The notes under the pieces are model-generated. The model was given only the letters and a program-made list of their open reading frames with translations, was not told where the DNA came from and did no database searches. From positions 480,001 through 544,000 of the forward strand of contig CAVYNY010000011.1 in NCBI GenBank assembly GCA_963769935.1: 64,000 nt of DNA, given 5' to 3'. The DNA comes from an uncultured delta proteobacterium (GTDB lineage Bacteria > Desulfobacterota > Desulfobacteria > Desulfobacterales > JAFDCJ01). This document shows positions 1 through 64,000 of this stretch, one piece after another (positions within the stretch are counted from its first letter, which is position 1; every line of letters starts with the position of its first letter). The translations under genes were made by a program, and so were the position numbers.

Positions 1-2579
1 TGGCGACACTCTCCGGAAGCCGGGTGAATTCACCCTTTTCATCTCGGATAAGGATTTTACCGCCGGTCGGGCCGGTGGCATTACTGAGGCGCTCAAATTC
101 AAGGCTGGTGAAGACATTGGCATATTTTCCATAGCCATACTGCTTTATCGGGGAGGGATCGAAGGTGTCATAGCCGGTCGCCAGAATAATGCTGCCGACC
201 TTCACCTCAATTTCCTCGGGCTTCATGGTATGATCGATGGCTTTGGGCTCGCAAACCCTCACACATTCCATACATTCGCTGCAAATTCCGCAGTTTAAGC
301 ACCGCTGGCTTTCCTTTTGGGCTTCGGCTTCTGAGAAGTTCAAGTCAACTTCCTCGAAAGACCCAATTCTTTCCTGGATGTCCCGATGCTGAGACCTAAC
401 CCTCGCCTGCGGGGCAATATCTTCCGGGATCTCCTGCCAGCTCCGCCCCGGTGGCGCCTGTGCGGCTACCTCCTCAGCGTAACGCGATAGCTCTTCTTTA
501 TCGATGAAGCGTTGAATAGCTTCGACGGCTTTATGGCCGGCTGCGACAGCTTCTATAACCGATGCCGGACCGGTAACGGCATCTCCCGCAGCAAACACAT
601 GGGGGATGCTGGTCTGCATGGTATGGGGACTGACTTGAATTGTATCCCATTTGGTTAGCAGCAAATCCGGTTCTTTCTCCACCCACGATTTATCGATTTG
701 CTGGCCGATGGCCGGAATAACGACATCACAATCGATGACAAACTCTGAGCCCTTCACCGGCAGAGGCCGTCTTCGCCCGCTGTCATCCGCAGGGCCTAAC
801 TTGGTTTCGAGGCATTCAAATCCCGTAACTTTGCCTTTCTCGGCAAGTATTCGATTCGGGGCTGTGAGGAATAAAAAATCGATACCTTCCTCTTTTGCAC
901 CTGCTATTTCTTCGGCATAGGCCGGCATCTCTTTTTCCGACCGACGGTAGACCACCGCGACGGTTCGAGCCCCGAGACGTTTGACCACCCGTGCCGTATC
1001 TATTGCTACGTTACCCCCGCCGATAACCACCACTTTTTTCCCGGGTGACGTTTTTTTACCCAGATTAATCTCCCTTAAAAAACGTACGGCATCGATAGCG
1101 CCGGCGGTATCCTGTTCTCCGGGTATTCTCAAATTAATTGATTTATGAGCCCCAAGCCCAAGAAACACAGCCGAAAAGCCCTCTTCTTTCATATCATGAA
1201 GTGTAAAATCGGTTCCGAACCGAACCCTGGTGCGGGTTTCCACACCCAAGCGCAGAATATGATTGATTTCTTTGTCCAGTATGTTCGGCGGTAGGCGGTA
1301 ATCCGGAATACCCACCCGGAGCATGCCGCCCAATTCAGCGAGGGCCTCAAAAATCGTCACCTGAAAACCTTTCAGCCGCAGATAGTATGCCACTGTCAGA
1401 CCGGCGGGGCCGGAACCGACGACTGCAACCTTCTCCGGCCGATCTTTTATTTCCGGCTCCGGCAGGTCATCCAGGTTCACCTGGTCGGCTGCAAAGCGCT
1501 TCAGATTTCTGATGGCAATCGGCTTATCGACCTCTGCTCTGCGGCAATCGCTTTCACAAGGATGGGGGCAAACCCGCCCCAATACACCCGGCAGGGGGAG
1601 TCGCTCCATAATAAGTTGAATCGCCTCCTGATACTTACCCTGGCCAATGAGCTGTATATATCCCTGGACATTGATACCGGCCGGACAGGTGACAACGCAT
1701 GGCGCACGATCTTTTTTATCGATGCAAAATGTTATCGGAACAGCCTGGGGAAATGATCTATAAATCGCTTTTCTGGCTGCGAGTTTTTCATCCCATTGAC
1801 TCGGAACCGACACCGGGCAAACGTTGACACATTCCCCGCACCCGGTGCAGATCCCTTCTTTCACATAGCGGGGTTTGCGCTGGATTTGAACCGTAAAATT
1901 GCCGATGTATCCCGACACCCCTTTGACTTCGCTGTAAGACAACAATTGGATATTTGAATTCTGGGCGACTTCAACCATCTTGGGAGTGCCGATGCAGGCT
2001 GCACAGTCAAGCGTTGGGAACGTCTTGTCAAATTGCAGCATATGTCCGCCGATGGTGGTGCCCTTTTCCACCAGATAGACTTTATGATCCGAATTGCCGA
2101 TGTCTAAAGCCGCCTGCATTCCCGCAATACCACCTCCCACCACCAGGGTATCCGGGTGGACGGATACTTGCCGGGTTTGCAATTCATGATGGTGGCTAAC
2201 CCGGTTTATAGCAGCAGATGCCAGGGTTTTGGCTTTGCGTGTGGCATCATCTTCATCAGTCGTCACCCAGGAAACCTGTTCCCGGACCGAGGCCATCTGG
2301 AACATGTACGGATTCGAGTCCGGCTCGCTGGCAGGCTCCCTGAAAGGTCTTTTCGTGAAGCCGCGGCGAGCAGGATGCCACCACCACCCGGTTCAGAGCT
2401 AATTCCTTAATGTCTTTTTCAATCATTTCCTGGCCCGGATCCGAGCACATAAACTTATAATCCCGTGCCACGACCACATTGGGCAGCTGCCGGGCAAAGT
2501 CCGCCACCTCTTGCACCCGGACCTTATAGGCAATGTTGATTCCGCAGTGACAGATATAGAATCCTATTCGAATTGACAT
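1..2579 (-). CDS. hdrA: HdrL-type large heterodisulfide reductase subunit A (HdrA with an inserted GltD-like NAD(P)H/FAD module); 3' end outside window; one +1 frameshift near 2316
   Basis: Starts [17 protein letters not shown]...MCSDPGQ...[12 protein letters not shown]. After skipping one base it reads [16 protein letters not shown]...[13 protein letters not shown]...[18 protein letters not shown]...[12 protein letters not shown], then GltD-like [41 protein letters not shown], then [17 protein letters not shown] and the Hdr[11 protein letters not shown] segment, open to position 1. Confidence 0.9.
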
Positions 2580-2609
2580 CTGGTTACCTTCTCCATTCGC
2601 TGAAAAAAA

Positions 2610-3050
2610 TCACCCATCATCACCATCAAAAGGGCAGTCATCGGTTTTCGTCAATGTGCGGACCAACTCGATGAGTTCCTCGGCCTCCAGGGGTTTCTCC
2701 AAAAAGGCGCCCGGATACGGAAAGTCTTTATGCCGGGGGGTTCTCTGAAATTTCTGATAAAAAGAAAAAGTTTTTTTATCGATGGCTGACACCATAATCA
2801 CCGGAACATTCTTGAGGTCTTCATGCTCCTTGAGCTCTCGATACATTTGAATGCCGCTTTCCTTGGGCATTGTTACATCAAGGATGATCAGAGCCGGCTT
2901 CTCTCTGACGGCCATCTGCATCCCTTTGTCTTTATCGCCTGCATCGATGGGTTCGTAACCACAGTTACCCAGCAAATTGCACAGAAAAATCCGCAAATCC
3001 AATTCATCATCAACGATGAGTATTTTTTTTCTTTCAATTCCCGAGTACAA
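2610..3050 (-). CDS. Single-domain response regulator (receiver only)
   Basis: KILIVDDE, LIILDVTMP, VIMVSA and FLEKP receiver motifs; TTG start 5 nt after a GGAGG Shine-Dalgarno; 30 bp upstream of hdrA. Confidence 0.9.
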   Translation of the reverse strand: MYSGIERKKILIVDDELDLRIFLCNLLGNCGYEPIDAGDKDKGMQMAVREKPALIILDVTMPKESGIQMYRELKEHEDLKNVPVIMVSAIDKKTFSFYQKFQRTPRHKDFPYPGAFLEKPLEAEELIELVRTLTKTDDCPFDGDDG

Positions 3051-3128
3051 AGAGCCCTCCGATATGGAATGTTTGCCTTGATTCGAAAAAATTGGCTACT
3101 TTTCATAATCCTTTGATCCAGCTTAAAC

Positions 3129-3144
3129 AGCATAGACTGTGCCA
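3129..3144 (-). promoter_or_regulatory. Sigma54 (-24/-12) promoter for the receiver-hdrL operon
   Basis: Minus strand TGGCACAGTCTATGCT has GG-N10-GC spacing, about 80 bp upstream of the start codon, in an AT-rich gap next to a sigma54 activator gene. Confidence 0.8.
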
Positions 3145-3307
3145 TTCATTCAAATTAATCAGTATCTATCTGTAATTATAACAAATATTAAAAAAACCAC
3201 CGCAATCTCGAAGCCCTTATCAAGCTATAATCCATAACGTGTGCAACATATTTTCGCGGAATATGGTAAATTAATCTTTAAAATTTAGACTGTTAAAGAA
3301 CTATCAT

Positions 3308-3348
3308 ATGTTGCGCAACATTTATTAAAACATTATTGCAACGTTGCA
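3308..3348. promoter_or_regulatory. Candidate upstream activator sequences (two perfect palindromes)
   Basis: ATGTTGCGCAACAT (3308-3321) and TGCAACGTTGCA (3337-3348) share GTTGC/GCAAC half-sites and lie about 165-205 bp upstream of the sigma54 motif. Confidence 0.55.
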
Positions 3349-3609
3349 CCTCCATCACGAATCCATCCCATCTTGGCGCCGAAACGTTCGACCCAAAGTT
3401 GAAATAATTCTTTTTTTATGAATGATTTATGGGTTGCAGGATCATTTCGCTTTGAGCGCCAAACCGATTAATTCGGCAACACCATGAAGTGAAATTGGAA
3501 GGATTTTGAGTATTAATCAATTAGATTCAGGGGTTTATAATTCCGTAGCCAATAACAACACCTTCTGTCGTCATTGTTAACAAATAAAGCTGCATCGCCC
3601 AATTGCAAT

Positions 3610-5349
3610 TCATCTCAAAAGGCGGTATTTTTTCATCTTACGCCAAAGCGTGGTTCGATCCATTCCGAGGGCCCGGGCGGCTTTCCGGCGATGCCAGCTG
3701 AATTGTTCAAGCGCCGCAAGAAGCTCAGCGTGTTCTTTGTTCTCTGATGGAAAACCGGACTCGGCAGCATCCGCTGCTTTGCCTTTGCGAACGGCCGGCC
3801 GTACTCGAAGATATTCAGGTAAATGTGTATGCTGGATCGAATTCTCCTGGCAGATAATCAGCGCATGTTCGAGAATATTTTCGAGTTCTCTGACATTGCC
3901 CGGATAGTGATAGTTCAGCAAAATTTCCATCACTTTTTCAGAGACTTCCGGCAGCCGGCTGCCCCGGGCCGCGCTCAGCCGTCTCAAAATATGCCCGATG
4001 AGAATCGGAAGATCCACCCGGCGGTCTCTGAGCTCCGGCAGTTCAATGCGAAAGACGTTCAGGCGATAATACAGATCCTCTCTGAAAAGCCGTTTGGCAA
4101 CGAGGTTCTCCAAATTGCGATTCGAGGCGGAGACAATGCGGACGTTGACTTTCACCGTATGGCGACTTCCCAGGCGATAAAATTCCTTGTCCTCCAGGAC
4201 CCGCAGTAGCTTGGCCTGCAACGCAAGCGGCAGATCGCCGATTTCATCCAAAAAAATGGTGCCGCCATCTGCTTCCTGAAACCGGCCGGTTTTATCTCTT
4301 TCGGCGCCGGTAAACGCACCCTTCACGTAGCCAAACATTTCCGATTCCAGCAGATTATCCGGGATTGCCGCACAGTTGACTTTCACAAACGGCTTGTCGA
4401 TTCTGCGGCTGGCGGAATGGATCACTTTCGCCAACAGGTCTTTCCCCGTTCCGGTCGCCCCCTCAATCAAAATGGTGGCATCCGTGGCGGCCACCACATT
4501 GATCATCTCGAAAATTTTCAACATGGCCGGGCTTCGGCCGATCATATCGTGAAAGGTGTAGCGATCCCGCATGGCCTGCTTGAGTTGCTGCACCAAAGTG
4601 AGATCATGGAAGGTCGTCAACCCGCCGACGATCGTTCCTTTTTCATTGCGCAGCGACATGTAGTTGGCCCGGATGGGAATGGGCACGCCGTCCCGCGTCA
4701 TCATTTTGCCCTCGCGACTGCTGCGGGATTGGCCGTTGACGATGGTATCCTGCATTGAACAGACTTCCCGGGCTTCGGTGCCGCCAAAAATTACCGAACA
4801 CGGTTCGCCTAAAATTTCGCGCCGCTTAAAACCGGAAATCTTTTCGGCCGCCGTGTTGAAAAATGTGATGCGCCCCCCCTTATCGATCGTGAAAATCCCG
4901 ATATCCAAGTTATCCAGGATTATCTTTAAGCTGCGTTCTTCGTAATGAATTCGGTCGATGAGATCGGCAATGGGGGAATGATCCTGCAGGATCGTCATAC
5001 ATCCGACAATGTGGTGATCGGCTCCGAAAACGGAAGAGGCCATCCGTGTTACCAGATGGGTCGTTTGGTCTTCATCCGTAAGCTGGATGGCCGGCTCATC
5101 CGTACTCGCATGCCCGCGGCCTTTGAAGGGGCAATTTGCCAGGCAAGGAACGCCGACAAAGACTTCCCGGCAGTCCCTCCCGATGGTCTCGGCCTCTTTC
5201 AGGCCGACTAAGGCCTGGGCGCTGAAATTCATGGCCGACACTTGTCGATTCACATCAACCGTGAAGGCGCCGATATTTAATTCATCCAGGATGTGCAGCC
5301 ACTGTTCGCACGAAATATTGCGGCCGGGTTGTGCAATGTTAGCTTCCAT
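3610..5349 (-). CDS. Sigma54-dependent enhancer-binding protein, PAS-PAS-AAA+-Fis HTH
   Basis: Two PAS-like repeats, GATGTGKD Walker A, ESEMFGYVKGAFTGA, FLDEIGD, YPGNVRELEN, C-terminal AARALGMDRTTLWRKMKKY. Confidence 0.95.
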   Translation of the reverse strand: MEANIAQPGRNISCEQWLHILDELNIGAFTVDVNRQVSAMNFSAQALVGLKEAETIGRDCREVFVGVPCLANCPFKGRGHASTDEPAIQLTDEDQTTHLVTRMASSVFGADHHIVGCMTILQDHSPIADLIDRIHYEERSLKIILDNLDIGIFTIDKGGRITFFNTAAEKISGFKRREILGEPCSVIFGGTEAREVCSMQDTIVNGQSRSSREGKMMTRDGVPIPIRANYMSLRNEKGTIVGGLTTFHDLTLVQQLKQAMRDRYTFHDMIGRSPAMLKIFEMINVVAATDATILIEGATGTGKDLLAKVIHSASRRIDKPFVKVNCAAIPDNLLESEMFGYVKGAFTGAERDKTGRFQEADGGTIFLDEIGDLPLALQAKLLRVLEDKEFYRLGSRHTVKVNVRIVSASNRNLENLVAKRLFREDLYYRLNVFRIELPELRDRRVDLPILIGHILRRLSAARGSRLPEVSEKVMEILLNYHYPGNVRELENILEHALIICQENSIQHTHLPEYLRVRPAVRKGKAADAAESGFPSENKEHAELLAALEQFSWHRRKAARALGMDRTTLWRKMKKYRLLR

Positions 5350-5429
5350 GATTTAGGATCGCAACCAGGATCGATAAAACGGTAATAATAAAGATTTCTC
5401 AATTTTTCAAATGCTTCGGCTCGGACCTA

Positions 5430-5530
5430 TTGGAGTGATGGAGTAATGGAGTATTGGAGTGTTGCATAAAAAGAGGTTAATCCTCTGTCCAGTACTCCAA
5501 CACTCCATCACTCCGGTACTCCATCACTCT
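5430..5530. repeat. Palindromic element with octamer (GGAGTRWT-like) tandem arms
   Basis: TGGAGTGA-TGGAGTAA-TGGAGTAT-TGGAGTGT on the left, complementary ACTCCA units on the right, central hairpin AGAGG-ttaat-CCTCT; related copy at 21396-21489. Confidence 0.85.
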
Positions 5531-5586
5531 GATTCCAGGAAATCAAATAAAGTTGGGCGCTTATATCCAACCAGCTACGGGTCGTA

Positions 5587-7140
5587 TTAAGCTGCCAACC
5601 CCGGCAGCTCAATCATAAAGGCCGCCCCCTTGCCGGGTTCGCTTTCGACCGTAATGCGGCCCTTGTGCCGCTCTATGATGCCGTAAACAGTGGAAAGACC
5701 GAGACCCACCCCGTAGCCTTCATTTTTGGTGGTGAAAAACGGCTCGAAGATGCGCGGAAGATCCTGCGGGGAAATTCCGCCACCCGCGTCTTTCACCCTG
5801 ACAATCACCGCACCGCGGTCTTTATCATAGCGGCTGTCTAGTGTGAGCGTTCCGCCGTCCGGCATGGCATCGATCGCGTTAAAGATCAGGTTGATGATGC
5901 ATTGCTGAAGCTGATTGAAATCTCCCACTATCGGCGGTAAATTCGGCGGGAGGCTGGATTCAAGGCGGATATTGCTCAACTCCAATTTATGCCGGCTCAA
6001 AAGGATACAGCGTTCAAGAAGCTCTTCGATTCGGACCCGGCCGAAAGCGGGAGGGGAAACCCGCGAAAAGCCGAGCAGGCTGGAGACGATCTGCGTGCAT
6101 CGATTGGTTTCGTTTTCCACCAGATCCAAATACCGTTGGAACTTTTCCCTGCGATCTTCGGCCAGCGGACCTTTTCGTAAGATTCGATTCATCAGCCGCA
6201 GATAATTTAAAATACCGGACAGCGGATTGTTGATTTCATGGATTACGCTGGCGGCCAGGCGGCCCAGCGACATCATCTTGTCCTGGTGCAGGATAGTCGA
6301 CTGATCGGAAATTTCGCGCTCCAGCTTGCGAATTTCGCGCAGATCCCTAGAAAAGCAAACCAGACCGTTGGTACGACCCTGATCAACCAGCAGCACCGCT
6401 GAAACCTGAACCGGTATTTCATGTCCGGATTTCCCCCGCAGACGCGTTTCATAAAGAACCAAGCGGTCTTCGCCGCCGTACATTTCATGGGACAATTCTT
6501 TTTGGAAGCGCTCATATTCACCGGGTGCAAAAAATTGCTCTAGGGTCATGGCATGCAGCGCCTCTGCTTTGGCATAACCGAGCATCTTTTCCATGCTCCG
6601 GTTGAAGGTTACAATGCTGCGGTTTTCATCGCAGGCCAGAATGCCATCCATCGAGCTTTCGATAAGGTTGCGTTGAAAGGCAATGTTACTGATAAGCTGC
6701 TGGCTGGTTTCAGCCTTCTCCTTTTCCAGCAGCGCGGTGTAGTCCTGAAGTTGTTTTCTGGAGGTAAATCGATCTTGGGCCCGCTTGAGGGCAAGATGGA
6801 GGGCCTCGTCACTGATCGGTTTGGTAATAAAGTCGGAGGCATCGAGCTGCAGGGCCCGGATGGCAAGGTCCATTTCGCCAAAGGCGGTGGCGACGACCAC
6901 CTCAATATCCGGGTCAATCTGTTTGACGGCGGCCAATACCTGAAGTCCGTCCAGGCCCGGCATGCGGATATCGGTAATTACAATTTGCGGTGCAAATTCC
7001 CGGCAGAGTTGAATCCCCGCGCCGCCGTCGGGTGCAGTCTTTACCTTGAAGCCGGCATCCTGCAAAGACACCGACAGTACCTCCCGGATATCCTCTTCAT
7101 CATCGATTAAGACAATTTTCCATGCGGAAAACGCTGCCAT
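5587..7140 (-). CDS. Hybrid sensor histidine kinase, REC-PAS-HisKA-HATPase
   Basis: IVLIDDEE, ITDIRMPG and FITKP receiver motifs; PAS segment; HEINNPL H-box; NLIFNAIDAM, DAGGGI, FEPFFTTK, GVGLGL. Start taken at MAAFSAW; the ORF is open to 7173. Confidence 0.93.
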   Translation of the reverse strand: MAAFSAWKIVLIDDEEDIREVLSVSLQDAGFKVKTAPDGGAGIQLCREFAPQIVITDIRMPGLDGLQVLAAVKQIDPDIEVVVATAFGEMDLAIRALQLDASDFITKPISDEALHLALKRAQDRFTSRKQLQDYTALLEKEKAETSQQLISNIAFQRNLIESSMDGILACDENRSIVTFNRSMEKMLGYAKAEALHAMTLEQFFAPGEYERFQKELSHEMYGGEDRLVLYETRLRGKSGHEIPVQVSAVLLVDQGRTNGLVCFSRDLREIRKLEREISDQSTILHQDKMMSLGRLAASVIHEINNPLSGILNYLRLMNRILRKGPLAEDRREKFQRYLDLVENETNRCTQIVSSLLGFSRVSPPAFGRVRIEELLERCILLSRHKLELSNIRLESSLPPNLPPIVGDFNQLQQCIINLIFNAIDAMPDGGTLTLDSRYDKDRGAVIVRVKDAGGGISPQDLPRIFEPFFTTKNEGYGVGLGLSTVYGIIERHKGRITVESEPGKGAAFMIELPGLAA

Positions 7141-7377
7141 AATTCGACCCAATTTGGTAATCCCGGCAATCAAGTTTAGAATCCCGACCCGTCTTCCGGC
7201 CTATCGGGAAGACCAGGTTTTCAAATTTGCAAACACCTTGGACTCTTTATACTAAGAATCGGCAATCCGCGCAAATGATTTATATTTGCATTTTTTTGAT
7301 TTCTGTTGTACGAGATATAGAACATCTCACGGCCGCAATCCAAGCTGCCAAATAAGATCAGATGGAAAGACAAGCCC

Positions 7378-8851
7378 ATGAAAGTTTTACTACTGTACCC
7401 CTCCTTTCCCGACACATTCTGGAGCTTCCGCCACTCCCTCAAATTTATCCACAAAAAATCCGCGTTTCCGCCGCTGGGACTGCTGACGGTCGGTGCGATG
7501 CTCCCGCCGGAATGGTCCAAACGACTGGTTGATTTAAACGTAACCAAACTCACCGACGAGGATCTGGCCTGGGCGGATTGCGCGTTTATCGGCGCCATGG
7601 TTGTCCAGCGAAAATCGGCGCAGCAAACCATCGCCCGCTGCAAGCAGGCCGGGCTCAGGGTAGTGGCGGGCGGTCCGCTTTTCACCAGCGAATACGAGCG
7701 GTTCGATGAAGTCGATCATTTTGTGCTCAACGAAGCCGAGCTGACCCTGCCCGGATTTGTGCAGGACTTTAATCGCGGCTGCGCCAAGCGCATCTATACG
7801 ACCCGCGAATTTGCCGATATCCAGAAAACCCCCATCCCCTATGTGGGAACTGATCAATCTGAAGCGGCTACGCGTCGATGAGCATTCAGTTTTCCCGCGG
7901 CTGCCCGTTTAACTGCGATTTTTGCAACGTCACGGCGCTTTTCGGACACCGGCCGCGCATTAAGACCTCCGACCAGATTATTGCCGAACTGGACAGTTTG
8001 TATCATGCTCGGATGGCGCGGGCAGGTTTTTTTTGTCGACGACAATTTTATCGGCAACAAAAAATATCTCATGACCGAACTGCTGCCGTCGTTGATCGAA
8101 TGGCAGAAGGGCAAAAAAGGCTTCTTGTTCAATACGGAGGCTTCCATCAACCTGGCCGACAACGAGGATCTGATGCGCATGATGGTGGAAGCCGGATTTG
8201 ATACCGTCTTTGTCGGCATCGAAACACCCGATGAAGATAGTCTGGCGGAGTGCAACAAAAAACAAAATAAAGGCCGCGACCTGATCGAAAGCGTCAAAAG
8301 CATCCAACGCACCGGGCTGCAGGTGCAGGGAGGATTCATCGTCGGCTTCGACTCCGACGGCCCGTCAATATTTCAAAGACAAATCGACTTTATTCAAAAC
8401 AGCGGCATCGTCACCGCCATGGTGGGACTGCTGCAGGCACCGCCCGGCACCAAACTCTATGAACGCTTGAAAAAAGAAGGGCGGCTCAGCGGCCTGCTCT
8501 CCGGCGACAATGTCGACGGTACCACCAACATCATACCGAAGATGGACATGCGCCAGTTATTGAACGGGTATGAAAAGATTTTAAACAGCATCTACCGCCC
8601 CCGGCCCTATTATAAGCGGATCAAGACCTTTTTGCGGGAATATAAGGCGCCCAAGAATTTCCATTAAACTGGACTTCCAGCGTTTTCTGGCCTTTTTCCG
8701 CACCTCGATCAGGATCGGAATTTTCGGCAGGGAACGCTTCCAGTATTGGAACCTGCTGGCATGGACCCTTTGCCGCTGTCCGAAACTTTTGCCGTTGGCA
8801 ATCACCCTGGCAATCCACGGCCACCATTTCCGCAAAGTGTGCAAACTATAA
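7378..8851 (+). CDS. Cobalamin-binding radical SAM protein (DUF4070/HpnP-like family), split by four +1 frameshifts
   Basis: [11 protein letters not shown] and [10 protein letters not shown]12-binding start, [11 protein letters not shown]xxxCxxC motif, [27 protein letters not shown], and C-terminal [15 protein letters not shown]. Frames join when one base is removed at about 7840, 7869, 8010 and 8656. Confidence 0.85.
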
Positions 8852-8946
8852 TTAATCCGCCCGGCAAACCGTCATATGCAGATTTAAACCTGGGTCCTAA
8901 GAAACAGAATAAACTTATTTGATCGAAGCGCAGGCGGATTAATTAT
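8848..8946. mobile_element. MITE-like element, 99 bp, perfect 14-bp terminal inverted repeats
   Basis: ATAATTAATCCGCC (8848-8861) and GGCGGATTAATTAT (8933-8946); the left TIR contains the TAA stop of the radical SAM gene. Confidence 0.7.
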
Positions 8947-8947
8947 C

Positions 8948-10735
8948 TTAGTAGCTAAGGATATCTTCTTTAATGATCGCAAAATTGACGTCATCGGGGT
9001 GGTTGTTGTAAAGCGTTATGTGCTTTTGGATGACACCCAATTGATTTTCCAAGCCTAATTTGAAATTTCCCGCCAGGCCCGGACTTTTAAAAATATGATC
9101 AAACTCGCGCGCAATGGTATCTTGAGGAAAATCATGACTTTTCGCAATACTGTCCAGGTAAGCGTGCACAAAATAATCAACGGTCGCGTTGCAGGAGCGG
9201 ATTTGTTCCGCCTGCTCGGCTAAATTCACTTTTAACGAGTCCATCTCCGTTTCCGGCAGGGGCTGTGTTTTCAGCAACTTGAGCTCATCAAACTCTTTTT
9301 GCAGCTGTTGACATCGCGTGTAAAATTTATGGATCGACTCTACCGCGAACAGCGCTTTCCAGATGACGGCCTCAAAGGTTTCCGCTTTCTGTTCAGCAAT
9401 CTGAGTATTTTCTTTTTGCAGATGCTCTTTAATTAAAAATAGATTCTTCTGCTCGACGTCATCCTTGGCCGAAAGGATCAACCGCTCGATTTCGCTCAGC
9501 AGGTCCCGGCCGGGATCTATTGCCAGAGGGGAATTCGCCTGACTGGCCGGTCCGGCAATTTCGGCCCACTGCTGCTTGAGCGCCTCGTTTCTCCCATGCG
9601 GATTGACGATGCCCGATAGTACGACCCGGAAGCCCAAATCCGTGCTGCGAAACGCGCCGTCTTTGAGAAAATAAGGCATTTCTTCGCGACGTCCCGGCAT
9701 GATTTCGGAAAGATCCTTGCGGTAACTGCCGCCTTTAACGACGAAACCGCCCGCAGCACCCTGCAAGTGGAAGTCGATGGAGAAGCGAAAGGGGTCCAGC
9801 AGCATCTCGGCGGCATTGCCGGCAGTGTCGAATAGTCCCAACGGATTGGCGCACCGGCTTCCGATCCAGGCCAGCTTTTCCGTTGGTTTGGCTGCATCCG
9901 CGCCGGTGTATACGGCATAATCGGAATAGGTGCGATTTTTCAAAGGAAAAAAATCTTCCTGATTTATTTCGGATTCGGTTACCTGATGCCCACCCCGGGC
10001 AGCATATTCCCATTCCGTTTCGGTAGGCAACCGGATATAGCCGGTGCGCCCGGCACCGAGGCTGGGCAGCGCATCCGGCCTGTTTTTGAGCAGCCACTCG
10101 GTGTAGCGTCGGGTGAACTCAACGGCCTCGAACCATGAAATGTCCGTTATCGGCCGGGGGTCGTCGGATGTAAACCGCACGTCCCATCCCGGGCATTCGG
10201 TATTCATGATGGCCTTCCACTGAAATGTCGCGACCTCATATTTACCGATAAAGTAATAATATGCCCCGGAACTTTGTTCATCCGGACCGGGACAACGGCC
10301 GTCGCCTTGACGGGCGAGACCACGCAATTTGACCTGCCAGGGTTCGGGTAAATCCTCTAAAGTAAATGCGCCGGCGATGGTTTCCAGGTGTTTGCCTTCC
10401 ATGAAACCCTGATCCGGCCGTCCGCAATTTACACAACCAAGACTGAGCTGCTCATCACTCAAATAGTTTCTGGCGGGAACACATACATGCCGCAGAATCA
10501 TTTTCCCGCCGCAGGGCATGGGCAGTTCAAAATCGCTGTCGGAAGGCGTCGGATTCACCATGTCTCTTATAATGGGCGTCAGGGAAAGACGCTTGGTCTC
10601 CGGCGCCGGACATTCCTGGGCCAATGCAGTTGGGGCTGACCCCAGCGGCGCCAAACCGGCGATCAGCACCGCTGCCAGAAATAACAACTGCTTGAGCACC
10701 CTGGTTCCGGGCAGGCGCGGCAGTTCAGCCGGCAT
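8948..10735 (-). CDS. tagR: TagR-like FGE-sulfatase (SUMF1) domain exported protein with C-terminal coiled region
   Basis: Signal-like LLFLAAVLIAGLAP; NPTPSDSDFELPMPCGG; YFIGKYEV; RLPTETEWEYAARGG; NPLGLFDTAGNAAEM; DLGFRVVL. Matches my recollection of Pseudomonas TagR. True start may be the ATG at 10790 if one extra base is an error. Confidence 0.8.
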   Translation of the reverse strand: MPAELPRLPGTRVLKQLLFLAAVLIAGLAPLGSAPTALAQECPAPETKRLSLTPIIRDMVNPTPSDSDFELPMPCGGKMILRHVCVPARNYLSDEQLSLGCVNCGRPDQGFMEGKHLETIAGAFTLEDLPEPWQVKLRGLARQGDGRCPGPDEQSSGAYYYFIGKYEVATFQWKAIMNTECPGWDVRFTSDDPRPITDISWFEAVEFTRRYTEWLLKNRPDALPSLGAGRTGYIRLPTETEWEYAARGGHQVTESEINQEDFFPLKNRTYSDYAVYTGADAAKPTEKLAWIGSRCANPLGLFDTAGNAAEMLLDPFRFSIDFHLQGAAGGFVVKGGSYRKDLSEIMPGRREEMPYFLKDGAFRSTDLGFRVVLSGIVNPHGRNEALKQQWAEIAGPASQANSPLAIDPGRDLLSEIERLILSAKDDVEQKNLFLIKEHLQKENTQIAEQKAETFEAVIWKALFAVESIHKFYTRCQQLQKEFDELKLLKTQPLPETEMDSLKVNLAEQAEQIRSCNATVDYFVHAYLDSIAKSHDFPQDTIAREFDHIFKSPGLAGNFKLGLENQLGVIQKHITLYNNHPDDVNFAIIKEDILSY

Positions 10736-10782
10736 GAAAATCTTGAAGGTCGAATCGCTGCGAAACTTGAATTTTACTGGGC

Positions 10783-12000
10783 TCAGACATCACGGATGAC
10801 CTTTGAGGGTTCAATTTTCGCTACCCGAAACGCGGCATAGCCCGAGGCGAGAATCGATAGGAAAATCGTCAATAGCAGGGCAATCATCAGGTGAGCCGGG
10901 GATAATTTGCAAACGTATTCCCCCTCTGCCAGGTACCGGGCAAACAGGCTGTTGATGGTGATCTGTGAAATCAGATACAGCAAGGCGGCCAAGGCGGTGC
11001 CCAGAACGGCCGTGGTGACGGACTGGACCACCGGATACCACATAATGCTGCGCGTTGAAAAGCCGATCAGGCGCGTTATTCCAAGGTGGCGGCTTTTGCG
11101 GTTCACATTGGCCAGAATGTTGCTGGCCATTGAGGCAAAATAGCCGCAGATGGCGACAACGGCGATCAACCGAAAGATTAGGCTGAAAGAGCGGTCCAGG
11201 CTTTGAATGACTTCAATTGCCTCCACCCGGGTATAGATCTCCAAATCCTGGCCGGTCAACCAGTCACGCAGCGGGGCAACGTCGTAGATGGAGCGGGCAT
11301 AGAGCCGAAAGCTCGGATATACCCGCGGCCGCTCCGGCCGTGATTGGCCCGGCCAGCCAAAGAGCGCGGAGCCGAAGCCGTCGCGGTAGTCTTCGGTGGC
11401 CTCCAGCAAAGCCAGCCTGACAAACGCTGCATCCCGCGGATACGCTTCAAGGGGCAAAACGGCGATGACCTTCAGGTCGAGGGCAACCTGTTCTTTGCGT
11501 CCCTGCACGGATCGGCCGACCCGGCCCTCGATTGCCTGTCCGGCTGCGACTTGCAGCTTGCGGGCCGTCGAGGCGGAGAGCACAACGGCATTATTCTCCT
11601 TGGGAACTTTGCCCCATTTTTCAATCAACGGATCGCCCGTGTCCGTCGGGATGAGATCGACCGCCAGGGTTCGCGGTTTGTCATCACTTTTGCGATACAG
11701 TATCATGTTGGCGGCAATCGATCGGGTCTGGGGTATAACGAAGGCGGTCCCCGGCCGTTGGGCCAGGCTTGCCAGCCACTGTTGATCGTAGTGGCCGCTG
11801 CCCACCGGCGAAATCTCAAGATTTCTGGGATCCTGGACCAGGCGATCCACCATGGTATTGATAATCCCGCTCTTGACGCCGAATAGTACCAGCAATGGTG
11901 CCAGGACCGCGGCCAATCCCAGAATCGTGCACACCGAAAGCAGCCGTTCATGGGAGTAGTCGCGCAGCGACAAACGAACGATGGTTTTTAGACCGTGCAT
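10783..12000 (-). CDS. tagS: TagS-like ABC permease (FtsX/LolC-MacB type)
   Basis: DYSHERLLSVCTILGLAAVLAPLLVLFGVKSG, large periplasmic loop, FRLYARSI, three C-terminal TM segments, ending KIEPSKVIRDV. Confidence 0.85.
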   Translation of the reverse strand: MHGLKTIVRLSLRDYSHERLLSVCTILGLAAVLAPLLVLFGVKSGIINTMVDRLVQDPRNLEISPVGSGHYDQQWLASLAQRPGTAFVIPQTRSIAANMILYRKSDDKPRTLAVDLIPTDTGDPLIEKWGKVPKENNAVVLSASTARKLQVAAGQAIEGRVGRSVQGRKEQVALDLKVIAVLPLEAYPRDAAFVRLALLEATEDYRDGFGSALFGWPGQSRPERPRVYPSFRLYARSIYDVAPLRDWLTGQDLEIYTRVEAIEVIQSLDRSFSLIFRLIAVVAICGYFASMASNILANVNRKSRHLGITRLIGFSTRSIMWYPVVQSVTTAVLGTALAALLYLISQITINSLFARYLAEGEYVCKLSPAHLMIALLLTIFLSILASGYAAFRVAKIEPSKVIRDV

Positions 12001-12008
12001 ATGATACC

Positions 12009-12116
12009 TATTGAATATTGAAAATTGAATATTGAATATTTTCGGAATTCTGTCTTATTTTTAAAATCGATCTGCCGAAGGCAGCCCACAAATATTCAAT
12101 ATTCAATATTCATTCA
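12009..12116. repeat. Palindromic element with heptamer (GAATATT/AATATTC) arms
   Basis: TTGAATA tandem units left, AATATTC units right, core TTAAAATCGATCTGCCGAAGGCA shared in reverse orientation with 47668-47801. Confidence 0.85.
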
Positions 12117-12117
12117 T

Positions 12118-12915
12118 CTAACCCGACACCCTGGCGCTCACCGCGCCTTTGGTTTTGTCCTTTTTAATATCGAATTTTACCTGACGGTATCCCAGTTCCT
12201 GCACGCGATCCCACTCATGCGTCGCCACAATCAGGGTGACGCCTTTTTCCTCGGCCAGACGCGTGAATAGGCCCATAATTTCTTCGGCATTAATCGGATC
12301 GAGGGAGGCGGTGGGTTCGTCGGCGATAACCACCGACGGTTCGTGGGCCATGGCTCTGGCGATCGACACTCTCTGTCTTTCCCCAACCGACAGCTGGGAT
12401 GGAAACTTTTCCAGGTGACGTTCAATCCCGAGCTTTTCGGCAACCGCTTTAACGGCGTCCTGCTCCGGCAGCCCCAGGCCGTTGCGGCTCAAGGCGATGT
12501 TGTCATGGACGGAAAGGAAGGGCAGCAATCCCCCGGTCTGAAGGACATAGCCGATATAGCGCATCCGGGCGCGGGCCAGACCGTCCAGATTTTTGCGCTG
12601 CCAGGTACCGGCCACATCCAGACATTGGTCTCCGGCTGTAAAAAATGAAAACTCGGCGGCCCCGTCCGGCCGCAGAATCATGGCCAGCAGATCCAGCAGG
12701 GTGCTCTTGCCGCACCCGCTAAATCCCACCAGCGCCACTTTTTCACCCTGGCGGATAGTCAGCTCCGGCACGGTTAACTCAAAACCATGTTCGCCGGACC
12801 AATTTTTGGTGACGTTGTGCAAATGAAAGACGACGCGTGCCTCATCTTTATCGCCGCCCGACGCTTTTTTTTCTTCGGCTTTTGCAGCCGGATTTTCTGG
12901 GGGACCTGACAACAA
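12118..12915 (-). CDS. tagT: TagT-like ABC ATP-binding protein (LolD/MacB type)
   Basis: GFSGCGKSTLL Walker A, GYVLQTGGLLPFL, LSVGERQRV signature, IADEPTASLD, VATH. Confidence 0.88.
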   Translation of the reverse strand: MLSGPPENPAAKAEEKKASGGDKDEARVVFHLHNVTKNWSGEHGFELTVPELTIRQGEKVALVGFSGCGKSTLLDLLAMILRPDGAAEFSFFTAGDQCLDVAGTWQRKNLDGLARARMRYIGYVLQTGGLLPFLSVHDNIALSRNGLGLPEQDAVKAVAEKLGIERHLEKFPSQLSVGERQRVSIARAMAHEPSVVIADEPTASLDPINAEEIMGLFTRLAEEKGVTLIVATHEWDRVQELGYRQVKFDIKKDKTKGAVSARVSG

Positions 12916-12995
12916 CGACTCCTCTGGAAGCCTGTTTATTTGTCTTGTTTATAATGAATTGTGTAAGTTAACTAATGGTTGAGTCCATTCAATGA

Positions 12996-13153
12996 AAAAA
13001 TTACAAGCACCAAAAAACAAATCACAAATAATATTCAAATTCCAATTTCCTAAAAATCCCCCTGGCCCCCTTTAGGAAAGGGGGAAAATGTTTGGAATTT
13101 GATTCATTGGATTTTGAGATTTGTTTGTAATTTGGGATTTGTAATTTGGGATT
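12996..13153. repeat. Palindromic element with CAAAT-type heptamer arms and nested CCCCCT...AGGGGG hairpin
   Basis: AAATTACAAGCACCAAAAAACAAATCACAAAT left, ATTTGTAATTTGGGATTT right; inner AATCCCCCTGGCCCCCTTTAGGAAAGGGGGA; relatives at 17626-17789 and 33166-33379. Confidence 0.8.
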
Positions 13154-13226
13154 TACAAATTAATTTCCAAAAAATAATAATTATTTTATTGATTCGAGTT
13201 TGTTAAATTACTCGCAAGTCAGCCCA

Positions 13227-15221
13227 CTATGGCATCATGCTCAGCGGCACCCGGTAGACGCTGTCTCCCGGCGCTGTGGCGCCGAAGCTGACCCAATTGG
13301 ATACATCGTCATTATACTGCTGATACCGCCTGATTTTGGACTTTATGTCGTCAACGAGCGCCTGCTGCTCGCCGACGCTCATCCGATACCAGTCTTCTTC
13401 CGTCAGGCGCATAATACTGCTGCGATAGGGAAGATCATCCAGAAATTCGCCCAGCAAACCCAGTTGTCCCAGATTCTGGTTCGGTTTCAGACTGAATTGA
13501 GTGGGGTCCCGTGAAATTTGAGCAGCCGCCGATAAGATGCCCTCAAAAAAGTCGCGCGCTCCGGTGCGTTTGGTCCGCTGGGCCTCGTCCAGGATGACCT
13601 TCAGGCGTTGATACAGATCGCTGAGTTGATTTTTGGTGAGCAGCACGGTTACCTTGAAAGCGGGCGTATCCGGCCGCACCAGATCCATATCCGAAACCCA
13701 GGACGTAACCACGTGGGGGGCCTTGACTTTTTCGCGCCGCCCCAGGTACTCGAGTTGCATGGCATAACCCAGAATGGCGGCCTTACGCTCGGCCTCGGCT
13801 ACTACGCCGCCGGAAGCGGCGGCCGGCTGTTCCGGCATCTGCAAGCGTTCGCCGGTGCTGGTGGCCTTGACCAGGTGCACCATCTGGGCCGCTACGCCCT
13901 CAACCACCCGGCCGAAAGTCTGCACACCGGCCTGGGTATCGCTCGCATCGATGGGTATGTACAGATCACCGAGGGCGGAGTCGGATTGTCCGGTCAGGGC
14001 CCGGTATTTGGCCTCGGCATAGGCAATGTTGTGAACCCGCTTGGCCAGGGGCGTTCTGAGATGGAGCACAAAGGTTCTGACACCCTTGGCCGCGGCCATA
14101 TCGGCAATCTCAGGTTCGTTCATCCCGGTCGTGGAATAGGGATCATCGTTGCGGATGGGGCCGGCATCGGTAATGAGGAGCATGACGCGCGACTGGTAAG
14201 GGCCCCAATTCATTTGATCGAGAGCCGTTTTAAGACCGGCAAAAGCATCTTCGTTGAACGAATGCGAGGAAACCTTGGCCTCCTCGGCGCCTGCCAGGGC
14301 ATTTTCGAACTCAACGCGCTGATGGCCATCCCGCAAATCGGACAGGACCTTGCTCACATAGCCGAGCGCCGGCGTCTTTTCAATGCTGCTGCGAAAAGCC
14401 ACCAGGCCAAACGCCACTTTATCAGCCAGTCCCGCCGCATCTATGGCATCGAAAATTTTTCGCACCGCCTCCCGCGTGCGGTCGATATAGGGCTTCATGG
14501 AGATTGTGGTATCGATAACGAAGACAATGCTGGTTCGCAAATCCGAATCTTCCGGCAGTTGCCAGTCGCCCGGATCAATGGAGGCAACCTCAAGAAATTT
14601 AACGCCTTCAAAAAGCTCCACCGTCTGGAAAATCGGCACAAGGTAGAATCGTTTGCGCGAAACCGCCTGCTCCGGAGGTTCAATCGCCCGCAGTGGAAAG
14701 TCGGCCGGCGGGGAGATGCCCGCCTGCTTAATAGATTTGAATTGGGACACCAGCCCGACGGCTTCCTTGCTGGGGGACGCCGATCCGGCAACCTGATCAA
14801 GGGATTCCAGATCCTTGAAAAACAGAACCGGCTGGCGGCCCTCACGCTCGGTGAAAACCAGGGTCAAGGCCTGGCGCCAATCGGAAATTTTGTCTTCCTT
14901 AACCCAGCCGCTGATCTCACAGCTGCTCGAAGGGCCCACCTTCAGCCACTCGATATCATCCGCCGAGGTGCGGTCATAAACATAAAAGACGGTGAAGGGC
15001 TCGATCCGCGCTTCCGCGATCGGCGCCGATTTGCCGGCCGAAGTGTAGAGAATTGCCCCGGGATGCGTAATCACCTGTTGATACAGGGAGCGTTTGCCGG
15101 GAATGAGCAGCGGCCTGCACTGCTGCGCCGACGCTGCCTCAACCCCGACCAGCGTCAGGCAGATCAACGCAATCATTCCCATACGAATTGCTTTAACAAG
15201 GAATAATTTGTGAGTCGGCAT
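13227..15221 (-). CDS. Exported vWA-domain protein homologous to the periplasmic C-terminal part of PpkA, with no kinase domain
   Basis: Signal peptide (MIALICLTLVGVEAASA) then RPLLIPGKRSLYQ, VASIDPG, VFVIDTTISMKPYID MIDAS-like motif, VSSHSFNEDAFAG, LITDAG, C-terminal GDSVYRVPLSMMP; no kinase motifs. Confidence 0.85.
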   Translation of the reverse strand: MPTHKLFLVKAIRMGMIALICLTLVGVEAASAQQCRPLLIPGKRSLYQQVITHPGAILYTSAGKSAPIAEARIEPFTVFYVYDRTSADDIEWLKVGPSSSCEISGWVKEDKISDWRQALTLVFTEREGRQPVLFFKDLESLDQVAGSASPSKEAVGLVSQFKSIKQAGISPPADFPLRAIEPPEQAVSRKRFYLVPIFQTVELFEGVKFLEVASIDPGDWQLPEDSDLRTSIVFVIDTTISMKPYIDRTREAVRKIFDAIDAAGLADKVAFGLVAFRSSIEKTPALGYVSKVLSDLRDGHQRVEFENALAGAEEAKVSSHSFNEDAFAGLKTALDQMNWGPYQSRVMLLITDAGPIRNDDPYSTTGMNEPEIADMAAAKGVRTFVLHLRTPLAKRVHNIAYAEAKYRALTGQSDSALGDLYIPIDASDTQAGVQTFGRVVEGVAAQMVHLVKATSTGERLQMPEQPAAASGGVVAEAERKAAILGYAMQLEYLGRREKVKAPHVVTSWVSDMDLVRPDTPAFKVTVLLTKNQLSDLYQRLKVILDEAQRTKRTGARDFFEGILSAAAQISRDPTQFSLKPNQNLGQLGLLGEFLDDLPYRSSIMRLTEEDWYRMSVGEQQALVDDIKSKIRRYQQYNDDVSNWVSFGATAPGDSVYRVPLSMMP

Positions 15222-15246
15222 GGACTATCCTTTCGGCGTTAATGGT

Positions 15247-15843
15247 TCAACGCCAGTTTTTTAATAATTCGCGCGCTTCGTGGTCGCCCCCATCTGCTTG
15301 GGCCGCCACCCAGGAACGAAGCTGAGCCAGATTGTTCTTGGCTTTTTCCTGCCCACCTGCCAAGGCTTCCCGATACCAGTTATAGGCGGTTTCAGGGTTT
15401 TTGCGGATGGTGCCGCTGGGCTCTTTAGCGGTCGGATCATAATAGCGCGCCACAGCCAGGGCCGCCTCGGCGTTGCCGCTGTCCGCCGCATACTCCAATA
15501 ACAGAAATGCCGCATCTGCCCGTTCGGGACTGTCCGGCAGGGATCCGGCCAGAGCCAGTGCTTCTGCGGGGCTTATCCCGTCTCTCAAGGCTTTGCGTGC
15601 CTGTTCCAGCAGCGGCGCCTCAGGGGTATAAGACGGCGGCGGCGGGGGCGGGATGGCTTCTTTTTTAGGCGGTAGATTGGCCATGCGGGGAAGCTCGGAT
15701 TTCTGCGTCTCCTTTGGCCCGGGTTTCTCAACCTGGAAGGACTTCCAGACCAGATAGCCGGCGACGACCAGAACCACTAGTCCGATGATACCACCAATAA
15801 CCAAGATCCACAAACGTTCCCTGGATTTAATATTGAATTCCAC
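15247..15843 (-). CDS. Membrane-anchored Sel1-like repeat protein with Pro-rich linker
   Basis: One N-terminal TM (LWILVIGGIIGLVVLVVAGYLVW), PPPPPP linker, AADSGNAEAALAVARYYD and KNPETAYNWYREALAGGQEKA Sel1-like repeats. Confidence 0.75.
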   Translation of the reverse strand: MEFNIKSRERLWILVIGGIIGLVVLVVAGYLVWKSFQVEKPGPKETQKSELPRMANLPPKKEAIPPPPPPSYTPEAPLLEQARKALRDGISPAEALALAGSLPDSPERADAAFLLLEYAADSGNAEAALAVARYYDPTAKEPSGTIRKNPETAYNWYREALAGGQEKAKNNLAQLRSWVAAQADGGDHEARELLKNWR

Positions 15844-16179
15844 CGTTTTTCCTTTGTCAATCTAAAATCCGGCCGACATTCGTTGCTTCGTCCGGCAGAG
15901 GCGTATAATTAGAAATCCTTAATCCTTGTGCTGCGAGGGAGCAATTCTTGTCAAGTTATTCAAAATACGGACGTACGCCTGTTAGCCGGCAAAATAAAGC
16001 TGAGGAGCTGTTTCCGGTTAGATTATTTTTATAGGTAAACTATATGATAGAATAGACTTGCGGAAATTTCAAACCCTAAATCTTGGCAATACGTTATCCC
16101 AACATTCCCCCCAGTCTGGAACGCAGCGGGCCTATTTATCTTACAATCCAACAGTATAGAAAATTAAAGTGAGTGTCAA

Positions 16180-16278
16180 ATAATTAATCCGCCGGGCCTT
16201 CTGACCAGCTACTCGCTTTGGTTGTCAAGGAACAATTCACAACCTTGGCAGAGTTATTTGTCAGGGCGGATTAATTAT
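16180..16278. mobile_element. MITE-like element, 99 bp, same 14-bp terminal inverted repeats as 8848-8946
   Basis: ATAATTAATCCGCC (16180-16193) and GGCGGATTAATTAT (16265-16278); the right TIR contains the hisD stop codon. Confidence 0.7.
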
Positions 16279-17570
16279 AGTCTCACCTTCAGGGAGTTCA
16301 CATGGGCATTCAGGCCTTCAACTTCCGCCAGACGCATCACATCGGCGGCCTCCTGCTTTAGAGCACTCTGCGCATAGTGAATAATACTGGTCTTTTTGGT
16401 GAAGTGGTCCACCGACAGGGCCGACGCGAACCGGGCCGTGCCGGCGGTGGGAAGCACGTGATTGGGCCCGGCCGCATAATCTCCGATGGGCTCCGGGGTG
16501 TAATGCCCCAGAAAAACTGCGCCGGCATGACGAATTTTTCCGACATATTCAAACGGGTCATTGATTTGAAGCTCAAGATGCTCGGGTGCGATTCGATTAG
16601 CCAGATTTACGGCCGCCTCAAGATCCTGCACCACGAATATGGCACCAAAACCGGACAGAGAAGCGGCGGCTATTTCCTGGCGGGGCAATGCCGCCAGCTG
16701 TTTAACCAGTTCAGCGGTCACGGCGGCGGCGATCCCGGCTGAATCGGTCACCAGTATGGCGGAACTCAGGGCATCATGCTCGGCCTGGGCCAGCAGATCG
16801 GCGGCGGCGAAGGACGGGTTGGCGGAATCATCGGCGATCACAAGGACTTCGCTGGGTCCGGCGATCATATCGATACCGACGGTTCCGGAGACGATCTTTT
16901 TCGCCAGGGTAACATAAATATTGCCGGGACCGGCGATAACATCAACTCTGGGGATAGTGGCGGTACCGTATGCCAGGGCGGCGATCGCCCAGGCGCTGCC
17001 GATTTTAAAAATCTGTTTTATTCCCACTTTGCCGGCCGCTGCCAGAAGATGGGGATTGATGCCGCCGTCTCTGGTCGACGGGGTCACCATCACGATGTTC
17101 TTGACGCCGGCGATTTTAGCCGGAATAGCCGTCATCAGAACGGTGGACACCAGCGGCGTCTCACCGCCCCTGGCACCGGGCACATAGATACCGGCGGCAT
17201 CAACGGGGTTGACCATCTGCCCCAGCAGAACGCCCGGCCGCCGGGTGTCGATCCAGGATTGACGAACCTGCTGCCGGTGAAAGGCCTCTATCTGGGCAGC
17301 GGCTCGATTCATAGCCCGGACGAATGCACGATCGACTTTCTTTGAAGCAGCCCCCATTTCCTGGACGCCGACCTTCAGCGAGTCGAGGCTCAGATCGGGC
17401 GCATCAAAACGCCGGGCGTATTTAAGGACGGCGGCGTCGCCGTTGCGGCGGACATCCTCCAGGATGCGTGAGACCGTCTGATAATCCTTTTTTCTAAAAA
17501 AAAGGCCGCGGTTGATAATGGCAGATACTTTACGCTCGGCCTTTTCTGAAGGGTATTGATAGGTTTTCAT
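16275..17570 (-). CDS. hisD: Histidinol dehydrogenase
   Basis: GIYVPG, AGPGNIYVTLAK, IDMIAGPSEV, DLLAQAEHD, APEHLE, GDYAAGPNHVLPT. Confidence 0.97.
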   Translation of the reverse strand: MKTYQYPSEKAERKVSAIINRGLFFRKKDYQTVSRILEDVRRNGDAAVLKYARRFDAPDLSLDSLKVGVQEMGAASKKVDRAFVRAMNRAAAQIEAFHRQQVRQSWIDTRRPGVLLGQMVNPVDAAGIYVPGARGGETPLVSTVLMTAIPAKIAGVKNIVMVTPSTRDGGINPHLLAAAGKVGIKQIFKIGSAWAIAALAYGTATIPRVDVIAGPGNIYVTLAKKIVSGTVGIDMIAGPSEVLVIADDSANPSFAAADLLAQAEHDALSSAILVTDSAGIAAAVTAELVKQLAALPRQEIAAASLSGFGAIFVVQDLEAAVNLANRIAPEHLELQINDPFEYVGKIRHAGAVFLGHYTPEPIGDYAAGPNHVLPTAGTARFASALSVDHFTKKTSIIHYAQSALKQEAADVMRLAEVEGLNAHVNSLKVRL

Positions 17571-17625
17571 AGCATTCGATTCAGCGTATCATGACAGTTA
17601 TTAGGTCAGTTCTCAGGGTTGCCGC

Positions 17626-17789
17626 AAATCAAAATCACAAATAACAAATCCCTGGCCCAGACCGATTCAACGCCTTAATTATTAATTGCATCTACGCCCA
17701 AGCCGGAAACGGATAAAAGTTTAAGCCGAGCAAGTTGCACCCAGGCGGGCCCAAATAAATTACAATGACCAAAATACAAAATTCCAAAC
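17626..17789. repeat. CAAAT-type heptamer arm interrupted by a roughly 100-bp insert
   Basis: AAATCAAAATCACAAATAACAAATC, then insert CCTGGCCC...CAGGCGGGC, then CAAATAAATTACAATGACCAAAATACAAAATTCCAAAC. Confidence 0.6.
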
Positions 17790-17947
17790 GGAACTCAATC
17801 TGTTTTAATCATCGCTTAAATTAAACGCATTCATTTATCACGAAAGCAGAAAAGTTCTAAACTAGTTGTGCCATTCTTTAAAGTGAAACGGAACCCGTTG
17901 TCAACAGGTTAAACGAAAGTGGAATAAACACTATCTCAAAATTCAAT

Positions 17948-17975
17948 TTGACATCCTGGAACGGATCTGTACTAG
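17948..17975 (+). promoter_or_regulatory. Candidate sigma70 promoter of serC
   Basis: TTGACA-16 bp-TACTAG, about 110 bp upstream of the serC start. Confidence 0.45.
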
Positions 17976-18087
17976 TAAACGTCCGATCCCGAAGGCATCG
18001 CTGCCGGATCACCTCGGAAGGATGCGGCTGCCCGGTCGGGACAGGTGAAATCCATTTCAATGAACCCATTCGGAGCGGAGGGAAAAT

Positions 18088-19176
18088 ATGAGCGCCAAAA
18101 GAATCCACAACTTTAATCCGGGACCGGCCGCCCTGCCCCTTGTCGTGTTGGAAGAGATCCAGGAAAATTTTCTGGATTTCAGCGGATCCGGCATGTCCAT
18201 TACCGAAATCAGCCACAGATCCAAACAATTCGAGGACATCCTCAACGATGCCGTTGCCCGAACCAGACGCCTGTTGAACCTGGACAACGATTTTCAGGTG
18301 CTTTTCCTGCAGGGCGGCGCCAGCATGCAGTTTGCCATGATTCCCATGAATTTCCTTACCCCCAATAACGCCGCCGACTATGTCGACACCGGCACCTGGT
18401 CCGCCAAAGCTATCAAAGAGGCTGAAATCCAGGGCAAATCGGTCAACGTGGTCGCATCCTCTGCGGATCGGAATTATGCCTGCATCCCCCGGAATATAGC
18501 CTTTAACAAAGATGCCGCGTACGTTCATATCACATCCAACAACACCATCAAAGGCACCCAGTGGGCTCATTTTCCGGATACACGCGACGTGCCGATTATT
18601 TGCGACATGTCGTCGGACATCATGAGCCGACCGCTGGATGCGCAAAAGTTCGGGATGATTTATGCCGGCGCGCAAAAGAATGCCGGGCCGGCCGGCGTCT
18701 GTCTGGTAATTATCCGCAAGGATATGCTGGCGTTGGTACCGGATAATTTGCCGACCATGTTGAAGTATACGACCTACGCCGCGAAAAACTCCCTGTACAA
18801 CACACCGCCGTGTTTTGCTGTTTACACCGTTGACCTGGTTTTGAAATGGTTGGAAGAAACCATCGGCGGCCTTGACAAAATGGCGGTGCTGAACGGCCAA
18901 AAAGCCGCACTGCTCTATGATTATCTGGACGCCGGCGGTTTTTACCGCGCCACGGCGGAACCGGACAGCCGGTCCCTGATGAACGTCACCTTCCGTCTAC
19001 CGAATGAAGTTCTGGAAAAACAGTTCGTTCAACAGGCCCAGGAAAATTCTCTGGGCGGTCTCAAAGGCCACCGGTCGGTGGGCGGCTGCCGGGCTTCGCT
19101 TTACAATGCCGTGACGGTTGAATCCGTTGCAGCGCTGGTGGATTTCATGAAAGCTTTTGAAAAGGAAAACGGTTAG
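18088..19176 (+). CDS. serC: Phosphoserine aminotransferase
   Basis: HNFNPGPAALP, EISHRS, LQGGASMQF, CDMSSD, YAGAQKNAGPAG, LYNTPP, KGHRSVGGCRASLYNA. Confidence 0.97.
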   Translation: MSAKRIHNFNPGPAALPLVVLEEIQENFLDFSGSGMSITEISHRSKQFEDILNDAVARTRRLLNLDNDFQVLFLQGGASMQFAMIPMNFLTPNNAADYVDTGTWSAKAIKEAEIQGKSVNVVASSADRNYACIPRNIAFNKDAAYVHITSNNTIKGTQWAHFPDTRDVPIICDMSSDIMSRPLDAQKFGMIYAGAQKNAGPAGVCLVIIRKDMLALVPDNLPTMLKYTTYAAKNSLYNTPPCFAVYTVDLVLKWLEETIGGLDKMAVLNGQKAALLYDYLDAGGFYRATAEPDSRSLMNVTFRLPNEVLEKQFVQQAQENSLGGLKGHRSVGGCRASLYNAVTVESVAALVDFMKAFEKENG

Positions 19177-19367
19177 CCGGTTTGCCCGTCGGCCGGTTGG
19201 CCGGTTAGCCGGTCGGCTGGTTACCGTTGGCTCGTCGGCCCGTTGATCCGTTGGCCGGTCGGCCCCTTTGCCTCTTTTCCCCTTTACCCCTTTGCCGGTT
19301 AGCCTATTGGCCCGTTGGCTCGATATTGCAACGGGTTAACGGGTAGGCGAGACAACCGGCCAACCGA
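19177..19367. repeat. Octamer (CCGGTTGG-like) tandem repeat tract with complementary right arm
   Basis: Many degenerate CCGGTTGG/CCCGTTGG/CCCCTTTG units starting at the serC stop, closed by CAACGGGTTAACGGG...CAACCGGCCAACCG. Confidence 0.8.
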
Positions 19368-19525
19368 TTTTTCTGTCATTTTGGGTTTTACTTGACATTA
19401 CGAGTAAACACGAATAATGACAGTTGTTGAAAGATTTTGAAAAAAGGCCTATTATACAAATCAAACAAGCTTCACCGGTAATTTATTGAAGGCATTAACA
19501 ACCCTCATGCCAAAAGGAGGTAGTT

Positions 19526-21268
19526 ATGGACAAAATTTTAAGGATTAACATGGGTGCCGACGGCGGCCCGGTCGCCAGGACTGAACCCCTGGGGGACTAT
19601 GCCGGTTTGGGCGGCCGCGCGATGACGTCGACGATTGTCGCCAAGGAAGTTCCCCCGCTGTGTCATCCGCTCGGTGAAGACAACAAACTGGTCATCTCCC
19701 CGGGCATACTCAGCGGGTCGGCAGCCGCCATGTCGGGCAGAATATCGGTTGGCTGCAAAAGCCCTCTCACGGGTGGTATCAAAGAAGCCAATGCCGGCGG
19801 CCAACCCTCACAAATGCTCGCCCGCCTGGGCTATGCCGCCATCGTCTTGGAAGGCAAACCCAAGGGCAACAAACTCTACAAAATATTCGTCAACAAAGAC
19901 GGCGTGGACATCAAGGAAGCCAACAGTTTGTGCATGCTGGGCAACTATGACGTGGTAGACAAAATGAAAGCCGAATACGGTGATAAAATCAGCTGCATCT
20001 CCATCGGTCAGGTCGGGGAGATGAAACTGGCCAGTGCTTCGATTGCCTTTTCGGACATGGAACTACGGCCGACCCGTCATGCGGGCCGCGGCGGCGTAGG
20101 CGCTGTGATGGGTGCCAAAGGGGTCAAGGTTATTGTAGTGGACGATACCGGCTGCACCATGCGTCAACCGGCCGATCCGGAAAAATTCAAAGAAGCCAAT
20201 AAGGAATTTGTGGCCGGTCTGCGCAAACATCCGGTAACCGGAGAAGGGTTGCCGACATACGGTACGAATGTATTGACGAACGTCCTCAACCAGGCCGGTG
20301 CCTATCCGACGAAAAACTTTATGTGGGGCAATTTTGATGGTTGCGAAAAAATCAGCGGTGAAACCCAGGCGGAGACCGAAAACGCCCGTGGTGGAGAAGG
20401 ATCGGCCACCCATGGCTGCCACCGGGGATGTGTCATTCGGTGTTCCGGAACCTATTATGATAAAGACGGCCACTATTTAACCAAACAGCCGGAGTACGAA
20501 ACGGTTTGGGCCCACGGCGGCAACTGCGGTATCAGCGACCTGGATGCGATCGCTCAAATTGACAGGCTGGACGATGATTTCGGGGTGGACACTATCGAAC
20601 TGGGCGCCACCATTGCCGTTGCCATGGAAGCCGGCGTGGCTAAATTTGGCGATGCCGAAGCCGCCATCAAACTGGTCAAAGAGGTCGGCGCCGGAACCCC
20701 GCTGGGGAAAATTCTCGGCAGCGGCGCCGCCGTCACCGGTAAAGTTTTCGGCATCGAACGGATTCCGGTGGTTAAAGGCCAGGCCATGCCGGCCTACGAT
20801 CCGCGGGGGGTGCAGGGCCAGGGTGTGACTTACGCCACTACCACTATGGGAGCAGATCATACTGCGGGGTATGCCGTCACCGCAAACATATTGGGCGTCG
20901 GCGGCAATGTCGACCCGCTAAAGCCTGAAGGCCAGATTGAATTGTCGCGCAACCTCCAGGTGGCAACGGCCGCCATCGACTCAACCGGCATGTGCCTATT
21001 TATTGCGTTCGCGATATTGGACCAACCGGAGACATTTCAGGCCTTGCTGGATCTGCTTGGCTCATTTACCGGACAGCCGATGACAGCCGACGATGTCACC
21101 GCCTTCGGCAGGCAGATACTCAAACGCGAACGGGAATTCAATTTCAACGCCGGCTTTACCAAAGCCGACGATCGTTTGCCGGAGTACTTTAAAAAAGAAA
21201 AACTCCCGCCGCATAATGTAACGTTCGCGGTGACGGACGCCGAACTGGATGAAGTATTTAACTTTTAA
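19526..21268 (+). CDS. aor: Aldehyde:ferredoxin oxidoreductase (W/Mo-pterin AOR family)
   Basis: GLGGR, KSPLTGGIKEANAGG, AGRGGVGAVMGAKGVK, CHRGCVIRC, PEYETV, DDFGVDTIE, PAYDPRG, GADHT, DDRLP. Confidence 0.95.
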   Translation: MDKILRINMGADGGPVARTEPLGDYAGLGGRAMTSTIVAKEVPPLCHPLGEDNKLVISPGILSGSAAAMSGRISVGCKSPLTGGIKEANAGGQPSQMLARLGYAAIVLEGKPKGNKLYKIFVNKDGVDIKEANSLCMLGNYDVVDKMKAEYGDKISCISIGQVGEMKLASASIAFSDMELRPTRHAGRGGVGAVMGAKGVKVIVVDDTGCTMRQPADPEKFKEANKEFVAGLRKHPVTGEGLPTYGTNVLTNVLNQAGAYPTKNFMWGNFDGCEKISGETQAETENARGGEGSATHGCHRGCVIRCSGTYYDKDGHYLTKQPEYETVWAHGGNCGISDLDAIAQIDRLDDDFGVDTIELGATIAVAMEAGVAKFGDAEAAIKLVKEVGAGTPLGKILGSGAAVTGKVFGIERIPVVKGQAMPAYDPRGVQGQGVTYATTTMGADHTAGYAVTANILGVGGNVDPLKPEGQIELSRNLQVATAAIDSTGMCLFIAFAILDQPETFQALLDLLGSFTGQPMTADDVTAFGRQILKREREFNFNAGFTKADDRLPEYFKKEKLPPHNVTFAVTDAELDEVFNF

Positions 21269-21295
21269 GACGCCGGTTTTGGATGAAACGAAATG

Positions 21296-21326
21296 GGGGA
21301 GGCTGGTTGTCGGCCTCCCCTCTTTA
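21296..21326 (+). terminator. Intrinsic terminator after aor
   Basis: GGGGAGGCTG-gttgt-CGGCCTCCCC hairpin followed by TCTTTA. Confidence 0.7.
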
Positions 21327-21395
21327 TTCCAACATCGAAAACCTGATCCTCTGGGCTAGGCCAGAGAAGATTGGCTTAGCCGCAAATGATTACTA

Positions 21396-21489
21396 GGGAG
21401 TACTGGAATAATGGAGTATTGGAGTGATGGTTAAAAAGTCACCCATCGCCCAGCCAATACTTCAGCACTCCGTTGCTCCGATACTCCAA
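21396..21489. repeat. Second copy of the GGAGT octamer-arm palindromic element
   Basis: GGAGTACTGGAATAATGGAGTATTGGAGTGATGG ... CCAATACTTCAGCACTCCGTTGCTCCGATACTCCA. Confidence 0.8.
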
Positions 21490-21504
21490 AACAGGGAAGA
21501 GATC

Positions 21505-22113
21505 ATGAACACTGCCATCGACGCGACTGCTGATCAGAGCAACGGTACGCATTGCCTGCATTTAGCGATCAAGGTTTCCGAATCTTTTATACCCTCTTTT
21601 TTTGGACTTCTTCGAAGCGGATTTACCATCCAGGTCATGGTGGGCTGCAACCTGCAGGACATGTTAAGCCGTCAACTGGGTATCGATGAAAACTACCTGC
21701 AGAATCGGGTTCAGACGATTTTTTTAAACAACAGTCCGGTTGACGATACCGTTGCAGCGATCATCGCGGATGGGGCCACCATATCGCTGTCTGCCGCCAT
21801 GCCGGGACTAAATGGGGCCGTGATGCGCCGGGGCGGTTTACTGGCTTCCCTGCGCCACTCCATTTCTCACCACCCAGACAATGTCTGCATCGAGCCGCGG
21901 CGAGGAAAAATTAAACTAAAGCTGTTTAATTTAATCGCCAAAGAAGTTGGACCTGATTTTTTAGCCAGAGGCATCGTTGTAGAAGGAGAGGCGCTGGCTG
22001 GTGTTTTCGCATTACAGACTCCGCGATTCTGGCAGAGTGTAAAATATGTTGAAATCGACAGCGCGCGCCAGGCAGCCGAGCAGCTGCGACGCCTTCGATT
22101 TGTCGACTCATAA
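21505..22113 (+). CDS. Hypothetical protein with a probable internal ThiS/MoaD-like beta-grasp segment
   Basis: VQTIFLNNSPVDD...IIADGATISLSAAMPGLNG resembles the ThiS/MoaD C-terminal pattern; directly after aor. The ORF extension to 21424 runs through a repeat; the C-terminus may extend to 22144 if one base is an error. Confidence 0.6.
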   Translation: MNTAIDATADQSNGTHCLHLAIKVSESFIPSFFGLLRSGFTIQVMVGCNLQDMLSRQLGIDENYLQNRVQTIFLNNSPVDDTVAAIIADGATISLSAAMPGLNGAVMRRGGLLASLRHSISHHPDNVCIEPRRGKIKLKLFNLIAKEVGPDFLARGIVVEGEALAGVFALQTPRFWQSVKYVEIDSARQAAEQLRRLRFVDS

Positions 22114-22254
22114 TGTCTTCCTTCAGGTCCGTCCCGACCAATAGCGCGACCACCCCGGCTGGCTGAACAAGTATTGCCGGTACTCGATAAAATCAAACCG
22201 GGTCGATCGCGACGTCACGGCCCGATCCGCCGCGCAAGGTCCGTATTCAGCCCG

Positions 22255-23178
22255 CTAACTCTGGGGAAACTGCTTGGGCCCGAACAGTTTGATTTTTTCA
22301 TCCGGGGCCGTCTTTACATCCGGTTCGGCCGGCGGGGTTTGGGTAGCGGGTTCAGATTCGGCGGCCGCTGATTCGGATGCCGGCAGGGGCTGCCGGTTTT
22401 TGAGCAGATTTTCGGGAACATAAACTTCATCACCCCCCTTGAGCTGATCGGGATTGAGATCCGGATTGGCGTTGGCCAACGCCTTTCGATTGGCCGGATT
22501 GCCTGTATACCACCGGGCGATGTCCGCCAATTTTTCGTTGTCCTGTTTGACCGTGTAGGCGAAGTAGTCCGAGGTGTGCTTCGCGGCGACTTTCTGCGGC
22601 AAACACACGCGGGTCTTCAGCAAAGACGGCGGTATATAGATAATATCGCCGCTTTTGATCCGATTTGGATCAAGACGCGGATTGGCGGCGGCCACTTTGC
22701 GCCAATTTCGGTATGAGCCGGTGTACCATGAAGCAATCAAAGAAAGCGATTCACCGGGCCAATGCACGGTGTGCTTATAAAAATTCTGGCGATCTTGGCC
22801 GCTGAAATTTTTCGGCAGCGGTTCCCGGGTCTTCAGTAAATCGACAGGAATACGGATTTCACTGCCGACGGCAATTTTTCGGGGATTCACATCCGGATTT
22901 ATTGCGGCCAGATTTTTTTCGTTTTTCGCATCTCCGGTATACCATTCCGCCACGTAAGCCAGCGTTTCCCAGGACCAGCGGCAGTTATGGATAAAATATT
23001 CATCCTGTCGATCCCGGTTGGATTCATCCGCTTCCGATTTTTCAAAGTTCAACTTTTCGCGGATGACAGACTGCCAATCATCGAATTTTTGTTCGACACC
23101 GGCACATCCCCAGCACATGCCGACAACAATCAATCCAATAAAACTGATGGTGGTTGAAGTTCGCGACCTGGTTTTCAT
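22255..23178 (-). CDS. Probable lipoprotein with three LysM-like repeats
   Basis: Hydrophobic leader ending GMCWGC; three repeats ETLAYVAEWYTG...AINPDVNP...IRIP, ESLSLIASWYTG...AANPRLDP...IYIP, EKLADIARWYTG...NANPDLNP...VYVP. Confidence 0.85.
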   Translation of the reverse strand: MKTRSRTSTTISFIGLIVVGMCWGCAGVEQKFDDWQSVIREKLNFEKSEADESNRDRQDEYFIHNCRWSWETLAYVAEWYTGDAKNEKNLAAINPDVNPRKIAVGSEIRIPVDLLKTREPLPKNFSGQDRQNFYKHTVHWPGESLSLIASWYTGSYRNWRKVAAANPRLDPNRIKSGDIIYIPPSLLKTRVCLPQKVAAKHTSDYFAYTVKQDNEKLADIARWYTGNPANRKALANANPDLNPDQLKGGDEVYVPENLLKNRQPLPASESAAAESEPATQTPPAEPDVKTAPDEKIKLFGPKQFPQS

Positions 23179-25103
23179 CCCTTTGCTCCTGTTTTCTTTT
23201 TCACTCGGTTCAGGTACCTTTTGGCGGATTCATTGCGTGGGTTCAAGGAGACCGCCTGCTCCAGATTTTTAATGCATTGTTTATGTTCGCCCAGCTTTTC
23301 ATTTATGACGGCAAGATTGAACAGCGCTTCATCCGTGAAGGCGGGCTCCAGTTCCACTACCCGACGATACATCTGCTTGGCCTGCTGATAGTTTTCGGTA
23401 ACGGCATACACGTACCCGAGATTAAAAAATGTATCCGGCAGGTGAGGCGCCAGATCACCCACTTTAAGATAGGTTTCGATTGCCTTGGAATAATTTTTAC
23501 GGGTCATATAAACATAGCCAAGATTGGAAAGCACTGAAATATTAGCAGGATCAATCTCCAGGGCCTTCAACAATAGATTCCCGGCCTTCTCCGCATCGGT
23601 CTTGATAAGGTCAGCCGCCTGCCCCTGCAGCGCCTTGACATAAACCTCCGAAACGGAATCTATCATGGACGGGTTGCCGGCCATGATTTCTTCCAGCAAG
23701 GTCGCGGCCAGGGTATAGTGTTTGGCAGCCAGGGCTGTTTGAGCAGCCGTCAGTTTGCTGGTCTCAACAGCTTCCGCCGGGGCGGACGACGATGGGGTGA
23801 CGGTCGATGTCTCGGGCTGGGAGCGGGAAAACGAAATTTGCTTTATCCCTAAAGCCACCACCACCAGAAAAGCAAGAACCACCAGAGCCGGCATCAATAC
23901 GGCCGACTTGATGTGCCGCCGTCCAGGTTTGCCGGGCGGGTTGCTTTTTGGGGCGGGATTCCGTTTACCCGGCCGCAGCATTTTGGCCAACTGCCGCCAG
24001 ATGCCCTTGAACAAGGTCTGCTTGAATTGCTCCAGTTTTTCGTTCAGAAACGCTTTCGTCAAAACAATGGTGTGCTCATAGGTTTCTTCTTTGGCCGGCG
24101 GCCGATTTTCTGCTTCATTCTCACCGGCTTCAAATATCTTGGATTTGGCCCAGAGTGCCAGTTCTTCTTCGACAAATTCCTCCTCAAAGAGCTCCTTCAG
24201 GTACTGGGCAAAATTTCTGGCGTTCGGCCGCAGGGAAAGTCCAAACGCACACTCTTCCACATCGGCCAGCATATCTCCGGCGGTTTGGTACCTTTTTTCG
24301 GGATCTTTGGCCAAGGCCTTTCGCAAAATGTCATTGAGCTTGGCGGGAAGATCGGGGATCACCTCCTCCGGCGGATCATATTGAGCCTCGCGCACCAAGG
24401 ATAAGACATGCATGGTTTCGCCTTCAAACATTCGCCGGACCGCCAGCAGTTCATATAAAATGATGCCGCTTGAAAAAATATCCGAACGATGGTCGATTTG
24501 CTGGCCGTTGGCCTGTTCAGGGGACATGTAAGCCAATTTGCCTTTGATCAGATTTTCTCGGGTTTTGGTGTTGTGATTGGCGGCTTTGGCAATGCCGAAG
24601 TCGATGATTTTTACCTGCCCTTCATAGGTGGCAAATATATTTTGGGGATTAATGTCCCGATGAATAATGTTCAGCGGTTTTCCCTGCAGGTCTTTTAAAT
24701 TGTGCGAGTAATCCAATCCCGCACAGATGCGGGCAACAATGTAGAGAATATTCTCCATTCCCAACGGCATGTCCCTCTTTTTGGCGGTTTGCCGGATGGT
24801 GCGCAGATCTTTGCCGAAAAGGTATTCCATAGCGATAAAATATTGGTCATCCATACTGCCGAAATCATAAATCTGGACGATATTTTCGTGATGCAGCAGC
24901 GCGGCCAATTTGGCCTCGTCGATGAAGGCCGTTTTCAGATTCTCTTCCTCGGAAAGATTCGGCAGAATTTTTTTGATGGCAATCAGCTTCTCAAAGCCCT
25001 GAACGCCGGTTAACTTGGCACGGTACAGCTCGGCCATACCGCCCACGGCGATTTTGTCTAAAAGCTGATATTTGCCGAATTGTGTGGGTTGAAATACCGT
25101 CAT
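23175..25103 (-). CDS. Hanks-type Ser/Thr protein kinase with one TM helix and C-terminal TPR repeats
   Basis: FGKYQLLDKIAVGGMAELY, IAIKKIL, HRDINPQN, DFGIAK, YMSPEQ, SDIFSSG; TM LMPALVVLAFLVVVALGI; TPR-like repeats LSNLGYVY, FFNLGYVY, LFNLAVIN. Confidence 0.95.
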   Translation of the reverse strand: MTVFQPTQFGKYQLLDKIAVGGMAELYRAKLTGVQGFEKLIAIKKILPNLSEEENLKTAFIDEAKLAALLHHENIVQIYDFGSMDDQYFIAMEYLFGKDLRTIRQTAKKRDMPLGMENILYIVARICAGLDYSHNLKDLQGKPLNIIHRDINPQNIFATYEGQVKIIDFGIAKAANHNTKTRENLIKGKLAYMSPEQANGQQIDHRSDIFSSGIILYELLAVRRMFEGETMHVLSLVREAQYDPPEEVIPDLPAKLNDILRKALAKDPEKRYQTAGDMLADVEECAFGLSLRPNARNFAQYLKELFEEEFVEEELALWAKSKIFEAGENEAENRPPAKEETYEHTIVLTKAFLNEKLEQFKQTLFKGIWRQLAKMLRPGKRNPAPKSNPPGKPGRRHIKSAVLMPALVVLAFLVVVALGIKQISFSRSQPETSTVTPSSSAPAEAVETSKLTAAQTALAAKHYTLAATLLEEIMAGNPSMIDSVSEVYVKALQGQAADLIKTDAEKAGNLLLKALEIDPANISVLSNLGYVYMTRKNYSKAIETYLKVGDLAPHLPDTFFNLGYVYAVTENYQQAKQMYRRVVELEPAFTDEALFNLAVINEKLGEHKQCIKNLEQAVSLNPRNESAKRYLNRVKKKTGAKG

Positions 25104-25320
25104 AAAATCACAGCGGGGCTGCCGGTGCCTCTGAAATTTCGCCTGCGCGATAGCGGCCTGCAAAAAATAATCGAATATTGTTCCAGTTTTCTGATATTGG
25201 AAAAAAATTTCCAATTCAGGCGGCATGGACCCGCCGCCTTGCCCTCGGTTGCACGACCGGAATGGATCGTATTCATGACATGTATCGGCCCTTTCAGGTA
25301 GAACTTAAGATCAATTTGGG

Positions 25321-25522
25321 GGCAGAGCGCCAGCGGCGCCAGTTCATAGCTGATAGCTCATAGTTGATAGGATAAAGGCGAAAAGCGTGCGGCAGACGGC
25401 AATAAAAAAAGGTATAGAATATAGGGTATAGGGGCAAGGCAAACAAAAAGGTTGGAGGTTGGAGGTTGGAGGCGGGAGGGGATGGGCGCAAGGTGCACGG
25501 CGCACGGCTTACGGCGCAACGG
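25321..25522. repeat. Composite of heptamer tracts (TAGCTGA, TATAGGG, GGTTGGA, GCACGGC)
   Basis: Successive tandem tracts; the AGCTGATAGCTCATAG and GGCGCACGG blocks recur reverse-complemented at 55067-55138, and the first also at 46278-46308. Confidence 0.75.
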
Positions 25523-25619
25523 TTGATAGCCCCGGTTAAATTCGCTGCGCTCGATATCTTCGATATATTTAACAGGGTAAAGGTTGATCAGGTTGGCGCT
25601 CACGAACATACGAACTTAA

Positions 25620-25712
25620 AAGCTCGCGAGCTTATCAGCTTACCAGCTTACCAGCTTCTCACCTTCTTAGCTTCTCAGCTTCTCAGCTTCTGTTTTCTCT
25701 TCTCTGTCCTCT
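25620..25712. repeat. Octamer (AGCTTMYC) tract overlapping the HD-GYP stop codon
   Basis: AGCTTATC AGCTTACC AGCTTACC AGCTTCTC ACCTTCTT AGCTTCTC AGCTTCTC AGCTTCTG. Confidence 0.8.
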
Positions 25713-27067
25713 ATTTTTTCCGTTGACGTCCCAATGGTATGGGCAGGTAGTTCTATCCAGCCGGTATCCTCTTTGAACTGCTCCTCCCGGATGCGGTTGA
25801 ATTCATCCTTCAGCTGCTCAAACACCTCCACGACCCGGGGGTCGAAATGGGAACCGTTGAGGCTGAGAATAATTTGTCTGGATTTATCATGGGTATAAGC
25901 GCGTTTGTAAAATCGCTCTGAGGTCAAAGCATCGTAAACATCAGCCAGGGCTACAATCCGGGCGGACAGCGGAATATTCTCACCCTTGAGCCCCACGGGA
26001 TAGCCGCTGCCGTCCCATTTTTCGTGATGGCTATAGGCGATCTCTTTTCCCATTTTCAAGAATGATTTTCCTTCAATCTGTGATTCGATCGCCCGGATGA
26101 CTTCACCGCCCAGCAACGTATGACGCTTGATAATTTCAAACTCCTGCGCGGTAAGTTTATCAGGTTTTAAAAGAATGGCATCGGGAATGCCGACTTTACC
26201 GATGTCGTGCAAAATGGAGGACTGATAAATATCATCAATATAATCAGGAGTGATTATGCTGCGGAAGGCAGGATTTTGCGCCAGTTCTTCAGTGAGAATT
26301 TTGGCATACTCGCGGATTCTTTCCAGGTGAGTCCCAGTGCCTTCATCACGGTATTCGGCGAGTTTGGCAAGCCCCAGGATGGTTGCCATCCTGGCATTCT
26401 GCAGTTTGCGGTAGGAATCCAGCAAATCCATCTCGAGTTTTTTCTTTTCGGTGCGGTCCCGCACCAAACCCCGATAGCCGCAGGCGGCATCGTTGGTGTC
26501 CTTTAAAAGCGATACGGAAGCCTCGATAAACAGGGTCAACCCGTCAACGTTGAATTCACAATCAAAGGCTTTAACAGGCTTCCCGCTTCGGCGGCAGTGT
26601 TCAAAGGTTTCCAGAACCAGCCTGGCATTTTGATCATCCAGGAATTGCCGGTAATTCGTCCGCACCATTTTTTCCTTGGCATAACCGAATATATTGCCCA
26701 TCGAGTCGTTGACGAATTTGAAGTTGCTGTCAAAATCCACCTCGTAATAGCCTTCCTCAATGCTTTCCAGTATGGTACGATATTTTTCTTCACTCTCTTT
26801 TAAAGCCTGCTCGGCTTCTTTGCGCTTGTTGATGGTATATTGCACGTGCGATCCAAATATCATAAACAGACATAAGACGATAAGCCGCAGCCACATTTCG
26901 CTGACATTGGGTCCGAATATATCGCGATAGAAATTTACCTCTTCCGGCGAAAATAAATTTATAAACGATTCCAATCCCCAGTACAGGAAGGCCAGAAAAA
27001 TGCCGACCAGCACCGTCTGATCGGCCAGGTTCAAAGGTTTTTTTATCTTTTTTTTCAATTTATTCAT
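25667..27067 (-). CDS. Membrane-bound PAS/HD-GYP cyclic dinucleotide phosphodiesterase
   Basis: Two N-terminal TM segments, PAS (EEKYRTILESIEEGYYEVD), EYRDEGTGTHLER, LHDIGKVGIPD, HHEKWDGSGYP, ADVYDAL. Confidence 0.93.
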   Translation of the reverse strand: MNKLKKKIKKPLNLADQTVLVGIFLAFLYWGLESFINLFSPEEVNFYRDIFGPNVSEMWLRLIVLCLFMIFGSHVQYTINKRKEAEQALKESEEKYRTILESIEEGYYEVDFDSNFKFVNDSMGNIFGYAKEKMVRTNYRQFLDDQNARLVLETFEHCRRSGKPVKAFDCEFNVDGLTLFIEASVSLLKDTNDAACGYRGLVRDRTEKKKLEMDLLDSYRKLQNARMATILGLAKLAEYRDEGTGTHLERIREYAKILTEELAQNPAFRSIITPDYIDDIYQSSILHDIGKVGIPDAILLKPDKLTAQEFEIIKRHTLLGGEVIRAIESQIEGKSFLKMGKEIAYSHHEKWDGSGYPVGLKGENIPLSARIVALADVYDALTSERFYKRAYTHDKSRQIILSLNGSHFDPRVVEVFEQLKDEFNRIREEQFKEDTGWIELPAHTIGTSTEKIEDREEKTEAEKLRS

Positions 27068-27102
27068 TTCTGGATGTGGTTTTATTCATTTCTGGATGTG
27101 GT
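27059..27102. repeat. Perfect 22-bp tandem duplication spanning the HD-GYP start codon
   Basis: TTTATTCATTTCTGGATGTGGT at 27059-27080 and 27081-27102. Confidence 0.9.
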
Positions 27103-27373
27103 ATTTTTCGGGTCGGATTAATTAGTTTACTCTATTTACGGTTTCAAGACCAGCGTAATTTGGCTTGGTTGCCGGATTGCTTCGCCGCCGCTCCACCGGC
27201 AGACCCTATCCCCCCTTGATAAAAGCCTGGATAGTCTCAAGCTAATAACCCATTATCCACCCCGTTGTTATTGACCTGATTCAGCGAGCCTGCTAAAATA
27301 TAAAGGTAAAGGGCACCGGTACGATCCATTCAATCAGCAACGATGCCGAAATCGGGGTTAAAGGATCGCCAAA

Positions 27374-27661
27374 ATGATACAGAGACTCAAACAATACGCT
27401 ATCATTGCCGCAGCTGTATTTGCGCTCTGGGGCATACTGGACAATCATTTCATTTTCGAAGGGTATCATGTTCACCTGTTAAAAAAAGCGGAGCTCAATC
27501 TGCATGACACTTTTATCAGCCTGCACAACAAAAGGCCGGAATTTATTTTAAAAAACGACCGGCTGCGGGAAGCAGGCATTGGGGATCTGATGGTGGAGAT
27601 CGGAATGATAACCGAGGATGAAAAAAGCCGGTTGGAGGACAAATACCGGTATGGTGAATAG
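27374..27661 (+). CDS. Hypothetical 95-aa protein with N-terminal hydrophobic helix
   Basis: AAGGA upstream; YAIIAAAVFALWGIL followed by a charged soluble domain; best ORF in the gap. Confidence 0.7.
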   Translation: MIQRLKQYAIIAAAVFALWGILDNHFIFEGYHVHLLKKAELNLHDTFISLHNKRPEFILKNDRLREAGIGDLMVEIGMITEDEKSRLEDKYRYGE

Positions 27662-27878
27662 GAGCACCATCACGGAAGGGCATAAGTTTCCGAAAAAATC
27701 GTTGTCCGTAAGATACACGGCGGTTTTTTGCGGACCTAATGGTCGGCAAACACCCGATGCAGCGCAGGGTCGCTGGGAAATATTCTCAGTATACTTTTAA
27801 ACTCATCGGTGGAGTCGAGGGTGATGGAACCATCGACGATGTGTTCGGCAATACTGATTTGCTGGTTGATATTACTTC

Positions 27879-29982
27879 TCACTCGCTATTTCGTCCCAGT
27901 GCATTGAGCTCAAGGGTAATCGGCCGTTCTTCCTCGCCTTTGCCGATGAACCGGATAGGACCGGGGTGACGGTAATGATCATCGCCCGGTTCAGCCGCCA
28001 GCCATTTTTCCCGATAGGCTTTGACGACCTGAAATGCAATCGAATTCACATCCACGATACTTTTTTCGATCACCAGGGCCAATTTGCCTTTGCGCTCTTC
28101 GAGGTGCATCAGCGGTGCAATCGGAATGCCGATCGGCTCCCACCTGGAAAAATCCTGATCCAGATTTTTGATGGCCGCCATCTGCCCGGTGACCCCGTTG
28201 GCAATCAGGCTGAACACGGTGAGCCCCAGGTTATAGGTATAAATGCAGTCAAAACGAGTGGGATCATTTCCCCGGCCGTCGTAGCCGTAAAAGTGAATCT
28301 GGGTTTTGAAACTCGGGATGGATTTTTTAAATATCTTCTCAACGGCCGCCGGAACTTTCTCCTCGGCCTTCAGCAATTCTTTTTTTTGCAAGGCCTGATG
28401 AAGGGTTTTGACAGAAATAATCGCAGAATTTACCAGCAAATATTGGGCGGCGCCGAAATTTTTAAAAAGCACCGGTCCATAGCGTTCCGGGTCGAGCCCT
28501 TCTTTTTGCAGGATTTTTCGAAAATAATCTTGTTGAATGCCTATTTTATAAACGCCTTCTTCCTTTAGTATATTCAAATAATCCTGGACCAGACCCAGCA
28601 GGACTTTTTCAGTTTCGACCTGAGAAAAGGGGAAGTTGCCGTGGCTGTCTCTCTCCATCAGCAGCCCTTCCTGGAAAAAGGCCGGGATATCACTGAAAAG
28701 ATCTTCGTCCCGGGTATTCCAGAGTTTGAAAGCGGCATCTTCGCGGGAACGCTGGGCCAGCCGCCGCAGATATTCCAGCTTTTCTTCGAGACGCGGAAAA
28801 GACGAGTGGAAATCCCTGTCATGGGTTTGGTTGTAATCTGCAATAATCGTATTCAGTTTGATGATATAAACCTGAATTTCATTGATAAATTCCAGGACGC
28901 CTTCCGGAATGACGATGACGCCGTAATTTTTCCCGCTGGCGGCGCGTCTGACAATGCCGTCGCAAATAACCCGGGAAAGGTGGCGCAGCGTCATACCGAA
29001 AGCAGTGTAGTCGGTTGTGCCTTCCTGCTGCGCTTTTTTCAGTCTTTCTTTATCCGTGTAATTGGCGAGATCTTCGCCGATCAGGGTCAGGTTGGCGTGG
29101 GTCTGCAACGCAACTTCCAAAGCCAGATGGCTGGCAACCCGTCCCATGACTTTACAGACATGCCAGTATTTAATATCCGAGCTGCTGTCGGTGCACAGAT
29201 TGCTGATGGAGCCGGCAAAGGCACGGGCGGCGGTATGAAATCCGAACGACATGGCGCACAGTACGTTGCCATCCGCATCACCTGACCTGAATATCGCCGT
29301 CGATGGTCTTGGGGACGCCGATCACCTGAACGCCGTCGGCCAGCATCTCTTGAGCCAGAAAAGCGGCATTGGTGTTGGAATCGTCTCCGCCGATGACCAC
29401 CAGGGCATCCAGCTGCAGATTCTGGCAGGTCGCGCGGGAGAGCCTCATCTTCTGGGGGGTGTCAATTTTGGTGCGGCCGGTTTTAATCATGCTGAATCCG
29501 CCCAGGTTCCGGTATTTATTCACCAGTTCATCGCCGAGTTCGACGGCTTCATTCTCGATGATGCCGTCCGGTCCTACCAGAAAACCGTAGACTTTGGTAT
29601 CCGGATTGGCCTTTTTGGCCGCATCATACAGACCGGCAATCACATTGTGCCCGCCCGGCGCCGGACCGCCTGAAAAGACAATCCCGATATTGCGTTTTTT
29701 ACCGTATTGCCGGGCAACCGCATCATCCACCGAATCAAGGCCCCTGATCAGCTGCACTTTGTTGCTGATGATATCGGGCAGCTGCTTTTCGGCTTCCTTG
29801 TCAAGCTCAAACCGATACCGGTCGGTTTCCTGCAAAACCGTATACTGATGCGAAAACACCTCGCAGCTGGGAGGCGAATAGTTCCTTCTTTCGAGCAGTT
29901 CGGCGTTAGTGTCTCCGGTGACTTTTTCAACTTGGGGATGGTTTAATAGTTCTTCCAAATTGAGGGTACTGTGATCGGGCAT
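27879..29982 (-). CDS. pfp: Pyrophosphate-dependent 6-phosphofructokinase (long form), one +1 frameshift near 29280
   Basis: FSGGPAPGGHNV, GRTKI, IGGDDSNTNA, VPKTIDGD, then after one skipped base DADGNVLCAMSFGFHTA, VMGRVASHLALE, IPEGVLE, HFYGYDGR, PGPIRF. GGDD plus PKTIDGD indicate PPi specificity. Confidence 0.9.
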
Positions 29983-30361
29983 GGCAACCTCCCATGAAAT
30001 TGAATATGGTTGATTTAATATCTACAATAGCCGACAGTTGATGGATAATAGTCAACAATCAAAAATAAATCTTCATTCTTCAATTCTCAATTCATACCCG
30101 CCCCTTGCATACAAAGTCAAGATGATTCCTCCTGATAGGACCGGGAGCGGTTCATGTCCGCAAGACCGTGGCGGGCTAATCGCCGACAGCCAAAAGAATG
30201 CTTTACAACAATTATTTTATAAGATACAAGAAAATGTCCGATTGACATTCAAAGGTTAAATATGTTTTATTTATTTGGGCAGCAATTGTGAATCGGTTGA
30301 TCGACCCGCTACGGTCATCAGTTTGCCAAATCCCATCAAACAAAATCAAAGGAGGTTATCT

Positions 30362-31189
30362 ATGAAAAAAGGATTGGTATCAGGTCTTGCTGTATTGGCT
30401 TTAATCGGATTTCTATTGGCGACCTCCGCCATCGGTGCGGATATCGATCTGGCCAAGAAATCCACCCTTGAAAAAATCCTGCAAAACAAAGAACTGCGCG
30501 TCGGTTTCGAGTCCGGCTACGTCCCGTTTGAAATGACCAATAAAAAGGGCGAATATATCGGCTTTGACATGGATTACGGCCGCAGGATGGCCAAAGACAT
30601 GGGCGTAAAATTCGTCCCGATCAACACGGCCTGGGACGGCATCATTCCGGCCCTCATGACGGACAAATTCGATATCATCATGGGCGGTATGACCATCACC
30701 CAGGAAAGAAATCTCAAGGTCAATTTTGCGGACCCGTACATTATCGTGGGGCAGGCCATTCTCTTGAACAAAAAGCTCAAAGACAAGGTTTTATCCTACA
30801 AGGATCTTAATAACCCCAAATATATCGTGACCTCCCGCATGGGCACCACCGGTGAGCAGGCCATTAAAAGATATATTCCCAAAGCCACCTACAAAGGTTT
30901 TGAATCAGAAGCCGAAGCCGGCCTCGAGGTGATAAACGGCAAGGCGGATGCGTTGGTTTATGATTTGCCCTTCTGCGGATATCTTTACAGCAGCCAGGGA
31001 CAAGGCAAAACCATATTCCTGAGCGACCCCTTCACCTATGAGCCGCTGGCCTGGGCCGTCAAAAAGGGCGATCCGGATTTTCTGAACTTTCTAAACAACT
31101 TTCTGCGCCAGACCAAAGGCGACGGCTTCTACGACAGAATGTACAAAAAATGGATTACCGGCAGCAAGTGGAAAGAAGAACTCGAGTAA
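30362..31189 (+). CDS. Polar amino-acid ABC transporter substrate-binding protein (family 3)
   Basis: GGAGG then MKKGLVSGLAVLAL signal; YVPFEM, GFDMD, WDGIIPAL, MTITQER, GTTGEQA. Confidence 0.93.
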   Translation: MKKGLVSGLAVLALIGFLLATSAIGADIDLAKKSTLEKILQNKELRVGFESGYVPFEMTNKKGEYIGFDMDYGRRMAKDMGVKFVPINTAWDGIIPALMTDKFDIIMGGMTITQERNLKVNFADPYIIVGQAILLNKKLKDKVLSYKDLNNPKYIVTSRMGTTGEQAIKRYIPKATYKGFESEAEAGLEVINGKADALVYDLPFCGYLYSSQGQGKTIFLSDPFTYEPLAWAVKKGDPDFLNFLNNFLRQTKGDGFYDRMYKKWITGSKWKEELE

Positions 31190-31354
31190 TCCGCCGCTGC
31201 AGTTCGCATCCGATGCGAATGGTTGAACCGGCCGGTCATGCCGGCAAACGGCATGGCCGGTTTGTTGCCTAATGGCAAAGAAAGCCGTGGGAACCTGGAT
31301 CGTCCCGCGCCAAAACCGCTTCCCACGTAAACAAGCCCAAGGTGGAAAAATGCT

Positions 31355-32365
31355 ATGACAAAACGAATGAATCGGCAGCATGACGCCAAGCCTGCTTCAT
31401 ACTATGGCTGGGTGGGTGTCTTCGTTGTCTTTGTTTTGGTGCTGGCCGGCCTGTTTTATTATGCCACCCAAAAAATCGCGTATGTATGGCGCTGGAACCG
31501 GGTTCCCATTTATTTTGTATATGAAGATCAAATTGATGTCGTCACCGATATCGACGGTGATGTGGAATCCGTTCAAAAAAAGGACAAGCAAACCGTAATC
31601 ACCATCAAAGGACTGGACGAAACGGAATCCTACAACGTACCGGCCGGCAGTTCGAGGGTTGATAAAGGCTATTATGTCTACCTCGGCGAGACCATCGCCA
31701 GCTACAAGAAATGGAAACCCGGCCTGCTGGTCATCGGCCTCTGGATCACCCTGAAACTGAGCGTGATCGCGACCATTCTGGGTGTTATCATCGGTGTCAT
31801 CGGCGGACTTACCCGCATCTCGTCCAATCCCGCCTTGAAATGGATTACCATCGGATATGTGGAATTGATCCGGGGCTCACCCTTGATGGTGCAAATCCTC
31901 CTCTGGTATTTTGTCATCGGAACAGTCGTCAATGATATGCTGGCAGCTTTTGGGATGAGACGGATCCCGGCCTTCTGGTACGGCGTGGCTTCGTTGGCCT
32001 GCTTTGCCGGGGCGTATGTGACCGAAATCGTGCGGTCGGGCATCCAATCCATCCACCGCGGCCAGACGGAGGCAGCCCGTTCGCTGGGCATGACATACGG
32101 CCAATCCATGCGCTATATCATCCTGCCTCAGGCATTGCGCCGGATATTGCCGCCCCTGGCCGGTCAGTTTATCAGTCTGATCAAAGACTCTTCGCTGCTG
32201 GGCATCATTGCCATCCGCGAATTGACCAAGGCGGCCCGGGAGGCGGTTTCCGCCAGCTTGCAGCCCTTTGAGGTCTATTTTCTTTTAATGGCCCTGTATC
32301 TTGTTTTAACTTTCAGCCTTTCCATGGTTGTCCAGCGCATGGAAAAAAGGATGGCGATCCAGTGA
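31355..32365 (+). CDS. Polar amino-acid ABC transporter permease (HisM/GlnP type) with extra N-terminal loop
   Basis: [43 protein letters not shown] motif, [18 protein letters not shown]. Confidence 0.93.
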
Positions 32366-33093
32366 TTGATGTTCGCGAGATAAATAAAACCTTTCACGTT
32401 CCCCATGACGTTAAAGCCCTGGTAAATGTTTCCACCAAAGTTGAAGCCGGCGAAGTGGTGGTGGTATGCGGACCTTCGGGTTCGGGCAAAAGCACATTTC
32501 TGCGCTGCCTCAATCGTTTGGAAAAGGCCGACAACGGACACATCTTTATCGACGGCATCGATGTGCTGGACCCCAAGACCAATATCAATAAGTTGCGGGC
32601 CGAGGTGGGCATGGTCTTTCAGTCGTTTAATCTTTTCCCTCATAAGAATGTCATCGAAAACATAACCCTGGCCCAAAAAGTGGTTCGCAAACGCTCCAAA
32701 AACGATGCCGCAGAAAAGGCCAACGCGCTCCTGAAGAAAGTCGGCATTCAGGACAAGTCGAACGCCTATCCCGACAATTTGTCCGGCGGTCAGCAACAGC
32801 GCGTTGCCATTGCCAGAGCATTGGCCATGGATCCCAAGGTCATGCTGTTCGATGAACCGACTTCGGCGCTGGATCCGGAAATGATCGGCGAAGTGCTGGA
32901 TGTTATGAAAACCCTGGCCAAAGAAGGCATGACCATGGTCGTGGTAACCCATGAAATGGGGTTTGCCCGGGAAGTTGCCGATCGGGTCATCTTTATGGAT
33001 GAAGGGGCCGTCGTGGAAGTCGGAACGCCGCAACATTTTTTTACCAACCCTACCCACGAACGCACCAAGCTGTTCTTGAGCCAGATCCTCTAG
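32362..33093 (+). CDS. Polar amino-acid ABC transporter ATP-binding protein (GlnQ type)
   Basis: [61 protein letters not shown] overlap with the permease. Confidence 0.95.
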
Positions 33094-33165
33094 GGACGTG
33101 CCCCAGATGTAATTTATAAGACTCGGATGGATTTAATTATATTTTCTCTGCGGGAATTAAGTCGT

Positions 33166-33379
33166 AAAAATCCCAATTCTCAAATCCCAAATTCCAACCC
33201 TCAAATTCGGAACTCCAGAATTCTATGAATTAATTTGATTCGACCTTCTCCGGCTTTCAAAATTTACTCTGACTTTAGACCAAAAATTACTCCTTGTGGC
33301 CGTCCATAACTCGTTTGGATCATTGGTGCTTTGAATTTTGATATTGTTTGTTATTTGTTTTTTTGGTGCTTGGAATTTT
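33166..33379. repeat. CAAAT-type heptamer palindromic element with inner insert
   Basis: The right arm reverse complement AAAAATTCCAAGCACCAAAAAAACAAATAACAAAC closely matches the left arm at 12996. Confidence 0.75.
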
Positions 33380-33718
33380 TATGCTTAAAGACTATTGTTA
33401 GGTATCATGTTCAAGTTTTATTAATGTATTTCTATGACACAATACTAGCTCAATGCGCCTACCCCACATCTTGTACCCGGACCTCCAAAATTCTACCGCT
33501 TATTGTGTTTTCCGCTTTACAATTAAATTGCGGCCTGTTATTATTCCGTAATTGTATTTTCCAGGGCTGCCTGAAATTTTCGACGCACAAAAAGGGGACG
33601 CCGCGTGCCCGAACACTCATTGGACGGAATGCAAAATTTAAAGCCGAGACGCTTTTCAATGATTAGTTGGATCCGCATCGTTTCGACCTTATGTTCAAGG
33701 TCAGGAGAGTATTCATAG

Positions 33719-36700
33719 ATGAAGCTGAAAAAACTGGAAATAACCGGTTTTAAATCATTTTACGAAAAATCCACCATAGAATTTCCGCCGGGTATCTCGG
33801 CTGTAGTCGGTCCGAACGGCTGCGGTAAAAGCAATGTGCTGGATGCCATCCGCTGGGTAATGGGCGAACAGAGCCTCAAACAGCTGCGCGGCAAATCAAA
33901 AGAAGATATTATTTTTTCAGGCACCAACGGCAAGCCGCCGCTGAACATGGCTGAAGTTTCGTTAACGTTGGCCAATGACAACGGCAATGCCCCGGAAGAG
34001 CTGAGAGACTTCACCGAAATTAATTTGACCCGCCGCCTGTACAGATCCGGTGAAACATCCTATTACTTGAACCGGCAGCCCTGCCGGTTGAAAGACATTC
34101 ATAATGTATTTTTAGGCAGCGGACTGGGCTCCAAATCCTTTGCCGTCATTCAGCAGGGAAACATCGGCGCCATCACGGAAGCCACCCCGGAAGAGCGCCG
34201 TTATTTTGTTGAAGAGGCGGCCGGCACCACCCGCTATAAAAATCGCAAACTCGAAGCCCTGCGCAAGGTTGAGCTTACCAACCAGAATTTATTGAGAGTC
34301 AATGATATCCTGGCCGAAATTAACCGCCAGATGGCCAGCCTCAAACGCCAGGCCAGAAAAGCTGAAATATATAACAGCTACCAGATGCGCATTCGAAGAC
34401 TGGATGTTCAGCTGGGTATTCACTATTATGATGATTTCACCCGCCAGATTGATAAAACCGACACGTTATTAAAAGAATTAAAAGATGCCGATATCGGACA
34501 CACCTCTGAATTAAAAAAACTGGATGCCGCCGTAGAAGAAATCAAACTCAGGCGCTGGCAGAAAAGCCAGGAAATCGCCGAACAGAAATCTCAAAAATTT
34601 GACACGCAGCGCGACATTGATCGGGCGGAAAATGATCTGGCGCACATGCGCACTGAGATTGAAAGGCTGAACCGGGAAGCCGCGGAACTGGAGGATGCCC
34701 GCCAGGAACTTGTCCATAAAAATGAAGCCATGCTGTCTGAAATCAGCCAGGTCGAGCTGGAAACCGAACGGTTGAATTCGGAAATAGACACGGTCAGACA
34801 AACCCTTGCCCAGCAGCGCCGGAGCAATGAACAGATCAGCGAAAAATTTGCAGGGCTCAATCGGGAGCTCGAATCCGCCAAGGCCCACTTGTTGGATCTG
34901 ACAACCCGTGAGGCCCAATACAAAAATATTTATCAAAACGCAGCCAGCAACAGGGAAAGCCTTCAGAGACGCCTTAAACGGGCAGATGAGGAGGAAGTTC
35001 TGGCGCAAAAGCAGATTGCAGAAACGCAGCAAAGGGAAAACCGGGTCCGTGACCGGTTCGATACGATAAAACGGCAGATCGCAAAACTGAGCGAAGAGAT
35101 CGATATCACGCGCAAGCGCCTTGATGAGAAGGCCGCCGCCCTGGCCCAACAGGTCAAAGCAGCTCAAACGCTGGAGCTTGAGCGCAATACGGCCAAATCC
35201 CAGTACAGCGCTTTAAAAAAAATGGAAGACAACTTCGAGTGGTATCGCGACGGCGTCAAAGCCATCATGAAAGCCCGCAGTTCCAATGTCGATGATAAAA
35301 GCTCAGCGCTGCCGCCTTTCAACCGGGAAACAGCCGCCAATGTCCTGGAACTTATGGCGGATATTATCGAAGCGGATCCGGCCTATGAAACAGCTATCGA
35401 GGCGGTCCTGGGGGAATCACTGCAGTACATAGTGGTCAAAGATCAGCAAACGGGGCGCCAAGCCATAGACTATTTGCAGTTGCACAGCGCCGGGCGCAGC
35501 GGTTTTATACCGATGTCAGCATTAAAACCGATCTCCGGCGACGGCAACGGGACACCGGATTTTTCCCGCCTGCTCTTAAATCATATCACCGTTAAAGCCG
35601 GCTTTGAAAGTGTCGCCCGGGTACTTTTAGGTGATGTCGTCTTAACCGAGTCTCTGCCGGAAGCGCTGGAACTTTTTAACCGCAACGGCAAATTCCAACG
35701 AATCGTCACAAAAAATGGGGACGTGATCTCTCATCAGGGCATTCTGGTCGGCGGCAGCAAGGATAAATTAAGCGGTATTCTGGCTAAAAAGCATGAGATT
35801 AAAGAGTTAAAACGCCGGGAAGCTGAATTAACCCGGCAAGCGGAAAACGCGCGTCTCATCCAACATGAACTGGAATCCGAGGTTCAAAAACTTGAGAGTG
35901 CGCTGCAAAAACAGATCGAACAGAAAAACCGGTTGACCGAAGATAAAACCGAGGCTGAAAAAGAACTCTACAAGGTTGGTGAGGATCTCAAAAACGGCCG
36001 GCGCCATCTGGAAATTGTTCAACTGGAACAGGAACAGCTTTTAGGAGAAGCAAGTGACATTGACGATGAGATGACCAAGTACAACACGGCCCTGGCAAAG
36101 ATATCCGATGAAATCAATTCAGCCCAGGGCACGGTTGCCGGCTTGTCACAGGAGATCAGCAATGTCTCCGAGGAGATGGAAAAATTCAATCAAACGGTCA
36201 TGGACCTTAAGTTAAACCTGACGGCCCTGAATGCCAAACTGGAAAACAGCAACAACAGCTTAAAACGACTCAAAGAATTCCATGAAGACGGTCTGAACCG
36301 GCTCGAACAGCTGTCGCGGGAAATTAATCAGAAAAGGCAAAAAGAGGAAGCCGCCAAACTCAAAAGTTCCGGCAGCGCAGAAAATCTTTCCCGAATGTAC
36401 GACACCATAAAAGGCATCGAGGAAGGCATCGAGCGCAATGAGGCCGATTACCAGGAGATCGACAACCGGCTTCAGGACAGCGACAGCAAGATAACCGACA
36501 TCAGAAGCAAACGCGAAAAAACACTGGAGAAATTTCGCATGCTGGAATTGGAGCTGTCCCAGCTCCAGCTCAAACGTGACAATGCTGCCAATCGGCTGGA
36601 AGAGCGGTATCAAACCTCATTTGCAGTATTGCAATCAGATTTGCAGCAGGACGAAGACGCCCGCAAATTCATCGCCGGCATGTCCGTCGCCGAGATGGAA

Positions 36701-37354
36701 GCCGATTTGTCGCGCAGCAAAGAAAAAATTTCAAAAATCATCGATGTCAACCTCGGCGCTATCAAAGAGTTTGAACAACTCAAGGATCGCTACGAGTTTC
36801 TTGAAACGCAGCGCAATGACCTGCTCAAGGCGATAGAAGACCTGCATAAAGTAATCAAAAAGATAAACCGGATAACCCAGGAAAAGTTTATTGAGACGTT
36901 CAACGCCGTCAATGAGAAGTTGGCGGAAGTATTTCCCCGCCTTTTTGAAGGTGGTGAGGCCAGGCTCGTTCTAATAGAGCCGGATAAACCCTTGGAGTCC
37001 GGCGTAGAGCTGATGATTCATCCCCCGGGGAAAAAGCTGACGCGCTTGAGCCTGCTGTCCGGCGGTGAGAAAGCGCTGTCGGCCATCGCTTTTATTTTCT
37101 CCATTTTTCTGATTAAGCCGGCTTCCTTCTGCCTGCTGGATGAAATCGATGCCCCGCTGGATGAATCCAACGTCTTCCGTTTCAATGATCTGCTGCAGAT
37201 CATCGGAGAAAATTCACAGATTATTGTCATCACCCACAATAAACGGACAATGGAGTTTGCCGATACCCTGTTCGGCATTACCATGGAACATAAGGGAATT
37301 TCAAAAGTTGTTTCCGTGAACCTGGCACGGACGGAAATGCGAAAAGCAAGCTGA
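33719..37354 (+). CDS. smc: Chromosome segregation protein SMC
   Basis: GFKSF, VGPNGCGKSN, long coiled coils, hinge AIEAVLG...GRSGFIP, LSGGEKAL, LDEIDAPLD, ITHNK. Confidence 0.97.
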   Translation: MKLKKLEITGFKSFYEKSTIEFPPGISAVVGPNGCGKSNVLDAIRWVMGEQSLKQLRGKSKEDIIFSGTNGKPPLNMAEVSLTLANDNGNAPEELRDFTEINLTRRLYRSGETSYYLNRQPCRLKDIHNVFLGSGLGSKSFAVIQQGNIGAITEATPEERRYFVEEAAGTTRYKNRKLEALRKVELTNQNLLRVNDILAEINRQMASLKRQARKAEIYNSYQMRIRRLDVQLGIHYYDDFTRQIDKTDTLLKELKDADIGHTSELKKLDAAVEEIKLRRWQKSQEIAEQKSQKFDTQRDIDRAENDLAHMRTEIERLNREAAELEDARQELVHKNEAMLSEISQVELETERLNSEIDTVRQTLAQQRRSNEQISEKFAGLNRELESAKAHLLDLTTREAQYKNIYQNAASNRESLQRRLKRADEEEVLAQKQIAETQQRENRVRDRFDTIKRQIAKLSEEIDITRKRLDEKAAALAQQVKAAQTLELERNTAKSQYSALKKMEDNFEWYRDGVKAIMKARSSNVDDKSSALPPFNRETAANVLELMADIIEADPAYETAIEAVLGESLQYIVVKDQQTGRQAIDYLQLHSAGRSGFIPMSALKPISGDGNGTPDFSRLLLNHITVKAGFESVARVLLGDVVLTESLPEALELFNRNGKFQRIVTKNGDVISHQGILVGGSKDKLSGILAKKHEIKELKRREAELTRQAENARLIQHELESEVQKLESALQKQIEQKNRLTEDKTEAEKELYKVGEDLKNGRRHLEIVQLEQEQLLGEASDIDDEMTKYNTALAKISDEINSAQGTVAGLSQEISNVSEEMEKFNQTVMDLKLNLTALNAKLENSNNSLKRLKEFHEDGLNRLEQLSREINQKRQKEEAAKLKSSGSAENLSRMYDTIKGIEEGIERNEADYQEIDNRLQDSDSKITDIRSKREKTLEKFRMLELELSQLQLKRDNAANRLEERYQTSFAVLQSDLQQDEDARKFIAGMSVAEMEADLSRSKEKISKIIDVNLGAIKEFEQLKDRYEFLETQRNDLLKAIEDLHKVIKKINRITQEKFIETFNAVNEKLAEVFPRLFEGGEARLVLIEPDKPLESGVELMIHPPGKKLTRLSLLSGGEKALSAIAFIFSIFLIKPASFCLLDEIDAPLDESNVFRFNDLLQIIGENSQIIVITHNKRTMEFADTLFGITMEHKGISKVVSVNLARTEMRKAS

Positions 37355-37360
37355 CGTTTG

Positions 37361-37477
37361 GAATGACGATTGACGAATGTCGAATGACGAACTTTTGGAA
37401 TGATGAACGACGAACGAATATAAATGACGGAGCGAAACGACTTCCTCAATTCGACCTTCTTCATTCGACCGTCGAAA
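37361..37477. repeat. Heptamer (GAATGAC/ATTCGAC) palindromic element between smc and ftsY
   Basis: GAATGAC GATTGAC GAATGTC GAATGAC GAA left; ATTCGACCTTCTTCATTCGAC right. Confidence 0.75.
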
Positions 37478-37495
37478 TGTCTAGAGGCCGGCACC

Positions 37496-38623
37496 ATGGC
37501 GTTTAACTGGTTTAAGAAAAATAAGACGAAACTGACTGAGGGGAATCCGGCGACAGAAGTTGAACCGCCGCAGTCCGCACCGCCGGACGACATGCCGCCA
37601 CCTGAATCGGAAGATCATGAACTAAAGAACGCGTCCGATGCCTTCGAAAATTTAAGCGCCGCTCGCATGCAAGCTCCTGCCGAAGACAAGCCACCCCCCG
37701 AGCCTCCGGGCCAGGAGGCAACCGGATATTTTAAACGCTTAAAAAGCCGCCTTTCCAAAACGCGCAAATCCCTGACCGGCGGCTTTGAGAGAATCTTCAG
37801 CGGCAAGCAAAAAATCGATGATGAGGTTCTAGAGGAATTGGAGGAGCTGCTGATAACATCGGACATCGGGGTGCCGACAGCCATGGCGCTCATCGAGCGC
37901 ATTACAAAAGCCAAGCTTTCCGACATCAGTCAGTTGAAGACGGCGCTCAAAAAGGAAATTCTCTCAATTCTTGATTCCCGGCCCGATGCACCGGTCCCGC
38001 AAATAAATGCCGGCACCCCCCATGTGGTGCTGGTAGTGGGGGTCAACGGTGTCGGTAAAACCACAACCATCGGCAAACTGGCAGCGGCGGCCGGTGCTTC
38101 CGGAAAGAAAGTCTTGATCGCCGCCGCCGACACCTTCCGCGCTGCGGCCGTCGAACAGCTGGGCATCTGGGCGGACAGGGCCAAGGCGGAATTCGTCAAA
38201 CATAAAGAAAATGCAGATCCCGCGGCCGTAGCATTCGATGCGGTAGCGGCAGCCTCGGCCCGCGGCTGCGATCTGGTATTGATTGACACCGCAGGCCGCC
38301 TCCATACCAAAGTTAATTTGATGGAGGAGCTTAAAAAAATCAAGCGCACAGTGGCCAAGCAGATTGACGGAGCACCGCATGAGATATTGCTGGTTCTGGA
38401 TGCCACCACCGGTCAAAACGCCCTGTCCCAGGCGAAATTGTTCAATGATGCGCTGGATCTTACCGGCTTGGCGCTGACCAAGCTGGATGGAACCGCCAAA
38501 GGCGGGATTGTCATCGGCATATGCAGCGCCCTGAATATTCCTTTGCAGTATATCGGCATCGGCGAGCAAATTGAGGACCTCAGGCCTTTCGATGCTGAGC
38601 AATTCATTGACGCGCTGTTTTGA
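37496..38623 (+). CDS. ftsY: Signal recognition particle receptor FtsY
   Basis: Acidic Pro-rich N-terminus, GVNGVGKTTTIGKLA, DTFRAAA, DTAGR, DATTGQN, TKLDGTAKGG. Start taken at MAFNWF. Confidence 0.97.
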   Translation: MAFNWFKKNKTKLTEGNPATEVEPPQSAPPDDMPPPESEDHELKNASDAFENLSAARMQAPAEDKPPPEPPGQEATGYFKRLKSRLSKTRKSLTGGFERIFSGKQKIDDEVLEELEELLITSDIGVPTAMALIERITKAKLSDISQLKTALKKEILSILDSRPDAPVPQINAGTPHVVLVVGVNGVGKTTTIGKLAAAAGASGKKVLIAAADTFRAAAVEQLGIWADRAKAEFVKHKENADPAAVAFDAVAAASARGCDLVLIDTAGRLHTKVNLMEELKKIKRTVAKQIDGAPHEILLVLDATTGQNALSQAKLFNDALDLTGLALTKLDGTAKGGIVIGICSALNIPLQYIGIGEQIEDLRPFDAEQFIDALF

Positions 38624-38837
38624 CCTGGCCGGCGACGCCGAGCGGGCATACATTTGTGGCAGAGACATCCTGTAAACGTCAGTTGCCTGCGGCTTGGCGG
38701 CAAATATCTTAAAAAAAGCACTGAATCATGCAATTTCTGTTGACATGGAATTTAACTTCCTATATGGACACAGGAAAATAGGCGATCGAGCCTTAGGCGG
38801 GAAGAAATAATCACTAACACGAAGGGGGAACAGCACT

Positions 38838-39110
38838 ATGACCAAAGCAGAACTTGTAGAACAGGCGGCAAAGGATGCCATGATCTCAAAAGTGGCGGCG
38901 GCGGCGGCGCTAAATTCCTTTATGGACAGTGTCACCAAAGCGCTGAAGAAAAAGGACGGCAAGGTCACCCTCGTGGGTTTCGGCACGTTCTCAAAAGCGC
39001 GACGCAAGGCACGCAAGGGCCGCAATCCGCAGACCGGTGCGCCCATCAAAATCAAGGCCTCCAACGTCGTCAAATTCAAAGCCGGCAAAAAACTCAAAGA
39101 TGCCGTCTAA
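38838..39110 (+). CDS. hup: HU family DNA-binding protein
   Basis: MTKAELV, VTLVGFGTF, ARKGRNPQTG, KFKAGKKLKDAV. Confidence 0.96.
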   Translation: MTKAELVEQAAKDAMISKVAAAAALNSFMDSVTKALKKKDGKVTLVGFGTFSKARRKARKGRNPQTGAPIKIKASNVVKFKAGKKLKDAV

Positions 39111-39123
39111 GCAAAAAACCTTG

Positions 39124-39153
39124 AGGCGGCTTGTCGATACCGATAAGCCGCCT
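39124..39153. terminator. Hairpin between convergent hup and acyP (probable terminator)
   Basis: AGGCGGCTTGTCG-atac-CGATAAGCCGCCT. Confidence 0.65.
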
Positions 39154-39178
39154 GCCCTAAAAACTTTTCACCGTCGCT

Positions 39179-39472
39179 TCAGAAATCACGCAGGTAGGCG
39201 ATCCTAAATCCGTCAAACTCCCCCGTGTAGGCCTGCAAGGTTACGTTCACATCAGCGACCGCAGCATGCGGCGGTCCTTGCCGGCACCAGTCTAAAGCAG
39301 CCTCCACCCGGTCCTGATTCCCTTCGAACACAACTTCTACGGTACCGTCTTTAAGATTTCGCACCCAGCCGCCTACCCCGAATCGATCCGCAGCGCGTTT
39401 AGTCTCGATTCTGAAAGCCACACCCTGCACACGCCCGCGGACAATGGCATGGGCTCTGACTTTGTTTTCCAT
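39179..39472 (-). CDS. acyP: Acylphosphatase
   Basis: VRGRVQGVAFR, GWVRNLKDGTVE, GPPHAAV. Confidence 0.95.
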   Translation of the reverse strand: MENKVRAHAIVRGRVQGVAFRIETKRAADRFGVGGWVRNLKDGTVEVVFEGNQDRVEAALDWCRQGPPHAAVADVNVTLQAYTGEFDGFRIAYLRDF

Positions 39473-39560
39473 GACTACCCCCACAATTTAAGCTGTTGCG
39501 TTAATGAGCGGTTAAGCTTTTGAGCTGTTGACCTGTTGAGCCTACCAGCTTAAGAGCTTA

Positions 39561-41591
<2,031 letters not shown>

Positions 41592-41643
41592 CTATGCAGC
41601 TATAATTAGGAAAGCGTGTTTTCAGATGCTAAGATAGGCTATA

Positions 41644-41893
41644 GGTGTCAGGTGTCAGGTTTGAGCGGAGCCGACCGCAGAGCGACCAATCTGATCAAAA
41701 AGGGAACCATGGGTCGCGCGTTAACGCAGGGTCGGCCTCCGCGCCGACCGATTCCGGCGGGCACGGAAGCCCGCCCTGCGTCAACAATCGCAATAAATGA
41801 AGTTTTATAAAATTTCGTCTTAGATCGAACTGGCCCGCCTAACCTATAAACTTCGGCAACCGGCGGCTCCGCTGAAACCTGACACCTGACACC
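41644..41893. repeat. Nested palindromic element: GGTGTCA heptamer arms enclosing a REP-like inverted doublet
   Basis: GGTGTCAGGTGTCAGGTTTGAGCGGAGCCG pairs with CGGCTCCGCTGAAACCTGACACCTGACACC; inner 26-nt units at 41724-41749 and 41756-41781. Confidence 0.85.
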
Positions 41894-41903
41894 CAAACTT
41901 AAC

Positions 41904-42668
41904 TTACTGCTCCATTTCCGTCAGAACTTCAAAAATCAATTCTCTAATCACCCGGCAAGCAGTTTCCCGGCCCTTCATAAATTTTTTATGCTTGAAGCCG
42001 GGTAGCCAGGTCAAAGAAGACAGTTCATCTGAGACCACCAGAATGCCGCCAAGATCCACCCCACGGAATTTTGCGACCGAGCAAAGGGCCGAAGTTTCCA
42101 TGTCCACGGCCAGAATGCCCCTTTGCTGATGGGCTGCGACCTGCCGGCGGGTCTCACGAAAAACGGCATCTGTAGACCAGACCGCTCCCGAGTGAAAGTC
42201 GATATTATTATTTTTCAAGGCCCGGCTGATCCTGGACACCAAGGAAAAGGACGCCGCTAAAGGGCCACTGTCATCCGCGCCGTAGTGCCTGGAAGTTCCT
42301 TCATCAATCACAACAGATGTCGGCAGGATGATATCGCCTATTTTTACCCGGTCTGAAACTGCGCCGCACCAGCCCAGAAAAATGATCCGGCGGGCGCCCC
42401 GCGCAATCAGGGTTTCCAGCAGCATAGCGGCATAGGGGGCACCGACAAACGGGCCGATGACTGAAAAATCGGCCGGCCCGAGCCGGTTAAAATACATGCG
42501 GCTGATGAAAAGGCGCTGGAATTCAGTTTTATTGAATGGCAATAAATCGCCAAGCAGAAAAAGATCCGCCCGGGTTGCAGCCATCACAGCAACGGTTCCG
42601 ATATCCGGTGAATTCTTAGGCTTTTGCGGATTTACGACGGCGTCCCAATTTTCGGCGGAAAGCGGCAT
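41904..42668 (-). CDS. Nucleoside phosphorylase family protein (PNP/UDP type)
   Basis: GAPYAAMLLETL, IFLGWCGA, DEGTSRHY, WSTDAVFRET, AVDMETSAL, VVSDEL. Confidence 0.88.
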   Translation of the reverse strand: MPLSAENWDAVVNPQKPKNSPDIGTVAVMAATRADLFLLGDLLPFNKTEFQRLFISRMYFNRLGPADFSVIGPFVGAPYAAMLLETLIARGARRIIFLGWCGAVSDRVKIGDIILPTSVVIDEGTSRHYGADDSGPLAASFSLVSRISRALKNNNIDFHSGAVWSTDAVFRETRRQVAAHQQRGILAVDMETSALCSVAKFRGVDLGGILVVSDELSSLTWLPGFKHKKFMKGRETACRVIRELIFEVLTEMEQ

Positions 42669-42678
42669 CTGTGGCGGC

Positions 42679-42933
42679 TCATACGGGCTTTGTCAGTTTC
42701 GTCATCTCATCTTTGAGCTCATCAATAATGTCATAGAGCCACATCAGGTCCTCGATAGTCAAGCGGCCGGCTTTCGCCGGCGCCCGCTCGGAGCCGTCTT
42801 GTTTCAACAGGATGCGGGGACCGATTTGCACTTTGGGTTCACCGTTGCCGTATTGGTTGATTGAAACAATCAGACCGGTTTCCTGACATTGCCACTTTTT
42901 GAGCATCTTGTCCATTTCAGGATCGTAAGGCAT
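42679..42933 (-). CDS. Hypothetical 84-aa protein
   Basis: Strong GGAGGAG Shine-Dalgarno before MPYDPEMDK; co-oriented, ending 10 bp before the phosphorylase gene. Confidence 0.8.
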   Translation of the reverse strand: MPYDPEMDKMLKKWQCQETGLIVSINQYGNGEPKVQIGPRILLKQDGSERAPAKAGRLTIEDLMWLYDIIDELKDEMTKLTKPV

Positions 42934-42981
42934 AATCTCCTCCAGTTCAGCTTTATTCCAAAACATCATGGTCGGTCATTG

Positions 42982-43139
42982 AGGGTTTATAAAAAAATTA
43001 ATTCACAATTTTAGGCGTTGAGGCGCCCGACTGGCAAGGCGCGAAAACGCAGGAATATCTGGATATTCCGAGCTTTCGCAACGCCGCCGGGCGGGATGCA
43101 TCGGCATATAAAATGTGAAGTTATTTTTGAGTGAGCCCT
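42982..43139. mobile_element. MITE-like 158-bp long imperfect palindrome
   Basis: AGGGTTTATAAAAAAATTAATTCACAATTTTA versus right-end reverse complement AGGGCTCACTCAAAAATAACTTCACATTTTA; centre GCGAAA..GGAATATC-tg-GATATTCC..TTTCGC. Confidence 0.65.
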
Positions 43140-43194
43140 AAGCTGCCATAATTCTCAATTCTGCCTACAAAGTCATTAGCTGCGCCAAAATCCA

Positions 43195-45295
43195 TCAGGC
43201 TGACAGTTTCGAAAAATCAGCGAATTTGCCAAACAGGGCCGCGATAGCGGTCAGCAAGGCGAGCCGATTGCGGCGCACTTTGCTATCATCCGTCAGTACC
43301 ATGACCCCTTCAAAGAAAGCATCCACAGGATCTCGCAATGAAGCAATTTTGACCAGGGCCTGATCAAACAAACCTTGTGCCAGATCATCTTCGACCCTGT
43401 TTTTTACCTGTTCATAGGCAGCAAGCAGCGCTTCTTCCGATTCATGCTGGAATAGTTTTTGATCCGGATCACCCGACTGGAGATCATCGGCTTTTTTAAT
43501 GATGTTTACGACCCGTTTAAACGCCACGGCCAGGGGTTCAAAATCCGGTTTGGCCTTTAGTTTCTCCAGCGCAGCGGCCTTTTGCCAAGTGGCGGGAATA
43601 CTACTGTCAGCCGACGCATCGAGCACAGCGGCCACCGTATCTTTTGCAAACCCGCCCTCGACCAGCAAATTGGTCATCCGGTTTCGCAGAAACGTATAGA
43701 CCTGCGCTTTCACTTCCGCTGGATTTTTGGGCTTAAATTGCTTCACGCCTTCCGCTATCAGATCCGTCAGGGCAAAGGAAAACCCTTTATCCAGCATGAT
43801 CTGAATAATGCCGATGCTCTGGCGTCGAAGGGCATAAGGATCGGAAGCACCGGTAGGGATCAGGCCGATGGTGAAGCATCCGCAAAGAGAGTCGATTTTA
43901 TCGGCCAGCGAAAGTATGGCGCCCACCAGCGTCTCCGGCAACGGCGCCCCGGAATAAACCGGACGGTAATGCTCTTCGATTGCAGCCGCTACCATGGGGG
44001 GTTCCCCGGCAACGGTTGCATAAATTCTGCCCATAATTCCCTGCAGCTTCGGGAATTCACCCACAACCTGACTCACCAGATCCGATTTACTCAGCAGGGC
44101 GGCCCGGGACACCTGTTTTTTCAACCCATCATCTTTTGCGCCGGAGGCAGATCCCAAATCGACGGCCTCGGATATAAATTCGCCGATCCTGGCCACCCGC
44201 TCCATTTTTTCATAGACGGTTCCCAGCTCAGCCTGAAAAAGAACTCTTTTCAGCATCGCTACCCGCTCATCATTGCCGACGGCAAGGTCACCCTGATAAA
44301 AAAACCGGGCATCCGCCAAACGGGCCCGCAAGACCCTCTCATGGCCTTTGGCCACCACCGCCATATCCTTGGCGACGGTATTGTTGACCGCGATAAAACA
44401 CGGCATCAGCTTATTGTTCTGATCGACGATGGCAAAGTACTTCTGGTGCTCCCGCATGGCATTGATTAACACCTCATCGGGAACTTCCAGAAATGCTTCA
44501 TCAAATTTGCCCGCCACCGGCACCGGAAACTCAACCAGGTTGTTGACAATGTCCACCAGTTCGTCATCCGGCAGAATGCGGCCGCCAAGCCCGCGGGCAA
44601 CTTCAACGATTTCGCTGCTCGAGTTTGGTTCGGCGTTCCTGCGGGTCGGCCAGGACGTGGGCGGATCGCAGCGCTGCGACATAGTCATCTGCGGAATCCA
44701 GCTTAATTTTGGCCGGCGACATAAAACTGTGTCCGTGGGTATAGCGGTTGCTCTTTAAATTGCAGAGATTAAAGCCGATAACTTTATCGCCCAGTAGTGC
44801 CAGGATGGTATGAATCGGCCTGGCAAACTCGATATCCAGGTCCGCCCATCGCATTTTTTTGGGAAACGGAATTGATAAAATTACTTCGGCTAAAATATCT
44901 TTAAGCAGCGTCCGGGTTGCGCCGCCGCGCTGTATTGTCACGGCAGACAGATAAGCACCCTTGGGCGTTTCTATGACGCTCAGGCTGCTGACCGGCACGC
45001 CCACTTTTTCTGCAAATTTAAGAGCGGCCGTTGCCGGGCGGCCCTGAGCATCCAGACCAATTCTGGCCGGAGGCCCGATAACTTGGGATTGCATTGATTT
45101 TTGCTTGTCGACCACGTTGTCCACTTTGATGGCCAGTCTGCGCGGCGTTGCATAGAGCTCCGCCTGACCGTGGTCAATACGGGCATCCGTCAATTTTTGC
45201 AATAAAGCGGCCGATAACGCCGCCAGCGCCGGGGCAATATAGCCGGCCGGAATTTCTTCAGTTCCGATTTCAAGTAATAAATCGCTCATGATCAC
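43195..45295 (-). CDS. glyS: Glycine-tRNA ligase beta subunit, one +1 frameshift near 44614
   Basis: LLLEIGTEEIP, ATPRRLA, MRWAD...FARPI, then LVEFP, HQKYF, GHERVLRARLADARFF, EFPKLQGIMG, SDPYALRR, RRNRLALL. Confidence 0.95.
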
Positions 45296-45308
45296 CCCTT
45301 AAAAGGTT

Positions 45309-46178
45309 TTACTTTCCTAATAGCGGAAATCCCATTTTTTCCCGCTGATTCAAATAGCCCTCGGCACATTGCCGGGCAAGATTTCTGATACGGGCAATAT
45401 AGCCGGTACGCTCGGTGACGCTGATGGCGCCCCTTGCATCCAGCAGATTAAACGAATGCGAGCATTTCAGGCAATATTCGTAGGCCGGCAAAACAAGATT
45501 ACCCTCGATTTGCTTTTGCGACTCCGCTTCGTATTTACTGAAAAGATCGAATAGAACCGGCACATCGGCCTTTTCGAAATTATAGGTTGACTGTTCGACT
45601 TCCTGCTGGTGATGCACATCTCCATAAGTAATTTCTCGATTCCATTGCAGATCATAGACGTTGTCAACCCCTTGAAGATACATGGCAATACGTTCCAATC
45701 CGTATGTCAGTTCTACGGAAATGGGTTTTAACTCAATGCTGCCGGCCATCTGAAAATAAGTAAACTGCGTAATCTCCATGCCATCCAGCCAAACCTCCCA
45801 GCCCAGGCCTGCCGCTCCGAGTGTTGGAGATTCCCAGTCATCCTCAACGAACCGGATATCGTGTTCAAGCGGATCAACGCCCAAAACCTTCAGGCTCTGC
45901 AGATACAACTGCTGGGTATCGAAAGGCGAAGGCTTCATGAGAACTTGATACTGATAATAATGCTGCAAACGATTGGGATTGTCTCCATAGCGGCCGTCCG
46001 TCGGTCGTCTGGAAGGTTGGACGTAGGCGACGTGCCAGGGTTCCGGTCCCAGGGCTTTCAAGGTCGTAAAGTGATGAAATGTTCCGGCGCCGACCTCCAA
46101 ATCATAGGGCTGCACCATCACACAACCCTTGCGGGTCCAGAATTTGTGCAGTGCGAGAATTACATCCTGAAAATACAT
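45309..46178 (-). CDS. glyQ: Glycine-tRNA ligase alpha subunit
   Basis: [61 protein letters not shown]. Confidence 0.98.
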
Positions 46179-46229
46179 TGTGGGTTCCTTTACTTAAAGC
46201 CAATTTTAAAGGCTTCACTGTTTTTTTTA

Positions 46230-46569
46230 GGTTTCAGAGCTTCTTTAAGGTTTCAGTGTTCAGGTGTCAGATAAAAGAGCTCATAGCTGATAGCTCATAG
46301 TTCATAGTCAAAAGACCCCGCAGAATTTCGAAGGTCGGTTTCGCTATGCACAGTTTTTTTTATTAAGCAGACTGAATGCCTTCCTTCGACATTCGACCTG
46401 CCCGCAATGCCTTAAAACGGGAGTGTGGCAAATTTTAGCAGTTGATTCATAGCTGAATGATTACCTACTCACACACAATGAATCTGGTATATAAGACATT
46501 ATTGGGATCTCCTGCAGCTATCAAAAAAATTCCTCATGTCGCACCAGGGCGGGCTGACACCTGAAACCT
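46230..46569. repeat. Multiply nested repeat element
   Basis: Outer GGTTTCAGTGTTCAGGTGTCAG / CTGACACCTGAAACCT arms; inner TAGCTCA tract; 46321-46396 matches 57679-57752 in reverse complement; then a CCTGCCCG...GGGCGGG-bounded insert. Confidence 0.8.
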
Positions 46570-46577
46570 TCTGGTTC

Positions 46578-47636
46578 TTAGTAAACAATGAGCCCTTTTG
46601 AGTCAATTTTAACCTCCAGCAGACGTGCCTCATCTCGGGCAAGAAGAGTCTTCTCCCACAAAGGTCTCAATCTGTCAATATTTTCGATTTCACCAACGGC
46701 CCACAGGCAGCCTCCGCCGCCGGCACCTGTAAAGCGCGCACCGCAGTCGTTTTGCCGCGCGCCGACCACCAATTTTTCTCCTATATTATCCAGTACGTCC
46801 GGCGTCAGAGTCCGACGAATCGCTGTCTCCCGGTTCATCTCGACGGCGGCCTGATTGTAATTTTTTTCAGCCAGCGCGGCGATAAACCGATGCGTGCATG
46901 CAATGATTTCCAGCCAAAGATCGCGATACCGGCCGGAAAGAAACTGCCGTATCCACCGTCCGTTGATGTCTTTGGAAACATGAGGCATGCCGCAATAGGC
47001 AATCAGCAGATGCCGCTCCAGATCGTGCTGGGAATTTTTTCCGACGATGCATCGTTTTTTGAACATCGGTCCCATCGGCTTGGCCTGCAGGTACCAGGCA
47101 TTGACACCGCCGAAAGCGGCGGCAAGCTGATCCTGAATGCCGCAGGGCACACCGGCGACGGACTGCTCGATTTGATAAGCTAAAAGCGCTGTGGCGCGTC
47201 GATCCAATCCGGTATCGGATTTGCCATGGGTCATTAATTTTGAAAATGCCGCCACCAGCGCTACCGCCGCAACGGATGATCCGCCCAACGCGCTGCGGGG
47301 CGGAGATTGGGACTCGATTTCAATATGAATACCCCGAGCATTGAAATAAGCGGCCGTCGCAAACATCAGTCCCAGAGGGTGATCAAACGGTGCGGCGTCG
47401 GCCTGAAATTGGGCATCCTTGAAACCGCTGGATGAAATCCTGATCGTGTCCCTGGTGTAAGGTCGCAGCCTGACCCGCGTTCTGAGCCCTAAAGCAATGT
47501 TAAACGTGCAGGGTGACAGGTGGTGCAGCGGGTAGTAGAACGTGGCAATGTCAAGCGTGCCGCCCATATCGATCCGGCAAGGCGCCGAAGCCTCTATTAG
47601 TTCCGATTCAAGTATTTTACTGAATTGTTCGTGCAT
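46578..47636 (-). CDS. GHMP-family sugar kinase (HddA/galactokinase-like)
   Basis: ASAPCRIDMGGTLD, PPRSALGGSS, GIQDQLAAAFGG, GARFTGAGGGGC. Start taken at MHEQF; the ORF extension upstream runs through a repeat. Confidence 0.88.
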   Translation of the reverse strand: MHEQFSKILESELIEASAPCRIDMGGTLDIATFYYPLHHLSPCTFNIALGLRTRVRLRPYTRDTIRISSSGFKDAQFQADAAPFDHPLGLMFATAAYFNARGIHIEIESQSPPRSALGGSSVAAVALVAAFSKLMTHGKSDTGLDRRATALLAYQIEQSVAGVPCGIQDQLAAAFGGVNAWYLQAKPMGPMFKKRCIVGKNSQHDLERHLLIAYCGMPHVSKDINGRWIRQFLSGRYRDLWLEIIACTHRFIAALAEKNYNQAAVEMNRETAIRRTLTPDVLDNIGEKLVVGARQNDCGARFTGAGGGGCLWAVGEIENIDRLRPLWEKTLLARDEARLLEVKIDSKGLIVY

Positions 47637-47667
47637 ATTCCAAATCCAATGCCGCCCAAGATGGAGA

Positions 47668-47801
47668 ATTGAATATTGAAGAATGAATATTGAATATTTA
47701 AGGTATGCCTTCGGCAGATCAATTTTAAAAAGGTCTATCAAAAGAATGCCGGAGCGCAGCGACTTCCACAAATATTCAATCTTCAATCTACAATATTCAA
47801 T
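47668..47801. repeat. GAATATT heptamer palindromic element
   Basis: ATTGAATATTGAAGAATGAATATTGAATATT ... AATATTCAATCTTCAATCTACAATATTCAAT; core shared with 12009-12116. Confidence 0.85.
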
Positions 47802-47805
47802 TTAT

Positions 47806-48570
47806 TCAGTCCCTGACCTGTCGCAAGAATTTCAAGCTGCGCGGCTGCTTGCCCAAATGATAGCATACAAATTCCTCCAAGAAACGCGTGCTTTCCTCCA
47901 GCGCCGGCGAACTGAATTTGATCCTGGTTGCTTTGTCTAAATTGCCGCTTGCAGTCCAGAGCAGCTCTTTGATCGTTCCTTTGGCAAGCGTCAAGCGGGA
48001 GGCGGAATTTCGGCCGCAGTCATCACACAGGATTCCGCCCCTTTGCAAATCAAGTATTACCGTCGCCTGGTTGATACTGTCCAGCTTCTTGCGGCACAGG
48101 CTGCAGGCGGTTAAATTGGGTTGGTGCCCGGACAGCGTCAGTAATCGCATTTGAAACAGGATATTTAAGGCAGCCGGCGCAGTAGGTCCGTTGTCCAGTT
48201 CGGTTAATACATGCTCAAAAAGATAATACAGCTCATCCTGTCTGTAATTTTCTTCCATCCAGTTGTAGATTAATTCGGCCCAGTAACTGGCGTAAGCGGT
48301 TTTCTTGAAGTCGGCCCTGATGGCGCTGAACGGCTGGTTTAAAACAGCCTCCTGCAGAACCGGCAATCCCCGCCCCCGGCCGGCAGCAACCACCAGCTCC
48401 AGTTCCGAAAAAAGCTCCAGAATGCCCGCAAAGCGTTTAGTGCTCTTTTTGGCAGCCTTGGCTATCAGGGACACTTTGCCTCTTTGCAGCGTGAAAAAGG
48501 TGATGATAACATCAAAATCCCCATAATCCATTCGGCGGAGCAAAATGGCAGGCGAGGAAAAAACCGGCAT
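47806..48570 (-). CDS. recO: DNA repair protein RecO
   Basis: AILLRRMDYGDFDVIITFFT..RGKV..AKAAKKS.KRF, CSLC...LCDDC zinc motif, C-terminal PRSLKFL. Confidence 0.93.
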   Translation of the reverse strand: MPVFSSPAILLRRMDYGDFDVIITFFTLQRGKVSLIAKAAKKSTKRFAGILELFSELELVVAAGRGRGLPVLQEAVLNQPFSAIRADFKKTAYASYWAELIYNWMEENYRQDELYYLFEHVLTELDNGPTAPAALNILFQMRLLTLSGHQPNLTACSLCRKKLDSINQATVILDLQRGGILCDDCGRNSASRLTLAKGTIKELLWTASGNLDKATRIKFSSPALEESTRFLEEFVCYHLGKQPRSLKFLRQVRD

Positions 48571-48628
48571 GCGCTTAAATACCAAGGAGAGTTGTAGCGA
48601 TAAAAAAATAAAAAGAATTCAAAAAGCC

Positions 48629-49366
48629 CTACGGCAGATGCATGGTTACCACCTGCCCGCTTTCACCTGGAATTGAAACGGGTTTTTCATTAAGTATTAA
48701 CTTTACACCGGCCGCATCGCCGATAAGCAGGCTGTAACCGGTTTTGGCTTCAAGCTGGATGTTGTCTCCGGTTTTTAAATTGTATTCCGTCGAGTCCTTC
48801 TCATCGGCAATGACCTTCACCCATGTATCTTCCAGGGCCGTGATCTGCAAGATCAATTTGTCCGAATTGGGGTTTTCGGATTCGACAGCCGCCCTAACGG
48901 ATTCTTCGGGTTTGCCGGCAACGGACGGTATTGATGCGGCTGAAGATTTCGGCGCGGGTAGTTCATCCGTACCGGGTTGAACGAAGAAATGTGAAACAAC
49001 GGTGATGGACAGCGCTATAATGCATAGGAACAAAACCAACGCAAGTACTAGTTTCCACCCCATTTGTTTCATCGGCTTGCCGATCGAGGCCTCGGATTCG
49101 GCTATTTTTTGCACGACATCAAGCCGGGACTCATAACGGCGGACCGCCTCATTACCATCAGCGCCAATAGCGGCGGCATAAGAACGCAAAAAGCCTTTTA
49201 CAAAAACCTCGGCCGGCAGTTGCTCGTGGTCCTCTTGTTCAACGAGCGTAAGATTACCCAGGCCGATGCGGGTTTGCTCTGCAACCTGTTTCAGGCTGAT
49301 CTTTTTTTCAAGCCGGATAGCCTGCAAATAACGCCCGAATGATAAGGATTCCTTATCGTTTTTCAT
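48629..49366 (-). CDS. rodZ: RodZ-like protein (HTH, TM, DUF4115-like periplasmic domain)
   Basis: FGRYLQAIRLEK, LPAEVFVKGFLRSYA, TM helix, EDTWVKV...IGDAAGVKLILN. Confidence 0.85.
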   Translation of the reverse strand: MKNDKESLSFGRYLQAIRLEKKISLKQVAEQTRIGLGNLTLVEQEDHEQLPAEVFVKGFLRSYAAAIGADGNEAVRRYESRLDVVQKIAESEASIGKPMKQMGWKLVLALVLFLCIIALSITVVSHFFVQPGTDELPAPKSSAASIPSVAGKPEESVRAAVESENPNSDKLILQITALEDTWVKVIADEKDSTEYNLKTGDNIQLEAKTGYSLLIGDAAGVKLILNEKPVSIPGESGQVVTMHLP

Positions 49367-49380
49367 GATCCCAGGCCCGG

Positions 49381-50412
49381 TTACTGGATAATCTTAATAT
49401 ACGATCTTGCACGCAGTTCATCAAGCCACTCCTGATACCGGTTGTCAACGTATTCGTTGTAAAGTATTTGTTTAATATCAGATTCCAGCTCTGCAAGAGG
49501 TTTGGACGGCGTCTCCACTATTTTCTGGACATAAATAATCTGATAGCCGAAATTGGCATCCAGCACTTGCGAATATTCGCCGGCTTTCATTATTTCAACC
49601 ACCTTTTGTAATTCGGCCGACAACTCCTCGCGACGGTACAGCCCCAGGTCGGTGCCCTTGGCCGGGGATCCCGATTCATTCAATTGCTTAACCATAGTTT
49701 CAAATGAAGTCCCCTGTTTCAACGTGGCCTCGACGGCTTGTATTTCTTTTAAGGCGGTGTCTTTTTCAGATTCAGATGCTTTGATGAATATATTCCAGAG
49801 ATAGTATTTCCTGTCACCGACATACTTTTCCCGGTGCTGCTCGTAGTAGGCTTTTATATCCGCCTGGGTAATCACGATTTTGGATTTTACTTCCCGGTTC
49901 ACCAGTTTGGTTCTTAAAATCTGTGATTCCATCTCCTTGCGATATTCCTCCATGGTCATTCCCTGGGCGGCAAGTCCCTCCCGCAGCTGCTCATCCGTAA
50001 AAGAGCGCGTCTGTTTAATGCGTTCAATGGTTGTGTCAATTTCTTTCTCGGTCACAGATATTTGATAGCGTTTTACTTGCTGGTCTGCCAGTTGGCTGTC
50101 GATGAGCTGATTGAGAACATCGCTGCGAACCCGAAAAAGGGTCTGGCGTTCTTTTTCCGCAGGATACTTCAGGGCTTTGATATTGGCCTCATAGGGCTTG
50201 AAAGCCCGGCTTAAATCGTAAAGGGTAACAATATCACCATTGACCACAGCCACAATGCGATCGACCACTTCGGGTGTCTGTGCCCGCACGCTGCCGGCCG
50301 ATGCTGTTGTGATGATCACCCAACCCCACGCGATCGTCGCCAGCATACGCCGGACTTTTCTGTCGCTAACCGCTTTTTGAATCATCGCCGACCGTTTTTT
50401 CATTTTCTTCAA
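49381..50412 (-). CDS. surA: SurA-like periplasmic chaperone/PPIase (start uncertain, possibly 50385 or 50346)
   Basis: VVDRIVAVVNGDIVT, LNQLID, GTDLG, GYQII, WLDELRARSYIKI. Confidence 0.85.
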   Translation of the reverse strand: MKKMKKRSAMIQKAVSDRKVRRMLATIAWGWVIITTASAGSVRAQTPEVVDRIVAVVNGDIVTLYDLSRAFKPYEANIKALKYPAEKERQTLFRVRSDVLNQLIDSQLADQQVKRYQISVTEKEIDTTIERIKQTRSFTDEQLREGLAAQGMTMEEYRKEMESQILRTKLVNREVKSKIVITQADIKAYYEQHREKYVGDRKYYLWNIFIKASESEKDTALKEIQAVEATLKQGTSFETMVKQLNESGSPAKGTDLGLYRREELSAELQKVVEIMKAGEYSQVLDANFGYQIIYVQKIVETPSKPLAELESDIKQILYNEYVDNRYQEWLDELRARSYIKIIQ

Positions 50413-51112
50413 TGCTTTTGGAACCGGTTATCTTTTCCCATAGCTCGCTGTTGATTTCAACGACATATTTGGCCTTCAGGGCTTCAATCCAGGAATTGTA
50501 TTTATCTTCCGCTTTTTGGCGGCGCAACTGTTTTACAATGGCCTCGTCGATTTCCTCCGAGGTTTGGCCCGATTCGGATTCCATATCCCGGCCCTGGTAA
50601 TGCTTCTGATAATACTCGGAAATGTCCTCAGGGGCAATTGTGATTCGGTTGGCAACTTCTTCATCGATCACTTTATCCATGATCAGGCGGTTTTTCAGCC
50701 GGCTTTTCCAGGAATCATAGGATACGGCATATTCCAGCAATGCTTTTTCGAATTCTCCCTCCGGATAGTCGCTTTTAATCCCGGAAACGGCTTTTTCGAG
50801 CTCCGCATCGGTTACGCTGATTCCCAGCTTTTGCGCTTCTTCAAGCAGAATCATCTCGACCGTCAATTCGTTCAAAAGCCTTATCTGCGCATTTCTTAAA
50901 TCTTCCGGATGTTGCTTTATATCATCTTCGTAGGCAATTTTTTCAATTTCAAAGGCGTTATTGAATTCCAGGACGGTCATATTCCGGTCTCCAACGCGAA
51001 TCAATACTTCTTTACCCAGGTCGGTGTCCTTTGGCCCGCAGCCGGCGAAAAGGAATAGCAGAAAAATCGACCCCATCCTAACCACAGTTTTGGAAAATCT
51101 TGGTAACATCAA
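50366..51112 (-). CDS. SurA N-terminal-domain lipoprotein
   Basis: Lipobox FLFAGC; LLEEAQKLGISVTDAEL; WIEALKAKYVVEIN; lies between mfd and surA. Confidence 0.8.
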   Translation of the reverse strand: MMLPRFSKTVVRMGSIFLLFLFAGCGPKDTDLGKEVLIRVGDRNMTVLEFNNAFEIEKIAYEDDIKQHPEDLRNAQIRLLNELTVEMILLEEAQKLGISVTDAELEKAVSGIKSDYPEGEFEKALLEYAVSYDSWKSRLKNRLIMDKVIDEEVANRITIAPEDISEYYQKHYQGRDMESESGQTSEEIDEAIVKQLRRQKAEDKYNSWIEALKAKYVVEINSELWEKITGSKSIEENEKTVGDDSKSG

Positions 51113-51239
51113 TCAGGGTTTTACTCCGTTATAAAAAACCAACTAAATTATTGTGTCTGCATGCACGCAATCACTTTATTTTAAACTCAGCAACCATTTG
51201 GCCGCCGACGAATAACTCTAACAATTGAGAAATTAACCT

Positions 51240-54200
51240 TTAATTGTTAACACGTTGCGCAATTTCTTTCAAGATGTTTTTAGTCTGCGCCAAATGGGCG
51301 TTGAGATTGTTGGATGCCAGCCTGACTTTAAGAACATAGTCCGGTGATAGTTTGAAGCGCTCGGGTGCATCGATGATCATGTCGACCATGGCTGCAGGGT
51401 TGCGCTGGTGTGGCTGTGAAAAGTATAGAATAAGATTTTGGTTCGTCATATCGAGTCTTGCGACCCCGGCCTTTTTAGCCAACACCTTCAGTACGATTTT
51501 AAATAAGAGGTTGGTCGCTTCGTCCGGCAGGGGTCCAAAACGGTCTACCAACTCTGATTTGAAATCGGCAATTTGCGGAAGATCGGTCATCTTTGCCAGT
51601 CGACGATAGGCCGACATGCGCTGATCAATATCGGGAATATAATGTTCGGCCAGAAGGGCGGACAGGTTTATGTTAATTTCCGGCTCCAAAGGTTCCACCA
51701 TTGCTTCGCCTTTTAGCTCGGCAACTGAGCTTTCCATGAGTTTGAGAAACATGTCATAGCCGACGGCGGCGATATGCCCGGATTGGGATGCACCCAGGAT
51801 CGTGCCGCCGCCACGGATTTTTAAGTCGCTCATGGCTATCTGAAATCCCGAACCCAGATCACTGTGTTCCATCAGCACTTTCAGCCGCTTGCGGGCATCT
51901 TTTCCCAGCAGGCTTTCATGGGGAATAAGCAGGTAGGCATAAGCCTGCTCATCCGAGCGTCCGACGCGACCTCGCAATTGGTACATCTGTGCCAATCCGA
52001 ATCGGTCGGCGCGGTTGACGATGATCGTGTTGGCAGAGGTAATATCCAGACCGGATTCGATGATGGTGGTACATACCAGCATATCGATTTCTTTGTTCAT
52101 GAAATGGAACATGACCTCTTCCAGCTGATCTTCATCCATGCGGCCATGCGCGACGGCCAGCTTGACTTCGGGCACCAGCCGCTTCAATTTGTCGGCCATT
52201 TTGTCAATACTGTGGATGTTGTTATGAACAAAGAAAATCTGCCCCTGCCGCCTTAGCTCCTTCCTGACGGCATCGGCAATCAGGGCGTCGTCGAATTCGG
52301 AAATATAGGTAATGATCGACTTGCGATATTCTGGCGGTGTTGAAATAATGCTGATGTCACGCACTCCCACCAGTGACAGGTGCAGGGTGCGCGGTATGGG
52401 CGTTGCCGTCAGGGCCAACACGTCTACCGTACTGCGCAAACGCTTCAGCTTCTCTTTGTGCTTGACCCCGAAGCGCTGTTCCTCATCCAGCACGATAAGG
52501 CCCAGGTCATTAAAAACGACATCTTTCTGCAATAACCGGTGGGTGCCGATCACAATATCGACCTTACCCGCTTTAAGATCAAGGATGATCGACCGTTGGA
52601 CACGCGGCGACCGAAACCGGCTCAAACAGGCGATATTGACCGGATAGCGCTCGAACCGGCTGCAAAAGGTTGCATAGTGCTGCTCTGCCAGGATAGTCGT
52701 CGGAACCAGCACGGCCACCTGTTTGCCGTCATTGACGGCTAAAAAAGAGGCACGCAGGGCCACTTCGGTTTTACCATAGCCCACATCCCCGCACACGAGG
52801 CGATCCATGGGCGCCGGGCTTTGCATGTCAAGGAGGACCTCCTCAATGGATTTTTGCTGATCGGCAGTTTCTTCATAGGCAAAGCCGCTTTCAAAATCCT
52901 GAACGTAGCTGTCCGGCGCAGAAAAGGCATGTCCCTGGTCTACTTTGCGCCGCGCATAAAGTTTGAGAAGTTCTCCGGCAATCTTTTCCGCTGACTTTTT
53001 TACCTTTGATTTCAGCCGCTCCCATGATTTTCCACCCAAGGTATCAAGGACCGGTGTAACACCGTCCACTCCCATGTATTTTTGCACAACACTCATCCGG
53101 TCAACCGGCAGATAGAGCTTATCACCTCCTTTATAGACGATGACCAGAAAATCATTGGTCAGGCCCTCAACCGTCAATTTTGCCAGACCGCCGTACTGAC
53201 CGATACCGTGATCGTTGTGGACAATGAGATCATCTTTTTTCAGCTCCTGCATGTCGAACAACTGGGCAGCGGGTCGGGATTTGGCAGATTGGCGGCGCTG
53301 TTTGCGCACCCCGAAAATTTCATCATCCGTGATAAAGGCCAGGTTCGCGCTCGGCCACACAAATCCGCCGGACACCTGGCCGATACAAATGCCAAGCTGC
53401 CCCCGGTTGAGTTCGGCTTTAGAAAACCCATTCAGGCGCACCGGCTGCAAACCATACGGGGCAAGCAGCAGTTTCAACCGGTCGGCCTGGGATTCGGTCC
53501 GGCATGCCACGAGCGTGGCATAACCGAGCTGTTTTTTATCCGTCAACCATTCAACCAGGGGCTGTAACAAATTCTCTCTTTCGCGAGGATTTTTAAGCGC
53601 CAGGCTCAGGTCGGTATTATATTCAATGGCAGCCTTGAACCGGCAGGGGCGCATCTGCGGCGCCTCTTCGATCTTGAGCACCTCAAGCGTCTTAAAAACC
53701 AACGGTTTGCTTTCAGATAGAAATGCTGAAGCCTGTGACCAGTTCAGGTACAGCTCCTCCGGCGGTACACAAAGTCTTTTTTCTTCACGCGCGAGGGCAT
53801 AGTTTTTGATCACACTTTCTTCCATCTCCTGGGCGGCTTTTTCCAGCTCGGCGGGATTGTCCACAACCAGCAGTGAATTTTGGGGAATATATTCGAATAT
53901 GGTGTCCAGCTGCGGATAAACTAACGGCATCAGGCTTTCAATCCCGGACAGTTCCTCATTTTTTCTGAGCCTATCAATGACATGGCGCGTATGCGTGACC
54001 GGAACATCCAGTTCATTTGCCCGGGTGCGAATCCGGCTGATGATATCCGGCAGCAATTGAGTATTCAGTATGACTTCTCTGGCCGGCAGGATGACCGCCT
54101 CATGAATGTCATTAAATTTTCGCTGACTTGAAGCTGAAAAAAACCGCATTGATTCGACCAGGTCGCCGTAGAACTCAATTCTTAAAGGATCCGCATACAG

Positions 54201-54752
54201 GGGTGAAAATATGTCAATTATCCCGCCTCTTATGCTGAAATCGCCGGGCTCTTCAACAATTGCCGCATGGGTATATCCGCCGGATATCAATTTTGTAACC
54301 AAATAATCCCGTTCAATTTCCTCCCCGGCAATTAAGAGCTCGGCGTAACGGATGATTTCATTCCTGGGAATAATTTTATTGAGCAAGGCTTCGACTGTAA
54401 TCACTACGATTGAAGGCGATCTTTCTTCCAGCAATTGATACAAGACCCGAATTCGATTTCCTGCGATTTCATTGTGATATGAAAGGAATTTAAAGGGCAA
54501 TATGTTATAGGAGGGGAAAAACAAGATCGGTGTCTGCGGGTTTCCGATGAAAAATCGCAGATCCTCAATCAACCGCTCCCCCTGTTTGGCTGAAGATACA
54601 ATAACCAGACAGGATACCCCTTGCTGCAGAAAAACGCTTGCGATCAAATAAGCTTTCTCTGAACCGGAAAATCCGGCACATTCGACGGCGCGATCGCGCC
54701 CGGAAAGCTGCTCGAAGAATGTTTCATTTAAAATTAAGTCTTGATTTTGCAC
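51240..54752 (-). CDS. mfd: Transcription-repair coupling factor
   Basis: IRGGIIDIF, VHNDHGIG, CGDVGYGKTEVA, DEEQRFGV, TATPIPRTL, QLRGRVGRS, DRFGPLP. Confidence 0.98.
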   Translation of the reverse strand: MQNQDLILNETFFEQLSGRDRAVECAGFSGSEKAYLIASVFLQQGVSCLVIVSSAKQGERLIEDLRFFIGNPQTPILFFPSYNILPFKFLSYHNEIAGNRIRVLYQLLEERSPSIVVITVEALLNKIIPRNEIIRYAELLIAGEEIERDYLVTKLISGGYTHAAIVEEPGDFSIRGGIIDIFSPLYADPLRIEFYGDLVESMRFFSASSQRKFNDIHEAVILPAREVILNTQLLPDIISRIRTRANELDVPVTHTRHVIDRLRKNEELSGIESLMPLVYPQLDTIFEYIPQNSLLVVDNPAELEKAAQEMEESVIKNYALAREEKRLCVPPEELYLNWSQASAFLSESKPLVFKTLEVLKIEEAPQMRPCRFKAAIEYNTDLSLALKNPRERENLLQPLVEWLTDKKQLGYATLVACRTESQADRLKLLLAPYGLQPVRLNGFSKAELNRGQLGICIGQVSGGFVWPSANLAFITDDEIFGVRKQRRQSAKSRPAAQLFDMQELKKDDLIVHNDHGIGQYGGLAKLTVEGLTNDFLVIVYKGGDKLYLPVDRMSVVQKYMGVDGVTPVLDTLGGKSWERLKSKVKKSAEKIAGELLKLYARRKVDQGHAFSAPDSYVQDFESGFAYEETADQQKSIEEVLLDMQSPAPMDRLVCGDVGYGKTEVALRASFLAVNDGKQVAVLVPTTILAEQHYATFCSRFERYPVNIACLSRFRSPRVQRSIILDLKAGKVDIVIGTHRLLQKDVVFNDLGLIVLDEEQRFGVKHKEKLKRLRSTVDVLALTATPIPRTLHLSLVGVRDISIISTPPEYRKSIITYISEFDDALIADAVRKELRRQGQIFFVHNNIHSIDKMADKLKRLVPEVKLAVAHGRMDEDQLEEVMFHFMNKEIDMLVCTTIIESGLDITSANTIIVNRADRFGLAQMYQLRGRVGRSDEQAYAYLLIPHESLLGKDARKRLKVLMEHSDLGSGFQIAMSDLKIRGGGTILGASQSGHIAAVGYDMFLKLMESSVAELKGEAMVEPLEPEININLSALLAEHYIPDIDQRMSAYRRLAKMTDLPQIADFKSELVDRFGPLPDEATNLLFKIVLKVLAKKAGVARLDMTNQNLILYFSQPHQRNPAAMVDMIIDAPERFKLSPDYVLKVRLASNNLNAHLAQTKNILKEIAQRVNN

Positions 54753-54818
54753 TTTAAATCACGTATTGGGAAGATTCTTAAAACCTGCACCAAAAGAGTG
54801 TGAACGCCCGACTTCCAG

Positions 54819-54894
54819 GCCGACGTAGCTCAGCTGGTAGAGCAGCTGATTCGTAATCAGCAGGTCAGCGGTTCGAATCCGCTCGTCGGCTCCA
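54819..54894 (+). tRNA. tRNA-Thr, anticodon CGT
   Basis: GCCGACG/CGTCGGC acceptor stem, TAGCTCAGCTGGTAGAGC D-arm, GCTGA-TTCGTAA-TCAGC anticodon arm, GGTTCGAATCC T-arm, encoded CCA; 76 nt. Confidence 0.98.
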
Positions 54895-55256
54895 GCATTA
54901 TATTGAATATTGAAAATTGCAGATTGAATAATTGTGGAATTCTGTCGTTTTATAAAACTTGTTCTCAACTGCAACTCAATCAATCCTCGCTGCTTTCAGT
55001 CTTGAGCTTCGCTTTCCCCCACTCCGCCCCCGCAAGCCAATATCCAACAGTAATTCCTCGTCATCCGCCTTGAGCCGTGCGCCGTGCGCCTTTCTCATTT
55101 ATTCTATCAGCTATGAGCTATCAGCTGCGCGTCAGCGCTCCCCGCACCCCGCCAACAAACCTCCCTTATTTTAACCGCATTTCAGCATAAATCAATACCG
55201 TGAAAAAGGCGAAGTCAGGTTACTGTTTGAATATACAATATTTTTAAACAAGTTGC

Positions 55257-55285
55257 TTGACATAATTTCGTAATCCATATATCCT
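55257..55285 (+). promoter_or_regulatory. Candidate sigma70 promoter upstream of the small ORF and ihfA
   Basis: TTGACA-17 bp-TATCCT. Confidence 0.55.
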
Positions 55286-55432
55286 TAATAGTATCAGGAT
55301 GTTCGGCAAGCTAGACGATGACCATCTTGCCTCCTAAGTTTACCGAATCAAAAGTCGACTTAATCTGGCTGTCCTCATATAAGAATTTATGGGATTTGAA
55401 TCCCAGGCATATTTTTGGAAGGAGCGCGCTAA

Positions 55433-55564
55433 ATGACCGATGTGGAAGATATGAAGTTGAAGGATGAAATTGATGAAATCATGAAAAGTGTCGATACGAT
55501 AATGAAAAAGGTGGAAACGGTCCTGCCCGCCAAACAGGAGGAAGCACAAACGCAAAGCGAATAG
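55433..55564 (+). CDS. 43-aa acidic small protein (absent from the ORF track)
   Basis: GGAAGGAG 8 nt before ATG; MTDVEDMKLKDEIDEIMKSVDTIMKKVETVLPAKQEEAQTQSE-stop. Confidence 0.6.
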   Translation: MTDVEDMKLKDEIDEIMKSVDTIMKKVETVLPAKQEEAQTQSE

Positions 55565-55664
55565 CGTGTTTATCCGGCAGCGGGGCAAGCGGTCGGATCA
55601 GAAAAGACATTATATCCCTTTTAATAAGTTTTTAAAATTTCGGGATGCAATCAGGAGGGGCAAC

Positions 55665-55958
55665 ATGGCGATGACCAAAAATGATATCGTTGCAGCGGTT
55701 CACGAACTCGGTTTCACGAAGAAAAAATCTGTCGAAGTAATTGAATCTTTGCTTGAAATCATAAAAAATGCACTGGAAGCAAGTGAGGATGTTCTGATCT
55801 CAGGATTCGGCAAATTTTGTGTAAAAGAAAAGAACAAGCGCAGAGGTCGCAATCCCGCCACCGGTCAGGATTTGATTCTCAGAGATCGCAAGGTCGTAAC
55901 TTTTAAATGTTCCGGCAAATTAAGAAATAAAATTAATGGAATAGAGTATTCAGAATAA
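55665..55958 (+). CDS. ihfA: Integration host factor subunit alpha
   Basis: AGGAGG then MAMTKNDIV; VLISGFGKF, RRGRNPATG, RKVVTFKCSGKLR. Confidence 0.9.
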   Translation: MAMTKNDIVAAVHELGFTKKKSVEVIESLLEIIKNALEASEDVLISGFGKFCVKEKNKRRGRNPATGQDLILRDRKVVTFKCSGKLRNKINGIEYSE

Positions 55959-55988
55959 TCTTTTGTTCAAGTGGGCGATGGATTAATC

Positions 55989-56184
55989 GGCTTGGAAGCT
56001 GGAAAGCCTGGAGGCTGGAAAGATGGGAAGTCTGAATAAAATTTAGGCTAAAGGAAAAAGGTTAAAGGAAAAAACACATAATGCTTTGGGGTATCGGATC
56101 ATTATCCTTCAACTTTTACCCTTTGTCCTTTTACCTTTATCCTTTGTCCTCTGCAGCCTCCCAGCCATATAGCCTCCCCGCTTC
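55989..56184. repeat. Two-layer palindromic element (octamer outer arms, heptamer inner arms)
   Basis: GGAAGCTG-type units pair with CAGCCTCC-type units; inner AAAGGWW units pair with CCTTTDT-type units; between convergent genes. Confidence 0.8.
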
Positions 56185-56192
56185 AGGCCGCC

Positions 56193-57581
56193 TTAGAGAT
56201 CTATCTCATACGCTTTTATTTTGCTGAGCAGAGATGGATGACTGATTTCGAGCAAACGGGCGGCCTGGGTCCGATTGCCGCCGGTTTGCTGGAGGGCCCG
56301 GGTGATTAGATCCTTTTCTAGGACCTTCTGGGCATTCTTAAGGGACAGCCCTTCAAAGAAAGGCTGCCCCTGGCTATGACCGCCGGCCGGTCTCGGCTCA
56401 AGCGAAAAATGCTCCGGCAACAGTTGGGATCCATCGGCGATGACCATCGCTCTTTCAAGCACATTTTCCAGTTCCCGGACGTTTCCGGGCCAGTGATATT
56501 CCAACAGCCGCGACATGGCTTCCGGTGCCAAACCCTTTAGGTCTTTTTCAAGAATCTTATTGAGGCGATTGACAAAATGCCTGCACAAAAGCGGAATGTC
56601 TTCGGTGCGCTGATTCAGCGGCGGCAGCTTAATGGTCAAAACGTTTAAGCGATAGTACAAATCTTCGCGAAATGCTCCCCGCCGAACCTCTTCTTCCAGG
56701 TTCTTGGCTGTTGCAGCCACTACCCGAACGTCGATTTTAATCGTCTTGGTTTCACCCAGCGGACGAATTTCATTATCCTGCAGCACTCTTAACAATTTCA
56801 CCTGCAAAGCCAGCGGCAATTCTCCAATTTCATCCAGAAAAATAGTGCCCCCTTCCGCCTCCTGGAAAAGGCCGCGCCGGTTGTGATCGGCTCCGGTGAA
56901 GGCACCCTTTTTATAGCCAAAAAGTTCGCTCTCAAGCAGCGTTTCCGGAATCCCGCCGCAGTTCACGGGCACCAGCGGCCCTGCGGCACGCTGGCTGCTC
57001 TGATGAATACCTCTGGCAACCAACTCCTTGCCGGTGCCGCTATCGCCCTGTATCAGCACGGTTGTCCGGTAGCGGGCGGCTTTTTCTGCCAGCTGGAATA
57101 TGGCCTGCATGCGCTGGCTTTTTCCGACCATTTTGTCAAAGTGATAGTCGCCCTCAATTCTTTGAATCCGCTCTCTTAAAAGGCGGTTTTCCGTTTTTAA
57201 TCGTTCTCTTTCTTCGGCTTTTTTCAAAGTCAGATAGACTTCATCTGTTTTGAAAGGCTTTGAAATATAGTCATAGGCGCCAAGTTTCATGGCGCCGATG
57301 GCAGTATCGATACTCCCGTATGCCGACATCATGATAACGGTCGTGCCGTTGAGCTTGTCGCGAGCGGCTTCTAAAAATTCCATCCCTCCCATTTTGGGCA
57401 TTTTAATATCACACAGGATAAAGTCATACTGGATTTGTTCGATCATTGATAAGCCTGCGCTTCCGTCAGAAGCCGCATCGACCAAATAATCGGCCTTTTT
57501 AAGCACGGTTGAAAGCATATGACGCATGTTCGCTTCGTCATCAATGATCAGCAAGCGTTTTTTGGGACTATTGTCGGCCAT
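56193..57581 (-). CDS. Sigma54-dependent response regulator (NtrC/AtoC family)
   Basis: LLIIDDE, LCDIKMP, YISKPF; GDSGTGKE, ESELFGYKKGAFTGA, WPGNVRELEN; Fis HTH GGNRTQAARLL. Confidence 0.95.
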   Translation of the reverse strand: MADNSPKKRLLIIDDEANMRHMLSTVLKKADYLVDAASDGSAGLSMIEQIQYDFILCDIKMPKMGGMEFLEAARDKLNGTTVIMMSAYGSIDTAIGAMKLGAYDYISKPFKTDEVYLTLKKAEERERLKTENRLLRERIQRIEGDYHFDKMVGKSQRMQAIFQLAEKAARYRTTVLIQGDSGTGKELVARGIHQSSQRAAGPLVPVNCGGIPETLLESELFGYKKGAFTGADHNRRGLFQEAEGGTIFLDEIGELPLALQVKLLRVLQDNEIRPLGETKTIKIDVRVVAATAKNLEEEVRRGAFREDLYYRLNVLTIKLPPLNQRTEDIPLLCRHFVNRLNKILEKDLKGLAPEAMSRLLEYHWPGNVRELENVLERAMVIADGSQLLPEHFSLEPRPAGGHSQGQPFFEGLSLKNAQKVLEKDLITRALQQTGGNRTQAARLLEISHPSLLSKIKAYEIDL

Positions 57582-57651
57582 GGTGAATATCAGCTCCCTT
57601 ATGCCCGTTGAGGCATTTTTTATTAAGCTGTTGTCAAAAACCAAAAAAAAG

Positions 57652-57797
57652 CGAATATCGAATAATGAATGTTGAAAGTCGAATGTCGAAGGGGGGTATT
57701 CTGTCTATTTTATAAAAAGACTGAGCAATGCGAAACCACCCTTCCAAATTCGGGTCGTAGATCACGTCTTTAGCGTGATTCGATATTCTGCGGTTCG
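57652..57797. repeat. GAATRTC heptamer palindromic element
   Basis: GAATATCGAATAATGAATGTTGAAAGTCGAATGTCGAAGG...; its core matches 46321-46396 on the other strand. Confidence 0.8.
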
Positions 57798-57814
57798 GCG
57801 TTCCGGCAACGCGA

Positions 57815-58263
57815 AGTTTCATATAAGCACGGCCACTGGCCGCGAGCGTCCAGTCTGATCGGTAAAAGAAACTTTTAGGAGCTCGGGCACAATTGGATTT
57901 AATATCACACCCACTTCGTTAGAGCTCACAGAGACCGCAGAGAGCATTTTTCTTTCGCCGCAGGCGATTGTAAACCCAGACCTCAGCGATCTCTGAGCGC
58001 TCTGTGTGAGATGTAATTTCACACGAGCCGGGCCGCTGGCCAAAAAGACGGCCAGATTAATCGAGAAAGAAACTTTTGGGAATTCGGACACAGTTGGATT
58101 TACTATCACGCCCACTTTCAGGCTTCGCTCTTCGAGCTACGACCCGACAAGCCGTTAGAGCTCACAGAGACCGCGGAGAATATTTTTCTTTCGCCGCAGG
58201 CGGCTGCCAACCCTTACCTCTGTGACCTCTGAGCGCTCTGTGTGAGATGTAGTTTCATATAAG
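57815..58263. repeat. Tandem duplication of a roughly 200-bp composite unit delimited by three 13-bp repeats
   Basis: AGTTTCATATAAG (57815), AATTTCACACGAG (58015), AGTTTCATATAAG (58251); both units share GTTAGAGCTCACAGAGACCGC, TTTCTTTCGCCGCAGGCG and CTCTGAGCGCTCTGTGTGAGATGT. Confidence 0.9.
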
Positions 58264-58266
58264 ATT

Positions 58267-59817
58267 TTATAGTTCAGGTTGATATAACGGCAAAGAAATT
58301 ATCATCGTGGTTCCGTTGCCCGCTTCACTGAGCCCGGTCATCTTGCCGCCCAGACCTTCGATGATCATGAAGCTGACCGACAGACCGAGCCCGGTGCCCT
58401 GGCCGGGATCTTTGGTGGTAAAAAACGGGTCGAAAATGTTGCCGAGGTTTTCCTCGGCAATTCCCGGTCCATTATCAATAAAAGATATTTTTATGCAATT
58501 CGGGATCGTCCTGTTGTCAGGATCGTTGGTATTCTCACTCTCCGTGGTTATCCTCAGCTTGCCCTCGCATTTTTTATCTTCACTTGATATCGCATCCGCG
58601 GCATTAATAATTAAATTCAGAAAAACCTGCCGCAGCTGGTTGGGATCGGCCCATACGGTATCCTCCAAGGCATCAAGACTGAGACACAGCTCTACATTTG
58701 ACATCAGGGGCTGTACGCGCAAAACATCGGCTGTATCATGGATTAAATCATGGACGGCAACCGTCATACGCCCCGAATTCGATGGTCGCGATATTTCGAG
58801 AAGCTGCCGGATAATGGTATTGATGCGCTCGATCTCCTGCTCCGTGCGCTGTATATATTCTCTGCTCTCAGGTTCAGAAATATCTCCTTGTTTGAGCAAC
58901 TCCAGGTAGCCCATGACGATGCCGATCGGATTGCCGATTTCATGGGCGATGCCGGCCGATAGTCTGCCCACGGATGCTAATTTTTCGGCCCGGATAATTT
59001 CCCTTTGCGCTTTTTTTAATTCAAGGTTTGCCTTTTCGAGAGAAAGAACCGTTGAGCGAAGCTTTTCCTTGTTGGCTGAAATTCGCTTCAACATACTATT
59101 GAGCGCCTTGGACAGTCGATTCAGCTCGTTGTCTTCTTTGCGGACGGTAAAAATGAGTTCATCATCTTCTTTGTAATCTTCAGCACGCTTGGCCAACCTG
59201 GAAAGCGGCTGCAAGTAAAGCTTTGAAATCCGATGAATGCCGACATAGGTGAGAATCGTGATATTGATGAAAAGATATATCCAAAATATCTTTTGTGAAT
59301 TTCTGAGCGCTTGATGGACTCTGTCCAACGACAGAACAATGCCAATCCCGCCAACGGTCGCACCTTTCTTTAGCAATGGTGCGGAAAGTGTCAGATGGGC
59401 CGTCTGTTTAATGAATATGCCCCAACTGGTGCCGGTAAAATGAATCGCTTTCTGGCCGGAAGACATCGCTGCTTTGATGTATCGGCTGAGTCTGTCGGGT
59501 GCGACATCCGGATTCCGATGCAGGATGACCTGTTCGCCACTGCTGTTCAGAACCAGTACGGCAGCCAGCTGCGGATCGCCCAACATCTGAGTGAGCAGCA
59601 TACCGGGGGATACGTCTGCGCTTCGGCCATCCACGAGAATACCATTAAACAGGCTGTTTTCGAACGAAGACAGCAGAAAATTGGCTTTAAACACCTCCGA
59701 ACGAATCAGCTCGCGCTTAACGGTAACGATCGTAATCAAATCGACCAGAAGCATCGCCAGAAACAGCAGAATCGCAATATTGATTGCGATTTTGGTTCTC
59801 AAACCCCGGGTAAACAC
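58267..59817 (-). CDS. Membrane sensor histidine kinase (2 TM, HAMP, HisKA, HATPase), probable partner of the NtrC-type regulator
   Basis: GGAG then GTG start (VFTRGLRTK); EKLASVGRLSAGIAHEIGNP, NLIINAADA, DNGPGI, FDPFFTTK, GTGLGL. Confidence 0.93.
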   Translation of the reverse strand: MFTRGLRTKIAINIAILLFLAMLLVDLITIVTVKRELIRSEVFKANFLLSSFENSLFNGILVDGRSADVSPGMLLTQMLGDPQLAAVLVLNSSGEQVILHRNPDVAPDRLSRYIKAAMSSGQKAIHFTGTSWGIFIKQTAHLTLSAPLLKKGATVGGIGIVLSLDRVHQALRNSQKIFWIYLFINITILTYVGIHRISKLYLQPLSRLAKRAEDYKEDDELIFTVRKEDNELNRLSKALNSMLKRISANKEKLRSTVLSLEKANLELKKAQREIIRAEKLASVGRLSAGIAHEIGNPIGIVMGYLELLKQGDISEPESREYIQRTEQEIERINTIIRQLLEISRPSNSGRMTVAVHDLIHDTADVLRVQPLMSNVELCLSLDALEDTVWADPNQLRQVFLNLIINAADAISSEDKKCEGKLRITTESENTNDPDNRTIPNCIKISFIDNGPGIAEENLGNIFDPFFTTKDPGQGTGLGLSVSFMIIEGLGGKMTGLSEAGNGTTMIISLPLYQPEL

Positions 59818-60308
59818 GTTTAAGCCAATCTCCAATATAGATATCAAGCATTTAGTCCAAGTATTAAAAATTTTAATAGATGCAATAATGATGCCCAAAG
59901 ATGCCGGAATCCGCTGTTGTTTAAGGAATCGGTCGCAGTCGACTGCGACCGGGTGCTTAGCCGGTTTTTCGGCCGGCCGCCATGTTCGGCCGGGGGCCTT
60001 AAACATACCGTTTTGATCCATGTTTAGGATCAGCCCGGCTCATCTTCAAAATCCAGGATTTTCTATGAGCCCATCGCGGTTCAAGCGGAAATGGGCCGGC
60101 AAAGATCAATATTGGGCATCCAGCGTCAAATTTGTAACGATTCGGTTGCGGCTTAAAATCGTTGGCAAGATTGACATTCTGCCGGCAGACGGGTATTGAT
60201 GGAACAACTAAAGTGATCTGGATTGCCTAAAATTACAATCCTTTGAAATTCGAATACAATAAGTTTACATGATAATGCGACAAAGAAGCGTTGTTCTTGT
60301 GAGGGATC

Positions 60309-62054
60309 ATGGAGCACACTGCAACCTGTGAACACATATTTGAGTCGATGGGCAGCGGCGTGGTAGCCACCGATGCGTCCGGCAGAATTGTTTATATTAA
60401 TCGGAAGGCATCGGATATGGTCAATTCGACCGCCGCCGCCGCTTTAAACGATGATATTCGTCATCTGCTGCCGGAGGCGCAACGTCTATTCGACGCATGC
60501 CTGCGATCCGGAGAAATCCAACTTGGTCAATATGTGCCGCGAAAAAACAGCAAATTTGTCGTGGACGCGGCGCCAATCAAATTCGAGGACCATATTGAAG
60601 GTATTGCTGTTTCTCTGCATTATCTGGATGATTTTGAGCATGCGCTGCGTCACTCGGAGGGGTATTTAAAGATGAGCAAACAGCTCGATGCCATTTTTAA
60701 GGGCACTTCAGACGGCCTTTGGGTTCACGACAACCATGGCAGAATAATCAATATCAATACCGTCTCCGAAATGATTAACGGCATCCGAGCCAAAGATGTT
60801 GTCGGCAGGAGTATTTATGATTTGGTCGAGGAAGGTATTTTGGAAGGCATCGTTACCCCGGAGATTTTGCGAACCAAACGCCAATTCAGCACCCTGTCCA
60901 CCGTCAAAAAAACAGGCAAACGGGTCCTCGTGACCGGAACACCGATTTTGGATGAAGACGGCAATGTCTCGCTGATTGTAAGCAACGAGCGGGATCTGAC
61001 GCATTGGAATGCTGTCAAAGAAGATTTGGAGCGCAGCCGCAAAGTTGCCGAAAAATATAAGGATGAATTCGAGCAATTGAGCCGGCTGGAGTCGGGACAG
61101 CATCAAATCGTGGCTGAAGGCAGGCAGATGAAGCAAGTTCTGCGCATCGGCATGAAACTGGCTCGGATGGGCGCTTCCAATATCCTGATTCAGGGCGAGT
61201 CGGGCACCGGCAAAGGGCTGCTCGCAAAATTCATACATGATAACAGCAGACGAAAACCGAAACCCTTCATACCAATAAATTGCGCCGCCCTGCCGGAAAG
61301 TCTTCTGGAAGCAGAACTTTTCGGATATGAAAAGGGCGCCTTCACCGGAGCCAGGGAACAGGGGAAAATCGGTTTGTTTGAATTGGCCCACGAAGGAACG
61401 CTTTTTCTGGATGAAATCGGGGATCTTCCTCTCAGCGTGCAGGCCAAACTGTTGAAATATCTAGATGACCAGGAAATCCTGCCCCTCGGCGGCATTCAGC
61501 GCAAAAAGGTAGATTGCACCATCATCGCGGCGACCAACCAGGACCTTGCCCAACTGACCCGGCAGAAGCGTTTCCGGCAAGATCTATTTTTCCGGTTAAA
61601 TACGTTTAAGGTGCAGATTCCGCCGCTGCGCAGCAGAACCGGAGACGTCCTGAAAATGACCGAGTATTTCCTCCAAAGGTACAATGGCGAATACCAGGTG
61701 CAGCGACGTATCACCCCTAAGGCCATGTACCGGCTGCAGGCGTATCCATATCCCGGCAACGTGCGGGAATTGCAAAATATTATCAGAGAAGCCGTGGTAT
61801 TAAGCGATAATGACGTGCTGGATGATTTCCTGGCCGACAACATCGGGAGCGGGGAAAAAATAGTCGGAAATGAATTTAAATCCCTGACGGGCCTGCCGTA
61901 TCCAATCCGCTTGCAGGATAAAATCCAGTATCTGGAAAAAGAGATTTTGTCGGATGCATGTATTCGCTTCGGATCAACCAGAAAAATTGCCCAGAACCTT
62001 GGGACCAGCCAAAGCAGCGTCATGCGCAGGATGAAGAAATACGGCCTGGCATAA
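60309..62054 (+). CDS. Sigma54 enhancer-binding protein, PAS-PAS-AAA+ with TyrR-type HTH (RocR-like architecture)
   Basis: Two PAS-like segments, GESGTGKG, EAELFGYEKGAFTGA, YPGNVRELQN, GSTRKIAQNLGTSQSSVMRRMKKYGL. Confidence 0.95.
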   Translation: MEHTATCEHIFESMGSGVVATDASGRIVYINRKASDMVNSTAAAALNDDIRHLLPEAQRLFDACLRSGEIQLGQYVPRKNSKFVVDAAPIKFEDHIEGIAVSLHYLDDFEHALRHSEGYLKMSKQLDAIFKGTSDGLWVHDNHGRIININTVSEMINGIRAKDVVGRSIYDLVEEGILEGIVTPEILRTKRQFSTLSTVKKTGKRVLVTGTPILDEDGNVSLIVSNERDLTHWNAVKEDLERSRKVAEKYKDEFEQLSRLESGQHQIVAEGRQMKQVLRIGMKLARMGASNILIQGESGTGKGLLAKFIHDNSRRKPKPFIPINCAALPESLLEAELFGYEKGAFTGAREQGKIGLFELAHEGTLFLDEIGDLPLSVQAKLLKYLDDQEILPLGGIQRKKVDCTIIAATNQDLAQLTRQKRFRQDLFFRLNTFKVQIPPLRSRTGDVLKMTEYFLQRYNGEYQVQRRITPKAMYRLQAYPYPGNVRELQNIIREAVVLSDNDVLDDFLADNIGSGEKIVGNEFKSLTGLPYPIRLQDKIQYLEKEILSDACIRFGSTRKIAQNLGTSQSSVMRRMKKYGLA

Positions 62055-62063
62055 TTTAATCAA

Positions 62064-62197
62064 AATCGGTTCAATACAAATCTAACATTTTGAATTTAAA
62101 CAATATATGGAGATATAAAATAACGATTCATAATCGGTTCAAATTATTTAAATAATTTTCAATAGGTTAATCTATTGAAGAGTCTAGGCCGGTTCAA
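62064..62197 (+). promoter_or_regulatory. Candidate enhancer sites
   Basis: AATCGGTTCAA at 62064-62074 and 62132-62142, CGGTTCAA at 62190-62197, in AT-rich DNA upstream of a sigma54 motif. Confidence 0.55.
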
Positions 62198-62270
62198 CCT
62201 GATTCTCCTGGCGCTGCCTTATTATAAATAACATACTAAAATTATTAAAAATAAATAATACATAAAATCC

Positions 62271-62286
62271 TGGCTCTAATTTTGCT
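62271..62286 (+). promoter_or_regulatory. Sigma54 (-24/-12) promoter of the amidinotransferase operon
   Basis: TGGCTCTAATTTTGCT has GG-N10-GC spacing, about 70 bp upstream of the start codon. Confidence 0.8.
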
Positions 62287-62357
62287 TTACCTATTTTGAT
62301 TAAATTCGCTTAACCAGATACCAGTTTTTTTATTCCCGGATAAAAATGGAGGCTAAG

Positions 62358-63503
62358 ATGCAAGAGCAAAACATTCATCGCAAAACGATTGTAAACTCCT
62401 GGAACGAATGGGATCCGCTAAAACACGTCATCGTCGGCCGCGCCGATGGGACCATGGTTCAGGCGCCGGAGCCGGCCATTGAACGCAACTGGCCTGATCA
62501 TGGATTTCCGCTGGGAACCTACGGTCCCCTGCCCAAAGAAATGGAGGCCAAAGCCAACGCCCAGCTGGATAATTTTGCCAAGCTGCTGGAAAGCCGGGGA
62601 ATCCGCGTCGACCGGCCGACCCCACTGGATTTCGGACAGGAGGTGCGCACGCCGGACTGGGAGCAGAAGTCCATGTTCGGGTGCATGCCGCCACGGGACG
62701 TTCTGTTGACTGTCGGCCATGAAATCATTGAAGCAACCATGTCGCAACGGGCCCGCTGGTATGAATATCTTTGTTATCGGCCGTTGCTGGAGCAATATTT
62801 CAGGGAAGATCCCAGCTTCAGGTGGGAAGCGGCCCCCAAACCTCGGCTGAATGATGATTCTTACAAAAAAGACTACTGGCGTGAATGGGAGAAGAAAAGC
62901 AAGGAAGAGAAGGAAAAAGCGATTTATGGCCGTGATTGGGTTCTAACGGAAAAAGAGCCCTGCTTCGATGCCGCTGATATCGGCCGGGCCGGCAAAGATC
63001 TTTTCGTCTATCATTCATCGGTAACCAACAAAGCCGGGCTCGAATGGTTACGGCGGCACTTTCCGAATCATCGCATTCACCCGGTTTGGTTTTACGAGGA
63101 AAATCCGATTCACATCGATGCGACGTTCGTCGTCCTGCGGCCCGGTTTGGCGCTCAGCAATCGTAAACGAAAACCTCTAACACCCAAATTAGTCGATTTT
63201 TTCGCAAAGAATGACTGGCAGATCGTCGAATGCGCCAAGCCCGCCCTGGACACCTATCCCCCCCTGTCGTTCTGCAGCCCCTGGCTGTCGATGAATACGC
63301 TGATGCTGGATTCCAAGACCATCTGTGCCGATGCTCAGGAAAAAGACCAGATGGAGCAGTTCGACAAGCTCGGATTTGAAGTTATTCCCGTGGAGTTTGC
63401 CGATGTGAGTGCTTTCGGCGGCGGTTTGCATTGTGCCACGGCGGATGTTTACCGGGAGGGCGAGTGCGTGGATTATTTCCCTCATCAGATAGAGGGGTTT
63501 TAA
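62358..63503 (+). CDS. Amidinotransferase of the L-arginine:glycine amidinotransferase (AGAT) type
   Basis: VNSWNEWDPLKHVIVGRA, PPRDVLLTVGHEIIEA, APKP, EPCFDAAD (Asp), NPIHIDATF (His), WLSMN, FGGGLHCATAD (Cys). GGAGG favours the ATG at 62358 over 62346. Confidence 0.92.
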   Translation: MQEQNIHRKTIVNSWNEWDPLKHVIVGRADGTMVQAPEPAIERNWPDHGFPLGTYGPLPKEMEAKANAQLDNFAKLLESRGIRVDRPTPLDFGQEVRTPDWEQKSMFGCMPPRDVLLTVGHEIIEATMSQRARWYEYLCYRPLLEQYFREDPSFRWEAAPKPRLNDDSYKKDYWREWEKKSKEEKEKAIYGRDWVLTEKEPCFDAADIGRAGKDLFVYHSSVTNKAGLEWLRRHFPNHRIHPVWFYEENPIHIDATFVVLRPGLALSNRKRKPLTPKLVDFFAKNDWQIVECAKPALDTYPPLSFCSPWLSMNTLMLDSKTICADAQEKDQMEQFDKLGFEVIPVEFADVSAFGGGLHCATADVYREGECVDYFPHQIEGF

Positions 63504-63514
63504 AAACGCTGAAA

Positions 63515-63731
63515 GGTTCAAAGGTTAGAACGTAAGAAGGTGAGAGGGTAAGAGGGTAGGAGGGTAGGAGGGTAGGAGGGTAGAGAGAGTTGAGAAGTTG
63601 AGGATTGCGGGATTCATCGGAAATTGCGTCAAAATAAGATCGATTAACCATATTTATTCGTCATTAGAAAATAATCAGTCGCCAATTTTGACGAAGATAA
63701 CCTTGAACCCCGAACCTCTGAACGCTGAACC
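63515..63731. repeat. Octamer (GAGGGTAG) tract with outer GGTTCA/TGAACC heptamer arms
   Basis: GAGGGTAA GAGGGTAG GAGGGTAG GAGGGTAG...; distal AACCTTGAACCCCGAACCTCTGAACGCTGAACC. Confidence 0.75.
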
Positions 63732-63749
63732 CAAAAAAGGGAGGCAACC

Positions 63750-64000
63750 ATGGCATTCAATCTAAGAAACAGGCATTTTTTGAAATTGTTGGATTTTACA
63801 CCCGGGGAGATTAAGTTTTTGCTGGAACTTGCGCTCGATCTGAAAAAGGCTAAGTATGCCGGGTTTGAGCAGCAGCGCCTGGTTGGCAAAAATATTGCGC
63901 TCATTTTTGAAAAGTCCTCGACGCGAACCCGGTGTGCCTTTGAAGTGGCGGCTTTCGATCAGGGGGCGCATGTGACATACCTGGGGCCGTCCGGATCCCA
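63750..64000 (+). CDS. argF: Ornithine carbamoyltransferase, N-terminal part (runs off window; resembles catabolic ArcB types)
   Basis: GGAGG then [38 protein letters not shown]...[42 protein letters not shown] is the carbamoyl-phosphate motif. Not in the ORF track because it has no stop in the window. Confidence 0.93.

Follow-up and report, generated by a model that had tools for sequence, protein, structure and literature searches.

The genes that begin near the end of the window (the whole 64,000-nucleotide stretch of DNA analysed here) and continue beyond it encode an AGAT-type amidinotransferase, an ornithine carbamoyltransferase (OTC), a carbamate kinase, an ArcE-family protein and a 4-aminobutyrate transaminase (GabT). 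Judged from their sequences, they probably, on balance, form the operon of a cycle that would yield energy, its amidinotransferase working in the reverse direction and transferring an amidino group from a donor, probably 4-guanidinobutyrate, to ornithine. The original prediction, of reverse amidino transfer to ornithine followed by OTC and carbamate kinase, gained strong genomic support from the downstream genes, the conserved linkage and the lack of toxin genes. Because every step of the cycle is reversible, gene order cannot fix its direction, and direction, substrate and flux are put forward here as predictions from the genes, their order, the promoter motifs, the protein families and the linkage.

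Window positions are given below as such, and positions beyond 64000, the window end, in the coordinates of the studied locus L001 (window position = L001 + 60000). All genes lie on the forward strand. The open reading frame at 60309..62054 codes for a PAS-PAS sigma54-dependent activator of 581 amino acids, the likely regulator of the operon. It is followed by three enhancer-like sites (62058..62197), a sigma54 -24/-12 promoter (62271..62286), the amidinotransferase gene (62346..63503, 385 amino acids) and the OTC gene (63750..64000 in the window, whole gene L001:3750-4751, 333 amino acids). Open reading frames, motifs and profiles confirmed all of these elements as first described. Reading on past 64000 gave the expected carbamate kinase (L001:5073 to about 5997) but no arcA; instead an ArcE-family gene (L001:6023 to about 7366) and then gabT (L001:7534-8799) were found, with a gene for a GSA-aminomutase-like class III transaminase starting at L001:11055. 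The kinase and arcE genes are split by single extra bases which are absent from related-strain contigs, and both are intact in relatives. The region between the amidinotransferase and OTC genes (63504..63749) contains an 8-nt tandem repeat and is probably a recent insertion, as judged by comparison with a close strain; 13 nt stand in its place there. The row amidinotransferase-OTC-arcC-arcE-gabT was found at L001, L002, L004, L005 and L114, so that the anticipated synteny of amidinotransferase, OTC and carbamate kinase is conserved among sulfate-reducer relatives, in the same order at four other loci.

The activator contains two PAS stretches, a Sigma54_activat domain and an HTH_50 domain. Its best NCBIfam model was PrdR, with a score under the cut-off; PrdR we take to be a catabolic regulator. 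An activator gene is found in the matching position at L002, L004, L005 and L105. The -24/-12 site, TGGCTCTAATTTTGCT (TGGC-N7-TTGCT), is one of four strict TGGC-N7-TTGCW matches in the window and was retained in all three relatives with the same activator, and no such site was seen ahead of the gene at L003, L006, L007 or L008, all of which are without the activator. The core CGGTTCAA of the enhancer-like sites occurs three times in the spacer (at 62067, 62135 and 62190); when the spacer was base-shuffled 2000 times, no shuffle contained an 8-mer of this kind (at least 4 G/C) three times, and GAGTC-N5-CGGTTC is invariant across four aligned promoters. With a -24/-12 element, upstream repeats and an adjoining enhancer-binding protein, the operon is likely to be sigma54-dependent under the PAS-type activator, as predicted from sequence. 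A scan for sigma70 promoters and terminators found none above chance (promoters 13 vs 9.7, terminators 9 vs 13). RNA-library contigs (four runs of one study, contigs only) cover the locus, at depths that cannot rank the genes. Two of these contigs end approximately 19-20 nt upstream of L001:2315, close to where the sigma54 start is predicted; a third, however, reads through the promoter, and therefore no start site is claimed.

The OTC scored over the cut-offs of PRK04284 (570 vs 515) and TIGR00658, whereas its score with the putrescine carbamoyltransferase model was 289, against a cut-off of 500. It is the only OTC of the genome, and the sole OTC in four of five relatives too, a circumstance that the original prediction had named beforehand among those that would speak against it. 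The enzyme must also serve biosynthesis; the sole OTC weakens a purely catabolic reading and is compatible with the cycle. The carbamate kinase exceeded the TIGR00746 cut-off (383 vs 358, L004 copy). The gene after the kinase is likely to encode an ArcE-family arginine synthetase, an assignment made from fold, names and context with published ArcE fingerprints (PMC11032458). The protein is distantly related to cDPG synthetase, its P-loop core is LpxK-like and its gene adjoins arcB and arcC; cDPG-synthetase and LpxK (4EHY) were the top folds, 'putative GTPase/cDPG synthase' names were met with, and an archaeal homologue with 50% identity adjoins arcC. The fold and profile tests were made with the intact L004 copy, which is 87-92% identical to three long pieces in the genome of the window.

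A search of the genome found no arcA, and none scored over the cut-off in the five relatives. The step from arginine to citrulline is present as foreseen, but it would be taken by the ArcE-family arginine synthetase and not by a deiminase, and for this reason 2 ATP would be expected, not 1. Since argG, argH and carB are present in the genome, ArcE is not needed for biosynthesis. The only substrate accepted by characterised ArcE is L-arginine, agmatine, guanidine and D-arginine not being accepted by TK2200, the ArcE of Thermococcus kodakarensis. The enzyme is reversible in vitro and in vivo, with a Ks for ammonium salt of approximately 0.1 M.

The best PDB match of the amidinotransferase was human AGAT (E 3e-87), and the motifs NEWDPL, FDAAD, HIDATF and GGGLHC are all present. 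Residues D118, D208, H256, D258 and C363 align with D170, D254, H303, D305 and C407 of human AGAT (triad numbering from PMC3684758); the first four are found in all 16 members of the subclade and C363 in 15, the remaining sequence being cut short. The predicted structure (pLDDT 77.6) gave Foldseek TM scores of 0.81 with AGAT, 0.55 with ADI and 0.54 with DDAH. The enzyme had no NCBIfam match and did not pass the cut-offs of the ArcA models TIGR01078 and PF02274 (21.2 bits, below 22.8). Motifs, catalytic residues and fold are all AGAT-like, which upholds the earlier description of AGAT motifs in place of those of ArcA. R322, S354 and S355 have pocket roles in AGAT. R275 and S311 of the present enzyme correspond to human R322 and S355, and of the glycine-pocket positions N300 and R322 are kept (human numbering), whereas M302 is replaced by Ile and S354 by Cys. 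Arg322 presumably binds a carboxylate, a contact that we assume arginine or ornithine would need in any case. R275 is present in 16/16 subclade members and is Trp in 14/14 of the symporter-linked clade; HsvA has no Arg in the matching loop. R322 is highly conserved in AGAT (PMC10092499), and human AGAT takes GABA as a substrate (PMC9772407). The NPIH motif, once suggested as a hint of altered acceptor specificity, was rejected as a specificity marker: it varies, with 14/16 in the subclade and PMH in near relatives, and says little.

For the tree, 135 proteins were extracted, 132 remaining after removal of duplicates; matches that aligned over fewer than 300 residues or contained stops or X were excluded (including L057, L071, L072 and L077). 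In this tree, with FastTree supports only, a StrB1-like protein as root, homologues standing in for StrB1, HsvA and CyrA, no stand-in for SxtG and AmtA absent, the amidinotransferase group was separate from the StrB1-, HsvA- and CyrA-like biosynthetic outgroups (support 0.978). The enzyme neither sits in a biosynthetic cluster nor groups with these proteins. Among its 3607 protein matches at E 1e-60, many are labelled 'glycine amidinotransferase' and some are misnamed 'serine/threonine protein kinase'.

Genomes with this amidinotransferase group have arcE in 41 of 43 cases, compared with 166 of 358 others, and within the closest ArcE group an amidinotransferase adjoins arcE in 19 of the 21 genomes examined, counts that overstate the linkage as kin genomes are not independent. 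Many of those arcE-adjoining amidinotransferases belong to subclades only 35-47% identical to the enzyme of the window. Within its own subclade, all three cycle genes adjoin in only 5/16 and any of them in 10/16, with L008 standing alone. One contig of G188 carries OTC-arcC-arcE-gabT and no amidinotransferase, arcE occurs without any amidinotransferase in 162/351 genomes, and none of seven more distant arcE loci has an amidinotransferase nearby. In metagenome relatives (56-58% identity) an M24 hydrolase adjoins and there is no arcE nearby. In a phylum-wide sample none of 300 other genomes matched at 1e-30, the gene being found only in the order-level sample; two plasmid matches (H1, H2) were unannotated and lacked marker genes in their vicinity. 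The cycle, if real, would also account for the frequency with which an amidinotransferase gene flanks that of the arginine-specific ArcE.

Of the possible donors, 4-guanidinobutyrate is the most likely. GabT exceeded the TIGR00700 cut-off (553 vs 507) and its 12 best PDB matches are all named GABA transaminases (best E 7e-133), a named ornithine transaminase giving E 1e-65. Its gene occurs on the same strand and no more than 6 kb away in 13/16 subclade members, two of the three misses being contig ends; homologues of GabT are widespread in the order (138/401 genomes). At the sister pair L040/L041 a ureohydrolase is encoded directly upstream, with a guanidinobutyrase as its best PDB match; that of L040 also passes agmatinase cut-offs and resembles guanidinopropionase. 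Polyamine ABC importers, putrescine transaminase or aldehyde oxidoreductases are encoded near L004, L005, L006, L007 and L114. The earlier idea of an external guanidino donor is retained in a narrower form, as the neighbours favour the C4 acid 4-guanidinobutyrate over guanidinoacetate or taurocyamine.

In the proposed cycle, 4-guanidinobutyrate and ornithine would give GABA and arginine via a Cys363 amidino-enzyme. ArcE would convert arginine, ADP and Pi to citrulline, NH3 and ATP, OTC would split citrulline with Pi to ornithine and carbamoyl phosphate, and carbamate kinase would produce ATP, NH3 and CO2 from the latter. The net yield would be 2 ATP per guanidino group with ornithine acting catalytically, hydrolysis to urea yielding none. 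GABA could then be converted to succinate, as electron donor, by GabT and, in relatives, an aldehyde:ferredoxin oxidoreductase. As characterised ArcE accepts only L-arginine, the amidinotransferase would be an adaptor feeding it; arginine itself would be a further fuel of the OTC-kinase-ArcE core, and OTC would double as a biosynthetic enzyme. No description of a route from 4-guanidinobutyrate to 2 ATP via recycled ornithine was found in the literature searched. Gut bacteria reportedly degrade guanidinoacetate with an amidinotransferase, which, if real, would be a precedent for the reverse direction; the literature search did not find such a report.

That the same reverse cycle serves another donor, such as agmatine (giving putrescine and then GABA), guanidinoacetate, 3-guanidinopropionate or taurocyamine, is unlikely but deserves some weight, since potABCD-type importers and putrescine transaminase are encoded near the gene in relatives, a search of the genome for agmatine deiminase found none, the PDB title of HsvA describes a polyamine amidinotransferase, the L040 ureohydrolase has the additional similarities given above and the pocket is nearest to that of glycine-using human AGAT. 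However, it is GabT that is the fixed neighbour, rather than putrescine transaminase or a pathway for glycine or taurine, and the subclade keeps Arg275 whereas the clade located by a strong agmatinase has Trp. It is rather improbable that the genes, running in the same direction, serve mainly arginine and nitrogen salvage, with one-step formation of arginine from ornithine and ATP as a secondary gain. The sole OTC, the paralogues near argG, carAB, pyrB-like and acetyltransferase genes, the OTC-only pairings with the amidinotransferase at L039, L059, L060 and L107 and the relatives at 56-58% identity would fit this, but carbamate kinase and arcE continue the same row, the best model of the PAS-type sigma54 activator is the presumably catabolic PrdR and GabT implies use of the carbon skeleton.

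A little less probable again is a forward biosynthetic cycle, in which kinase, OTC and ArcE would spend ATP on arginine and GABA (from GabT) or another amine would be guanidinated to an osmolyte, nitrogen store or metabolite. This is the direction in which the characterised amidinotransferases that PMC3684758 and PMC12623156 name are employed, and ArcE is reversible, but arginine is already supplied by argG, argH and carB, no phosphagen kinase was found, the neighbours encode importers, hydrolases, transaminases, demethylases and oxidoreductases, and the Ks of ArcE for ammonium salt argues against synthesis. The further alternative, already named in the original prediction, that the amidinotransferase has turned into an arginine deiminase or a guanidino hydrolase and replaces ArcA, is disfavoured and very improbable. 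The deiminase and AGAT superfamily shares Cys-His-Asp chemistry and the gene sits at the usual place of arcA, but ArcE already fills the step, fold and model scores point to AGAT, and a hydrolase would short-circuit the ATP gain of ArcE. That the genes form a cluster for a toxin or secondary metabolite, with the OTC conferring self-resistance, is the counter-explanation raised at the outset; it has a negligible chance and is largely excluded by gene content. StrB1, CyrA, SxtG and HsvA do serve biosynthesis, and the GSA-like transaminase shows a weak match to guanitoxin GntE (246 vs cut-off 525), but no PKS, NRPS or tailoring genes were found downstream of the amidinotransferase in the operon region, the OTC is the only one of the genome and the tree places the group apart.

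The proposed reverse cycle with 4-guanidinobutyrate may be compared with known systems. The guanidinobutyrase GbuA of Pseudomonas converts 4-guanidinobutyrate to GABA and urea, and GabT follows; substrate, product and downstream transaminase are the same as those predicted here, but with transfer instead of hydrolysis the amidino energy would be kept as 2 ATP. In T. kodakarensis (PMC11032458, PMC13260591) an ArcE-family protein, OTC and carbamate kinase also occur together without arcA, with 2 ATP per arginine expected, whereas in the present operon these three stand in line with the amidinotransferase and GabT genes behind a sigma54 promoter. The indexed text of PMC11032458 has no 'amidinotransferase' and 'amidino' once, in a creatine-pathway legend of the supplement, and the latter term is absent from PMC13260591. 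The L-arginine:glycine amidinotransferases (EC 2.1.4.1), human AGAT/GATM (PDB 1JDW) and cyanobacterial CyrA/AoaA, have the fold (TM 0.79-0.81, 41% identity), the catalytic Asp/His/Cys and the N300, R322 and S355 positions in common with the present enzyme, but the context of the latter suggests a reaction in reverse and an acceptor of greater length, with no creatine or toxin genes nearby. StrB1, HsvA and SxtG, of the same family (33-37% identity in structure alignments), belong to biosynthetic clusters, and the StrB1- and HsvA-like stand-ins are on separate branches of the tree. In Actinobaculum massiliense, also an anaerobe, an amidinotransferase adjoins OTC and kinase (01647-01650, consecutive arcA, arcB, arcC and AGAT), all more than 8-fold up in urinary biofilm and assigned by the authors to polyketide synthesis (PMC6314084). 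Likened by gene order alone, these loci may be seen as an independent parallel to the present operon, using ArcA (1 ATP) where the latter has ArcE.

The degradation described for guanidino acids is hydrolysis to urea (PMC12623156), in which the energy of the amidino group is lost, and amidinotransferases of bacteria have been treated as toxin or antibiotic enzymes (PMC2242806). To the theme of ArcE with an amidinotransferase the present analysis adds a subclade that is linked to GabT and differs in its pocket (Arg/Trp), the conservation of the sigma54 promoter, and coverage by RNA libraries. It is an evenly balanced question whether substrate-specific amidinotransferases are, more generally, plug-in adaptors of anaerobes, converting environmental guanidino compounds to arginine on recycled ornithine in a reversed urea-cycle-like loop with two substrate-level ATP per group; the present operon would then be the 4-guanidinobutyrate module, the Trp-pocket symporter-linked clade the agmatine module, and three paralogues in one genome would stand for three donors. 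If the cycle is real, it would give sediment sulfate reducers and worm symbionts an added route of substrate-level phosphorylation and a source of ammonium, and would assign a catabolic role to the large protein group represented by the 3607 matches.

The three open reading frames of the original prediction were confirmed, namely a PAS-PAS sigma54 activator (60309-62054), an amidinotransferase (62346-63503) and an ornithine carbamoyltransferase (OTC). The predicted -24/-12 sigma54 promoter (62271-62286) and the three enhancer-like CGGTTCAA sites upstream of the amidinotransferase are real; both are conserved in three related loci (L002, L004 and L005), and none of 2000 shuffles reached the triple repeat. 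At 57865-58257, between response regulator and sensor kinase genes, two copies (88 % alike) of a 105-nt hairpin-forming repeat are found with 52-nt companion repeats; with 41 matches of at least 80 nt in the genome, it is a REP/MITE-like family.

The amidinotransferase has human AGAT as its best match (E 3e-87), followed by HsvA, SxtG and StrB1, and its AlphaFold model (pLDDT 77.6) has a TM-score of 0.81 to AGAT and 0.55 to arginine deiminase, in agreement with the predicted AGAT type. In a tree of 132 proteins, 126 were set apart from StrB1-, HsvA- and CyrA-like outgroups (support 0.978), with the window's enzyme in a subclade of 16 (support 0.965). The position of human R322, presumably a carboxylate-binding residue, is Arg in 16/16 of this subclade, whereas it is Trp in 14/14 of the symporter-linked clade; HsvA has no Arg in the corresponding loop. 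If R322 binds carboxylate, the two pockets would fit an acid donor in the subclade and an amine donor in the symporter-linked clade.

The genome contains three paralogues (100, 61 and 52 % identity). Outside the window these are C11:164070-165245 (52 %) and C22:199611-200735 (61 %), which precedes a TRAP-type transporter, its surroundings also containing pyrB-like, acetyltransferase, argG and carB genes. At the locus L073:6753-9757, a Trp-pocket amidinotransferase (432 aa) occurs twice in tandem 3' of OTC-arcC-arcE, the copies having an identical start and equal score against the query. A Bradyrhizobium plasmid amidinotransferase (L190:2941-4417) adjoins a SugE-type SMR gene, presumably of the guanidinium exporter family. 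The name 'serine/threonine protein kinase' given to the amidinotransferases P0026, P0028, P0035, P0061 and P0119 in public records is a propagated misannotation.

The OTC exceeds the PRK04284 and TIGR00658 cut-offs and is below that of the putrescine carbamoyltransferase model. It is separated from the amidinotransferase by 242 nt in the window versus 13 nt in a close strain, and the spacer contains an 8-nt tandem repeat (63515-63582) whose length differs among strains. Beyond the window follow carbamate kinase (arcC), a 446-aa-type P-loop protein, 4-aminobutyrate transaminase (GabT) and, after two unrelated genes, a class III transaminase; next comes an rRNA operon, which was identified by sequence likeness and RNA depth. 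Carbamate kinase was thus where it had been anticipated, but no arcA was found in the genome (96.7 % complete), nor were agmatine deiminase, pyruvoyl arginine decarboxylase or phosphagen kinase; argG, carB and argH are present. The kinase and P-loop genes are broken in the assembly. Since they are unbroken in relatives, and near-identical strains' contigs (DNA and RNA runs) have one base fewer at 5742/5743, 6470/6471, 7013/7015 and 7062/7063 of L001 (the window's locus extended downstream), the breaks are most likely assembly errors.

Neither Pfam nor NCBIfam has a match for the P-loop gene, which matches cDPG synthetase weakly. Its Atlas names read 'putative cDPG synthase/GTPase', its model (pLDDT 88) matches structures of cDPG synthetase and LpxK, including 4EHY, and a haloarchaeal homologue (50 % identical) adjoins arcC. 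Because these are features given for arginine synthetase in excerpts of PMC11032458, the gene is assigned to the ArcE family on the strength of these described features. According to the same excerpts, carriers include Desulfosarcina, the conversion of arginine, ADP and Pi to citrulline, NH3 and ATP has a Keq of 10.1, and agmatine, guanidine and D-arginine are rejected by the enzyme (TK2200 of Thermococcus kodakarensis).

Named relatives of the amidinotransferase at 80-90 % identity come from Desulfobacterales-type MAGs, an Olavius symbiont and one Anaerolineales MAG. The proposed linkage with OTC and carbamate kinase is conserved, the complete gene order being present in L001, L002, L004, L005 and L114. 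Within the subclade, any of OTC, kinase or arcE adjoins in 10 of 16 and all three in 5. In G255, G366, G010 and G324 arcE is not adjoining but is present elsewhere in the genome, in 3/4 beside another amidinotransferase paralogue (three loci examined), and an arcE remnant is kept in L106. Among 401 genomes sampled from the order, 50 had an amidinotransferase homologue and 207 arcE. When 7 genomes with sole homologues of 35-41 % identity and biosynthetic appearance (only G333 of these is in the tree) were set aside, arcE occurred in 41/43 amidinotransferase genomes versus 166/358 others; with all homologues counted, in 45/50 versus 162/351. In 24 genomes arcE shared 80 % or more identity with the query, and the amidinotransferase adjoined it in 19 of the 21 with judged neighbourhoods (the others being a contig end and G188, without it). 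The relatives counted are not independent of one another, and the query itself was taken from a linked locus. None of 7 more distant arcE loci had an adjoining amidinotransferase; the arcE of G351 (L057) does. Still, the arcE-linked amidinotransferases are spread over separate subclades (80-90, about 60-66, 44-47 and 35-38 % identity), which speaks for function rather than common descent alone as the cause of the linkage. In a phylum-wide sample, 0/300 genomes matched the amidinotransferase.

At L118:381-11563, repeated 285-aa proteins and carbamoyltransferase-like genes lie 5' of amidinotransferase-OTC-arcE, possibly a further ureido/guanidino catabolic module. A large group of 56-58 % relatives on metagenome contigs (L148-L183) is paired with an M24 creatinase-like hydrolase, with no arcE near the amidinotransferase.

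A close strain is present in four RNA-library runs from a single sediment study. There, one contig spans amidinotransferase, OTC and kinase (first spacer 13 nt) and another arcE and gabT, compatible with one expressed operon but no proof of a single transcript, as DNA can occur in such libraries. In L002, L039 and L059 the intergenic spacers measure 20-36 nt, which likewise seems to favour a single operon.

GabT, of the true GABA-transaminase type, adjoins the amidinotransferase in 13/16 of the subclade, and elsewhere in the order stands by importers and aldehyde:ferredoxin oxidoreductase-like genes. In L040/L041 a ureohydrolase lies directly 5' of the amidinotransferase and scores better as guanidinobutyrase (E 1e-83) than as agmatinase (8e-60), while passing agmatinase cut-offs as well; one of three ureohydrolases in the window's genome is 82 % identical to that of L040. 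Polyamine importers and putrescine transaminase occur near the amidinotransferase in several loci. Human AGAT converts GABA to 4-guanidinobutyrate (PMC9772407, excerpt), and the amidinotransferase reaction is reversible (PMC3684758, excerpt).

GabT homologues in L191, L196 and L208 adjoin genes that by sequence likeness are of the corrinoid/methyltransferase and aldehyde oxidoreductase kinds, a context that suggests that N-methylated relatives of GABA are demethylated. Putrescine aminotransferase is fused to aldehyde:ferredoxin oxidoreductase at L007:5947-9111 (1053 aa) and unfused in the window's genome (C18:251614-253053), where a polyamine ABC importer and two carbon-nitrogen hydrolase-like genes accompany it.

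Gut bacteria reportedly break down guanidinoacetate via an amidinotransferase. No description of an amidinotransferase feeding ArcE or the arginine deiminase pathway was found in the full-text literature searched, which mostly excludes subscription journals, and the excerpts of PMC13260591 and PMC12371840 added nothing on the link. Nearest are the consecutive arcA-arcB-arcC-AGAT proteins of Actinobaculum massiliense, more than 8-fold up in urinary biofilms and read by the authors as polyketide-related (PMC6314084, excerpt). Urea is the usual breakdown product of guanidino compounds (PMC12623156, excerpt), and bacterial amidinotransferases are regarded as mainly biosynthetic (PMC2242806, excerpt).

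In the proposed cycle, the amidinotransferase would convert a guanidino acid and ornithine to an amine and arginine, ArcE, OTC and kinase would regenerate ornithine with a yield of 2 ATP, 2 NH3 and CO2, and GabT would pass the carbon skeleton onward. The gene context points to this catabolic direction, through the type of activator, the importers and catabolic genes nearby, an argG/argH route that is redundant and the lack of product-using genes, over a cycle running forward to guanidinate an acceptor, although the steps are reversible and linkage is loose in part of the subclade. The OTC is single in the genome and in 4/5 relatives, which also counts against the cycle, as the original prediction had regarded a sole OTC as adverse. 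Among five rivals, the same cycle with another donor ranks first and arginine salvage second, ahead of the forward guanidination cycle; an enzyme turned deiminase is fourth, and a toxin cluster last.

The operon is real and conserved, and encodes a variant form of the arginine synthetase pathway that is probably extended to 4-guanidinobutyrate by a cycle with an amidino carrier.
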